From: Scenedesmus sp. PABB004
Lineage: Eukaryota
Assembly: GCA_014905635.1 (NCBI GenBank)
Contig: JABVCE010000002.1
Location: 744,001-808,000, forward strand
Reading direction: 5' to 3'
DNA: 64,000 bases
In this document: piece after piece, positions 1 to 64,000 of the stretch
Position numbering within the stretch: position 1 is the first letter of the stretch
How the letters are laid out: every line of letters starts with the position of its first letter
Notes under the pieces: model-generated
Told to the model about the DNA's origin: nothing
What the model saw: the letters and a program-made list of their open reading frames with translations, nothing else
Database searches by the model: none
Translations under genes and position numbers: made by a program

Positions 1-3000
1 CGCACGCCGTGGTCGAGTCTGTGGGCCTGGCCGTCGACGGCGCGCGCGCGTCGCTGGCCGCGCTGCAGAGCGGCGCGCTCGCGTCGGTGTCGGCGGCGGT
101 GCGGGGCCTGCAGAGCGACGAGGTCATCAACGGCGCGCTCGCCGACATCGGCTCGGGCGTGCACGGCGCCGGCACCGCGCTGATCGAGACGAGCGCCACT
201 CGCTGGGAGGTCTTTGCCTACAGGCTCAGCCAGCTGCTCGCGCTGCCCGCGTACGGCAAGGTGACGGCCGCTGGGGCGCGCCGCCGCGTGGCGCGCCACC
301 CCGCGCGCCCGCGCGGCCACGCCCCTCCGCGCTCGCTCGCTCACTTGCTCGCGCGCTCTCCCGCAGGTCCTCACCGTCATCGCCTTTGTCGCGCCCGTGG
401 TGCTGCTCGGCGCGCTCGCGTACCAGCGCGCCGCGGGCGCGACGTGGGGCGAGGCGCTCAAGCGCGCGTTCGCGCTGACCGTGTCGCTGCCGAGCTCGGG
501 CCACTCGGTGGAGAGCAACAGCGGCCGCGTCGCCGCGGACGTGGTCCTGCACATCCTCTTCCTCTGCCACCTCCTCATCGTCTCCGTGGTGCTCGGCGGC
601 GCCGTCGAGGACATCACGACGCGCGTGGCGCAGGTCCGCGCGCCCGCGCGCGCGCGCTGCCCGCGGCGAAACGCACGGCGGCGGCGTGTGCCGACGCGCG
701 CCGCGCGCGCGCCGCGCCGCGCAGGTGCGGTCGAGCAACGGCCCGGTGGTGGAGCGCAAGCACACGCTGCTGCTCAACTGGTCCAACGAGGCCGTGCCGG
801 CGCTGGAGCAGCTGATCCTGGCGCGCAAGGAGCTGGGCGCGGCCGCGCCGCACGGCGCGCTGGTGGTGCTCGCTGACAAGGCCAAGGACGAGCTCGACGC
901 GGCGGTCGAGGGCCTGCGCGCGTCTGGCGTGCCCGTGGTGACGCGCTCCGGCAACCCGACGCTGCCGAGCCACCTCGCGCGCGTGGCGGCGTCGCACGCC
1001 GACACCGTGCTCCTGCTCTGGCCGGGCGGCGACGACGAGGCGACCGCGTGCGCGCAGCAGGCGGCCGTGCTGGCGGCGCTGTCGTCCGCGAGCGGGCGCG
1101 ACGCGGCGCGGCAGAGGGTGGTGGTGCAGAGCGCGGGCGCGCACACCACCGACATCAACGCCGCCAAGGCGCGCGCCGCCGCGCCGGGGGGCCGCCGCTC
1201 GGCGCCGCGGGCCCGGCGCCGCCGCTCGGCCGCCGCCGCTCAGCCGCCGCCGCCGCCGCCGCGCCGTCGGCGCAGATCGCGATCGAGGCGGCGCGCTCCG
1301 CGGCGCGGCGCGACGAGGTCGTGTCGCTCTCCACGAGCGGCAGCGAGCGCACGGGCCAGATCGTGGCGCAGGTGGCCAACCAGCCGGGCATTGAGGACGT
1401 CTTTGCCGACCTGCTGGAGTACGAGGAGGGAGAGGCGGGGGCAGAGTTCTACCTCGAGCCAACCCCGGCGCACCTCGAGGGTGAGCGCCCGCCGCGCGTG
1501 CAGCGGCCGCGCCGGCCGCGCGGAGGCGGCGGCGGGGGTGTGCCGCGCGCGCGCCGTGCCGCACGAGACGCGCGCCGCGCCGCCCGCCGCCCGCGTCGTC
1601 GCAGGCAAGAGCTACCAGTTTGCGCGGCGCTGCTACGACGGCGCGGTGCTGGTCGGCTTTGTGGACGGCGGCGGCGCGCTGACGCTCAACCCGCGCGACA
1701 ACGCCAAGGTGCCGCCCGGCGCGCGGCTCGTGTTTGTCGCGCGCAACGAGGACGCGGTGGTGCCGCGCGACGCGCCCTACCCGGTGCGCGCCGCGCGCTG
1801 GCGGGAGGGGGTTGGGGGCGCGCGTGCGCGCACCGGGTAAGGCGCGCCGCGGCGGCGCCCCGACGCGTCCGCGCCCCGGCCGCCGGCGGCGGCGCCGCGC
1901 GCCGCGCGCCGCAGACGGGCAAGGTCAAGCTGCGCGGCCGCGCCAGCAGCGCCGCGCCGGCGCGCAACATCACGGTCCTGGGCTTTGACGGCGGCGCCGA
2001 CGTGACAGACACGGTCAAGGCGCTCGCCGAGTTCAGCGGCCGCGGGTCGGTCATCACGCTCGTCACAAAGTGCGTGGCAGCGGGCGGGCCGCGCTCCGCC
2101 CGGCGGCGGCGGTGGTGGTGCCGAGGCTGACCGCGCCGCGCCGCGCCGGCCGCAGGTCGCCCGACGTCGCGGCGCTGCGCAAGATCCGCGCGCGCGGCGT
2201 CGCCGTGCGCACGCTCGCGGGCTGCCCCAACAGCCGCGCGCTGCTCGCGTCGCGCGACGCGCGGCTCGACGCGGCCGACAGCGTCGTGCTCTGCGGCCTC
2301 GCCGGCCGCGAGGCGGCGGCGGCCGACATGCAGGTCGTCGCGTCGGTGCTGCAGCTGCAGGCGCTCGCCGCGGCGCAGCCCAAGCGTGCGGCGCCGCTCG
2401 CGATCGTCGCGACGCTCGGCAACGCCGAGACGGAGGAGGTGCTGTGGTCCGCCACGCTGCGCCACCACAACGAGCGCCGCGCCGCGGCGGCGTCCGCGGC
2501 GGCCGCCGCGGCCGCGGCGGCCGAGGCCAAGGGCAAGAAGGCGCCGCCCGCGTCCGCGCCCGTCGCGCCGGCGGTGTCGCTGCACCTGCTGCGCCCCGGC
2601 CACCTTATGGGCGGCATGCTGGCCCAGGTGCGACGCGCCGCGCCGCGCCGCGCAGCGCAGCGGCGGGGGCTGATGCTGCTGCGAGCGGGGCGTCCGGCGC
2701 CCCGCGCGAGCCGCGCCCTCGCCCGAACGGGCCACGCGGCGCGCCCGAGCGCCCCCGCCCGCGTCGCCGCCCGCCGCCGGCGCCGCCGCCGCCGGCGCCG
2801 CGCAGACGGCGTGCGCGCCGCAGCTGTCGGCTGTGTTCAAGGAGCTCTTTGCCGACGCGGCGGGCGCGGAGCTCTACCTGCGCGACCCGGCCAAGGCCTT
2901 CCGCCTGCCGCCGGCGACCGAGCTCGCGTGGGCCGACGTCGTCGAGGCGGTGCGCAAGCGCGGCGAGACGGCGCTCGGCGTGCTGCTCGCGCCGCGCGGC

Positions 3001-3096
3001 GGCGCGCTCTGGCCCGAGGCGCGCCTGGGGCTGGGCGCGGCGGAGCGCGTCGCGCTCGGGCCGCGCGACCGCCTGGTGGTCATCGCGGCGGAGTGA
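1..3096 (+). CDS. CASTOR/POLLUX (DMI1)-like cation channel, multi-exon, 5' end outside window
   Basis: Exons give a TM-pore-TM segment, then NGPVVERKHTLLLNWS..LVVLADKAKDELD..VVTRSGNP..VAASHADTVLLL, QPGIEDVFADLLEYEEGEAGAEFY, LTLNPRD and terminal RDRLVVIAAE*, the RCK-like layout of the POLLUX family. Confidence 0.8.
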
Positions 3097-4014
3097 GCGG
3101 CCAGCTTGAGCGGCGGCGGCCGCGGGGCGTCCGCTGGCGTGTGTGTGTGTGGGGGGGGGATCATTGATCCTGACACGACGACACGCAGCATTGACGCCGC
3201 GCTGACCGATTGACTAGCGTGACTACCTTTGCGCACAACGCACAACGCACGCTGGGGTGGCGGTCCTTCATATGCTTCTTTGTTCAACTCTCAAGCACTT
3301 GCGTGGGCACCTGCGCGCGCGTACGCGTGGTGTGTGCAAGTCCCGCGGCGCGGGCACGCCGCCGCGCCGCGGCGCGCGCCGCGGCGGCGGCGCGCCTGCG
3401 CCGCCCAGCAACACAGTTAACAACAACTCAGGCGCCGCGCCGCGTGACCTCAGAGGCTCTCTCGCCGCCAGCGGCGCCACTGGCTGGCACCAGCCACGGC
3501 GCCGCGCCGCAGCGGCACCCTCCGCATTGATCAAGTGCGTTCGACCCCCTCCGCGATGCCTTCTCTGATCGCCGACTGCCCCGCACGCGCGGCGTGCGCC
3601 GCGCCTGCGCAAACACACAGACCGTGCGCCGCCACAGACACATACGCAGTGCTGCCGCCACCTGCACGCCCTCGGCTCACCGCGAGGCTGCCGGTGCCGC
3701 CCTGATCTGGGAGGAGGCGGCCGGTGCGTCCTGCCTGCCGCCGCCCCCTGCGTCTGCCTCTGCCTGCCCCGCGCCCGCCCTGCCCCGCGCCGCATGCGTG
3801 CTGCCTGGTCGCCCGCCGCAATGCCGGATGCCGGCATGCACTCAGTCCCGCGGCACCTTTTCGCCCGCCTTTCTTCCCCCGCGTGTGATCGCGCTCGTGC
3901 AGCTGCACGCCGCACTCTTCAACCCACACCCCCTCCCCTGCTTCCTCGCCCGTGCGCGAGAGGTGCGCGCGCGCGCGCGTGCGCGCTGCGCGCTGCGCGC
4001 TGCGCGCTGCGGCA

Positions 4015-6817
4015 TCACGACGGCGCCGCCACTGCCGCCTCCGCTCCCTCCGCCGCCGCCCCGCCCTCGCGCGGCGGCTCGGGGCCGCCCAGCCGCGCGG
4101 CGGGCGCACGGTCGTCCCCCGCCTGAGCCGGCTCGCCCGCCGCCTGCAGCTGCTCGCCCGCCGGCGGGGCTGGGCCGGTGAGGCCGTCGTCGTCGTAGGC
4201 CACAGCACACGCGCGCGGGGGCGGCCAGAACGCAAACATGTCGGGCGCGCGCGCCTCGCCCAGCATGAGCAGCCGCGGCGAGTCGCCGTCGTCGCTGACC
4301 GCCGGCTCGGGCGCGGCCTTGGGCTGGAGCTGAGGCGCGTGCGCGGGGCCCGCAGCCGCAGCGCCGCGCCCGCCGCCGCCGCGCGCGCCGCGGGGCCGTG
4401 GCGCGGCGCGGCTGCGGCCGCTGGTGACGCCGGGCGAGCCCATCATTACCTGGCTGCTCACTGTGCTGACGTGCGAGGCCGCGCCGCCGCCGGGCGCGGG
4501 GTGCCAGGCGGCGGGGCCACGGCCTGGCCGAACAGCTGCGGCGTGGGGCCGCCGAGGTGGGTGCTGCCGACACGCGAGAACTTGGCCGCGACGGCGGGCC
4601 CCAGCAGCAGCGGCTGGCCAGTGACGGGGTGCGTGACCGTCCGCCTGCGGGCGGGGGCGGGGCGGGCGCGTGGGGCGGCGCGGTGGCGGGCGTGCGGAAG
4701 GGGGGTGAAGGCGGTCCAGCGCAGATGCACACTCACTGCAGCTGCAGCTTGCCGCTCCCCGTGCGCAAGAGGGCCGGGCCCGGCTCCCCGGCACCCGCGC
4801 CCGGCGCCAGCGGCGGCGCGAGCAGGAGGCGCACGCGCGGGGCTCGGCCGCGGCCGCGCGCCTGCGCGCGGCCTCCGGAGGCGGCGCCGCCGGCGCCGAC
4901 GCAGCCGGCGGCGGCGGCGGCGGCCCCGGCTTCCAGTCTGGGTCGTCCTCAACCCCCGGGCGGCGCCGGGCGCCGCTTGCGCCCGGCGCGCGCCGGCCGC
5001 TGCGCGCCGCGCCCTTGGGCTTCTGAACCGCGCCCGCCGCCGCGCCGCTCAGGCCAGGGCTGCTGCGCTGGCGCTGCAGCTGCAGCGGCCCCGCAGCGGC
5101 GCCGCCGGGGGCGCCCGCCGCCGGCGGCACGCCGCTGCCCTGGCTCGCCGCGCGGCGCAGCGGCGCCGGCGCGGGCTGCTGGGCGCCGGGCGCCTGCTCG
5201 CCCAGCAGCGGGCCGTAGAAGGGGAGCTGCAGGCGGCGCTTGGCGCTGGGCCCGCTCATCTGCTGGCCGGGCTGCGCCGCAGCGGCGGGGTCGCGGGGAA
5301 CCTTAGCTCCCTCCCAGCTGCGCTTGGTGCCGCCGCCGCTCGGCGGCGGCGTGGCGGCGTCCCCCCGCCGCGTGCGCCAGCGGCGCCCGCGCGGAGCCAG
5401 CCGAGTGGAGGCTGCTGCCCTGGCTGGGGCTGCGCGGGCTGGGCAGGCCGCCGAGGGCGGCGTCCAGGTCGACGGGCTCGCCCTGCAGCAGCACGCCCGG
5501 CAGCAGCAAGTCAGTCAGCCCGCCGCCCCGGCCGCCCAGGCCGCCGTGCGGCCCGGGCCCTGGCGACGCGGGCTGCGGCGCCCAGGACGGCGCCGGCGAC
5601 GCCGCTCCGGCCAGCGCCCAGCCTGGCGGCGGCACGCCGGGCGGGAAGGGCTGCGGCAGCAGCACGCCGCCGCCCTGGCCGCCGGCCGCGAGCAGCACGT
5701 GGCCGGCCACGCCCGCCGCCAGGCCGGGGGGCAGGCCGCGCGGCAGCATCAGCCCCGCCGCCGGCGTGCCGAGCAGGCCCTGCAGCAGCGCCTTGTGGAG
5801 CTTCTGCTGCCGCTTGCGCTCCTTGCGCCGGCGCCGCTCCTCCGCCACCTGCGCGCGCAGCGCGTCGAGCTCCGCCGCCGGCACTAGCACGAGCCCCTGC
5901 CCCGCGGCGTCGGCGCCCGCGGCCGGCGGCTGCCCCGCCGCCGCCGCGGCGTGGAGGGAGGGCGGCGCGGGGCCCGGTCCGCCGCCAGCGCGGGCGGGCG
6001 GCGGCGCCAGCTCCAGGTCCGCGGCGTGCAGCGTGGCGGCGGTGCCGCCTCGCGCCACCGCCGCCGCCTGCGCGTGCCAGTGCTGCTGCAGCAGCCGCAG
6101 GCTGCGGTCGCTCTGCTGCCCGGGCGGCGGCGACGGCGCGGCGTCGTCGGCCAGCAGCAGCTCCTGGAAGCTGCAGGGCCGCCCGTGCCCGCCGCGCGGC
6201 ACGGGCGCGGCGGCCCCCGCCGCCCACGCTGCCGGCGCCGGCGCTGGCTGCTGCGCCGCCTCCAGCTGGCACTGCTGGTCCAGCATCGCGGCGACCGAGA
6301 GCGTCTCCAGCATCCGGTCGACCGCGACAAAGCCGTCTGCAGCTGCCTCGCCCGCGCGCCGCGCCGCCCAGGGCGCCGCGGGCGGCGCTGGCGCCGCGGG
6401 CGGCGCGGGCGCTGGGGGCCCCGCCGCCGCCGCCGCGTCGGGCTGCGGCCCGGGGGCGGCGCCCGCGCCCGCACCGCAGGCACGCGGCTCGTCGCCGTCC
6501 TCGCCGTCGCCGAGCAGCAGGTCCGCCAGGTCCACGTCGGCGTCGAGCGAGGTGAGGTGCAGCAGCCCTGCAGGCGGCCCGCCGCCCGCGCCACCCGCGC
6601 CGCCCGCGCCGCCCGGCTGCTGGCTCATCTGCTGGCCGGCCCCGCTGCTGCTGCTGCCGGCGGCGCCGGCCGCCGGCCGGCCGGCGCCCCACGCGGCGCT
6701 GCCGGCGCGGCCGCGGCCGCGCACGAAGACCTGCGCAAGCAGCTCACGCGCGCGCTTGGCCAGGTGGGGAGCTCGGGCTCGAGGAAGGCGGTCTTGGTGC
6801 GCATGAGGCGCTGCCAC
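4015..6817 (-). CDS. hypothetical low-complexity protein(s); gene structure unresolved
   Basis: Frames 5303-6817 and 4015-5259 have natural-looking segments (LDADVDLADLLLGD, coiled coil ELDALRAQVAEERRRRKERKRQQKLHK, VEDDPDWKP) but no recognisable domain. Confidence 0.35.
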
Positions 6818-7249
6818 GCGCCGCCGCGCCGCGCGCGGCCGCCGCGCACGCGATCACGCGCGCGGCCCCAGGCAGCGGCGTGCGGCGCCGAGCGCCGCCA
6901 TGGCCGGCGCGCCTCTCAGTCGCCTGGGTCGGTGGCTGGTGGCGCGAGGGCAGGCTGCGGGCGCCTGCGGGCGGCTGGTGGCTGGGCGGCGGCCCCAGCC
7001 AGCGGCGGCAGCGGCGGCGCGGAGCGTGGGGCGAGCGCGCCGTGCCAGGGCCGCGTGACACGCCCCAGATGAACGCAACGAGGCAGCAGCCCCGCGGTGA
7101 GCGCACCTGCTGGCCGCGGCAGCGCCGGCAGCGGCACGACTCGCTCCTTCCACGGCGCCCGGCGCGCGGCGCGGCCTGGCGGGCGCTGGTGTGGGTCGCG
7201 GGTGCGCGTGGGCGGCACGGGATGGGCGGCAGACGCGGGCAGGCGCCGC

Positions 7250-7756
7250 GCGGCTGCAAAACCGCGCCGTTTGACCGCGCGCGACAGCCGCAGATCTCGA
7301 CGAGATATTCGGCGCGGCGCGACCTGTTCCAGGGCCCGGCCTCTCACGCGCGCGCCGCCGCCGCCGCCGCCTCTGCCGCAGCGGGCAGCAGCCGGCCGAG
7401 CGCCGCGAGCGCGTGCACCGCGCCCGCCGCGGCCAGCAGGCCGCCGTCCAGCGCCGCCGGCAGCGCGAGCGCCGCGCAGCGCGACAGCCCGAGCGCGCCG
7501 CCCACGGCCGCGCCGAGCGCGTGCCCGCCGCCCCGCGGCGGCCGCCGCGCAGCCGCCCCGCGCCGCGGCCGCGAGGCCCGCGCAGGCGGCGCCCAGCGCC
7601 GGCGCGTGCGCCTGCAGGAGCACCGCGCCCGCGGCGCACAGGCAGCCCAGCCGCAGCGCGTTGCCGCACAGCTGCAGCGCGCGCAGCGCGCTCACGCCTC
7701 CCCGCCGCGAGCACGCCGCGGTGCCGCCGCCGCCGCCGCCGCCGCCGCTCCCAGGG

Positions 7757-7790
<34 letters not shown>

Positions 7791-8313
7791 GGTCGCCGCC
7801 GGTCGTCCACCATCCGCGCGAGCCGGCCGCCGCCGCCCAGCGAGCGCGGTGCACGGCGCGTCGCCCGGCGCGGCCCGCCGCGGCCGGCGCTGCGCCCACG
7901 CCGCGAGCGCGAGCGCGGGCGTAGCCCTCGGCCGCGAGGCTGCCGACGCACGTCAGCAGCAGCAGCACCACCAGCAGCAGCGGCGCCGCTGGCACGGCGC
8001 CCGCGGCGAGGCGGTGCGCGTGCCGCGCCGCCAGCAGCAGCGGCGGCAGCACCGCCAGCGCCATCGCCGCCCAGGGCGGCCAGGGGCCCGCCGGCGGCCG
8101 GCCGCGCGCGGACGCGCGGCCGCCGCGCAGCTGCCGCAGCTGCCGAATGCGGCCGACCGCGAGTTCGGCGAGCTCAGCGATGTCGAGCAGCACCAGCAGC
8201 GGCGCCGCGCCCAGCGCCGCCGCGCCCAGCAGCAGCCGCTGCGCAGCGGCGGCGCGCCGCGCGGCGCGGCGCGACGCGCCCACGCCCGCCGCGGGTCGCT
8301 GCAGCGCCGTCAT
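7250..8313 (-). CDS. hypothetical multi-pass membrane protein, boundaries approximate
   Basis: ATG at 8313 opens a frame with several hydrophobic stretches (LLLGAAALGAAPLLVLLDI, ALAVLPPLLLA, PLLLVVLLLLTCVGSL). Confidence 0.35.
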
Positions 8314-9041
8314 GTCTGCCGGCCCGCCGCCGGCGCCCGGCTGCGGTCCCGCGGCGCCCGGGTGCTGCAGCGCGAGCGCGCCGCTGCGGCACGCGCCGCC
8401 CCGCCGCCGGCGGGCCGCCGCTGCTGCGCCTGGCGCCGCAGGGCTGCCACGGCAATGGGGGACTGCTCTGACGCTCTGGGCGGCAGCACACTGGCCAGCG
8501 AGCATGCCTGCGCGGGGCGGCCGCTGCCGGTGCGCACGCACGGGGGCGCTGCTGCCGCCGGCGCGAATGATGATGAGGGCGCGTGGATTCGCGGGTGCTG
8601 GAGCGCCGCCAGAATAGATCGCTGGCGGCGGCGTGGCGATCACACAGGCTCACGCGGTTTGGACGCTGCGCCGCTGCGCCGCCGCCGCGGCTCGGCTGCC
8701 TCTGCCCGCATCGCCCGAGCTCACCACGCACTCCTCGACACCGGGACACGGCCTGGACACACGCGTGTGGTCCCGGGATTCGTGTCCAGCCCTGCCGGCG
8801 GGTGGCACCTGCCTCTCCCGACATCAGCGGGTCGCGCAGCCGGCTGCACGCACGGCCGGGACGCGCCCCGAGATCCCACCCGCGTCCAGGACGAGCGGGG
8901 CGCCTCGCCGCAGCGGCGGCGGCGCGCCCGGCGCCTGCCCCGCCGCCGCGCGGCCCGCGGCGGCCGCCCCGGCTACCCGCACCGCCCCTGATCCGCGCCA
9001 TGCGCTGAGCCGCGCCTGACCGGGCGGCAGCACGCCGCGAC

Positions 9042-10123
9042 ATGGCGACGCGGCGGCAGCAGCGGCGCGGAGCGGCGCCACTGCTGCTGGCGCTCTGCTG
9101 CGCCGCGTGCTGCCTCGCACCTGCGGCGGCCCAGGTGCTGGGAGACGTCCTCCTCTACAACGGGTGAGGCGCCCGGCGGCGTGCGGGCGCGCCGGCGGGC
9201 GCGGCGCCCCATTCACGCCCAACCCACACGCGCGCCGCCGCCGCTGCCGCCGCGGCCGCCGCCGCCGCCGCGCAGCGACGAGGTCCAGTTCGATCCCTTC
9301 CCCGACCTGCCGGCCGACTTTGGGCCGGACGTGCCGGACGAGGGTATCGACGGCTGGCTGCGGCTCGCCGACCCGGAGGACGCGTGCACGCCGCTCACGT
9401 TCGTCGACAGGGACGCGGTCTGGGTCGCGCTCATCGCGCGCGCGCGGAACGAGGAGACGCTCGGCAACTGCACCTTTGACGTCAAGGCGCGCGCCGCGCC
9501 GACGCACGCCACCGCGCGCGCACGCCCGCGCGCGCCGCCGCGCGCCCACGGGCGGCCGCGGCGCGCCGCCGACGCTGCGCACGCGCCCCGCGCCGCGCAG
9601 GTGCGGCACGCGGAGCGCGCCGGCGCGGCGGCGGCGGTGGTGTGGGACGACGCGTACGAGGCGCTGATCATCATGAGCATGCCCCCCGGCCACGCGGCGC
9701 CGCGCATCCCGAGCGTGTTTGTGAGCGAGAAGGCCGGCCTGCTCATGCGCCGCGCGCTCGTGCCCGGCACGACGCGCGTGCGCCTGCTGCCGGTGAGCAG
9801 CAGCGCCCTGCTGAGCCTCGTCATGTCGGCGCTGCTCGCCTTCCTCGCGCTCAGCGCCGTCATGGCCACGCTCTACGTGATGCGCTCCTGGAGCGCGTGG
9901 CTCGGCCGCGCGCGCGGCCACGCCCTGCCGGGCGACCCCGGCGCCGGCGGCGACGCGGCGGCGCCCAGCCCCGCGGGCCTGCCCGCGTGCGCCATCCGCG
10001 CGCTGCCGGTCGTCGTCTACCAGGGCCCGCCCGCCCGCCCGCGCCGCTGCTCCGCGCCTGGGCCGCCCGCGCGGCGCACGGCCTCGCTCGCCGCGCCGCC
10101 CGCCGCCGCGCGGAGCCGGCTCA

Positions 10124-10175
<52 letters not shown>

Positions 10176-11244
10176 GGCGCTCCTCGCCGCCGCCGGCGGC
10201 GTGCACCTGCTGTCGTCGTCCGCGCCCGCGGCGGCGTGCGGCGGCGTTGCGCCGCCCTTTGCGGCGGGCCTGCGTCCGCCGCAGCAGGGCGCGGCGCAGC
10301 TGGAGGGGGAGGGGGAGGCTGACGCGGAGGGGGCAGAGCAGGAGGAGCTGGCGGCGGCGGGGCTGCCGTGTCCGTCGGGCGGCAGCGACCTCTCGTCGCC
10401 GCTGCCGAGCACGGACGAGGACGAGGATGGCCTGGGCCCCGCGGGCGCGCGCGGTGGCGCCACGCGGCGCAGCTGCTGCATCTGCCTGGAGCGTTACGTG
10501 AACGGGGACAAGGTACGCGTGCTCCCCTGCCAGCACCGCTTCCACCAGGCCTGCATCGACGGCTGGCTCGCCGCGCGGCGGCTGTGCCCGGTGTGTAAGC
10601 ACGATGCGAGCCAGCCGCCGCCGGCGGCCGCCGCGGCCGTGGCTGCCGCCGCCGCCGCTGCCGCTGCCGCTGCGGCCGCGGCGGCGGCTGGCGGCGCGGC
10701 GCAGCCCGGCGGCGAGGGCGTGGCGGCGCACGAGGGCGCGGCGGGGCTCTTCCTCGCGTCCCACCGCTCGTGGCTGCGGCGCCTGCGCGCGCGCTTCAGG
10801 CGGCGCGAGCGCGCGCAGCTGGACGACGGCGACGGCAACGGCGTGCCCGGCGCCGGCGGCGCGGAGGGCAGGGGCCCCGACGCGGGACAGCCGCTGCAGC
10901 CGGCGGCGGCCGCGGCTCACGCCGCTGCGGCGGCGGCGGCCGATGCCGCCGAGGCGGGCCTGCTGCTGCCGGCCGGCCTGCGCGGCGGGGCGGCGGCGGG
11001 CCAGGCGCAGCGCTGGCGCCAGCGCCAGCGCTCAGCGCGTGCCGCGCGCCAGGCGGGCGAGCTGAGCGCGCCGCTGCTGGGCGGCGGCCAGGCGGGCGGC
11101 GGGCGCAGCGGCGCGGTCATGATCCCGCTGCCCGGCGCGGCGCCGCCCGCCGCCATCCCGCAGCTCACGCCCGTGCACTCGGACGCCAGCTCGTTCGGCT
11201 CGCAGGCGCCGCCGCCCTCGCGGTCGCACAGCGGCGCGGGCTGA
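9042..11244 (+). CDS. RMR-type PA-domain / TM / RING-H2 protein
   Basis: Signal peptide, PA domain ([44 protein letters not shown]), TM helix, RING-H2 [36 protein letters not shown]. Confidence 0.9.
10127..10173 (+). repeat. (GGC)n trinucleotide run encoding poly-Gly
   Basis: About 15 consecutive GGC in the RMR coding frame. Confidence 0.9.
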
Positions 11245-11557
11245 CCCGGTCAGAGGGCACTCTCATGTGTACATCGCATGAACCTGTCGTGGGCGGGTGC
11301 AGCTGGGGGCAGCTGGGGGCATTGTGTGCCTTTGTACGACCAGTGTCCCTTTGTGTTACAACTGTTGTGTGCGCGGCAGCCGATCCGGCCGTGCGGGCCG
11401 GCGTGTTGTGTGCGCGGCCGGGGCGTGTAACGCGCGCTCACGTGTGCCAACGCTCGCACAGTGTGTCTGTCGTTGCCGGTCAAACCGCCCCCTCCCCGCA
11501 GCCTGCGCCCAGCGCCGCGCAGGGCCCCCGCCCCGCCCCGTCGCGCCCCGCCCCGGC

Positions 11558-12846
11558 TCACATCATGCTGTCGGCGTCCCACGGCTGGCAGCGCGGGCTC
11601 GCGAGGTACGCGGCGATGCGGGGCCGCGCCGCGATGGACGCGGCAAACGCCTTGGCCAGCGGCGCGTCGAGCGGGCCGTACCAGTCGCCGTAGTGGTGCT
11701 CCGCCGCGGCCAGGAAGTGGTACACGCTCAGGTCTGGCCGCCCACAGGGCGCGCGACGGAGGGGGGTCAGGGCGGCGGGGTTGCGGGGGCGCGGGCTCGA
11801 CGGGGGCGTGGCGCGCGCGGGATGGCGCGAGGGCGTGGTGCGCGTGTGGCACGCACCCGCCGCCGTGACGGCATCGCCGACGAGGAAGCCGGGCGCGTCG
11901 GGCGTGCCGCCGTTGGCGCGGAGGACCGCCTCAAAGTACTGCGCGGCGCGCGGCCACGCGCCCGCGGCGACGGCGGCTGGGCGCGCAGCGCCCGCGCGGC
12001 GGCTCGCGCGTGCGCGCGCGGCGCCCCCTCCTACCCCGTCCCGATCGCGCGCCGCGCCGCGCCTGCACGTATTTGGGCAGCCTGGTGGTGGGGGCGAGGC
12101 GCGGCGGGCGTGTTGCGTGTTGCAGCGCCGCCGCCGCGCGCGCCGGCGGCCGTGCGTCGGCGCCAGGCAGCCCCCGGCCGCCGCCCCTGGCGCGCCGCGC
12201 GCCGCACCGCGTCTCGCCGTAGCGCTTGATGTATGGCTTGCTCTCCTCGACCTGGGTCTTGTGGCTCGCGTTGTGATCGACCGGGTGGAAGGCGAGGCGG
12301 CCCTCACCCACCGCGTCGGCCACGATCGCGAGCAGCTGGACGCGCGGCGCGCAGCGGCGGCGAGCGCGGGGGTCAGCGAGCGGGGCGCGGCGCGCGGCGG
12401 CGGCGCGACGCGCGGCGGCGCGCCTGGTCGATGTGCGCCTGCGCCTCGGGGGTGGGCGGGCCCCAGCCGAAGTGGCGGTTGAGATAGCTGCAGATGACGT
12501 TGGTGCCGCAGAGGGAGAAGGCGCCGCGCTGCAGCACCGGCGGGGCTCGCACGGGGAACCCCTCGTTGCCGCCCTCCCAGCAGAACGCAGCGACCGCTTT
12601 GAAGCCCTCACGCACGCCGACGTCCTCGTACGCGGCGCCGGCCTCCTCCAGCACGAGCCGGACGTACTCGCCGCGGCCTTTGATGCCTGCGGGCCGACGA
12701 CACAGGCGCGTCACGACCGCGCCGCCCGCCCGCTGCGGCGCGCGCTGCTGCCAGCGCTGCCGGCGCCGTCGGCGCGCCCCGCCCGCACCCGGCCAGTACC
12801 ACAGGCGCCAGGGATCCTCTCCGGAGGCTGGAGCGCCCGCAGCCAT
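11558..12846 (-). CDS. glutathione S-transferase
   Basis: LWYWPGIKGRGEYVRLVLEEAG, PVRAPPVLQRG, FLVGDAVTAADLSVYHFL, ARPRIAAYLASPR across about 6 exons. Confidence 0.9.
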
Positions 12847-13350
12847 CGCTCGCTGCGCCGGCGGCGGCGCGGCGCGGAGCCCACGCTGTCGAGCTGCGGC
12901 GCGTGACCAGCAGCGGGCGCCGCGAGCGCCCAGGAGCATCGGCGAGAGTCGGCAGCAGCCCGGGAGACAGATCGTACGGCTGGACGCTGCTCGTCTCCCA
13001 AGCGTTGCAACGCGCGTCGCGACGAGCTGCTGCTTCAACTTCGCGCGAACAACCCCAAGCGGTCAAGCATCCCTAGATGAGGGGCAGGCAGGCACCACGC
13101 TGCTGTGAGGGCTGCTGGCCACAAAGAGGTCAAAGAGGTGGCATGCGCCGACCTCGCGCGCAGGCACGCGCCGCGTGCTTTGTTGGCCTCGTCGTCACCG
13201 CCCCACGCACCCCGCAGCGGCCCCCGCAAGCACGGGTCAATGCAACTCCGTGCCGTCCCCCCAACACGCTGCTGCAAGTGTGCACGCGGCGCCCGCATCC
13301 CTGCGGCGGCCGCGACCAGCCAGCCTGAACTGCTGCGGCGGCGGCCGCGC

Positions 13351-15088
13351 TCAGCGCGCCGCTGCGGCGCTGCCTGCTCGCGCGGTCGCGAGCGCGGGCG
13401 GCGCGGCCTTGGCGCCGTGCTGGAACTGGCGCGTGATCGCCTTGGCCTTGGGGAGGTCCCACCACGGCGCGTAGGGCCAGCGGTGGTGCTCCTGCGCGCA
13501 CGCGCGGCGTCGGCGTCGGCGCACGCGCCCGCGCACGCGCTCGTGCACGCGCCGCCCGCGCGCCTGGCGCGCGCCGCAGCGGCGCGCCGCGCGTGCTGGC
13601 AGGCAGCGGCGCGGCCTCACCCAGTGCAGGCCAAAGTGGTAGCACTTGAGGAAGGTGAGCCACGCGGGGTCGTCGCTCGAGTGGCTGCGCTGCCAGTGCA
13701 TGACCTCGCCCGCGTCGGACGGCAGGTGCGGCAGGTAGCTGCGGCGGGCGCGAGGGCGCGCGGGCGCGCGGGCGCGCGGCGCGGGCGCGGGCGTGGGCGC
13801 GTGGGCGCGTGCCCCGCGCGTGCCGCGCGCGCGCGCCGCCAGCCAGCAGCGTGCCAGCGCCTGCCGCCCTCCCGCCGCGCTGGCGGCAGCACCAGCGAGC
13901 CCTCCCGGACGCCCCGAGTGCGCGCTCGTGCGCGCGAGCGCACGTTCCAAAGTAGAAGAGCCTGAAGGCGGCCAGGATGGGCGCGGCGGCCATGTAGACG
14001 CAGAGGTTGGCGTACGGCACGCCGCCGACGCGCTGGAGCAGGGTGGAGGCGAGGAAGATCTTGGCAAACTGCAGCAGCGTGGAGTACTCGAGCATGAACC
14101 TGCACGGGCGGGGGGGGGGAGGGCGAGAGCGGCAGGTCGGCCGGTGAGGGAGAGGGAGGACGGGTGAGGGAGAGGGAGGGCGGGCGGCGCACGCGGGCGG
14201 GCGGCAGCGCGGCGGCGGCGGGCGGCGGCGGCGGCGGCGCGCGCGCGCGGCGCGCGGCGGCACGCACTGCGCGAACCACACGGCGATGTGTGGGTTGCCG
14301 CGGTGGAAGTCGGGGTCGCGCCCCGGCTGGCCGGTGTGGTTGTGGTGGGCCCAGTGGTTGCGGTGCAGCATGTCGTAGTCAAACCTGCCGCGGCGGCGGC
14401 GCCCCGGCGCACGGCGGCGAGCGCGGCGGTGAGCGCGGCGGTGGCGGCCGGCGCGGCGTGCGGTGTGCGGCGTGCGGCGTGCGGCGGCGGCGCACCAGGC
14501 GTAGAGGCTGATCGCGACGCGCCCGATCGCGTCGTTCAGCGCCCGGCTGCGGTAGCAGACCGTGCCGTGCATCGCGTCGTGCGTGGTGATGAACAGCCCC
14601 GTCGCCACAAACTCGATTGCCAGGAACGTGCAGCTCACGTCGGCCCAGTGCGCCCAGCCCCACGGCGCGCCGCCCGGCGCGCGCGGCGTGAGCTGCACCT
14701 GCCAGTACGCGTGGTAGCACAGCGCGAGCCACGCAGCGATGAGCCCCAGCGCGATGGACACGCCCTTCACGTCGTCGCGCGGCGGCCTGCGTCGCCGCGC
14801 GGGCGGCGCGGCGGCGGCGGCGGCGCGCTCGCGCCAGGCCCGGCCGCCGACTCGCGCGGCGCCCGGCGCCGCGCGGCGCGTGCTCGCAGCCCCCCGGCCG
14901 CACTTGTAGAGGCCCTTGACCTCGGGCAGGCTGCCCTCGACGCGCTCGTCGGGCAGCGGGTACTGCTGCGCCCACTTGGCGACGGCGGCGACGGCAGCGT
15001 CGGCGTCGGCGGCGCCGCCCGGCGCGTCCGGCTGCCGCTGCGGCTGCGGCTGCTGGGTCGCCTCGCGCGGGGCGTCTACGGGCGCCAT
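13351..15088 (-). CDS. BKT: beta-carotene ketolase (CrtW-type), complete copy
   Basis: His boxes TGLFITTHDAMHG, HWAHHNHTG..DPDFHRGNP, CYHFGLHWEHHRWPYAPWW, plus AAAPILAAFRLFYFGTYLPH. Confidence 0.93.
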
Positions 15089-15414
15089 GGGGCCCAGCAG
15101 GGCGACGCCCGCGGCTGCCGGTCGCCGCAGCGACAGTCGTTGGCCGCTGCTGGCCACACGCGGTGCGGACGCCCCTGCGCCGCCCCGCAGCCGCTGCGAC
15201 TGCGCCCCCGGCAACGTGAAGCTGGCGTCGTCGGTCGGCGTGGCCGCCGCCCGGCGCGTGACGCGGGCTGCTCTGCCGGCGGGCGTGCGTGGGTGCGGCG
15301 TTGTCGGCGCACGGCGGCCGACGCTTCAGTGCGGGGGGCTCGTCTCGCCGGCTGCGCACCGCGCTTGCACTGGCTGCAGCGTTGCCGGCTCACCGTGCTG
15401 CCCGCGTCGGTGCG

Positions 15415-17126
15415 TCACGCGGCCGCAGCACCGCGCCTGGGACCCTCAACCCCGCCCGCGAGCGTCTCGTCCAGCAGCTCGGCGGCGGCGCCCAGCAGGC
15501 GCGCGCGCTCCAGCCGGTACGCCAGCGCCGCGCGCCGGCGCGGCGGCAGCCCGCCGCGCGCCAGCTCGGCCTCGTCGGCGGCGGCGCTCGCCGGCGCCGC
15601 GGCGAGCTGCGCGCGCACGTCGGCGAGCAGCCCTGTGGCTGCCGCGCGCGTGCTCGCGGCCGTCACTCGCCTGCGCTGCTCCAGGTTGCGCCAGCCCGCA
15701 GCGCAGAGCACCGACGCCAGCGCCGCGCCGACGCGCGCCGCGGCGGCGGCGTCGCCCGCGGCGTCGGCGCGCCGCCTCAGCCGCGCGGCGGCGGCCTTGG
15801 CGGGGCCGTGCGCCATCCAGGAGGCCGCCCCAGGTGCCTGCTGCTGCTGCTGCTGCTGCTGCGCAAAGGCCGCAAACTCAACGCGGTCGAGTGCGTTGCC
15901 TTGCAATGTGAAGCCATACTGCTCCATCAGTGCCCTGTGGCGGGGCAGAGGCGGCGGCGGCAGCGGCGGTGGCGGCGGGGACAAGGGAGGGGGTGCGCGT
16001 GTGGGGGTGGAGGGGGGGGGGCAGGCGCGCGCAGGGCGGGCGTCCCTCGCTCTCCGCCGCGCCGCCGCCGCACCGATTGTCCTTGTCGCCGTAGGTGATG
16101 AGCGCCTCACACAGCTCGCCGCCGCTGCCGCCGCCGCCGCTGCCGCCGCACCACGTGAGCGTGAAGGTGCCGTCCGCAGCGTCGACGCCATGCTGGCAGC
16201 ACGGCGCGCTCGCGTGGTTTGCGAGGTCGAGCACGGGCACGAGGCCGACGAGCGCCGCAGGCCCCGACGCAGCAGCGCCGCCGTCGCCCCGCGCGCGCAG
16301 CAGCCCCGGCGACGTCGCCTGGGGGGCGCGGTGTGGGCGGGGCCCGCGGCCGGTCAGCGCGCGGCCGGTCAGCGCGCGGCCGCGGCGCGGCGCAGCGTGC
16401 GGCGACGCGCTGGCAGCCCACAGCTTGGCGCACCCGGTCGACGCCGAACGCGCGGCTCTCCACCACCGCGACCGCCCACCGCCAGTGATCGAGGGTGCAG
16501 CCCAGGCACGGCGCGACCGCGGCGGCGTGCGCGTGCTGCACGGCGCGTTGCCACGCCGCCGCGGTCGCCGCGAGCGGTGGGTCGTGCAGCTCCGCCAGCT
16601 CGGCTTGCCGCCACAGCAGCAGCAAGGACAGCTGCTCCGCGCGCGGCAGCAGCGCCGTGAAGTCCCGCCAGAAGTCGCCGAGCGCGTCGCCGCGCGGCAG
16701 GCGGAGCGCCCAGACCAGCAGCGCCGCGACCTGGAGCTCCCACTCCGCGCACGCCGGGTGCGCCAGCAGGCGCGCCAGGCCGGCCGGTGCAGCAGCCGGC
16801 GCTCCCGGTGAGGCGCCCGGGATGGTGGTGCTGAGGACAAGGCGCAGCGGCACGGCGGCCAGCCGCGTCGCGCCGCCGCCGGCGTCGCCGTGCGGGCGCC
16901 GCCAGTGCAGGCCCTGGCCCCAGGGCCCCGCCACCACCTCGAGCGTGGGGTGGAGCGCGATGCCGTGCTCAGCGGCGATGGCGCGCAGCGTGGCCGTGCC
17001 CGGCGCGGCAGCGGCGGCGGCGGCGCGGCAGCGCGCCACCGGCTCGGCGGTGGGGCGCAGGCGTGCTGCAGATCGGAGCAGCATCTTCCTCAGAGGGGCA
17101 ATCGACCACTGGGCGCTGCGCGGCAT
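15415..17126 (-). CDS. SET-domain (Rubisco LSMT/SETD-like) lysine methyltransferase, copy 1
   Basis: GPWGQGL, WRWAVAVVESRAF, LVPVLDLANHAS, ALITYGDKDNRALMEQYGF. Confidence 0.82.
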
Positions 17127-17216
17127 CGGAGCAGCCCTGGGTGCGCGGCGGTTCGTCAAAGACGACGACGCAGCGTCGCGACCGGCATCCGCTCCAGCAC
17201 GTCGAGTCGACCGCGC

Positions 17217-17655
17217 GCGCGCGGCGCGGGCGCGGGCGTGGGCGCGTGGGCGCGTGCCCCGCGCGTGCCGCGCGCGCGCGCCGCCAGCCAGCAGCGTGCC
17301 AGCGCCTGCCGCCCTCCCGCCGCGCTGGCGGCAGCACCAGCGAGCCCTCCCGGACGCCCCGAGTGCGCGCTCGTGCGCGCGAGCGCACGTTCCAAAGTAG
17401 AAGAGCCTGAAGGCGGCCAGGATGGGCGCGGCGGCCATGTAGACGCAGAGGTTGGCGTACGGCACGCCGCCGACGCGCTGGAGCAGGGTGGAGGCGAGGA
17501 AGATCTTGGCAAACTGCAGCAGCGTGGAGTACTCGAGCATGAACCTGCACGGGCGGGGGAGGGGGGAGGGCGAGAGCGGCAGGTCGGCCGGTGAGGGAGA
17601 GGGAGGACGGGTGAGGGAGAGGGAGGGCGGGCGGCGCACGCGGGCGGGCGGCAGC

Positions 17656-17686
<31 letters not shown>

Positions 17687-18535
17687 GCGCGGCGGCGCGC
17701 GCGGCGGCACGCACTGCGCGAACCACACGGCGATGTGTGGGTTGCCGCGGTGGAAGTCGGGGTCGCGCCCCGGCTGGCCGGTGTGGTTGTGGTGGGCCCA
17801 GTGGTTGCGGTGCAGCATGTCGTAGTCAAACCTGCCGCGGCGGCGGCGCCCCGGCGCACGGCGGCGAGCGCGGCGGTGAGCGCGGCGGTGGCGGCCGGCG
17901 CGGCGTGCGGTGTGCGGCGTGCGGCGTGCGGCGGCGGCGCACCAGGCGTAGAGGCTGATCGCGACGCGCCCGATCGCGTCGTTCAGCGCCCGGCTGCGGT
18001 AGCAGACCGTGCCGTGCATCGCGTCGTGCGTGGTGATGAACAGCCCCGTCGCCACAAACTCGATTGCCAGGAACGTGCAGCTCACGTCGGCCCAGTGCGC
18101 CCAGCCCCACGGCGCGCCGCCCGGCGCGCGCGGCGTGAGCTGCACCTGCCAGTACGCGTGGTAGCACAGCGCGAGCCACGCAGCGATGAGCCCCAGCGCG
18201 ATGGACACGCCCTTCACGTCGTCGCGCGGCGGCCTGCGTCGCCGCGCGGGCGGCGCGGCGGCGGCGGCGGCGCGCTCGCGCCAGGCCCGGCCGCCGACTC
18301 GCGCGGCGCCCGGCGCCGCGCGGCGCGTGCTCGCAGCCCCCCGGCCGCACTTGTAGAGGCCCTTGACCTCGGGCAGGCTGCCCTCGACGCGCTCGTCGGG
18401 CAGCGGGTACTGCTGCGCCCACTTGGCGACGGCGGCGACGGCAGCGTCGGCGTCGGCGGCGCCGCCCGGCGCGTCCGGCTGCCGCTGCGGCTGCGGCTGC
18501 TGGGTCGCCTCGCGCGGGGCGTCTACGGGCGCCAT
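17217..18535 (-). pseudogene. BKT: 3'-truncated BKT copy lacking the last exons and third His box
   Basis: Identical to BKT through ..RLFYFGT, then the intron ends at the duplication junction. Confidence 0.85.
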
Positions 18536-18861
18536 GGGGCCCAGCAGGGCGACGCCCGCGGCTGCCGGTCGCCGCAGCGACAGTCGTTGGCCGCTGCTGG
18601 CCACACGCGGTGCGGACGCCCCTGCGCCGCCCCGCAGCCGCTGCGACTGCGCCCCCGGCAACGTGAAGCTGGCGTCGTCGGTCGGCGTGGCCGCCGCCCG
18701 GCGCGTGACGCGGGCTGCTCTGCCGGCGGGCGTGCGTGGGTGCGGCGTTGTCGGCGCACGGCGGCCGACGCTTCAGTGCGGGGGGCTCGTCTCGCCGGCT
18801 GCGCACCGCGCTTGCACTGGCTGCAGCGTTGCCGGCTCACCGTGCTGCCCGCGTCGGTGCG

Positions 18862-20571
18862 TCACGCGGCCGCAGCACCGCGCCTGGGACCCTCAACCCC
18901 GCCCGCGAGCGTCTCGTCCAGCAGCTCGGCGGCGGCGCCCAGCAGGCGCGCGCGCTCCAGCCGGTACGCCAGCGCCGCGCGCCGGCGCGGCGGCAGCCCG
19001 CCGCGCGCCAGCTCGGCCTCGTCGGCGGCGGCGCTCGCCGGCGCCGCGGCGAGCTGCGCGCGCACGTCGGCGAGCAGCCCTGTGGCTGCCGCGCGCGTGC
19101 TCGCGGCCGTCACTCGCCTGCGCTGCTCCAGGTTGCGCCAGCCCGCAGCGCAGAGCACCGACGCCAGCGCCGCGCCGACGCGCGCCGCGGCGGCGGCGTC
19201 GCCCGCGGCGTCGGCGCGCCGCCTCAGCCGCGCGGCGGCGGCCTTGGCGGGGCCGTGCGCCATCCAGGAGGCCGCCCCAGGTGCCTGCTGCTGCTGCTGC
19301 TGCTGCTGCGCAAAGGCCGCAAACTCAACGCGGTCGAGTGCGTTGCCTTGCAATGTGAAGCCATACTGCTCCATCAGTGCCCTGTGGCGGGGCAGAGGCG
19401 GCGGCGGCAGCGGCGGTGGCGGCGGGGACAAGGGAGGGGGTGCGCGTGTGGGGGTGGAGGGGGGGGCAGGCGCGCGCAGGGCGGGCGTCCCTCGCTCTCC
19501 GCCGCGCCGCCGCCGCACCGATTGTCCTTGTCGCCGTAGGTGATGAGCGCCTCACACAGCTCGCCGCCGCTGCCGCCGCCGCCGCTGCCGCCGCACCACG
19601 TGAGCGTGAAGGTGCCGTCCGCAGCGTCGACGCCATGCTGGCAGCACGGCGCGCTCGCGTGGTTTGCGAGGTCGAGCACGGGCACGAGGCCGACGAGCGC
19701 CGCAGGCCCCGACGCAGCAGCGCCGCCGTCGCCCCGCGCGCGCAGCAGCCCCGGCGACGTCGCCTGGGGGGCGCGGTGTGGGCGGGGCCCGCGGCCGGTC
19801 AGCGCGCGGCCGGTCAGCGCGCGGCCGCGGCGCGGCGCAGCGTGCGGCGACGCGCTGGCAGCCCACAGCTTGGCGCACCCGGTCGACGCCGAACGCGCGG
19901 CTCTCCACCACCGCGACCGCCCACCGCCAGTGATCGAGGGTGCAGCCCAGGCACGGCGCGACCGCGGCGGCGTGCGCGTGCTGCACGGCGCGTTGCCACG
20001 CCGCCGCGGTCGCCGCGAGCGGTGGGTCGTGCAGCTCCGCCAGCTCGGCTTGCCGCCACAGCAGCAGCAAGGACAGCTGCTCCGCGCGCGGCAGCAGCGC
20101 CGTGAAGTCCCGCCAGAAGTCGCCGAGCGCGTCGCCGCGCGGCAGGCGGAGCGCCCAGACCAGCAGCGCCGCGACCTGGAGCTCCCACTCCGCGCACGCC
20201 GGGTGCGCCAGCAGGCGCGCCAGGCCGGCCGGTGCAGCAGCCGGCGCTCCCGGTGAGGCGCCCGGGATGGTGGTGCTGAGGACAAGGCGCAGCGGCACGG
20301 CGGCCAGCCGCGTCGCGCCGCCGCCGGCGTCGCCGTGCGGGCGCCGCCAGTGCAGGCCCTGGCCCCAGGGCCCCGCCACCACCTCGAGCGTGGGGTGGAG
20401 CGCGATGCCGTGCTCAGCGGCGATGGCGCGCAGCGTGGCCGTGCCCGGCGCGGCAGCGGCGGCGGCGGCGCGGCAGCGCGCCACCGGCTCGGCGGTGGGG
20501 CGCAGGCGTGCTGCAGATCGGAGCAGCATCTTCCTCAGAGGGGCAATCGACCACTGGGCGCTGCGCGGCAT
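18862..20571 (-). CDS. SET-domain lysine methyltransferase, copy 2
   Basis: Duplicate of 15415-17126, retaining its native upstream region. Confidence 0.82.
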
Positions 20572-20777
20572 CGGAGCAGCCCTGGGTGCGCGGCGGTTCG
20601 TCAAAGACGACGACGCAGCGTCGCGACCGGCATCCGCTCCAGCACGTCGAGTCGACGCGCGCCCGCAGCAGTCTCCTCAGCTCGGGCGCCTTTCATCCGG
20701 CACCAGCGCCCGGCCCCACGTCGGGGCGCGCACGTCCGCGGCAGCAGGCAGCAGCAGCGCACGGGGCGGTGCCCCCC

Positions 20778-22002
20778 ATGGCCGCCGCGTGCGCCGGCCG
20801 GCGGCTGGCGCCCGCCCTCCAGCCGCACGCGCCCGCGTGGCCGCGGCCTGCTCCCGCGCGGCGCGCGGCGCGGCGAGGCGCCAGGTGCCGCGCGCAGCAG
20901 GGCGGCGCCAGCGGCGCGCCCGCGCTGGCGGCGGGCTACGCGGCGCTCTCGGCGTCGTCGCTGCTGTTTGGCGCCGCCGCGCTGGCGGCGCCGGGGCCGC
21001 TGCTGTCGCTCGTGCTCGGCGTGGAGCCCGACGAGCTGAGCGTGTGCTTCACGCAGATCGCGGGCGCGACCATGGCAATCAGCGCGGCGGTCGAGTGGAG
21101 CCTGCGCGTGAGCTTGCGGGCCGCCCGCGCGCGCGGCGCTGCGACGCGGTCGCCAGCCGCCTGGCGCCAGGCGCCAGTCGGCAGGCGCCAGCAGTGCCGC
21201 CGCGTCCGCCGCGCCCGCGTCGCGCGCAGGAGGCGGTGCTGGCGGGCACCCTCGCAGGCTCGCCCGCGCACCGGCGGCTCATCTTGGCGGTGCTCGCCAA
21301 GTCGGCGGGCTACCTCGGGGCATTCCTCGCGGTGCGCGCGCGCACGCGACGCGGCTGGCGGCGGGCAGCTCGCGCGGCAGCGGCAGGCGCCCGGCGGCGG
21401 CGAGCGCGCGGCGCCACCCCGCTGCCGCGCCGCCCGCAGTCGCCTGGGCTGTGGACGCCCGCGCTCACAGCGCTGTACCCCTCGTCCGCGCTCGCGTCGC
21501 TCGCGATCAACGCCGCCGCGCTCTCGTCGCTCGGGGCGCGGCGGACGGGGGCGCGGCGGACGGGGGCGCGGCGCGCGGCCTGCCCCGGACCGCGGCCAGC
21601 GGCGCGTACGGCGCGTGCGTGCTGCTCTACGCTGCCACCGCGGCGGCCTGCCTCGCGCCCGAGGCCATCTTCACCGGCGCCGCGATGACGCCGGCCGCGC
21701 TGCTGCTCAAGCTCACGTGGGCGCCAGGCTTCCTGCTCTGCGGCGCCGCGTGCTGGGTGCTGGCGGCGCACGCCGACGACGGCCCCGCCGCCGCCACCGG
21801 CCTGGGCGCGAGCGCGGCGCGGCGCCTCAACCTCGGGCTGGCAGGCGTGGAGCTCGGCTATGCGGTCCTGTTCAGCCGCGCCATGGCGAGCGGCCTCGCC
21901 GCCGCCGACGCCGCGAGCGCGTCCAACCTCGCGGGCTCGGTGGCGATCGCCGCATTCTGCCTGTGGCAGGCCGCCGCGGGCGGGCGCGGGCGCGGCGAGT
22001 AA
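20778..22002 (+). CDS. hypothetical multi-TM protein, possible plastid transit peptide
   Basis: Arg/Ala-rich N-terminus, about 6-8 hydrophobic helices in two similar halves (..HRRLILAV / ..ARRLNLGL), GT-AG introns. Confidence 0.55.
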
Positions 22003-22011
22003 ACCTGCCCA

Positions 22012-22107
22012 GTCAACCCTGCCGCTCATGGCCGCCCAGCTGACCGCGCCGCGGCGCCGGTCAACCCTGCCGCTCCTGCCCGCCCAGCTGACCGCGCCGC
22101 GGCGCCG
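22012..22107 (+). repeat. 48-bp direct repeat x2
   Basis: gtcaaccctgccgctc[a/c]tg[g/c]ccgcccagctgaccgcgccgcggcgccg twice. Confidence 0.85.
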
Positions 22108-22189
22108 GACGCCCCCGCTCCTGCAGAGAGCTCCAGACGCAGCCCGCAGCAGCAGGCAGGCACACCGCCACTCGAACGACTGCGCCGCG

Positions 22190-23428
22190 ATGGCGCCACC
22201 GTGGCCTGCGACCGGCGCGCTGCTGGTCGTGCTGGCGCTGGCCGCGATTGCAAAGGCCGACGACGAGATGGTCGGCTGCTTTCGAAACGTGGTGTGGGAG
22301 GACGGCAGCCGGCCGTTCTCGGTCCTCGTGGCCAAACAAAGTGACATGACCCCGACTCTGTGCGGCGCCCTTGCGCGCACGCGTGGCGTTGCAGCCTACG
22401 CTCTGGAGTACGGGGAGGAGTGCTGGCTGGGTGCGTGCTGCGGCCGACCCGGTCAACGAGTTCGCCGCTGCTCCGTCCTCTGCCCACGCCCCGCCCTCCG
22501 AGCCCTGCCCTGCTGAACTGAGCAGCCAGCCGCCTGAGACGCAGCGCGCGCCGCCCCGCCCTCCCCTCGCGCGCAGACGGCTCCGGCGCGTCGCTGGCCA
22601 ACCTCACGCGCCTGCCTCCGACCCACGACACCGCGTGCGACATGCCGTGCACCGGCGACGCCAACATCACCTGCGGCGGCAACTGGCACGTTAACGTGTA
22701 CTCGATCGCGGGCCCGGTGGCGGCCGTCAACCTCACCGCGCCGCCCGGCGCCGTGGAGGAGCTCGGCTGCGTCTCGTACGCTGCGCAGCGGCGCCCCACG
22801 CACCGCGCGACGCACTGACGCCGCGCCGCGGCCGCACTCACGCCGCCGCACGCCACGCGCCACGCGCGCGCAGCGATTCGAACGACCGGCGCATGCGCCT
22901 GCTTTGGCGCAGCACGGACATGACGCACGAGCTCTGCCGCTCCATCGCCTACGCCGAGCGGTGGGGCCTCTTCGCGCTGCAGGCCGGCAACGAGTGCTTC
23001 GGCGGTGCGCCCGCGCGTGCGCGCCCGGCCGCCGACCGCGCCTGGCCGCCGACCGCCGACGCCCGCCCGCGCGCGCAGCCAACAACCTCACCCGCGCCAC
23101 GAGTCTGGGAAACTCCACGGGCTGCAACGAGATCTGCGCCGGCAACTCGACGCAGGACTGCGGCGGGCGCTTCGCAAACCTGCTGCGCGCCTTTGACCCG
23201 CCCCCCGTCGCCGCGCCCCCGTCGGACGTCCTCTTCCTCCTCTCCTCCAGCGACGCGGCGCTCGTGCCGGGCAGCAGCGGCAACGGCACCAGCGTCAACG
23301 GCACCGGCGCCGGCGACGGCGACGTGAGCGTGCCGACGCCGGCGCGCAACGGCGCGGCTGGTGCGGCCGCCGCCGCGGCGAGGAGCCTGCTCGCGGCCGC
23401 CACGCTCGCGGCCGCGCTGGCCGCATGA
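22190..23428 (+). CDS. secreted/GPI-like protein with two WSC domains
   Basis: Signal peptide; VGCF..MTPTLC..YALEYGEECW..CDMPCTGDANITCGG; LGC..MTHELC..FALQAGNECF..CNEICAGNSTQDCGG; hydrophobic C-terminal tail. Confidence 0.85.
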
Positions 23429-23889
23429 CCGCCCGGGCAGGGCAGCCGCGCGCGTGGCTGCCAGTTTTGACTCTGAGCTGATCGTCTGGGCGGGAAGCAC
23501 TGCCATCATAACGTTGACGGCGCGGTCCCCGTTGACTTGTGGCTGACTCGCGCGACACGTTGCACACGCGCGCGGCGCGCCGCCGCCGGCGCGCCCTCTC
23601 TGCACTGCACTGGCTCCGACGACCACCGCCCTCTCTGCACTGCCGGTGCGCCGCGGTTTTGCGGTTTTTCTTTTGCCGGCAGTCCACGAGCGGGCTGGTA
23701 AGACTCCCAGCAGATCGACGGCGCGGTGACGCTCTCTCTGTCCACAGACTCCTGCCCATCCGCCCCTGCGGGCAGGCCCGCGCCGCGCTGCCGCCGCTGC
23801 CGCCGCACTGCCGCCGCTGCCGCCGCGCTGCGGCCGCTGCTGCTCCACCTGCAGCGCGCCCAGGTCTCAGAGCTGCGTCTCGATCAGGC

Positions 23890-26152
23890 ATGGTGGGCGA
23901 AGCAGCGGCAGCAGCGACGGCGGCGGGCGGCGACGAAGCAGCAGCGGCGGGCGCGGGCGCGTCTCGAGCAGCAGAGGCGGCGCTCTCGGTCGTCCTGATG
24001 CACTCCGCCGTGGCACGCCACCAGCGGCTCGTGTGCAAGCTGCTGGCCACCAGCCGGGCGCTCCGAGCGGCGGCGCCGGAGCTGCTCGTAGGGCGCGTGC
24101 CGCTGGCGTGCACCGTTGTCAGCGATCGCGCCGCGCCCGCTGGCGAGGCCGCGCGGCACGCACAGCGGCTGTGCGCGTGGCTGCGGCGATTTGGCCGCGT
24201 CGGCGGCGAGCTGGCCGTGCGCTGCGCCGTGCCGTGCTGCCCGGCGGGCGACGACGGCCGCGAGCTGCTGGCGCGCGTGTCGGAGCTGCTCGACGCCCTC
24301 GCCAGCGCGGGGCCGCTGCGCCTGGCGGCGCTCGAGGCGTGCGCGTGCCAGCCGAGCCTGGCAGCGGGCTTGGGCGCGCGCGGCGCAACGGGCCTCACGC
24401 GGCTCGACCTGCACGCCCACGGCGGCACGGGCGAGCTGGGGCTGGACGGCCTGGGCGCGGCGTGCGCGGCGCTGCCGGGTCTGCGGGCGCTGAGCGTCTG
24501 CGCCGACCGCGACAGCGCGGCGGAGCGCTGCCGCGTCAACGCCGCGCTGCCGGGCCTGGCGGCCCTCACCCAGCTCACGGTGCGGCCGCGCCCGCGTCGC
24601 GCACAGCCGCGGCGGCAACGGAGGCGGTGCAGCGCCGGCAACTCATGCGCGAAGCCCACCATCCGCCCACCGTCCGCCATCCGTCACCGCCGCAGCGGCT
24701 GTCGCTTGACGCGCTCGCGCCGCCATGCCGCGGCGCTGAGGTGTGGCCGCACCTGCCGGCCAGCCTGGTGGAGCTGGACGTCCTGGTCACCAGCGAGTGG
24801 TGTGGCGATCGGGGGGAGGAGGAGCTTGAGGTTGAGCAGCCGCTGCTGGAGGTGGAGGACTGGGCAGGCTTTGACGCAGGCGGAGGCGCACAGCTGGCCG
24901 CGAGCCTGGGCGCGATGGAGCTGGGACAGGAGCAGCCACCGGCGCAGGCGGCGCAGCCGCCGCACCAGCCTCCGCAGCAGGCGGCCGAGGCGGGCGGCGG
25001 CGGCGCGTGGAGCGGGGATGGCGGCGCGCCGGCCCAGCCGCAGCTGGCGGCGCTCACGCGCCTCACGCGGCTGACGTGGGCCGCACGCACACTGGCCGTG
25101 GACGAGCCGCCGATCTTGCTGGGGCCAGGCACGGCGACGCCGCCCAGCCTGCGCAGCCTGACAACCACAAACCTGGACACAGTCGCGCTGCTGCTCGAGC
25201 AGTCGCCCGCCCTGGAGCGCCTGGAGCTCACGGTGGGCGGCCCAGTGACTCGCTGCGCCACAGCAGTGCGCTGCGGTTGGCTGCCGCTGTCGAGCCGCGC
25301 GCACGCGCCGCGACGCACCACCGTGCGCCACTGCAGGCGACCACGACCCCCGCGGAGGAGCTTGAGCGCCTGACCGCGCTGTCAGCGCTGTCCGAGGTTG
25401 CGCTCGCGCACCGCACCTCAGCGGAGGCCGCGCTCGCCGCAGCGCGCGCGTGGGCGGTGCTTCCGCTGCGGTCGCTCGGGCTGAACGTGCTGGACCTGGA
25501 GGGGTTTGGCCCCCCCGAGCACACGCTCAGCGCCGCACTGCTGGGCTGCCTGGCCCGGGCGAGTGCGCTGACGCGGCTGGAGCTCGAAAGCCTCACCGCC
25601 GACCCGGCGCTGCCCCGCCCGGCGGCGGCGCTCGCGCGCGTGCTGCGCGGGCTGACGGGCCTGCGCGCGCTGACGCTCGGCTCCCGGCGCGCCCTGGGCC
25701 TGCACGAGGGCCTGCCGGAGCTGCTCGGCGCGGCGGCGCGCCTGCCACGCCTGAAGCGGCTGCGCGTGGCCCTGCCCGGCCTGGGCGAGCCGGTTGCGAT
25801 GGAGGCGCTGTGCGGCGCGACGCGCCTGGCCACCCTGGGCGTCGACGGGCCGGCGCTGGGCCGCGCGCAGCTGCTGCAGCTCGCGGCACGACTTCCGCAG
25901 CTGCGGCGGCTGCGGCTGCGCCTCGCCGAGCCACTCGGCGACGCCGACGTGGCAGCCCTCGCCGACGGCCTGACCGAGCTCACCAGCCTCGAGCTGACGC
26001 TCCCGCAGCCGGGCAACGGGGGCGGCGGCGGCGGTGGCGGCGGCGCGAGCGATGCGGGCTGGCGGCGGCTGGCGCGCGTGCCGGGCCTGCACGTCGTCGA
26101 GCTGCACGGCGCGGCCCCGTCTGCGCAGCGCGCGGCGCGCGGGTACTGGTGA
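23890..26152 (+). CDS. RNI-like leucine-rich repeat protein
   Basis: Repeated LxxLxL motifs (LTRLDL, LRALSV, LTRLTRLTW, LERLEL, LTGLRALTL, LTELTSLEL). Confidence 0.65.
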
Positions 26153-26536
26153 TGCATACGCGGCGCCGGATTCAGGGTTGTTAAGCCTCCCGCGCAGCCC
26201 ACGCCGCGCAGACGATCGCCGGCCGGCGCCGCGCGGCACCGGGCTACTACTCGCCGCCACGAACAACGCTCGCCCCGCCCCGCCACCCGCCTGCGCCCCC
26301 CGGCCGCTGCTCTGCCCCGCCAGCCCCCCACGCACCCCGCCGCCCGCCGCAGCCGGCAGCTCGCGCCGCAGCAGCTGCTGGGCGCGCCGCCGCTGCCGCT
26401 CCCGCCGGCGCCCGCCGGCGCCGCGCCGCCGCCGCGCAGCCGCCCGCGCCGCCGGCGCACGCCGGCGCCGCTGCGGCGCAGCTGCCCAGCCGGCGCCGGC
26501 GCGGGCGCCGCTGCGCGGCCGTGCCCGGCTGGCCGC

Positions 26537-27320
26537 TCAGCCGATGACGGCCTTGCTGTGCTCGTCGTCAAGGAAGCGGTACTCGGGGACCTCGAGGTTG
26601 TAGGGCGCGGGGCCCTTGCGGATGCGGCCGCTGATGTCGTAGTGCGTGCCGTGGCAGGGGCAGAACCAGCCGTTGTAGTCGCCCGCGCCCGCGATGGGCA
26701 CGCAGCCGAGGTGCGTGCACACGCCGATGACGACCAGGTACTGCGGGGGTGACGCGCGCACGCCCGCGGCGCGCGGCACGGGTCAGCAGGGGCCAGCAGG
26801 GGTCGGCGCGCACGCCGCGCCGCCTGCAAGCCGCCTGCTCGCCGCCCCGCCTCTGCACGCCGCCCGCCGCCTGCACGCCGCCGCCGGCGCCCGCCACGCC
26901 CCCCGGCGCCGGCGCCAGCCTGCCGCCGGCGCCGCCCCGCCCGCAGCGCGCGCGTCGCACCTTGGGGTCAACCACGCGCTCGTCGTCGGTCTGGGGGTCG
27001 CGGAAGCCGGTGATGTCGGTGTTCTCGGCCTCGCTGATCTCCTCGGGCGTGCGGTGCCGGATGAACACGGGCTTGCCGCGCCACTTCACCGTCACCGTCT
27101 GGCCCTCCTCAATGCCGCTGAGGTCGACCTCAAGGCTCGCCATCGCGAGCACGTCGGCGGCGGCCTGCGCACCGGCACCCGGCGCGGCGGCGCGGCCGGG
27201 TCGGCCCGCGCGCGCTGCACGCTGCCGCCGCCGCTGCTGGCGCCAGCCGCAGCGTGCCGCGCGCCACGCGCCGCGTGCGCGCGCAGCGGCCCGCGAGGGC
27301 TGGCCGGCGCCGGCCCTGGC

Positions 27321-27353
<33 letters not shown>

Positions 27354-28124
27354 GGCGCCAGCCGCGGCACTCACGCTCATCGAGAGGATGAACTTGAGCG
27401 CCAGCAGGCGCGCGGCGGTGGCGTAGAAGAATCGGCCGCCCGCCTGCACCAGCACGGCCGGCGACTTGGTGCCGGGCGCCGTGCGCTTGTGGTTGCTCTC
27501 GTCGTACCTGCAGCAGCGGCGGCGGCAGCAGCGGCGAGCGCGCGCGGGGGCGCGTGGGGCGCCTGCCGGGTCCGCGCCCGCGCCCCAGCGCTGGAGGCCA
27601 GCCCGCACACCACCCCCGGGCCGGCGCCGGGGGCCAGCACGCGCCCGCGCGCCCGGATTTCGGCTGGGAGTGCCCGCCATCCCCCCACGCCCACCGCCGC
27701 CCCGATTGCTCGCCGCGCCGCGCGGCCGCCGCCCGGCATGCCCCTCCCGCGCCCGGGCGCGCGCGGCCGGCCCACGCACGTGATGTTGTGGTTGGGCGTG
27801 CGCCCCAGGGCGTCGCAGGGCGACAGGCCGCTCGGCTTGGCCGCCGCGACCTCGCTGGCGTAGCCTGCGGGCGCGGCGCCGCGCACACGCGCGCGGGCTC
27901 GGCGCCGCGGCGCGCGGGGGCGCCGTGGCCGGGCTCGATCGCATCGGCACGCCCCTGCGCCGCTCACCGCGCAGGAAGCCGCTCCAGGCGCCCCACCCGC
28001 TGCTGGCACCGCTGGTGGACGCCTCCGCCGCGAGGTGCGCCAGGCTGGGCGCCAGCTGCTGCGCGCAGGGCGCGCCCGCCAGCAGGCGGGGCACCAGCCC
28101 CGCGATCGAGCGCCGGAGCGCCAT
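26537..28124 (-). CDS. RIP1: mitochondrial cytochrome bc1 Rieske iron-sulfur protein
   Basis: [73 protein letters not shown]. Confidence 0.95.
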
Positions 28125-28307
28125 GGCTGCTGCACACCGCGACGGGGGCGGGGAGAGTGCTCGCACCGTCGGCGTGCGCGCCCGTCCTCGCACGCGGCGG
28201 CGCCGCCGCGAGCCGTGCGTCGTCGCCGCTGCGTGCGCCCCGAACCCCGCCCCGCTCGCGGCGCTGCTTCTAATCGGCGGGTGGCCGTTACATCCGAGCC
28301 CCCGTCC

Positions 28308-30186
28308 CTACCAGCCACCGCCGCGCTCCCAGGCGTAGACGTCGGTGGTCGGCTGGTTGGCGCCCTCGTACGCCGCGTCGAGCGCGAGCAGGTCGAGGTC
28401 GTCCAGCTCAAACGCAAACGCGCGCTGCGCGTCCTTGACGTGCGACGCGTTCCGCGCGCCCAGCACCACCGCGGCCACGCCGGGCTGCTGCAGCGCCCAG
28501 CGTGTCGCGACGCACGACGCGCTCACGCCGTGCTTCTCGCCGACGTCGTGCAGCGCCTGCAGCATGTCCTGCAGCCACGCCCAGCCGCCGAGCTGCTTCA
28601 GCAGCGTGCCGTACCGCGCCTTGGACAGCGTGTCGATCACGACCCTGCCGGCGGCGCGCGGCCGCGGCGGCGCGGCGGCTCGGCGCGGCGCGGCGCACGA
28701 CGCGGCGCGGCGCACGACGCGGGGCACGACACGGGGCGCCAGCGTGCAGCGGCGGCGCGCGCACTTGTTGGCGGGGACGTCCAGGAAGCGCTCCGCGACG
28801 AGGCCGCCGCCGAGCACGCCGTACGCGAGCAGCGGGATGCCGCGCGCCTCGCAGAAGCGCGCCACAAACGCGAGCGGGCGGCGGTCCATCACGCTGAACG
28901 ACACCTGCGGGGCGCGCCGCGGCGCCGGCGGCGGCGGCGGCGGCCGTCGCACTCCGCAGCGCCCGTGCGGCGGGCGGCGCGGCGGGCGCGGTGCCGGCGG
29001 GCCATCGCGCGCCTGGTTGCTCGCGGGCGTGATGCCGGCGTCGAGCAGGGCCATGAGCATGGGCTGGTCAAAGTTGCTCACGCCCACGTGCCGCACGACG
29101 CCCTCGGCCTGCAGCTGCTTCAGCGCGCGCGCCGCCGTGACAAAGCCCAGCTCCTGCCGCCCCCGCCCCCGCCCGCCCGGCGGCGCGGGCGCGATCGGCG
29201 GCTCCCAGTGCAGCTGCACGAGGTCCAGCGTCGTCACCCCCAGCCGCGCGATGGACGCGCGCACGCGCTGGCGGACGCGGCCGCGGGCGCGGCGTGAGCG
29301 GGCGCGGCGTGCGCGGCGGCCGCCGCCTGCTGCCGCTGCCGCGCGGCGCAGGCGCGGCGCACGCACGTATTCGATGTTTTCCTTGCGCAGGTCGGCGGGC
29401 TGCGGCGGCGCCATGAAGCTGAGCTTGGTCAGCACCTGCGGCCGCGGCGGCGCGGGCCGGCGGCGGCGGCGTGGGACGGCGGCGGCGGCGTGGGACGGCG
29501 GCGGCGGGGGCGCCGCGCCGCGGCGTGGCGCGGCGCGGCGCCCCGCCGCGTGGCGCCGCGCAGAGCGGGCCGCGCCTGCGTGCGCGCCGCCGCGGCAGGC
29601 GTGAGGCGCATGTACTGGCCGACGACCGCCTCGCTGGGGCCGTAGACGTCGGCCGTGTCGAGCGTGGTCACGCCGGCGCGGCAGAAGGCCGCGAGGTCCT
29701 CGATCGCCGCCGCGCCGCCCGTGCGGTCGGACAGCGCGTCGCCGCGGTGCTGGCCGTCGAGCTGCCAGCAGCCGCGCACGACCCTGCTGATCTCCAGGCC
29801 GCCCGCGAGCGTCACGCGCGGGATGGCGGCCGGCGGCCTGGTCGCCGGCCTGGCGCCGCCGCCGCCGCCCTTCGCCTGGCCCGCCTGCTGCGGCGGCCGC
29901 GCCCGGCGCCGCTTCCCAGCTGGCGCGGCACGCCCGGCGCCCGGCTGCTGCTGCTCCGCCGGCGCCGCCGCGGGCTCCGGCTGCTGCGGCGGCGGCTGCT
30001 CCGTGCTCGGCGGCGCCTCGCCGCCGCCGCCGTCGGCGCGCGCTGCGTCGGCCAGCAGCCAGCCACCGCTCGTGAGCAGCACGCCGCGGCGGCCGGGCGC
30101 CGCCGCCGCGCAGCGCGCCAGCCGGCACCCCGCCGGCAGTGGCTGCGCTGGGCCAGGCGCGCCGGGCGCAGCCGCTGCGCGCGCAT
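28308..30186 (-). CDS. aldo/keto reductase (start codon uncertain)
   Basis: ISRVVRGCWQL, LDTADVYGPSE, LDLVQLHW, VRHVGVSNF, SNQVSFSVMDRRP, VATRWALQQPGV..VLGARN. Confidence 0.85.
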
Positions 30187-30543
30187 GGCGGCGGCCGCCG
30201 CTGCCGCCGCTGCCGCTGCCGCCGGCTCGGTGTCGCGCGCGGCGTTTGAATGCAGACTGCGGCAGGGACGTCAGCACGCTGGGGAGACTGCCTGAGCGCC
30301 AGCGGAGCGCGATGCCCGCAGGCTCGTGTCGCGACGGCGGCGGCGGCGCTGTGCCGCGCGGGTTCAATCGCCGAGCGCCGCCCGGTCTCCCCGCCCGGAC
30401 GAGCAGGTCGCCCTGCAGCTGCCCGACTCGCCCCCGCCACACGAGGCCCTCGCTGGCCGTGCCGCGGCCGAGCGAGGCGCGCCGCCAGCAGCGCCGTCAG
30501 TGCCGCTCGCCGTGCAGGGGCCCCGCGCCCGCAGGCCGCCACC

Positions 30544-30685
30544 ATGGCCTGCCTCCTGCTCCTGCCGCGTGCGCACCCCTGGCTGGGCGCGGCGCCGCCG
30601 GCGCATCGCTGCCGGCTCGGGCGCGGCGGCAGCAGCAGGCGCGCCGCCCAGCGGGCTGCCAGCCCCACGCCGGTGCCAGCAACAG

Positions 30686-30729
<44 letters not shown>

Positions 30730-32445
30730 CAGCAGGAGCAGCAGCAGCAGGAGCAGCAGCAGCAGCGGCCCGGGCGCAGGACGCGGACGCGGACGCGCGG
30801 GAGCACCAGCCGCGGCGACGGCGACGGCAGCAGCAGCAGCGCTGCCGCGCAGCCCGAGGCGGCGCAGGAGCTGGCGGACGCCGTGGGCCTGCCCCTTGCG
30901 GCGGCGGAGCGCGTGCTGGAGCGGCTGCCGCGGGCGCTGGCGGCCAACCCCGCCAAGCTGCGCGAGCGCGGCGCGGCGCTGCGCGCGCTGCTGGGCCCGG
31001 CGCACGCGGCGCGCGCGGTAGCGCGGCACCCGCGGCTGCTGTGCTCGCGGCCGGAGGGCGTCGCGCTGCACCTGCGCCAGTGGCAGCAGTTCTTCGGCGC
31101 CGACCCGGGCGCGCCGGCGGCCGAGGCGGACGCGCGGCGCGCCGCGGTCCTCACGCGCCTCGCGCGCAGCCCGCAGCTGCTGGGCGTTGACGTGGAGCGG
31201 CTCGTGGGCAACCTGTATGAGATGGGCACCGTGCTGCATGCCGACGTGAGGGCCGCGCGCACCCGCGCGCACCCGCGCGCACCCGCGCGCACCGCGCGCA
31301 CCCGCGCGCACCCGCGCGCACCCGCGCGCACCGCGCGCACCGCGCGCACCGCCCTGCGACGGCGCCGGCGGCGCTGAGCGCCGCGCCCGGCGCGCCGCGT
31401 GCACCGCCGCCGCCGGGGCGCAGGATCTGCACGCGTACGCGTTCAAGGCGCTCGCCATCGCGACCGCGCGGCCGAGCACGCTCGCGGCCAAGCTGCGCGC
31501 CGCGCTGGCCCTCATCAACGAGCCGCCAGGCGGCGCGGCGCCCGGGGCCGGCGCAGCGGCGCCCGGGGCCCGCGCTGCGGCGCCGGTCAGCATGGCACAG
31601 CTCCACGCGGCGGCACGGCGCGACCACCGCTGGCTCGCGCTGAGCAGTGCCTCGCTGGAGCGCCGGCTGCGGGGCCTGGCCAGCGCGCTGCAGGCGGGTC
31701 GCGGCGGCGCCCGGCCGCGCCGGCGACCGGCCGCGCGGCCCGCGCCGGTGCGCGCGCCGCGGCGCCGCGGCTGACGCCCCGCCCCGCCCTCCCCGCGCGC
31801 AGGTGCCGGTCACCGTCGCCGGCGGGATGTTCCTGCGGCAGCCGGGCATCGTCAACCAGGCGCCCGCGACGATGACGGCACGCGCAGACGCGCTGCTGAG
31901 CCTGCCGGGGCTGCCGCGCGAGCGCGCGGTCGCCGCGGCCGTCGCGTTCCCCGCGCTGCTCAACATCAGCCCCGCCGTGCTGCGCGATCGCTGGCGCCAG
32001 CTCACAGAGGTGGGCGCGCGGCGGCGGGGTGCTGCGCACCGCGCGCCCGGCGTCCTCGGCGCGTGGCCGTCGCGCCGCGGCCGCCGACCCGCGTTCGCCG
32101 CACACCCGCCGGCCCGGCCCGCCGCAGGCCGCCGCCGCGTCGCCCGCCTGGGCCACGCAGCTCGACGCGCTGCCCGGCACGAGCCTGGCCGCGACGCTCG
32201 CGTGCGGGCCGGCGCGCTACGCGCGCCTGCGCGCGCTCGTCGCGTCGGGGCAGGCGGGGTGCAGCACGCTGCAGAGCCTCATGCGCATGAGTGACGCCGC
32301 CTTTGACGCCGGCCGCGCCGCCGGCTGGACGCGCAAGCGCGGCCGGCCGCGCGGCCCCGCACGGCCCCTCGGTGGGCGCGGCGCGGCCGCGGCGGCGGCG
32401 GCGGCGCGCCTGGCGGGTGCTGTGCCGGGGCCGGAGGATCGGTGA
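30544..32445 (+). CDS. mTERF-like helical repeat protein
   Basis: Repeats xxxPxLL (ARHPRLLC, ARSPQLLG, RQPGIV, AFPALL) at ~35-aa spacing after a transit-like, poly-Q N-terminus. Confidence 0.55.
30688..30765 (+). repeat. (CAG)n imperfect run encoding poly-Gln
   Basis: cag repeats with gag interruptions. Confidence 0.9.
31254..31350 (+). repeat. intronic 9-10-bp minisatellite (cgcgcgcacc/cccgcgcgca)
   Basis: About 10 tandem units after the GTGAG donor. Confidence 0.85.
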
Positions 32446-32627
32446 CGCGCAGTGGCCGTGTCGGGCGCTGCAGGTTGCAGCGACGGTGACGGTGCCGCCG
32501 ACCAAACCGAACCGCGCTCGCGCTCTCTCTCTCTCGCACGCACACTCTCTCACACTCCCCCCCCCCCCCCCCTCCCCGCTCGAGGCGCCGCGCGCCAGCC
32601 GCGCCGCGCTGGGCCGCGCCGCGAGCG

Positions 32628-32906
32628 TCAGAACTTGCAGTGGCTCGGGTAGCGCGGGAAGGGGATGACGTCGCGGATGTTCTCCACGCCCGTCGCAAAC
32701 TGCACGAGGCGCTCAAAGCCGAGGCCGAAGCCCGCGTGCGGCACGCTGCCGTAGCGGCGCAGGTCGAGGTACCACCAGTAGTCATTAGGGCGCAGCCCCG
32801 CGCTCGCCATGCGCGACGTGAGCACGTCGAGCCGCTCCTCGCGCTGGCTGCCGCCGATGAGCTCGCCGACCTTGGGGACGAGCAGGTCCATCGCGGCCAC
32901 GGTGGC

Positions 32907-32956
<50 letters not shown>

Positions 32957-35463
32957 CCGTCACCACCAGCGGCGACTTTGCAAACACGACCTCGGACAGG
33001 TACCTGCGCGTGAGTGGCGCGCGGGGCGCGGGGCGCGGTGCGGGGTGTGCGCCCTCGGTGAGGGCCGACAAGCGCGCGCGCGCGGGCGTGGCGGGCAGAG
33101 CAAGGCGAGTCGCGGCGCGGCGACGCCGCGCGCACCGCTCGTGCTCGCTCTGCAGGTCGATGCCCCACGACACGGGGTAGTCAAAGTCCTTGCCGCTGCC
33201 GCGCAGCAGCTTGACCGCCTCGCTGTACGTCACGCTCGCAAAGGGGCGGTCGAGCACGTCGCGCAGGCGGGCCAGCAGGCCCTTCTCGACCATGGCGTCA
33301 AAGAACGCGAGGTCCTCCTCGCAGTGCTGCGCGCGCGGTTTTGCGCGGAGCGGCGAGGGCTGGGCGCGCGGGCGCGCGGGCGGGCGGCCGGCCGGCGCGC
33401 GCGCGCGCGGCGGGGCGCCCGCCGGCGCAGTGCGCCCGCGCTGGCGGTCGCCGCGCGCGCACCTCGAGCACGTAGCGCACGCAGTGCTTGAGGTACGCCT
33501 CGGCGCAGGCCATGTCGTCGGAGAGGTCGGCAAAGGCGAGCTCGGGCTCGATCATCCAGAACTCGGCGAGGTGGCGGCTCGTGTTTGAGTTTTCGGCGCG
33601 GAAGGTCGGGCCAAAGGTGTAGATGTCGCCCAGCGCGCTCGCATACATCTCGCCTGCCGCGCCGCCGGCCGCGCGCGGGCGCAAGGGTGGGTGGGCGTGC
33701 CGCACGCGTGCGCTGCGCGGCGCGCGCTGCTCGGCGCGCGCTGCTCGGCGGCGGCGGCGCTGGCAGCTGTTGACTTGCGCCCGCCGCGGCCGCGCACCGT
33801 TGAGCTGGCCCGAGACAGTGAGGAAGGTCTTCTCGCCGAAAAAGTCGCCGCTAAAGTCGACCTGCCCGCCCGGCGTGAGCGGCAGCGCCGCGCGCGCCGC
33901 CGCGCCCTCCATCTCCTGCAGCCGCGCCTTGAGCCGCTTCAGCTCCGCCACCTGCGCCTCGACCTGCGCCGACGGCGCCGCGCCGGCCTTGGCCTGCGCG
34001 CGCGGGCGCGGCGGCGGCGCGTTTGGGGGTGAGAGGGCGCCGGGGTCGCAGGCCGCTGCGCGCCGCACGCTGCGCGGTCCGCGCCCCGCGACCCGCGCGC
34101 CCTGGCCGCGCCGCGCCGGCCGCACCTCCTTGACCGCGGCGCCCTGCTCCGCGACCTGCTGCCGCACGAGCTCCGCCTCGGCCGCCGCCGCGCGCGCGGC
34201 GGCGGGGTTGACGCCCGCCAGCAGCGTGGTGACCTGGAACATCTCGCCCGCGCCCTCGCAGTCGCTCGCCGACAGGATGGGCGTGTGCACGTACGCGAAG
34301 CCCGCGCCCTGGAAGAACGTGTGCGTCGCGTGGCTCAGCGCGCTGCGCACGCGCGCCACGGCGGCGATCGTGTTGGTGCGCGGCCGCAGGTGCGCGATGC
34401 CGCGCAGGAACTCCAGCGTGTGCCGCTTCTGCGGCCGCGCGCGGCGCGGGGCGCCGGGGCGTCGGGGCGCGGCTGCGGGCACGGCTGCGGGCGCGGCTGC
34501 GGGCGCGCCGCCGGCCGGGCCACGGGCTGGGCGCCTCCCGACTGCCGCGCCGCGCCTTTTGCAGCGGGTACGTCTCCGCGTCGCAGCCGCCCACGAGCGT
34601 GAGCGACTCGGCCTTGAGCTCCACCGCCTGCTTCGCGCCGGGGCTCGCGACGAGCTGCCCCCGCGCGCACACCGCCGCGCCCGTCGTGACAGCGCCCTCC
34701 TCCAGCAGCGCCCAGCCCTCCGCGCCAGGCTCGAGCACCACCTGGATGCCCGACAGGTTGGAGCCGTCATTGACCTGCACCGGGGCGCGCGCGCGCGGAG
34801 GGGAGCGCGGACGCGCTGGGCGCGGCACGGTGCTGCCGTCGCCGCGTTCGGCTTCGCCCGCCTCCCGCCCCCGGGCAGCACGCGCGCGCCCGGGCCTCTC
34901 ACCTGCATGAAGGCGAACTGCTTCTGCTGGCGCACGGTGCGCACCCAGCCGCGCACCTCGACAGCCTCGCCGACGTGCACCGCCTCGCCGCCGGGCGCCA
35001 CCTTCTGCGCGTGCGTCGGCCGCGGGGCGGGTCGAGGGCGCACCGCTGCGCAGCCTGCTGCGGTGCTGCGGCGCCACCGGCGCGGCCAGCAGCGCGGGGC
35101 GGGCGGCCAGGGCGGCGGCGGCAGCGCGGCGGCGCGGCGGCAGCAGCAGCAGGCGCGCACCATCAGCTCGCGCACGGTGGTGCGGGGCTTGAACTCCCGC
35201 CGCTCCCGCGCCGTCTCCAGCGGCGCGCCCGTGCTGGAGCCCGTTTGCGCCGGCTGCGCGGTCTGCGCGGCCGCGACATCCGCGGCAGCCCTGCCGGCCA
35301 CAGCAGCGCGCGCCCGCAGCTGCTGCCGCGGCGCCCCGGGCGCTCCCGGCGCCGCGCCGGCGCGGGAGGAAGAGGCCACCAGGCGCCTCAGCGGGGCCTG
35401 CATCGCGGCGCCCCGCAGCGCGCGCAGGGGCAGCGAGGACGCGCCCGCGAGCACGCAGAACAT
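32628..35463 (-). CDS. asparaginyl-tRNA synthetase, organellar, with WHEP-like insert
   Basis: [91 protein letters not shown]. Confidence 0.95.
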
Positions 35464-35911
35464 GTGGCGCGCCGCGCCGGCGGGCTGACCGGCCGGCGGC
35501 TCGCCAATTGCCCGCGAGCGAGAGGCGTTCGGCCTGAGCCTGCACAGGGGGCGCGGTGGGCGCTGCGCGGTGCGCCGGCGGCCCTGGGCGACGCTGGCCA
35601 GCAGCGGCGGCGGGCGGTCGCTGGAGCGGCGGTCCTCGCGGTCGGGCGCGTTGTGCGCAGCGGCAAGCACTGAGAGCGTGGCGTGACCCGCCGCCGTCCG
35701 GCGCCGCCCGCGCGAGCGTCACACGGCGCCGAACCCCCGCGACGACGCTGCTCGTGCCGCGAGCTAGGCTGCCGCCGCCGCCGCCCACCCGCAGCAGAAG
35801 CAGCCTCAAGCCCGGGCGTCGTCGTGGGAGCGGCCTGCTCTGAGCCCAGCCCGCCACAGCCCGGGGCCACGCACCGCAGCGCGCCGCCGCGCCGCGCAGC
35901 GAGCAGCAGCC

Positions 35912-37160
35912 ATGGCGCCCCTCGCATTGGCCGCCCGCAGCTGTTGCTCTGTCGTCGCGATCGCCGGCGCTCGCGGCCAGCGGGCGCGCGGCTCGGGCGG
36001 TGCCAGGTGCGAGGGCTCCGGCCATCACTGCGCCCTCCCGGCCCCACCCGCGCCGCTCGCGGCCCAGACAACCCCGTGGCCGCTTCCGCTTCCATCAGGC
36101 CCTGCGTGACGAGCCAGGCGGGGGCGCGCGTGGCGCCGGCCCGCGGCGCGGAGCAGCAGCAGCAGCGGCACCGGGCGGCGCTCGCGCGGCTGGTGGCGCG
36201 CGCAGCGGCGGAGGACGACGGCGGCCTGGGTGCGCGCGGCGGCGCGCCCCTGGGACGCCTGCTGGTCGCGCCGGCTGCTCCGGGCGCGCGCGCGCAGCGG
36301 CCGGCGGCAGTCGGCGCAGGCTGCTGGCGCTGGCAGCGCGCGCCGCGGGGCTCACCGCGCCGCCGCCGCCGCCGCGGCAGGCCTTGAGGAGCCCGAGACC
36401 GCGCGCGAGGCGATCGACCTGGGGCTGGTGCTGTGCAAGCAGCAGAAGTGAGCGCGGCGCGGCGGGCGGGCGGCGCAAAGCGGCGGGCGCGCGGAGCGGC
36501 GGGCGCGCGTCCCGCCCGCCGCCCACGCCCGCCGGACGCCGCGCCCGCGCGCGCCCAGGTGGGACAAGGCGCTGGCGGTGTTTGAGAAGGGCCTCGGCCT
36601 GCCCGGCACGGGCGTGAAGCGCTTCAGGTGCGCCGCCGCGCGGCGCGGCGCGCCGTGCCGCGCGGCGCCGCCAAGCGGTGCCAGGCCGCCGCGCAGGGCG
36701 CCGCAGAGCGGGGCTGGGGCGCCCACGAAGCCCATCTGCCCTCTGCGCGCCGCCAGGGACAAGCCGCGCCTGATCAGCGACGGCGAGAAGATGGCGGCGC
36801 TCTACAACATCGCCTGCTGCCACAGCCAGCTGCAGGACGCGCGCAGCGGCCTCGTCGCGCTCTCGGGTGCGCGCCCCGCGCCGCGCCGGCGCCACGCCCC
36901 GCGCCGCGCCGCGCTCACCGCGCTCACCGCGCCGCACGCCCCGCTCGCTGCCGCGCGCTCCCTGGGGCGGCCGCGCACATCTACGGCCAGGCGCGCTGGA
37001 GCTGGGGTACAGCGACTACGCCCAGATCCGGGGCGACCCCGACCTCGCGTTCCTGCGCGCCGACGAGCGCTTCGAGGGCCTGCTCGCGCGCTTCGCCAAG
37101 GCCAACGCCGGCTTCCTGGGGCTCGACCTCGCGGGCCTCTTCGGCGGCGGCAAGAAGTGA
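35912..37160 (+). CDS. MET1/LPA1-like TPR protein, probably plastid
   Basis: AALYNIACCHSQL..GLVALSGALELGYSDYAQIRGDPDLAFLR..FEGLL. Confidence 0.7.
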
Positions 37161-37581
37161 GCTGCGGGGGTGGGCGGCGGCGGCAGAGGGCAGGCGGCGC
37201 GCGCGTCGGGCGTGTCGTCGCGAGCGCAAGGTTTTTCGGCGATGTGACGGCCGCTGCGCGCCGGCCGCGATTACAAAGCCGCGCTCCCTGGCCCTCCCCG
37301 ATCCCCGACCCGCGACCAGCAACGCCCCTGCGCACAGCCCCAGCGCCCCAGCCCACAGCCGCAGCCGCCCAGCGCGCGCTCGCGTCGCCGGCCGGTGCGC
37401 CGCGCGCGCCGCCGCGATCGCCGCCGACCGCGGCCGATCCAGGCGCCCCCCGCGAGCGCCTGCGTGTTGACGCCCGCCCCTGGCCGCGCCGGCGCCGCGC
37501 CGCCGCCGCGCGCCGCGCCGCCGCCGCGCACCGCGCCGCCGCCGCGCGCCGCGCGGCGCCTGCCGACGCGCAGAGGTCGAG

Positions 37582-39623
37582 ATGGCCTCCAAGTCGCCCA
37601 GCAAGGCCGCGGCCACGCCCGAGAAGGCGGGCGAGGCCATCAAGGCCAGCGAGGCGGACAAGCAGGCGCGTGCGCCGCAGCCGCGCGCGCGCCCGCCGCC
37701 GCCGCACGCGGCGCGCCGACCGCTCTCCCGCGCCCCGCCCGCCCGCCGCGCTGCGCCAGACGCGGCAGCCGGGCATGGAGATTGACATGGAGGCCAAGCC
37801 CATCTACATTCGCGACACGTACAAGGGCGCCGGCAAGCTCGAGGGCAAGGTCGCGATCATCACCGGTACGCGTGCGCGGGCAGGCGCGGCAGCTTTGATC
37901 AGGGCCCGACGACGCCCGCGCCGCCGCCCCCCGCGCGCGCAGGCGGCGACTCCGGCATCGGCCGCGCGGTGGCGGTCCACTTTGCGCGCGAGGGCGCGGA
38001 CGTGGCGATCCTCTACCTCGACGAGCACAAGGCGCGGCGCGCGCGCGGCCGCACACTCGCGGCCGCGCGGCGCCGCCAGCCATGGGTGGCGCGCCCGCCG
38101 CGCGCGCGCGGCGCGCTGCACATTGAGAGCCGCCCCGTGCGCCCCGCCCCGCCCCGCGCCCGCCCCCCGGCGCGCGCGCGCGCAGGACGCGGAGGAGACG
38201 GTCGCGCTGGTTGAGAAGGAGGGCCGCAAGTGCCTCAAGTTCGCCGGCGACGTCAGCAAGCCCGAGGCGCGCAGTGCCGCCGCGCGCGCGCGCGCGGGCC
38301 CGACACGCGCCGCCGTTGACCGCCGCCGCCGTTGACCGCCGCCGCCCGCGCACGCAGACCGCGGGCGACGTGGTGGGCAAGGTGGTGCAGGAGCTGGGCC
38401 GGCTCGACGTGCTCGTCAACAACGGTGCGACCCCGCGCCGCCAGGCGCAGGCGCCCGGCCGCGCGCTGCGCGCCGCGCGCGGCCGCGCCCAGCCGCCCCC
38501 GCCGCGCCGCCGCCGCCGCCGCCCCGGCCGCAGCGAGCGTCCAGCACTACACCGCCGACCTGGCCGACATCACCGTGGACCAGGCGCGCGCGCGCCGCCG
38601 CCAGCCCGCGGGAGGGGCCCGCCGCGTGCGCGCGCGCCCTCGCGCCGCGCCGAGCGCTCGGCGCGCGCCCGCCTGCTCTGCTGCCGCCGCAGCTGAAGGA
38701 GACGTTTGAGGTCAACGTCTTCGGCTACTTCTACATGGCCCAGGTCAGAAGGGCACGGCCGCGGCGCACCCCTGGGCCAGGCCGTCGCGACAGCTGCGCG
38801 CGCGCCGCCGCCGCCGCCGACCCCGCCCGCGCCCGCTCTTGCCCCGCAGGCGGCGCTGAAGCACCTCAAGGAGGGCGCGTCCATCATCAACACCTCCTCC
38901 ATCACCGCCTACAAGGGCAGCCCCTCGCTCGTCGACTACAGCGCCACCAAGGGCGCCCAGGCGCGCGCGCCGCGCCCCGCCGCGCAGCGCGGCCGCCGCC
39001 GCCGCGCGCCACCGCGCACGGCACAGCACAGCGCCGCCGCGCCGCCGCCGGCTGCTGCGCGTGCAGATCGCGTTCACGCGCGCGCTGAGCAACCAGCTCG
39101 TCCCCAAGGGCATCCGCGTCAACGCCGTCGCGCCGGGGCCGATTTGGACGCCGCTGATTTCCGCCACGTTCCCCAAGGCGCGCCTGCAGGCGCGCGCCCG
39201 CACGGGGGCGGCGCGCGGGCCGCGCGCGCGCCGCCCGCCCCCGCCCCACTCGCCGCCGCGCCGCTGCTCGCAGGACATGATCGAGCACTGGAAGAGCGAG
39301 GCCCAGATGAAGCGCCCCGGGCAGCCCGCCGAGGTGCCCCGCGCCACCTTCCGTGCAGCGCGCCTGCAGGCGGCCGCGTGCGCCGGGCGCAGCACCTCAA
39401 ACGCGCGCACTGCTCGCAGGTGGGGCCGAGCTACGTCTTCCTGGCGTGCGAGGACGCGAGCTACATCAGCGGCCAGGCGCGGCGCGGCGCAGCGACCGGG
39501 GCGGCGCGCGCGGCCGCAGGAAGTGCGCGCGCGCACGCGCCGGCCGCGGGCCGCTGACCTCCGACCGCCGCGCGCATGCGCCAGACGATCCACCCCAACG
39601 GCGGCACGGTGGTGAGCAGCTGA
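37582..39623 (+). CDS. short-chain dehydrogenase (glucose and ribitol dehydrogenase/YhdF-like), 12 exons
   Basis: YKGAGKLEGKVAIITGGDSGIGRAVA, LDVLVNNA, YSATKGA, IRVNAVAPGPIWTPLI, SYISGQTIHPNGG. Confidence 0.93.
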
Positions 39624-40069
39624 GCGCGCGGCGCGGAGCACGCGGGGCCCGGCAGCGCAGCGAGGCGCGCGGGTGAGGCGGGTGAGGCGAGAGTTGGTGG
39701 CGGCCGGGCGCGGCGGCGTTGCGGAGTTGAGCGAGTCGTGAATGTTTGACCTCCGTGCAACCCCACCGCACACCCCGTCCCAGGCCCGGTTCCAGGGCCC
39801 GGCCGCCGCGCCGCCGTGCGTGCATGACGGCGGCGCAAAATGACGAGATGGAGCTGTGTGGCGCGCGGGTCCGCGCCGGCGCAATCGCGCGATGCCCGGG
39901 CCAGCCCCCTGGCGGTGGCGGCAGCAGTGGGAAAAAGCCGCAGCATCGCGCAGCAGAAGAGTGCTTGTCCAAGCCCAGAGTGCGCCCAGAGCAGCCCGTG
40001 GATCGCGGGCGCAGTCCGACAGAGATCCGAGTGCATGCGCGCGACTGCGCGCGCCACAACTGCCGCAGC

Positions 40070-41328
40070 TCACGCCTCGCCGCCGCGCTCGCCGCCGCCG
40101 CCGCTGCCGGCGTCGCGGCCCCGCAGCTGCAGGAAGCGCCGCGCCGGCGGCGCGCCGATGGGCTCGTCCGCCGCGAGCCCGAGCTGCGTGCCGCCCAGGT
40201 CGAGCGACGGCAGCCAGCACGCGCCGTCGGCGCACCACGCCGCCGCGAGCACGCCCGGCGGCGCGGCGGCGGGGCTCTTGACGTAGACGTAGGCCCGCCC
40301 ACTGGCGCTGTAGGAGTAGGCGCAGGGCACCTCGCACACCTTGTACAGGTGCGGCTGCGTCGGCAGCGCGCGCGACGTCGCGAGTGCCCGGAAGTTGGGG
40401 CTCGCCGCGAGGCGCTCCGCGATGGACCTGCGCCGCGGCGGCGCGCGGGGCGGGCGCGCCGGCAGTCGGCCGCGCGGCGCGGCGCGGGCGCGCGGCTGCC
40501 CGGGGCTGCCGCTGCGGTGCCGCATACGCGAGAGACGTGCGCCCCGCCCCCGGACGCACCGACAGATCGCAGCGCCAAACGCGGTGGAGCAGAGATAGAA
40601 GTGCGTGCCCTCCTCCAGGGAGCAGGTGCTGAGGTCGGCCTGCTGAAACTCCACCGGCCGCAGCGTCGCGCCCTGCGCCCGAAGCGCCGCCAGCGCGAGC
40701 TCCGCCTGCTCCAGCCGCGTCTCGCTCAGCTCCAGCCCGACCGCGCGCGACACCTGGCTGTGCAGCGCGACCTGCAGCACCGCGGTGCCGCGGCCGGCGC
40801 CGAGGTCGACAAACACGCTGCTGCTGTCCAGCGCGAGGTGCCTGCGCGCGCCGCGGGCGGGTGGGCCGCGGCGGCGGCTGCGCGCCGGCGGCGACAGCCC
40901 CCGCAGCTCCCGCCGCTCGCCCCGCTGCGCCGGCCGCCGCACCTGATGAGCACGTCTATGCCGGACGGCAGCACCTCGCCGTAGCTCGCGCCGCCGCCGC
41001 TCGCGTCGATGCGCGCCTTCTCGCCGCGCGGGATCACGAAGCCGCCCTTGGAGAAGAAAATCTCGCCGTCCAGGCGGTCGTAGATGCCATCGAGCACTCG
41101 CGAGCTGGCGTCGAGCGCGGCGCCGCGGCGCGCCCCGCCGTCGCGCGGCGCTGCCAGGTGCGCGTCCACGACGCGGGAGAGGAGCTCAGCCGCATCATCA
41201 ACGGGCTGGGAGCAGGCGGCCCGGGCACGCGGCGCCGCGGCCAGCGCGCGGCGGCGGCCGGCCGCCGGCGCTCCTGCGCGCCCGCGCCGCCAGCCCGGCC
41301 CGCCAGCCCCGGCCTCCGCGCGGAGCAT
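40070..41328 (-). CDS. DOT1-like class I SAM-dependent methyltransferase
   Basis: SYGEV, VFVDLGAGRG, AVGLELSETR, FYLCSTAF. Confidence 0.7.
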
Positions 41329-41802
41329 AGAGCTGATAAGCCACTTCAGGAAGCTGCCAGTGACGTCAGCAGGCACCGACGGGCGTGTGAGCGGCGAGAC
41401 GGACAGATGGAGTGCGCCGACCCCCACCCTTTGCTCCGCCTGCAGCCCGCACCGCCACCGCAAGCCCCCAGGCCGAACCGAGAGTGGCCTGACTCGGCGC
41501 CGCGCAGCTCACCTCGGCCTGCCGGACCCCCGCGCCTGCGCCCTGACCGCCCAGCCGCCGCCGCTGTCGGTGTGGGCGCGCGCCGGCGGCCCCGGCGCTG
41601 CCACTCCACCCGGCTGCCCCGCCCACCCCTTCACACACCGAGGCGACCACCGCCGCCGCCCGCCGCTCCGCTGCGACCACTCACCCCCGCGCTGCTCTGG
41701 CGACCACACACTCGCGCGGCGCGCCGCCCGCCCGAGCGCGCCGCGCTGCTCCGGCCACCACACACCACACACGTGGCGCGCCGCCCGCAAAGGACCGCTG
41801 CG

Positions 41803-43152
41803 ATGCTGCTGCAGCGCCGGGGCGTCGCCGCCCGCGGCGCGGCGCGCGGCCCGCTGCGGCGGCTGCTGGTCGTCGCGATGGCGCGGCCGTGGCGGCCGGA
41901 GCCGGACGACGTGGACCGCCTGAGCCGCGGCGACGGCGCGAAGCGGCGCGGGACGGGCAACTTCAACATCCCCCACCGCCTCAACGCCGACGAGCGGCCC
42001 GTGTACGAGGCGGCCAAGAAGAAGGGCTTCCTCGCGGTGCGCGGCACCGGCTACCGCAAGGCCCGCCGCGGCAACCCGCTGCCAAACGTGTTCCGCCAGT
42101 GGTGCGACGCCAAGGCCAGCGCGTGCGTGCTCATCGGTGCGCCGCGCGCGCTGCGCCGCGCCGCGCCGCGCCGCGCACGCCACGCGCGGGCGGCGAGCCC
42201 ACAGCGCGCCGCGCCGGCCCGCCCGCGCGCGCAGAGCAGGACACGTCGGGCGGCGCGCGCGACTGCGTGGTGGTGGACCTCGCGCCGCTGCGCACGCCCG
42301 ACCCGTCGGCGGCGGCCGCGCTGGTCCGCGCGGCAGCCGCGGCTGCCGGCGCGCGGCCGCTGCCGCCCGCGGAGCGCCCGCTGGAGGCGGTGCCGTTCAA
42401 CACGATCCCGGTGGACCTGCCGCAGCCGGTGCAGCAGGTGCGGCGCGGGGGCGGACGCCGGCGCTGCGCGCGCGCAGCGGCAGGCACCACGCACGGTGCT
42501 GACGCGTCCGCCACCGCGCCACGCGCGCCGCAGCTGCTGTGGCCGGGCGCCGGCGCGCCGGCCGCGCCCGCCTCACCGCCGCCCACGCCGGAGCAGCTGG
42601 CGGCCGCGGAGGAGGCTGTGCTGCTGCAGGGCGACGCAGTGCGCGCGCTCAAGGCGGCCGGCGCGGACAACTCTCGGCCCGAGGTGCAGCAGCAGGTCCA
42701 GGTGGGGCGCCGCGGCGCGGCTGGCCGCGGGCTGCCACATAGCTGTGTGCGCGGCGCTGACGGCCCGCCCCGCCCCGCCCCGTGACCAGGAGCTGCTGCG
42801 GCTCAAGGCGGCGCTGGCGGCGCTGCTGGATGCGGCGGCGGCGGCCGAGGCCGGCGCCGCCAGCGGCAGCGACGGCGCCGGCACCAGCAGCAGCAGCGGC
42901 AGCAGCAGCGGCAGCAGCGGGGACGGCGCAGAGGCAGGCGCGGCCGCCGGCGACCCCGGCGGCGAGGCGGGCGACGGCCCCGCGCTCGGCGGGCGGCGGC
43001 GCGGTGCCTCGCTGCCGGATGACCACCCCTTTGCGCTGGCGGCCATCTGGCAGCTGCCGGTGCTGCCGCTGTTCTTTGAGGCGGACCGGCCGGTCGCAAA
43101 GGACTTGGCCAAGGAGCTGTCGCGGCAGCTGGCCGGCGCGGGGGCACGCTGA
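41803..43152 (+). CDS. conserved-looking hypothetical protein with WHEP-like insert
   Basis: N-terminal domain DVDRLSRGDGAKRRGTG..IPHRLN..GFLAVRGTGYRK..GNPLPNVFRQWCDA; internal QGDAVRALKAAG..VQELLRLKA. Confidence 0.65.
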   Translation: MLLQRRGVAARGAARGPLRRLLVVAMARPWRPEPDDVDRLSRGDGAKRRGTGNFNIPHRLNADERPVYEAAKKKGFLAVRGTGYRKARRGNPLPNVFRQWCDAKASACVLIGAPRALRRAAPRRARHARAASPQRAAPARPRAQSRTRRAARATAWWWTSRRCARPTRRRRPRWSARQPRLPARGRCRPRSARWRRCRSTRSRWTCRSRCSRCGAGADAGAARAQRQAPRTVLTRPPPRHARRSCCGRAPARRPRPPHRRPRRSSWRPRRRLCCCRATQCARSRRPARTTLGPRCSSRSRWGAAARLAAGCHIAVCAALTARPAPPRDQELLRLKAALAALLDAAAAAEAGAASGSDGAGTSSSSGSSSGSSGDGAEAGAAAGDPGGEAGDGPALGGRRRGASLPDDHPFALAAIWQLPVLPLFFEADRPVAKDLAKELSRQLAGAGAR

Positions 43153-43293
43153 GCAGCTGACCGGCGCGGGGGCACGCTGAGCCGCGGCGTGCACGTGGGG
43201 CGGCGCTCGGCAAACGCTCAGCCGGTCCGATTCAACCGCTGCGCTCGCCCGGTCCGCCCCGCCCGCCCCGCCCCGCCCCGCCGCGCGCCGCGC

Positions 43294-45554
43294 TCACACG
43301 ACCGCCGCGGCGCCGGCGACGCTCGGCGACACGCCCTGCTGCCGCTGCAGCTCGGCGGTGAGGCGCTGATAGGTCTCGAGCGAGGTGCTGAAGCGCGCGA
43401 GCAGGTTGATGAGCGCGATGACCTCGTTGCGCTCCAGCTCCAGCGCGCCCTCGCCCGCCGGCGCCTCGCCCGAGCAGTCGCGCGCGGTGAAGAGAATCTT
43501 GAGCGCCGTCGCCACGCCTGCGCGCGCGGCGCGGCGGCGAGGGGGTGGGCGAGGAGGTCGGCCGCGCCACCGCGGCCGTGTCACCGCGGCCGCGCGCCGC
43601 CGCCGTGCGCTGCTCGCGCCGCCGCCGCAGCGTCACCGCCGCGCACCGAGCGTCTGCAGCTTCCCCCACAGCTTGCACTTTTCGCAGCCCACGCAGTCCA
43701 TGATGCGCGTGATGTTCTGGAACGTCGCCTGCAGCTGCGCCTTGAGCGCGGGCGCGTTCTCGCCCTTCCACAGCCGCGCCTCGTCAAACGGCATCGGGCA
43801 CGCCTCCCACACCGCGGGGTTGGCCACCTGCGGCGCGGCGGCGCGAGCGCGGCGTGGGCGCGCGCGGCGGCGCGGGCGGGCGGTGCCGCCGCCGCCGCGG
43901 CCGGCGCCGCACCAGCTGCGTGACGAGCGTGCGCGCCGCGGCGTCCTCGTCGGGCAGGCCGGTGTCGTAGGCGTACCCCGTGAGCAGCGGCGCGGCCTTC
44001 ATCGCCGCGCGCAGCACAAAGAGGTAGGCAAAGTACAGGTTCTCAACGCGCACACTGACAGCACGGGGGCAGGGAGCAGGGGGGGGGGGCACGCGGCGGT
44101 CGCGTGCGCGGCGCGCAGGAGGCGGCGGGCGCGGCGGTGCGCGGGCGCGCGGGCGCGCGGCGCGCGGCGCACGCGGCGCGGCGCGCACCGCGTCTCCGGC
44201 GTGCCGAGTCGGCGCGCGAACTCGCCGAGGTGCGGCCCCCAGGTGCCGGCGGCCTCGTCGAGCAGGTAGTGCGCGGAGAGGTGGGCGCTGATGGAGGCGT
44301 GCATGCCGCTGATGAGGCGGTAAAACACGCGCTCCTCGCTGCACGACACGCCGTCGCTGAAGCACGACTGGTTGTAGATCGCGGACCAGATGCGGTGCGC
44401 GTGCTCGCCCTGCGGCGCGCGCGGCGGCGGCGCGTCGGGGGCCTGCTGCGCGCGCCGCGCGCGCCGCGCCCTCACCCTCCTTCCCTCTCTGGAGCGCCCC
44501 CCGCGCCCCGCGCCTCCCTCGCCCGCCCGCGCTCTGTGCGCCGCGCGCCGCGCGCCTTGTATCCGGTGTACCGCTCCGGGTTGTTGAGGAGGTTGATGTA
44601 GCTGAAGTCCTCGTCCGCCTCACCCTCCGCCATCCAGGGGTTGTTGATGCCGCGCCAGCCGCTGCCGTGGCTGATCAGCGCCGCGCGCATCGCCGGCTCC
44701 ACGCGCTGGTCGACGCGACCCTCCAGCTCCACCGCGCAGTCCTGCGTGCTGCAGTCGGGCTCCGCCGCGCGCTTGCACGCCGCCGCGGCCGCGCGGTCGG
44801 CGGCGAGCCAGGGCGACGGCACCTCCCCCTCCTCGCACTCGCACACGGAGCACGCGCGCAGCGCACACATGCTGTCGTCCGGCCAGAGCGGGCAGTCGCA
44901 CCAGATGTTGACCTGGCGGCAGCCGCGCGCGCGCGGCGCCGGGCCGCTGAAGGAGAGGGGGAGAGGGGGGGGGAGGGAAGAGCAGCGCCGCAGCGGGTGC
45001 GGGCGCCGCCGCCGGTGGACCGCCGCGCGGCGCACCTTGAAGTATCTGAAGAACGCCGTCCGCACCAGCCGTGACACCACGGGGTGCACGTGCTGCGCGT
45101 TGAGTCGGTGCACCGCGGCGTACGTGCAGTCGCCTGCCGCCGCGGCGCGCGGGGGGTCGGCGCCGGGCTGCGGGCCGCGCCCGCGCGGCTGCGGGCGGCG
45201 GGCGCGGCGCGCGCGCTCACTCAGGTCGTCGACCTTGCCCTGGATGTGGCACACGCCCGCGTCAAGCGTCTCGGCCAGGTCCTTGATGCGCGCCGCCTGC
45301 GCACCGGGGGGCGCGTGCAGGCGCGTGAGCGGGAGGGGCGCGGCGGCGGCCGCGCGGGCGGCGCGCGGCTGGCGCGGCGCGCTCACCGACGCCGGCCTGC
45401 TGCGCGTCACCAGCCGCTGCCAGGCGCCCAGCAGCAGCGCCGGGGGCCCCAGGGCGCCGCCGCCGCCGGCCGCCGGCGTGCCGAGCAGGCCGCCAGCGAG
45501 CGCCGCTGCTGCCAGCGCGACCAGCGCGGCCAGCGCCCAGCCGCGTCGCCCCAT
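43294..45554 (-). CDS. ERO1: ER oxidoreductin 1
   Basis: FFRYFKVNIWCDCPLW, YINLLNNPERYTGY, FYRLISGMHASISAHL, NITRIMDCVGCEKCKLWGKLQ, LERNEVIALIN. Confidence 0.95.
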
Positions 45555-45941
45555 GCTCCTTGCCACGGGCTGCCGCCCTGCCGGCAACACGCTTTGCAGT
45601 CGCTGCGGGGGCGCGCGCGGCGCAGGGGGACACCGTGGCGCCTGCAGATGCGAGCTGCTGCAACCGTCCGGCGCGGCGCACGTTTTCGCCGATCGCAGAC
45701 CGCCACGTCTCGCCGGGGACCTCGCGCGAGTGCCGGGCGGTCTTCAGAGCCGCGGTCGACGCGTCTCGACCGTTCTGCTGCCCGCAGCGCTGCTGCCCTA
45801 TCTGTTCGCTGCGGCGCCGACGCGGCCACCATTCCTACACGCCAGAGCGCCCAGCGCCGCACCGCGCACACGAGCACGTCGCCGCCGGTGCCGCCGCCGC
45901 AGCGCCCGCCGCGCCGCAGCCCGCCGCGCGGGCGCGCGCAC

Positions 45942-47175
45942 ATGCTGGGCCTGCGTCCCATTCCGAGCGCCCACGCGCTCGCGCAGGGCGGCGCCATGCG
46001 GCGCAGCGCGAGCGGGCGGCACCTGGCGAGGCGAGGCGCGCGGCGAGCGCCGCTGCTGCCGGGCGGTTCGGGCAATTGCGCCGCCTGCCCACGCCGCCGC
46101 GCCGCCCCGACTCGCAGGCCGGCCCCGCCACGCTCCGGCGACGGCGCGGCGGCGGCCGCCGGCGGCGCGGGCGCCTGCGGCGACGACGCAGCGAGCGGCA
46201 GCGGCAGCGGCGGGGGTCGGCTGCGGCCCGCCCAGCCGGGCGCCGCCTGGTGGCGCGAGCGCGTGCTGTCGGCGGTCAACGAGTCCACCAAGTGGGCCGT
46301 CAGCACGGCCGTGCTGGCCGTGCTGCTGTGGCACCGCAACGCCGCGGCGGCGTGGGCGGTGCTGGGCGCGGTCGCGTCGTCGTTCCTCTGCAAGGGACTG
46401 AAGCACTCGATCAACCAGGAGCGCCCGGGCGGCGCGCGCAAGACAGACCCGGGCATGCCGTCGTCGCACGCCAACAGTGCGCCGCGCGCCGCGCGCCGCG
46501 CGCCCGGCGCCGCCACGCCCGCGCAGCGGGCGCATGCCCACGGCCCGCCGCCCCGGCGCGCCGCCGCCGCGCAGGCCTGTGCTTCCTGGCGGCGTATTCA
46601 GCGCTCGCGCTCGTGCACCACGCGCCAGCGGCGGGCGGCCAGGCGGCGGCGGCCGCGGCCGCGCTCACGCTCGCGCTGGGTGTCTTCCTGGTGCGTGCGC
46701 ATGTGCACGCCGCCCCGAGGCGTGCGGCGGCGCTGACAGCGCGCCCACCCCGCCGCCCGTGCACGCCGCGCAGACGTGGCTGCGCGTCCGGCTCGGCTAC
46801 CACACGGCCCCGCAGGTCCTCGTCGGCGCCGCGCTCGGCGCGGGCACGGCCGCGGGGTGGTTTGCGCTGGGCGTGGGCGCCGCGCTGCCTGCGCTGCAGG
46901 CGTCGCCGGCGCGCCTGGCCGCGCTGTACGGCGCCGCGCTGCTGGCGGCCGGCGCGTTTGCCGCCAAGAACGTGCTGGCGTGGGCGCGCGAGCGCGAGGC
47001 CGGGCGCGCGGCGGGGGCGGCGGCGGCGCTGCAGGGCGAGCCGTCGGAGCGCGGCCTGCTGGTCGGCGAGCTGCAGCGGCAGCTTGCGGCGGGCGGCGCG
47101 GCGGGCGCGGCGGACGCGGCAGCGGGCGCCGACGCGCGGGCAGAGCCGGCGCTGGCTGCCGCGCTCGCGAACTGA
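45942..47175 (+). CDS. PAP2 lipid phosphate phosphatase (epsilon/dolichyl-diphosphatase-like)
   Basis: LKHSINQERP, PGMPSSHA, LRVRLGYHTAPQVLVG. Confidence 0.88.
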
Positions 47176-48036
47176 ACCGCTCCTTACCCAGCACTCGTCA
47201 GCCTCGACGCGCCGCAGCAGTGGCACAAGGAAGGGCCGCGCGCAGCCCAAAAGCGATGCATTGTGGCGGAGGCGGCGCAGAGGAAGCCGCCGCGCGAGCC
47301 CCTTCCCCTCCTCCCCCCTCCCTTCCTGCAGCCCCCCGCGGCGGCGCGCAGTGGCGGCAGCCGCTGGCCCGCTCGCAGGCGGGCGCTGGCGGGTCGTCAC
47401 GCCGCCCGCGCGCCCGCGGCGAGAGAGTGAGTGCAGCGTGGCCGGGGCGTGCTCCGCGAGTGCGGAATGCAAAACGAGCGCGCGCCCGGCGGCGTGCGTT
47501 GCAATGCTTTGATCAGCGATGCGTTGCGTTGATGCGCGGCGCCTGCGCAGTGCGGGGCGGCTGCAGCGACGGGCAGCGCCCAGCCAGCAGGCGACCGGGT
47601 CTGAGCCTGCCTGCCTGCAGCCCCCCGCCACATACACCCCCTGCACACACAAACGCACACACCGCCCAGCGCCTGTCACGTGCACACCCCCCGCCCCGCC
47701 CCGCCCCCTAGTTTGGCAAAACAAGACCACGTGACGTGCAGCCCGACCAATCGAGCTCGTGCCGGCGCGCAATGACGGCCGCACGAGCGTGCCGCGACGC
47801 CAACACACGCACGCGCGCACGCACGCCCGCGCGCGCGCGCGCGGGCGAAGACCCCACGCCTGCACAGACACACGCACACACAGGAGGCCTCTCTTCTTTT
47901 CATTGAGAGCACGACGCCTCGAAAGCAACAACACACTGCGCACAAACGCGACACCCAAGCGTGTGCGCGCCCCTGCGGGCAGCGCCGCGCTGACGCGCGA
48001 GCCCGCCGCCCCCGTTATTGCTCTCCCGCGCGGCCG

Positions 48037-49041
48037 TCAGCGCGCTGGCGCCGGCGGTTGCGCCTGCGCGGCGGCAGCGGACGAGCCCGCGGCCGCCGCC
48101 GCGCCGACTGCCGCCGCCGCGGCGCCGTCGTCGCCGCTGCAGGCGCTGCAGCCGAGCTTGCAGCCCCCGTCCGAGCTCGTGGCGGACGCGGCGCCGCTGC
48201 TGGCGGCGGCCGCGCCGCCGGCGCTGGCCGCGCCGATGCGCGAGCTGGCGTGGCTGCTGGGGCTGGGGCTAGCGCCCGTCAGGTGCGCTGCGAGGTCCGC
48301 CTTGCAGAGCGGGCAGGTGGCGTCGCGCTTGAGCCAGCGCAGGATGCACTCCTGCGCGGCGCCGGGCCGGCGGGGCGGCGGCGGCGTGGGCCGGCCGCGC
48401 GGCGCGCGGGGCCCCGCGCGCCGCGAGGCGCGGGGGCGTGCGCGGCGCCCGCCGCGGGGCGGGGCGGCGCGCGGCAGGGCTGCGGCGGCGGGCGTGGTGT
48501 GGTCACCTTGTGGAAGAAGTGGTTGCACATGAGCTTGATGATCGCCTGCCCCTCAGCGTACTCGCCAAAGCTGCGGCGGCGCGACGCGCACGTCGGCGCG
48601 CACGTCGGCGGCGGCCGCACGCGCGCGCGCGGCCGCCGCGGCGCCTTTCTCCAACCGCCGGCGGCGGCGGCGCGGCGCGGCGCACCAGATGGGGCACGAC
48701 TCGAGCTCCTGCTCGTCGTCGAAGGCGGGGCAGGCCTCGACGTCGCGCGGCGCCGCGTCGGCGGGCTGGCCGCGGTAGTGCGTCACGGGCAGGCTGCGCA
48801 TGCCGACCTTGGACAGCGGCTGCCGCACGGTGCAGTGCGTCGGCACGGGCCACGGCGCGCCGAGCAGCAGCGCGACGCGGTTGAGCGCGCGGTCGAGCAC
48901 GGGCACGCGGCGCGCGCGGGTGATGATGAAGGGCAGCGACAGCAGGATGCCCAGGATGGTCAGGATGCACACGACCGCCAGGATCGGCGCCCACATCGCG
49001 CTGTGGTCCGCCGCCTGCATCCGCTCCACCAGGCTGCTCAT
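48037..49041 (-). CDS. ATL-like TM + RING-H2 E3 ligase
   Basis: N-terminal TM helix; CPICFGEYAEGQAIIKLMCNHFFHKECILRWLKRDATCPLCK. Confidence 0.88.
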
Positions 49042-49850
49042 GGCGGCAGCAACGACGCGCTCGGCAGGCTCAGGTCAGGCTCCCGGCGGCGCCCCGCCGC
49101 CACGCGCCGTCGGAGGTGGACCCTCCTCGCTGCCGCCGCGGGCCCGCTCGCAGGCGCGTCGCCTGGCCGCGCGGGGCCGGCCTCGGGCAGATCGGTGGCG
49201 CCCGTGCCGCAACGCCGGGCGCCCAGGTCACGCGCGCGCGCCTGGCCGCGCAACGGCTCAGGCGTGAGTTAGGATGGCCCCGCTCGAGCTCTCCTCAGCC
49301 CGCGATGCTGCTGCGTTGCGCGGGTCGGTCACGTCTGCTCGCGGCGTGGCCGCGAGTCGCCGCCCCGGAACGAGGGGAGCAGCGCGCGCGTCGGCACGCC
49401 GGGCGAGGCGTGAAAAACGAGGGGGGCGAGCGAGCGCGGCCCCCGATGCGGCGGGAGGGCCCGGCCGGTCTGGAACGCCCGGGGGCGTGCTGCGCGGGGC
49501 GGGCCCAGAGCGGCGGCAAGAATGACGCAACCGCGCCGCCAACCCGCGCCGCCAGGCTACGCCGCCAGGTGCGCGGGCAGATGCGTCGATCGCGCTGGAT
49601 GCTGCCGTAGCTCTCCCGAGCGCGCGAGAGTGTGTGGCCCCAGTGTGTGGTCCCTGGCGCGTGCCCCGAGCGCAGCGGCGGCCCCACGCTGCGGCGGCTG
49701 CGCGTGCGCAGAACGCCGTTCGCGGTGCGCGAGCGTGACGAACGCGACCGTGCGCCTCCGCCGCAGCCACCGGCCGCCGCCGCCGCGCTGCGCGGGCCGA
49801 GCCGCCGCCGGTCCTGCTGGCGCGCGCAGGCCCGGATAATCCGTCCAACC

Positions 49851-51651
49851 ATGACCTCCACGCGCCCTGGTGCTGCCTGGGTGGTGGCGGCGCTCCTCGT
49901 CGCGGCGGCCGCTGCGGCGAGCGAGCCAGCGCCGGCGGCGGGCGCGGCCGGCCTGGCGGAGCAGGCGGCGTCGGCGCTGGTCGCCGTCTTCGCCGTCACC
50001 CGCCACGGCGCGCGCAACGTGCTGCCCAAGTCGAGCACGCTCAAGGAGTCGGAGGCGACGGGCGGGCCGACGCTGCTGCCGCAGGGCGCGGCGCAGTGCG
50101 CCGCGGCGGGGCGGGCCTTCCGCGCGCGCTACCTGGCCGCCGGCAGCTGCGGCGCGGCCGGCACGTGCCTGCCGCCCGAGCGCGGCGCGGAGGCGTACGG
50201 CGTGCTCGGCGGTCCGGGCGTCGGCTTCCACAACTACAACACCTTTGCCGCCTCGTCGTCGCTCGACCGCACGCTCAAGTCGGCGGCGGCCTTCTGGGCG
50301 GTGCGGGCGCGCCGCGGGCGCGGGCGCGGGCGCGGCGGCCGCGCGGGCGCGCGCGGGGGAGCGCTCGCCCGCCCGACACCCGGCCGCCCGGGCGCCTCGT
50401 CGCCGCGCGCAGGGCGCGTTCCCGGCCGCCGCCGGCAACGCCTCCCAGCCCGCCCTCTCTGTGCCCGTGTACACGGACGGCGCCGACGTCGACGACTGGC
50501 GCGTGCGCGGCTACACCAAGTGCCCGTCGTACGCGCGGCGCCTCGAGAGCTGGCTGGGCAGCGCCGAGTTCAGGGCCAAGGAGGAGGACACCGCGTCGCT
50601 CAGGGCGGCGGTGCAGGCGCTCGCGCCGCAGCTCAACACATCGCTCGCCAACTGGTGGAACGTCTACGACGCCTTCAACGTGTGGCGCACCTTTGGCGTC
50701 GGCGACGCGCAGCCGGCCATGGACGACGCGACGTTCAACCAGGTGCGCGGCGCAGTTCCCACCAGGGTGGGAGCTGCGCGTGCGGCCAGGCGCGGCTGCC
50801 CGCCCGCCCGCCCGCCACGCTGCGCCCGGCCACGCCGCCGGCGCCGGACCCACCGGCGCGCCGCCCGTCTGCTGCGCGCGCAGACCGTGGAGCTGGCGAT
50901 GTGGCTGGAGACGCGCAAGATGCGCCCCGCGCTCGCGGGCAGCCTGCTGGGCGGCGCGCTGCTCGCCGACCTGCTGTCGCGCCTGCAGGCCGCGGCGGCC
51001 GCGGCGGGCGGCGGCGGCGGCAGCTACTACCGCCTGCTGGGCGTCAGCGCGCACTACAACACGCAGCTCGGGCTGCTCGCCGCCCTGCAGCAGGGCGGTG
51101 CGGCGCCGCTCGGCGCGCCCTACCCCTGGGAGGCGCGCATCCCCGCGCTCGCGGCGGTGCTCGCGTTTGAGCTGCACGCGCTCCCGCGCGGCGCCGGCTT
51201 TGCCGTGCGCGCCGTCGCGCAGGACGGGCCGGCGCGCGACTACGTGGCGCTGGCGCTGCCGTGCGCCGAGGCCGGCGGCGCGGCCGAGGCCGCGCTCGGC
51301 GCGGGCGCGTGCTCGCTCGACGCGTTTGCGCGCCTCGCCGGCCCCCAGGCGTTCAGCGCCGCGGGCGACTGGTGCGCGGCGTGCGACAACGACGACGTGC
51401 TCGCGTGCCGCCTGTCGCGCGCGGAGCGTCTGCTCGCCGAGGCGCCGGGGCCCGGCGGCGGCGCCGGGGGCGGCGGGGCCGGCGCGCGGCGCGGCGGCGC
51501 CGTCGCGCCTGGCATGGTCGCGCTCTGGTGCGTGGTGGCGGTCGCTCTCGCCGCCGCGCTGGCCGGCGGCGCGCTGCTCGTGGCGCGCCGCGCGCGCGCG
51601 AGCCGCGAGCGGCGCTGGGCGGCCGAGACCGTGGCGTCCGGGCTGGCGTGA
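49851..51651 (+). CDS. histidine acid phosphatase (branch 2), signal peptide and C-terminal TM
   Basis: VTRHGARN, SSSLDRTLKSA, SAHYNT. Confidence 0.82.
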
Positions 51652-52299
51652 TGGGCGGGCCGTATGCTTATGATAAATTCGGTGCATCACGGCAGCTACG
51701 GACGTAGCTTTGCCGCTGGCCCCGGGGGCCCGGAGGGCCGGCGACAGGTGCTGACACCGGGGCACGCGCCTTGAGTCTCCTGTACGTCCGGGTTGCTGGG
51801 TGTTCTGCGATGCCAACAAGCGGCTGGACAGCCGCGGCGAGGAGGCCTTTGAAGGCTCAGATGAAGCCTCGGGTGCGTTCACACGCGGCGAGCGCCGTCA
51901 CTGTGGGTTTTGTCGGGCGCAAGGGCTTTGCGCGCACAACCGCACGGCGTGCCGCGGTGGGCTTGGGATTGCAGCTTCACATTGGCAATCACAGTTTGCG
52001 CCGAGCTCTCGAGCCGCAGCGAGGCCGCGAGCACCTGCGGCGACGCTCAGCTCGGGCGGCAGCAGCACTCGCCCGCTGCCGTCGCTCCTGCTTCTGCAAG
52101 TTCCGATTGAGTCGCCAGGATGCTCGCGCGCACGGCCGCTGGCGCAGGGACAGGGGGCGGAGCGCTGAGGAGGCCGACCGCACCGCGCGCCGCTGCTGCT
52201 GCTGCTGGCGCCCCCGGCAGCTGGCCCCGGAGTCGGGCGCTGCGCCCGGCGGTCCTTTCCGACGACGCCCCTCCCGCAGCACGGCCGGCCCAGCCCTGC
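51412..52299 (+). repeat. 888-bp segment duplicated at 58720-59607
   Basis: Offset 7308; at least two substitutions between copies. Confidence 0.95.
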
Positions 52300-53540
52300 G
52301 ACGCGCCGGCAGCGACGGCAGCGGTGCCGGCAGCAGCGCCGCGCGCTGCTGCCGCCGCGGCGGGGCCCGTGCCGCGGGCGCTGTGCCTGGCCGCCGCGGC
52401 GGCGGTGCTGTCGCTGGCGGCGCCCCAGCTCGCGCACGCGGCGGCGGCGAGCGAGGGGTCGTCCCTGCTCTCGAGTGCGCGCCGCGGCCTGCGCGGCGCC
52501 CCCGGCCGGCCGCCCGCCCGCCCGCCGCGCGCCGGCGCCGCTCGCCGCGCTCACCGGCGCTCCCTGGCGCCGCAGCCGCGCTGTCGTTCGTGCTGCACCT
52601 GGACAAGCACCTCTCGGCAATGATCGCGGCGCACGGCACGGCCACGTACGCCATCCTCTGGGGCATCGTGTTCTGCGAGACCGGCCTCGTCCTCACGCCC
52701 TTCCTGCCCGGAGACTCGCTGCTCTTCGCGGCCGGCGCGTTTGCGGGTGCGCAGCCGCCCCGCCGGCGCCGCGCGCCGGGCCTCGCGCGCGCACGCGCCC
52801 GCGCGACGCCGCGCCGCGCCCGCGCCCGCGCGCAGGCATGGGGCAGCTGTCGCTGGGCGTGCTGTGCGCCGTGTTCCTCAGCTCCGCGGTGCTCGGCGAC
52901 GCGGTCAACTATGCGATCGGCAACAAGCTCGGTGCGCGCCGCGCCACACGGCGCCCCGCGCGCCTGCTCGCCCGCCGCCGTCACCCCCCCCCCCCCCCCA
53001 CGCACACGCACACACACACCCCGCGGCCGCGTGCAGGGCGCTGGGCGCTGGAGCGGCGGCTGCTCGACCCGGGGCACATCGCGCGCACGGAGGCGTTCTA
53101 CGCCAAGTACGGCGGCAAGACCGTCGTGCTCGCGCGCTTTGTGCCCATCGTGCGCACGTTTGCGCCGTTTGTCGCGGGCATCGGCAGCATGGCCTACGCG
53201 CGGTGCGCCCGCGGCGCGCGCGGCGCGGCGCGCGGGGCGCGGCGCGCGGCGCACGGCGCGCGGTGCTGGCGCTGTGCCGGCGGGGGCGTCGACGCCCGCC
53301 GCGCGGCCGCCGCGCAGGTTTGCCGCCTACAACGTCGGCGGCGCGGTGCTGTGGACGGCGCTGTTTGTGGGCGCGGGGTTCTTCTTCGGCAACATGCCCG
53401 TCGTGCAGCACAACTTCACGCTCGTCGTGCTCGGCATCGTGGCGGTGTCGGTGCTGCCCGTCGCGTGGGAGCTGTGGCAGGCGCGCCGCGAGGCCGCGGC
53501 CGGCGGCGGCGGCACCGCGCACGGCGGCAGCGCCGCGTGA
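52120..53540 (+). CDS. DedA/SNARE-associated family membrane protein
   Basis: [66 protein letters not shown]. Confidence 0.93.
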
Positions 53541-54416
53541 GCGCCGAGCGTGGAGAGCGTGAGCGTGGCGGCGGGGAGGGTAATCAATCGCTCGCTCGAG
53601 CGTTGGGTTTACCAAGCGCGCCGCATGGGCAGCGCCGCCGCCGCCGCCGCCCGCGAGGGCGGCACTGGGAGAGAGAGAGTCAAGGCAGACAGAGAGACAG
53701 CCGGGCCGCGCCGCGCGGTCCTTATTGTTTGTGCAAGCTGCTGTGTGAGGCAGAGAGGCTACGGGTTCGGTGCAACGTCTCTGTGCGCCCTGAGCTGAGC
53801 CCCTGCCCCCCTCCCCTGCCATGCCCTGCCCTGCCCACCAAGCCCTGCTGCTGCGCCGGGCGCAGACGGAACGCGACGCTTCTTCGTCGCCCGGCCGGCG
53901 TGCGGCCGGGCTGCGAGGGCCTGCCTGCCCTCGGGCCCGCAGTGCAACACTCTACGCGCCGCGCCGCCCGGCGCCGGCGGCGCCGGGCGTCCAAGTCCTC
54001 GTCCGACGAGGCCGCGGCCTCGCGCGCACACCACGTGGTGCCAAGCAGCTGCTGGTGCACTGTTTGGTCGCCTCCAACACTCATGGGATGCATGCGGGCC
54101 GCGCCCCTGCAGCTGCTGCGCGGGGGCCCGCCCCCACGCGCGCCGGCGCGCGCCGGCCGCCGCCGCGGCAGCCGCCGCGGCCGGCCGGGGGCATGGTACA
54201 AGCCTTGGGGGCCGAGCAACAATCAAGAGGATCGATGTACAGACAGACGGCGGGCCAGGGCGCCGGCCGCGGCCGGCGCGCAATCGCGTGCCGGCCGCGC
54301 GCAGCCGGGGCCGCGGGCGCGGCGGCCCGCCGCCCGGCGCTGGCGCTCCAGCGCCGGGGCGGCGGGCCGGCCTGTCTCGGTCGCGGGTGCGCGTGCGCGC
54401 GGGCGCGGTGTCGCGC

Positions 54417-56279
54417 TCACGCGGCCTTGGCGGCCTTGACCGGGTCGAAGCCCGCCGCCGCGGCGGCGGTGGCCGACACGACGTCGCGCGCGGTGGTCGT
54501 GACAAACCAGAGCACGCCCGACCCGGTCGCGGGCTCCTTGGCCACGTAGTGGCACAGGCACGTCTCCTGCCACAGCGCGAGCAGCACGTTGCGCTCGTCG
54601 CGGCTGTAGTAGCTCCCCAGGATGGGCTTGATCGCCTCCGTCGCCTCCTGCGCGGCGCAGCACGGCGCGGCGGCGCAGCGCGCGGCGCGCGGCGGCGCGG
54701 GGCGCTCGGTCCGCGCCCGCGCTGCGCTCGCTGCTGCGCGCCGCCGCCCGCGCAGTGCTCGCTCGCTGCACCCGCTGGGCGCGCGCGGCGCCGCGCGGCG
54801 CTGCTGGGCCGCACCTGCGCGTGGTACCAGGGGATCTGGCTGAACAGGTGGTGCGTGACGTGCGTGTCGGCGATGCGGTGGAACACGCGGTCCAGGAAGC
54901 CGTAGCTGCGCGTTGTGCGGCGCGGCGCGGGCGGCCGGGGCTCGGGGCTCGAGCGGGGCCCGCGGCGCGGGCGGCGCGCGCGGCCGGCCGCACCTGCGGT
55001 CGACGGTCGCGAGCGCGCCGCGCAGCCAGTCCCACTCCTCGTCCTCGTAGTGCGGGAGGTTGGGGTGCGTGTGCTGCAGGAAGGTGATCGTGACGAGCCA
55101 GAAGTTGACGACCGCGAGCGGCACCGCGTAGCTCTTGACCAGCCACGCCCAGCCGAGGCTCTGCGCGGCGGCGTACAGCCCCGCGGCCACGGCCGCGAGG
55201 CCGAGGTCGGACGCGACGATGCCGGGGCGCTCGCGGCGGGAGAAGATGGGGCTCGTCGGGTCAAAGTGGTTGGCCACGCGGCTGTACTCGCGGCCGCTCG
55301 TGTTGAACAGCAGGTACATGTACCAGCCGAGCGTGCTCTGGATCGCCAGGAAACCCGCCCGGTACCACGCGTACTTCTGCAGCGGGACCTCCGACTCGTC
55401 CCGGCTCGGCACAAACACCTGCCAGGGGCGGCGCGGCGCGGCGGCAGCAGGGTCGGCCCGCGGTGGCGGCGGCGCGGCGGGGGGGGTTGGCCCGCGGCGG
55501 CGGCAGCGGCGCTGCCCGCAGCGACGAGGGCGTGCGCTGCTGGCGCGGCGTGGCCGCGCGGCGCCGCCGGCGCCAGAAGCTGGCGCCGCGCTGCGCGCCG
55601 CCGCTGCTGCCCTGGCGGGCGTTACGCTGCCTGGGCGCGGCGGGGGCGCGTGGGGGGCCCGACGCGCCGCGCCCGGGCGGCGACGCACCTCGTCCTTGGC
55701 GACGCTGCCCGTGTTGCTGTGGTGCCGCCGATGGCTGTGCTTCCTGCGCCGAGCGGCCGCGGCGCGGCCCACCCTGAGCGCCCGGCGACGCGGGGGCGGG
55801 CCCCGGGGCGGCACGTGCAGCGGGCGCGGCTGCGGGGCGCCGGGCGGGCCGCGCGGGGGCGCAGCACATCGGGTGCCGCACCAGGAGTAGTAGGGCACCA
55901 GCAGCGCGCTGTGGAGCACGAAGCCCACCGCGTCGTTGACCCAGGCGCTGTCTGAGAAGGCTCCGTGCCCGCACTCGTGGGCGAGCACCCAGACGCCGGT
56001 GCAGACGGCGCCCTGCGCGAACCAGTAGGCGGGCCAGAGCAGCCAGGCCGCCCAGGCGGGCGCGTGGGAGTCGATGAAGGTGCTGGCGACGTAGAGCGCC
56101 GCCACGGCCGCCAGATCGAGCGCCAGGTGGCCCAGGCTGCGCGACAGGCTGCGCTCGAAGCAGTGCGCAGGGATGGCCTTGCGCAGCGTGCCGATGGTGA
56201 AGTCGGGCTTGGCCGTGGGAGGCCGGGGCGGCACGCCAGGCGGCGCGCGGGCGCCCTCCGCGGGCGCTGCGACGGCCAT
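54417..56279 (-). CDS. FAD2: ER delta-12 (omega-6) fatty acid desaturase
   Basis: KPDFTIGTLRKAIPAHCFERS, HECGH, HRRHH, ITFLQHTHP, HVTHH. Confidence 0.95.
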   Translation of the reverse strand: MAVAAPAEGARAPPGVPPRPPTAKPDFTIGTLRKAIPAHCFERSLSRSLGHLALDLAAVAALYVASTFIDSHAPAWAAWLLWPAYWFAQGAVCTGVWVLAHECGHGAFSDSAWVNDAVGFVLHSALLVPYYSWCGTRCAAPPRGPPGAPQPRPLHVPPRGPPPRRRALRVGRAAAARRRKHSHRRHHSNTGSVAKDEVRRRPGAARRAPHAPPPRPGSVTPARAAAAARSAAPASGAGGAARPRRASSARPRRCGQRRCRRRGPTPPAAPPPPRADPAAAAPRRPWQVFVPSRDESEVPLQKYAWYRAGFLAIQSTLGWYMYLLFNTSGREYSRVANHFDPTSPIFSRRERPGIVASDLGLAAVAAGLYAAAQSLGWAWLVKSYAVPLAVVNFWLVTITFLQHTHPNLPHYEDEEWDWLRGALATVDRRCGRPRAPPAPRAPLEPRAPAARAAPHNAQLRLPGPRVPPHRRHARHAPPVQPDPLVPRAGAAQQRRAAPRAPSGCSERALRGRRRAAASAARARTERPAPPRAARCAAAPCCAAQEATEAIKPILGSYYSRDERNVLLALWQETCLCHYVAKEPATGSGVLWFVTTTARDVVSATAAAAAGFDPVKAAKAA

Positions 56280-56645
56280 CGCGATCGCTGCGCGCGCTGG
56301 CGGGCGCTGGCGGGCGCGAGGCGGGCGCGGCGCGGCCGGGGGCGCGGAGGGCTGCAGCGCGCGGGCGCGCCGAGCTGTGGGGCGATTCAGCGCGCGCTCG
56401 GGAACCGCCGCAGGGCGTGCTCCCCGGCCTCGCTACCGCCGTGGGAGCGCCGGCCGGTGGTCTCAACACCGGCGGCTGGGGGGATGGGGGCTGCCGGGGC
56501 GCCCCGGGGGGGCGCCCCGACGCCGCGGGCGCGCGGCGCGCGTGCGCGGCGCTGCCACCGCCGCGCGCGCGCGCCGCCGCCGCCAACACCGACCATGGGC
56601 AGCCTATCAACGCCGGCCGCCTGAAACAGGCCACAGCGGCGTGAG

Positions 56646-56837
56646 GCATGACGGTTTGGGACCGGCCTGTCGGTCGGTGCCCCCGCGAGAGGGGGTCCCC
56701 CCCACCCGGAACGGGTGGCCATGCGAGAAACACACGCGTACACGCCTGACCTAATTTGGCAACACACAACACACAACAGCAAGAGGCCTTTTAACGTCCT
56801 GCCCAGGACGGAGAGCGCAGCGCACCGCACACGCCGC
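56646..56837 (-). ncRNA. candidate Fanzor omegaRNA / structured element end
   Basis: Four short hairpins plus a closing helix directly 3' of the Fanzor stop codon; function inferred from position. Confidence 0.4.
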
Positions 56838-58557
56838 TCACGCCGGGGGGCCCACCGCGGCGGCGGCCGCCTGCCGGAACGCGCCGGCGAGGCGCGCGCC
56901 GCCGGCCGTGCCTCGGCCGCCGGGCAGCAACTCGTGCAGGGTCAGCGCGCAGATGTTGCGCGCCGCGTTGTCGTCGCGCGGCGCGACGACCGTGCACCCG
57001 GGGCACTGCATCAGACCGTAAATGCCCCGCAGCTTCTCCATGCGCGACGCGCACACCGAGCAGGTGACGCTCGTGCGGTGCTCGTCCATGAGCACCGCGG
57101 CGACGCGCCGGCGCGCATAATAAGTGCGCAGCAGCGCCAGCAGCGCCTGCCGCGGCGGCCCCGGCCCCGAGATGCAGCCCCCCATGCCCAGGCTGGCGTC
57201 CCCGATGCCCAGCACCACCGCGGGCAGGTCGGCGGGCAGGCGCGCGTGCGGCCGGACGCGCCCGCGCACAAAGACCCGGCCGTATGCAGTCAACTGAATC
57301 ACGGCATGCAGCGCGCGCTGCTTCAGCCCGTGCTTCCGCAGCCGCCACGCGCACTCTGCACGGCACGCAAGCAAGCTATATGCGAATGCATTGTCCAACA
57401 CATGATGCACCCGGCCGTTGCGCCACGCGGCGGCGGCGGCGACGCTCGTGCCCGAGTAGGCAGGCACACGGTTCAGGCAGGCATGCACGCAGTCGCCGCC
57501 GCCGGGCGGGCGGCGGTCGTACCGCCCCGGCCGCCCCGGCCGCCCCCCCTGCCAAAGCCGGTGCCGCTCGATCCCGCGCGCGTCGCGGTGTGCGGCGGTC
57601 TTTATTCTTTTTATGCTCTCAGCCTCGGCCGCCGCTACGAGGCTGAGAGCATTATAAGAATAAAGACCGCCGCCCGCCGTGGTCGCCGCGGTGGCGCGGC
57701 GCGTTGGGGCAGCGCCGCTGCGCGATGCGGCGGTGCGCGACGCGCGTGCAGCCGGGGCCCTGCCGCCAAGTCGCGGCACAAACCATGCGGGCCCGGCCCG
57801 GGTCGATTCCGACGACGCGCACGCCCGCGTGCACGGCCGCGGCCGCGCCGCGCAGCGCGTGCCCCGGCGGCAGGCCCTCCACGCCGCGCAGCTCGCACGG
57901 GTCGAGCGGCAGCGCGTCGAGCGCCGCCTCGTCGGCCACGCCGTGCGGCGCCAGCGCGTCGCAGAGCAGCCGCCGCGCTGCCGCCGCGCCCGCGCGGTGC
58001 TCTGCCGCGCGCTGCGCCGCCTTGGCGGCGCGCGACTGCTGGCCGCGGCGCGGGGCGGGGTCGGCGGCGCCCTCAACGCGCACGCGCACGTGCAGCGCTC
58101 TTGCTCCGCCTGCTGCGCGATCGGGCGGGGCGCCGCGATCGGGCACTTTCTCTTTGAGTGCGGCGCGCCCGGCCGCCCTGCACGCCTCGTTGCGCTGCTT
58201 GCGGACCTCCGTGCCAGCGGCGGGGGCGCGCATGCTGGCGCGCTGGCTGCGCACCTGCGTGCGGCTGGTGTTGAGATGGCGGCTAGCGGCAGCCAGGAGC
58301 TGGAGGCTGGAGCTGGCGGCGGCGGCAGCGGCAGCGTCAGCGACCCCGGCGTCGTGGCTAGCGCGGCGGCCCCTCGGGCTGCTGACGCAGGCGCGGCGGT
58401 CAGCATCAGCGATAGCGGCGTCACGGCTGATACGGCGGCCCCTCGGGCTGATGATGTCAGCGCGGCGGTCAGCGTCAGCAGCGTCTCTGCTGGTGCGGCG
58501 GCCCCTCGGGCTGCCGTTACCGGCGCGGCGAGTCGGTGTGCAGCACTGGAGCAGGCG
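56838..58557 (-). mobile_element. Fanzor1/TnpB-family RNA-guided RuvC nuclease gene, interrupted by a palindrome and 5'-truncated
   Basis: RuvC-I VRVVGIDPGR; VVLGIGD; RuvC-II MDEHRTSVTCSVC; CPGC; RuvC-III RDDNAARNI. Confidence 0.88.
57592..57673. repeat. 82-bp AT-rich inverted repeat (36-bp arms, 2 mismatches, 10-nt loop)
   Basis: gcggcggtctttattctttttatgctctcagcctcg-gccgccgcta-cgaggctgagagcattataagaataaagaccgccgc. Confidence 0.95.
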
Positions 58558-58720
58558 TTATCTGCTTGGTGACCTGCTGCAGGATCAGCTTGCTGTTCAC
58601 TCTGTGGCAGATTATGTGATGGACATCTGGAAGATGCGGGACACCGTCCTTAAGGGGCGCGGGACCAATGGGCGCGAGCCTGTGGTGTAACTATCTTTAT
58701 CTTTATCTTTATCTTTTATC
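58535..58720 (+). mobile_element. 5'-truncated non-LTR retrotransposon 3' end with (TATCTT)n tail
   Basis: Lower-GC stretch encoding ..LLGDLLQDQLAVHSVADYVMDIWKMRDTVL..* ending in TGTAA, directly followed by ~5 TATCTT units. Confidence 0.55.
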
Positions 58721-59607
58721 TGTCGCGCGCGGAGCGTCTGCTCGCCGAGGCGCCGGGGCCCGGCGGCGGCGCCGGGGGCGGCGGGGCCGGCGCGCGGCGC
58801 GGCGGCGCCGTCGCGCCTGGCATGGTCGCGCTCTGGTGCGTGGTGGCGGTCGCTCTCGCCGCCGCGCTGGCCGGCGGCGCGCTGCTCGTGGCGCGCCGCG
58901 CGCGCGCGAGCCGCGAGCGGCGCTGGGCGGCCGAGACCGTGGCGTCCGGGCTGGCGTGATGGGCGGGCCGTATGCTTATGATAAATTCGGTGCATCACGG
59001 CAGCTACGGACGTAGCTTTGCCGCTGGCCCCGGGGGCCCGGAGGGCCGGCGACAGGTGCTGACACCGGGGCACGCGCCTTGAGTCTCCTGTACGTCCGGG
59101 TTGCTGGGTGTTCTGCGATGCCAACAAGCGGCTGGACAGCCGCGGCGAGGAGGCCTTTGAAGGCTCAGATGAAGCCTCGGGTGCGTTCACACGCGGCGAG
59201 CGCCGTCACTGTGGGTTTTGTCGGGCGCAAGGGCTTTGCGCGCACAACCGCACGGCGTGCCGCGGTGGGCTTGGGATTGCAGCTTCACATTGGCAATCAC
59301 AGTTTGCGCCGAGCTCTCGAGCCGCAGCGAGGCCGCGAGCACCTGCGGCGACGCTCAGCTCGGGCGGCAGCAGCACTCGCCCGCTGCCGTCGCTCCTGCT
59401 TCTGCAAGTTCCGATTGAGTCGCCAGGATGCTCGTGCGCACGGCCGCTGGCGCAGGGACAGGGGGCGGAGCGCTGAGGAGGCCGACCGCGCCGCGCGCCG
59501 CTGCTGCTGCTGCTGGCGCCCCCGGCAGCTGGCCCCGGAGTCGGGCGCTGCGCCCGGCGGTCCTTTCCGACGACGCCCCTCCCGCAGCACGGCCGGCCCA
59601 GCCCTGC
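58720..59607 (+). pseudogene. duplicated fragment: phosphatase 3' end, intergenic region and DedA 5' end
   Basis: Copy of 51412-52299. Confidence 0.9.
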
Positions 59608-59630
59608 CGCCCCGCGGCGCCCTGGCGCCG

Positions 59631-61863
<2,233 letters not shown>

Positions 61864-62123
61864 CGCCAGCGGGCGCTGGCCGCCGTGACTGGGGCCGTGT
61901 GCGCAACGGAACGCTTGCGTGGAGCTCTGCCAGCGCGATCCCGGACTGGGCGCGAACTGCGGGGCTGCGGCGGGGTGCGGCGGCGGCTGCGGCGCTAGTG
62001 ACGACTGTCGCTGCCGCTCGCTCCGTGCACTGCGCCGCAAGCAACCCGCCGCGAGCTGAGCAGCCCCACTTCCACCGCCGTCCTGCCACGTGGTTTGCGC
62101 CGCCGCTGCCCGCGCAGCGCCGG

Positions 62124-63114
62124 ATGCGCCTGGCAGCGGCAGCTGCGCCGTCGCTGCGCCGCGTGCTGCCGCGGGCCCGGGGCCGGGCCCTGTCCACGAG
62201 CTCGCCGCCCTCACCGTCAGCTGCCAGCGCGCCGGCCATGGCGGCGGCGGGTGCGCGCGGCGGCGGCACTGCGTTGGCAGCGGCGGCAGCACGGCAGCGT
62301 CGGCGCCTGCTGCGGGCGCCGCCGCCGGCCGACGCGCCCGCGCCGCGCCGCGCGCGCGCAGGCGCGCCGCTGGTGGTGGCCATTGACGGCCCCGCGGCGT
62401 CGGGCAAGGGCACGATCGCGAAGCGCCTCGCGTCGGAGTTTGGCCTGGCACACCTCGACACGGGCCTGCTCTATCGCGGCGTCGGCTGGGCCGCGCTCGA
62501 CCGCGGCGTCGACCTGGCCGACGAGCCCGCGCTCGCTGACATCGCGGCCGGCCTCGACCTGGCGACCCTCGCCGCCAACCCCGCGCTGCGCGGCGACGAC
62601 GCCGCGGCCGCGGCGAGCCGCGTCTCGGCGCTGCCCGCCGTGCGCGGCGCGCTGCTCACGGCGCAGCGGCGCTTCGCGGCGGAGCCACCCGGCGGCCTCC
62701 CGGGTGCGCGGCGGGCGCGGGCGCGGCTGCGACGGCGCTGCCGAGCGCCGGCTGAGCGCCGCCCGCGCGCGCCGCGCCACTTCCCGCGCCGCGCGGCGAG
62801 CCGCAGGAGCTGTGCTGGACGGCCGCGACGTGGGCACCGTGATCTGCCCCGACGCGCCGGTCAAGCTCTACGTGACCGCCGACGTCGGCGTGCGCGCATC
62901 GCGGCGCCTGGCGGAGCTGCACGGCCGCGGCGACGCGGGCGCGACCTACGACGCGGTCCTGGCCGATATGGTCGCGCGCGACGAGCGCGACATGGCGCGC
63001 GCGGCCGCGCCGCTGCGCCCCGCGGACGACGCGCTGTTGCTCGACACGACGGCGCTGAGCGCCGACGACGCCTACGCGCGCGCGCGCGCGGCGGTCGAGG
63101 CGGCGCGCGCGTAG
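62124..63114 (+). CDS. cmk: bacterial-type cytidylate kinase with N-terminal extension, one intron
   Basis: [61 protein letters not shown]. Confidence 0.9.
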
Positions 63115-63289
63115 CGCAGCGCGGCGCGGCGCGGCGCGGCGCGCGGGCTGTACAGCATGTGTGCCAGAGAGAGGGGGCTCGAACTGCACTGCACTGCGCT
63201 GCACTGCGCTGCGCTGCGTGTGTGGGGGGGGGGGGGGGGAGGGAGGCTGGCACCCACGAGTTACTCTGTCGCAGGAGGCCCGCGCCGCG

Positions 63290-64000
63290 TCACCAGCGCT
63301 CCTCGCTCTCCTTGAACATCTGCCGCGTCTTCGCTCGGATGTTGGTCTCAGCCGTGTTGAGCGGCAGCGTGACCGCGCTCAGCTCGTTCCAGCCCCCCTG
63401 CAGCCGCCGCCGCGCGCCGCCGTGCCGCCCGCCTTGGGCGCGCACCCCGGCGCCGCGCGGCGCGGGCGCGGGCGCGCGCCCACGCCCGGGCGCGGCCGCG
63501 CCAGCGACGCTGACCGGGCCGGCCGGCGGGGGCCGCAGCACGTCGGCGATGCCGTGCGCGACGCCGGCGCCGACAAAGATGTTGAGGACCACCACCGGCA
63601 CGCGCTGCGTGCCGGCCACCACCACCGCCTCGTCCGCGCCTTGCCTGGCGGCGCGCGCAGGCAGGCGGGCGGGCGGGCGGGCATCGGCGGCGCGCCGCGC
63701 GAGAGCGCTCGCGCAAGCATCCGTCCCCCCGGCGCCGCCGCCGCGCACCGGTCGACGTACACCACCGACAGATCCGCCCGCTCCAGCAGCGTCGCGACGC
63801 GTTTGCCGCTGGTGAAGCCGTCGGGGATGGCGTGCAGGCCGGGCAGCACGTGGAAGCGCAGCGTGCGCGACAGCGCCGGCGCCGACACGAGCGCCTCGGC
63901 GCGCGCCGGGCTGGCGGCCGCGATGGCCGCCCAGTCGAACCCCGCCGCCGCCCACGCGCGGTTGCCGGGCACGAGCAGCGTCGTCGGCTGCCGCGCGGAC
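63290..64000 (-). CDS. fasciclin (FAS1) domain protein, 5' part outside window
   Basis: H1 TLLVPGNRAW, LRFHVLPG, H2 NIFVGAGVAHGIADVLRP. Confidence 0.75.
   Translation of the reverse strand, partial: VRAAADDAARARQPRVGGGGVRLGGHRGRQPGARRGARVGAGAVAHAALPRAARPARHPRRLHQRQTRRDAAGAGGSVGGVRRPVRGGGAGGTDACASALARRAADARPPARLPARAARQGADEAVVVAGTQRVPVVVLNIFVGAGVAHGIADVLRPPPAGPVSVAGAAAPGRGRAPAPAPRGAGVRAQGGRHGGARRRLQGGWNELSAVTLPLNTAETNIRAKTRQMFKESEERW

Follow-up and report, generated by a model that had tools for sequence, protein, structure and literature searches.

A probable decayed, 5′-truncated member of a multi-copy Fanzor1 family between two host genes of Scenedesmus sp. PABB004

Genomic setting and features of the locus

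The window analyzed here is a 64,000-nucleotide stretch of the Scenedesmus sp. PABB004 assembly (contig JABVCE010000002.1), and all coordinates are counted from its first letter. Its G+C content is 78.7%, and stop-free frames of 200 to 1000 codons run nearly everywhere on both strands (219 ORFs of at least 200 aa); since this extreme G+C content itself produces long open frames, ORF length alone is meaningless as evidence in this window. Pfam scans of stop-to-stop ORFs identified the host genes, which around the locus comprise a fatty-acid desaturase, an FGGY sugar kinase, ERO1, a VTT-domain protein, and a cytidylate kinase and, further left in the window, a RING-finger protein, WSC, an aldo/keto reductase, a class II tRNA synthetase, SDR, and DOT1. 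Between the desaturase and kinase genes lie minus-strand sequences related to Fanzor1, a eukaryotic homologue of TnpB with a single RuvC nuclease domain that is split by a zinc-ribbon TNB domain. The Fanzor1 members tested so far are guide-RNA-directed DNA endonucleases. The features to which the text refers are the following, where siblings are the related entries of a published catalogue described below.

54.4-56.4 kb, minus strand: fatty-acid desaturase (Pfam)
56606..56837, minus strand: 3′ flank of the ORF, which metagenome contigs also carry (about 95% identity, small indels)
56841..57627, minus strand: coding part of frame B, with its stop codon at 56838-56840; runs from palindrome arm 2 ('EAESIKRIKTAAHRDARG') through WRLRKHGLKQRAL, VVLGIGD, the Glu, and the zinc ribbon to the RuvC-III Asp
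57294..57783, minus strand: "intron" of the published gene model, 490 nt with GT..AG borders, joining GRARM to LTAYG and dropping the broken stretch and about 150 codons
57586..57627, minus strand: palindrome arm 2, the genuine coding segment as a direct copy
57628..57679, no strand assigned: palindrome arm 1 plus loop, the siblings' segment '...RRYEAESIIRIKTAA' in inverted orientation
57680..58098, minus strand: coding part of frame A common to the siblings, from 'ALHVRVRVEG' to '...PRHRGDHG', including RuvC-I
58099..58233, minus strand: upstream stretch with the ATG of the published model, with no counterpart in the siblings' N-terminal sequence
59.3-61.6 kb, minus strand: FGGY sugar kinase (Pfam)

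Motif content and catalytic residues

The motifs are split over two frames, A (57652-58557) and B (56838-58649). RuvC-I reads VRVVGIDPG in frame A (VVGIDPG at 57816-57796, minus strand), with its Asp codon at 57802-57804. Frame B harbors, all on the minus strand, AWRLRKHGLKQRAL (57350-57309), a helical bridge corresponding to WRLRKHGLKQRAL, VVLGIGD (57218-57198), DEHRTS (57086-57069; Glu codon 57081-57083), a C4 zinc ribbon composed of CSVC (57062-57051) and CPGC (57005-56994), and RuvC-III RDDNAARNI (56978-56952; first Asp 56973-56975). Every one of these motifs was re-found where the first-pass annotation of this DNA had put it, and the ATG at 58233 and the frame that stays open up to 58557 are likewise as it stated. 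Fanzors have Gly or Pro where the canonical RuvC-II Glu would stand and use a conserved, alternative Glu about 45 residues downstream, which is described as essential in the mimivirus enzyme (PMC10530073). Here, a Gly (57207-57209) occupies the canonical RuvC-II place in VVLGIGD and a Glu (57081-57083) follows 42 residues downstream; the DEHRTS Glu is therefore the alternative one and VVLGIGD the vacated canonical site. Asp, alternative Glu, and Asp are thus retained in the Fanzor arrangement. The superfamily motif given by Bao and Jurka (2013, PMC3627910), D-X(125,275)-[TS][TS]-X-X-[C4 zinc finger]-X(5,50)-RD, is also present, though across two reading frames, as TS-VT-CSVC...CPGC-TVVAP-RD, with 230 residues between D (57802-57804) and TS (57074-57069) when a net gain of 40 nt (see below) is discounted.

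Profile searches point the same way as the first-pass annotation, which had named TnpB/Fanzor as the family. The C-terminal frame matches Pfam PF07282 (Cas12f1-like TNB) above its cut-off (E 2.4e-9, 37.7 bits versus 26.3), and frame B matches a family profile, built from eight homologues with the window sequence excluded, at E 3.3e-40. Of 818 window ORFs, frame A ranks second against this profile (E 8.5e-4), mostly from its RuvC-I strand, and the pattern [LIV]R[LIV]x[GA][IV]DPG occurs once in the six window frames and not at all in 100 shuffles. The motif set of the locus is far beyond chance. The G+C content of frame B is 0.80 to 0.98 at third codon positions versus 0.50 to 0.68 at second positions, and in frame A, third positions reach 0.92 to 0.96 with coding-like periodicity up to about 58300; the coding part of frame B is supported by the two profile matches, the homologue alignment, and GC periodicity. 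Judged from its sequence, the locus is supported as a TnpB/Fanzor homologue, probably of the Fanzor1 kind, that retains its three catalytic residues and C4 zinc ribbon.

Distant relatives and solved structures

A HMMER search of 1.84 billion representatives returned 35 proteins at E ≤ 1e-3, two of them at E ≤ 1e-10, with the top relative (627 aa) 38% identical. The named members derive from the green algae Monoraphidium minutum and Raphidocelis subcapitata, and the remainder are metagenome proteins. The window and the full-length relatives have in common the blocks R.WRLR.H.L..R.FHR..Q, KP...V.G.G.AS.G.GG.ISR, VDEHRTSKVCSRC, and VVDRDVNAARNI; the full-length relatives also carry an N-terminal 'FAGHxxTDG' block some 100 to 250 residues ahead of RuvC-I. 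A separate homologous-protein search gave one match in the "near" length class, none in the "longer" class, and three with an alignment as query, probably because low-complexity words crowd relatives out of that search. A related-locus search with a single-protein query retrieved 18 metagenome loci, all distant (29-55% over short segments), and one viral locus (37%); these are too distant to define the ends of an element.

Among solved chains, the family profile matches the mimivirus Fanzor2 L79 (PDB 9b0l; E 7.8e-5) and the Spizellomyces punctatus Fanzor1 (PDB 8gkh; E 3.4e-4 over three stretches), in one of which the N-terminal block ('F.G.I.TDG') pairs with 'FEGSITTDGASVSV' at a domain E of 1.5. 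Other chains matched by the profile are the Parasitella and Guillardia Fanzor1 proteins, TnpB, and Cas12f. With the window fragment alone as query, the best single-sequence PDB match is L79 (E 0.006). AlphaFold gave a low-confidence model for the 270-aa fragment (mean pLDDT 59.3). In Foldseek, nearly all hits of this weak model are Cas12f, Cas12 variants, TnpB, or Fanzor, but with TM-scores of only 0.2 to 0.3 and just one hit at E ≤ 1e-3. Both 8gkh and 9b0l have in common with the window copy the RuvC-II/zinc ribbon/RuvC-III block 'vDE.rTS..C..C...RD.NAA.NI', but the fragment model is distant from either, with 14% identity to 8gkh over 260 aligned columns and 30% to 9b0l over 67. Furthermore, 8gkh and 9b0l hold guide RNA with the WED/REC half, whereas the window copy is without that half.

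Catalogue entry and sibling copies

Data S1 of Jiang et al. (2023, Sci Adv, PMC10530073) consists of 3,655 rows of identifier, family label, and protein, which we searched by text matches to five family peptides, with cells of more than 400 characters covered in part. The window locus corresponds to the entry "Fanzor50_3134, family1". Compared by eye, residue for residue, the first piece of this entry is frame A from the ATG at 58233 to '...GIDPGRARM', and the second is frame B from 'LTAYGRVF...' to '...AVGPPA'. The locus is therefore already known from a published Fanzor catalogue and is real but ordinary; Fanzor1 genes of green algae have been described before, and as a discovery it matters little. 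The matches comprise 12 further sibling entries (1891, 1894, 1896, 1897, 1898, 1901, 1902, 2628, 3137, 3138, 3139, and 3142), labeled family1 or unclassified, some of which look like an ORF and a gene-model rendering of one locus. The siblings and the window copy have the whole C-terminal two thirds in common with few substitutions, and by eye the frame A part is nearly residue for residue the same. At the junction that interrupts the window frame the siblings are read without a break, and those of 676 to 801 aa also have the N-terminal half; the window copy shows neither feature.

In the rows of Data S1 so matched, the label family5 goes with entries of the mimivirus L79 type (Fanzor2), so that family1 is not the Fanzor2 clade. 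The assignment to Fanzor1 draws on the catalogue label family1 and on the FAGHxxTDG block of the homologues, which aligns with the Spizellomyces Fanzor1 at a domain E of 1.5 and belongs to a region absent from the window copy. Another copy is a hypothetical protein of Scenedesmus sp. PABB004 with 94% identity across the final 87 aligned residues; its gene model fuses it to an unrelated OB-fold gene, absent from the window. The different gene context of this copy and the sibling entries together indicate a multi-copy family in different contexts. In the Scenedesmus protein HT031_003426, the last 115 residues of a sibling Fanzor copy are joined to an OB-fold protein (precomputed Pfam PF21473), which is probably a read-through gene model over a truncated copy and a neighboring gene.

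A palindrome at the frame break

The two frames meet at a palindrome with arms at 57586-57627 and 57638-57679 (42 nt each, 90% complementary) and a loop of 10 nt. Arm 2 encodes 'EAESIKRIKTAAHR', including the conserved strand 'ESIKRIKTAAH', and when the plus strand of 57630-57673 is attached behind 57676, its in-frame translation is GDHGRRYEAESIIRIKTA, exactly the siblings' peptide. Seven siblings read straight through this junction as '...PRHRGDHGR[RH]YEAE[SR]I[IT]RIKTAAHRDARG...', with the junction strand 'HGR[RH]YEAE[SR]I[IT]RIKTAAH'. The window therefore holds an inverted coding segment of about 46 nt, behind which its 42-nt core stands once more as a direct copy. The sequence is lengthened by a net 40 nt (1 modulo 3), which shifts the frame onto the TAA at 57652-57654, where frame A ends. 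A replication template switch with two jumps would yield exactly such an inverted-then-direct layout, and the rearrangement would be best explained by a two-step event of this kind. The break is a neat natural case of a small inverted-duplication mutation, of the template-switch type, inside coding sequence.

The first-pass annotation had treated the palindrome as an insert to be removed before joining the frames. Deleting all 94 nt does restore the frame, but this is the wrong repair, since arm 2 is coding and encodes a conserved strand and arm 1 with the loop is the same segment inverted. Other identities proposed for the palindrome were discarded. A MITE is at odds with the arm motifs, which occur nowhere else in the window, and with both arms encoding the sibling peptide; for a short intron, GT..AG pairs spanning 52 or 61 nt can be picked out by eye, but the siblings show a coding segment there. 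Rfam hits to mir-3524 (25 versus 99 bits) and SCARNA17 (22.4 versus 75 bits) lie far below their gathering scores and are hairpin noise.

The 5′ end of the copy

Six catalogue entries contain the block 'FAGSVTFD', and all six read '...GYDP[IV]WD[AS]YF.FGRRPGRARGVLHANTRFAGSVTFDLAALHVRVRVEG...'; four long ones among them, of 676 to 801 aa, reach well past the block toward the N terminus. The long siblings continue for about 350 residues upstream, whereas the window matches siblings only from 'ALHVRVRVEG' (58098) onward. At this boundary, the siblings read '...TRFAGSVTFDLA' and the window reads '...PDRAAGGAR', each followed by 'ALHVRV'. The N-terminal part of the family profile finds no match in any window ORF; tblastn of the 35 homologues against the window gave no N-terminal match with the complexity filter on and, unfiltered, only noise outside the locus. 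The Fanzor-derived DNA, as read from these alignments, is truncated at its 5′ end at about 58098/58099. Because the window leaves the siblings at 58098, this is a 5′-truncated copy and the ATG at 58233 is not the family's start codon. The earlier suspicion that the WED/REC part is lost or highly divergent is borne out by the absence of the roughly 350-residue N-terminal part of the full-length siblings; the earlier reading of 58233 to 58099 as Fanzor coding sequence does not survive, as nothing in the siblings corresponds to this stretch.

At 58328-58514, immediately upstream of the Fanzor-derived part, a 69-nt unit is repeated in tandem 2.8 times (78% matches). This repeat falls inside the open frames that had been counted as possible N-terminal coding sequence; with its flat GC periodicity, the stretch is probably not coding.

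Metagenome contigs and substitution pattern

We compared the locus with Logan contigs of four runs from four studies, out of 17 runs matched, none of which is recorded as RNA; the contigs are short, and many of the pieces are chance GC-rich matches. A contig of run X5 matches 57804-57676 with one mismatch and then continues into the plus strand of 57630-57673, and in run X8 the match between contigs and window breaks off at exactly 57676 and 57627. The sibling arrangement fits the contigs of both runs, and among the contig pieces listed none spans 57628-57675. As these contigs may derive from paralogues, they do not thereby show the window arrangement to be an assembly error. An apparent end of homology at 56606-56611 was considered as an element end, and depth differences (e.g., 565 at 58561-58701 in run X6) as evidence of copy number or element ends; both were dropped given the short contigs and chance GC-rich matches.

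Within the ORF part at 56841-57590, 17 of the 30 listed differences from metagenome contigs are synonymous, versus 28% expected (binomial p ≈ 0.0009). The 30 come from 40 listed rows, from which nine in the 3′ flank and one upstream were left out; 25 further differences lie outside the listed rows, and the differences may come from paralogues. The bias suggests either that decay is recent or that selection acts on the family. It fits a family under protein-level selection while spreading and says little about the window copy.

Interpretation of the locus

On this evidence, we consider it about 80% probable that the locus is a decayed, front-truncated, and frame-broken member of a multi-copy Fanzor1 family. 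What remains extends from mid-protein ('ALHVRVRVEG', 58098) to the stop (56838), together with the conserved 3′ flank. The first-pass annotation had proposed an OMEGA locus with an intact nuclease, a claim that we abandon: the copy is 5′-truncated relative to full-length siblings, its frame is broken onto the TAA at 57652-57654, and no uninterrupted ORF that includes the WED/REC half is found. As the N-terminal WED/REC half, which binds guide RNA and target, is absent and no single polypeptide is encoded, the locus would be unable to work as an autonomous RNA-guided nuclease, and any activity of the family would rest with its full-length siblings. Against decay stand the coding-like GC periodicity of both parts, the synonymous bias among the ORF differences, and the spliced 303-aa model of the catalogue, which keeps D, E, and D.

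That model raises the alternative of an expressed, shortened gene that starts at the ATG at 58233, removes the 490-nt intron, and yields a 303-aa protein with some function as a minimal RuvC protein. The GT..AG borders are present, the splice restores the frame, the model as it stands in Data S1 of PMC10530073 retains RuvC-I, the alternative Glu, the zinc ribbon, and RuvC-III, and coding-like GC periodicity continues to about 58300. The "intron", however, removes some 150 codons that are family-aligned and coding-like, the N-terminal 45 residues are without a sibling counterpart, and the model comes from automatic gene prediction, as the Methods of PMC10530073 describe it. We regard a functional short gene as very unlikely; the catalogued 303-aa model is probably what gene prediction salvaged from a broken, truncated copy and is unsuitable as a candidate "mini" nuclease. 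The members worth testing are the full-length siblings of 676 to 801 aa. The inverted segment could also be an assembly or sequencing artefact, in which case the real ORF would run unbroken from 58098, or from further upstream, to 56841, and the gene would still be 5′-truncated. Contigs in two of the four runs (X5 and X8, from different studies) carry the sibling arrangement and leave the window at 57676 and 57627, those of X5 being otherwise within 0 to 1 mismatch of the window; but they may be paralogous siblings, nearly identical in this region, and the palindrome arms differ at 4 of 42 positions, with arm 2 carrying a "SIK" variant of its own. Such differences look like real sequence that has diverged since the event rather than a fold-back read, and an artefact is in our view unlikely. 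Finally, the bias of the differences toward synonymous changes could be taken to indicate a domesticated host gene, kept by selection between the desaturase and sugar-kinase genes, but the family has several copies, siblings stand in other contexts, and this copy has lost both its front and its continuous frame, which leaves domestication scarcely credible. We therefore retain the decayed family member as the preferred reading.

The 3′ flank and a possible carrier

The 3′ flank is covered by contigs of runs X1 (56611-56849) and X6 (56689-56875). The Fanzor fRNA is described as extending downstream of the ORF (PMC10530073), and the guide RNA would accordingly be expected in this flank. The RNA fold of the flank as a single sequence is no better than that of shuffled sequence (z-score -0.76), and an Rfam search of the flank gave no family match. 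The desaturase gene starts about 300 bp beyond the 3′ non-coding end. There is a slim chance that this end, by the desaturase promoter region, could yield a guide RNA in trans for a full-length sibling nuclease; if so, the "dead" copy would still direct cutting or binding at a site set by its own flank.

No transposase, Rep, or helicase domain was found by Pfam in 90 ORFs of at least 150 aa (43.4-64 kb) and 107 ORFs of at least 260 aa (0-43 kb), a scan that short exons would escape; within these ORFs, the first-pass statement that the window lacks a transposase is borne out. The nearest described parallels, set side by side from their descriptions, are the Chlamydomonas reinhardtii elements CRe-1, CRe-2, and CRe-3 (CrFNuc in PMC10530073), which like the window family are green-algal, multi-copy Fanzor1 and which are borne in Helitron2 (Bao and Jurka 2013, PMC3627910). 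Chlamydomonas Fanzor1 copies are described as often 5′-truncated with an intact 3′ end (PMC3627910), and the 5′ truncation of the window copy follows that pattern. For the window copy, no Helitron ends, TTTT target, target-site duplication, or other sign of a carrier transposon could be made out, and its homologous part has no evident introns.

Other repeats in the window

The stretch at 58577-58690 has a lower G+C content and a CCAAT-like palindrome. Run X6, a freshwater metagenome, covers it with a 114-nt contig at a depth of 297 (summed bin depth 565), and neighboring host genes in the same run have depths of 2 to 4; the stretch may be a high-copy repeat, a summed contig depth not being a copy number. 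Far to the left lies a tandem duplication of about 3.46 kb (13767-17222 and 17212-20666; 99.7% identity), and no Pfam domains were found in its long ORFs. An 888-bp direct repeat (51412-52299 and 58720-59607) is 99.8% identical, with two differences. Its copies bracket 6.4 kb that contain the VTT-domain gene, the desaturase gene, and the Fanzor relic, and the second copy begins right after a (TATCTT)n microsatellite (58692-58721). The repeat may have arisen by segmental duplication or as a repeated element, or it may be an artefact of assembly.
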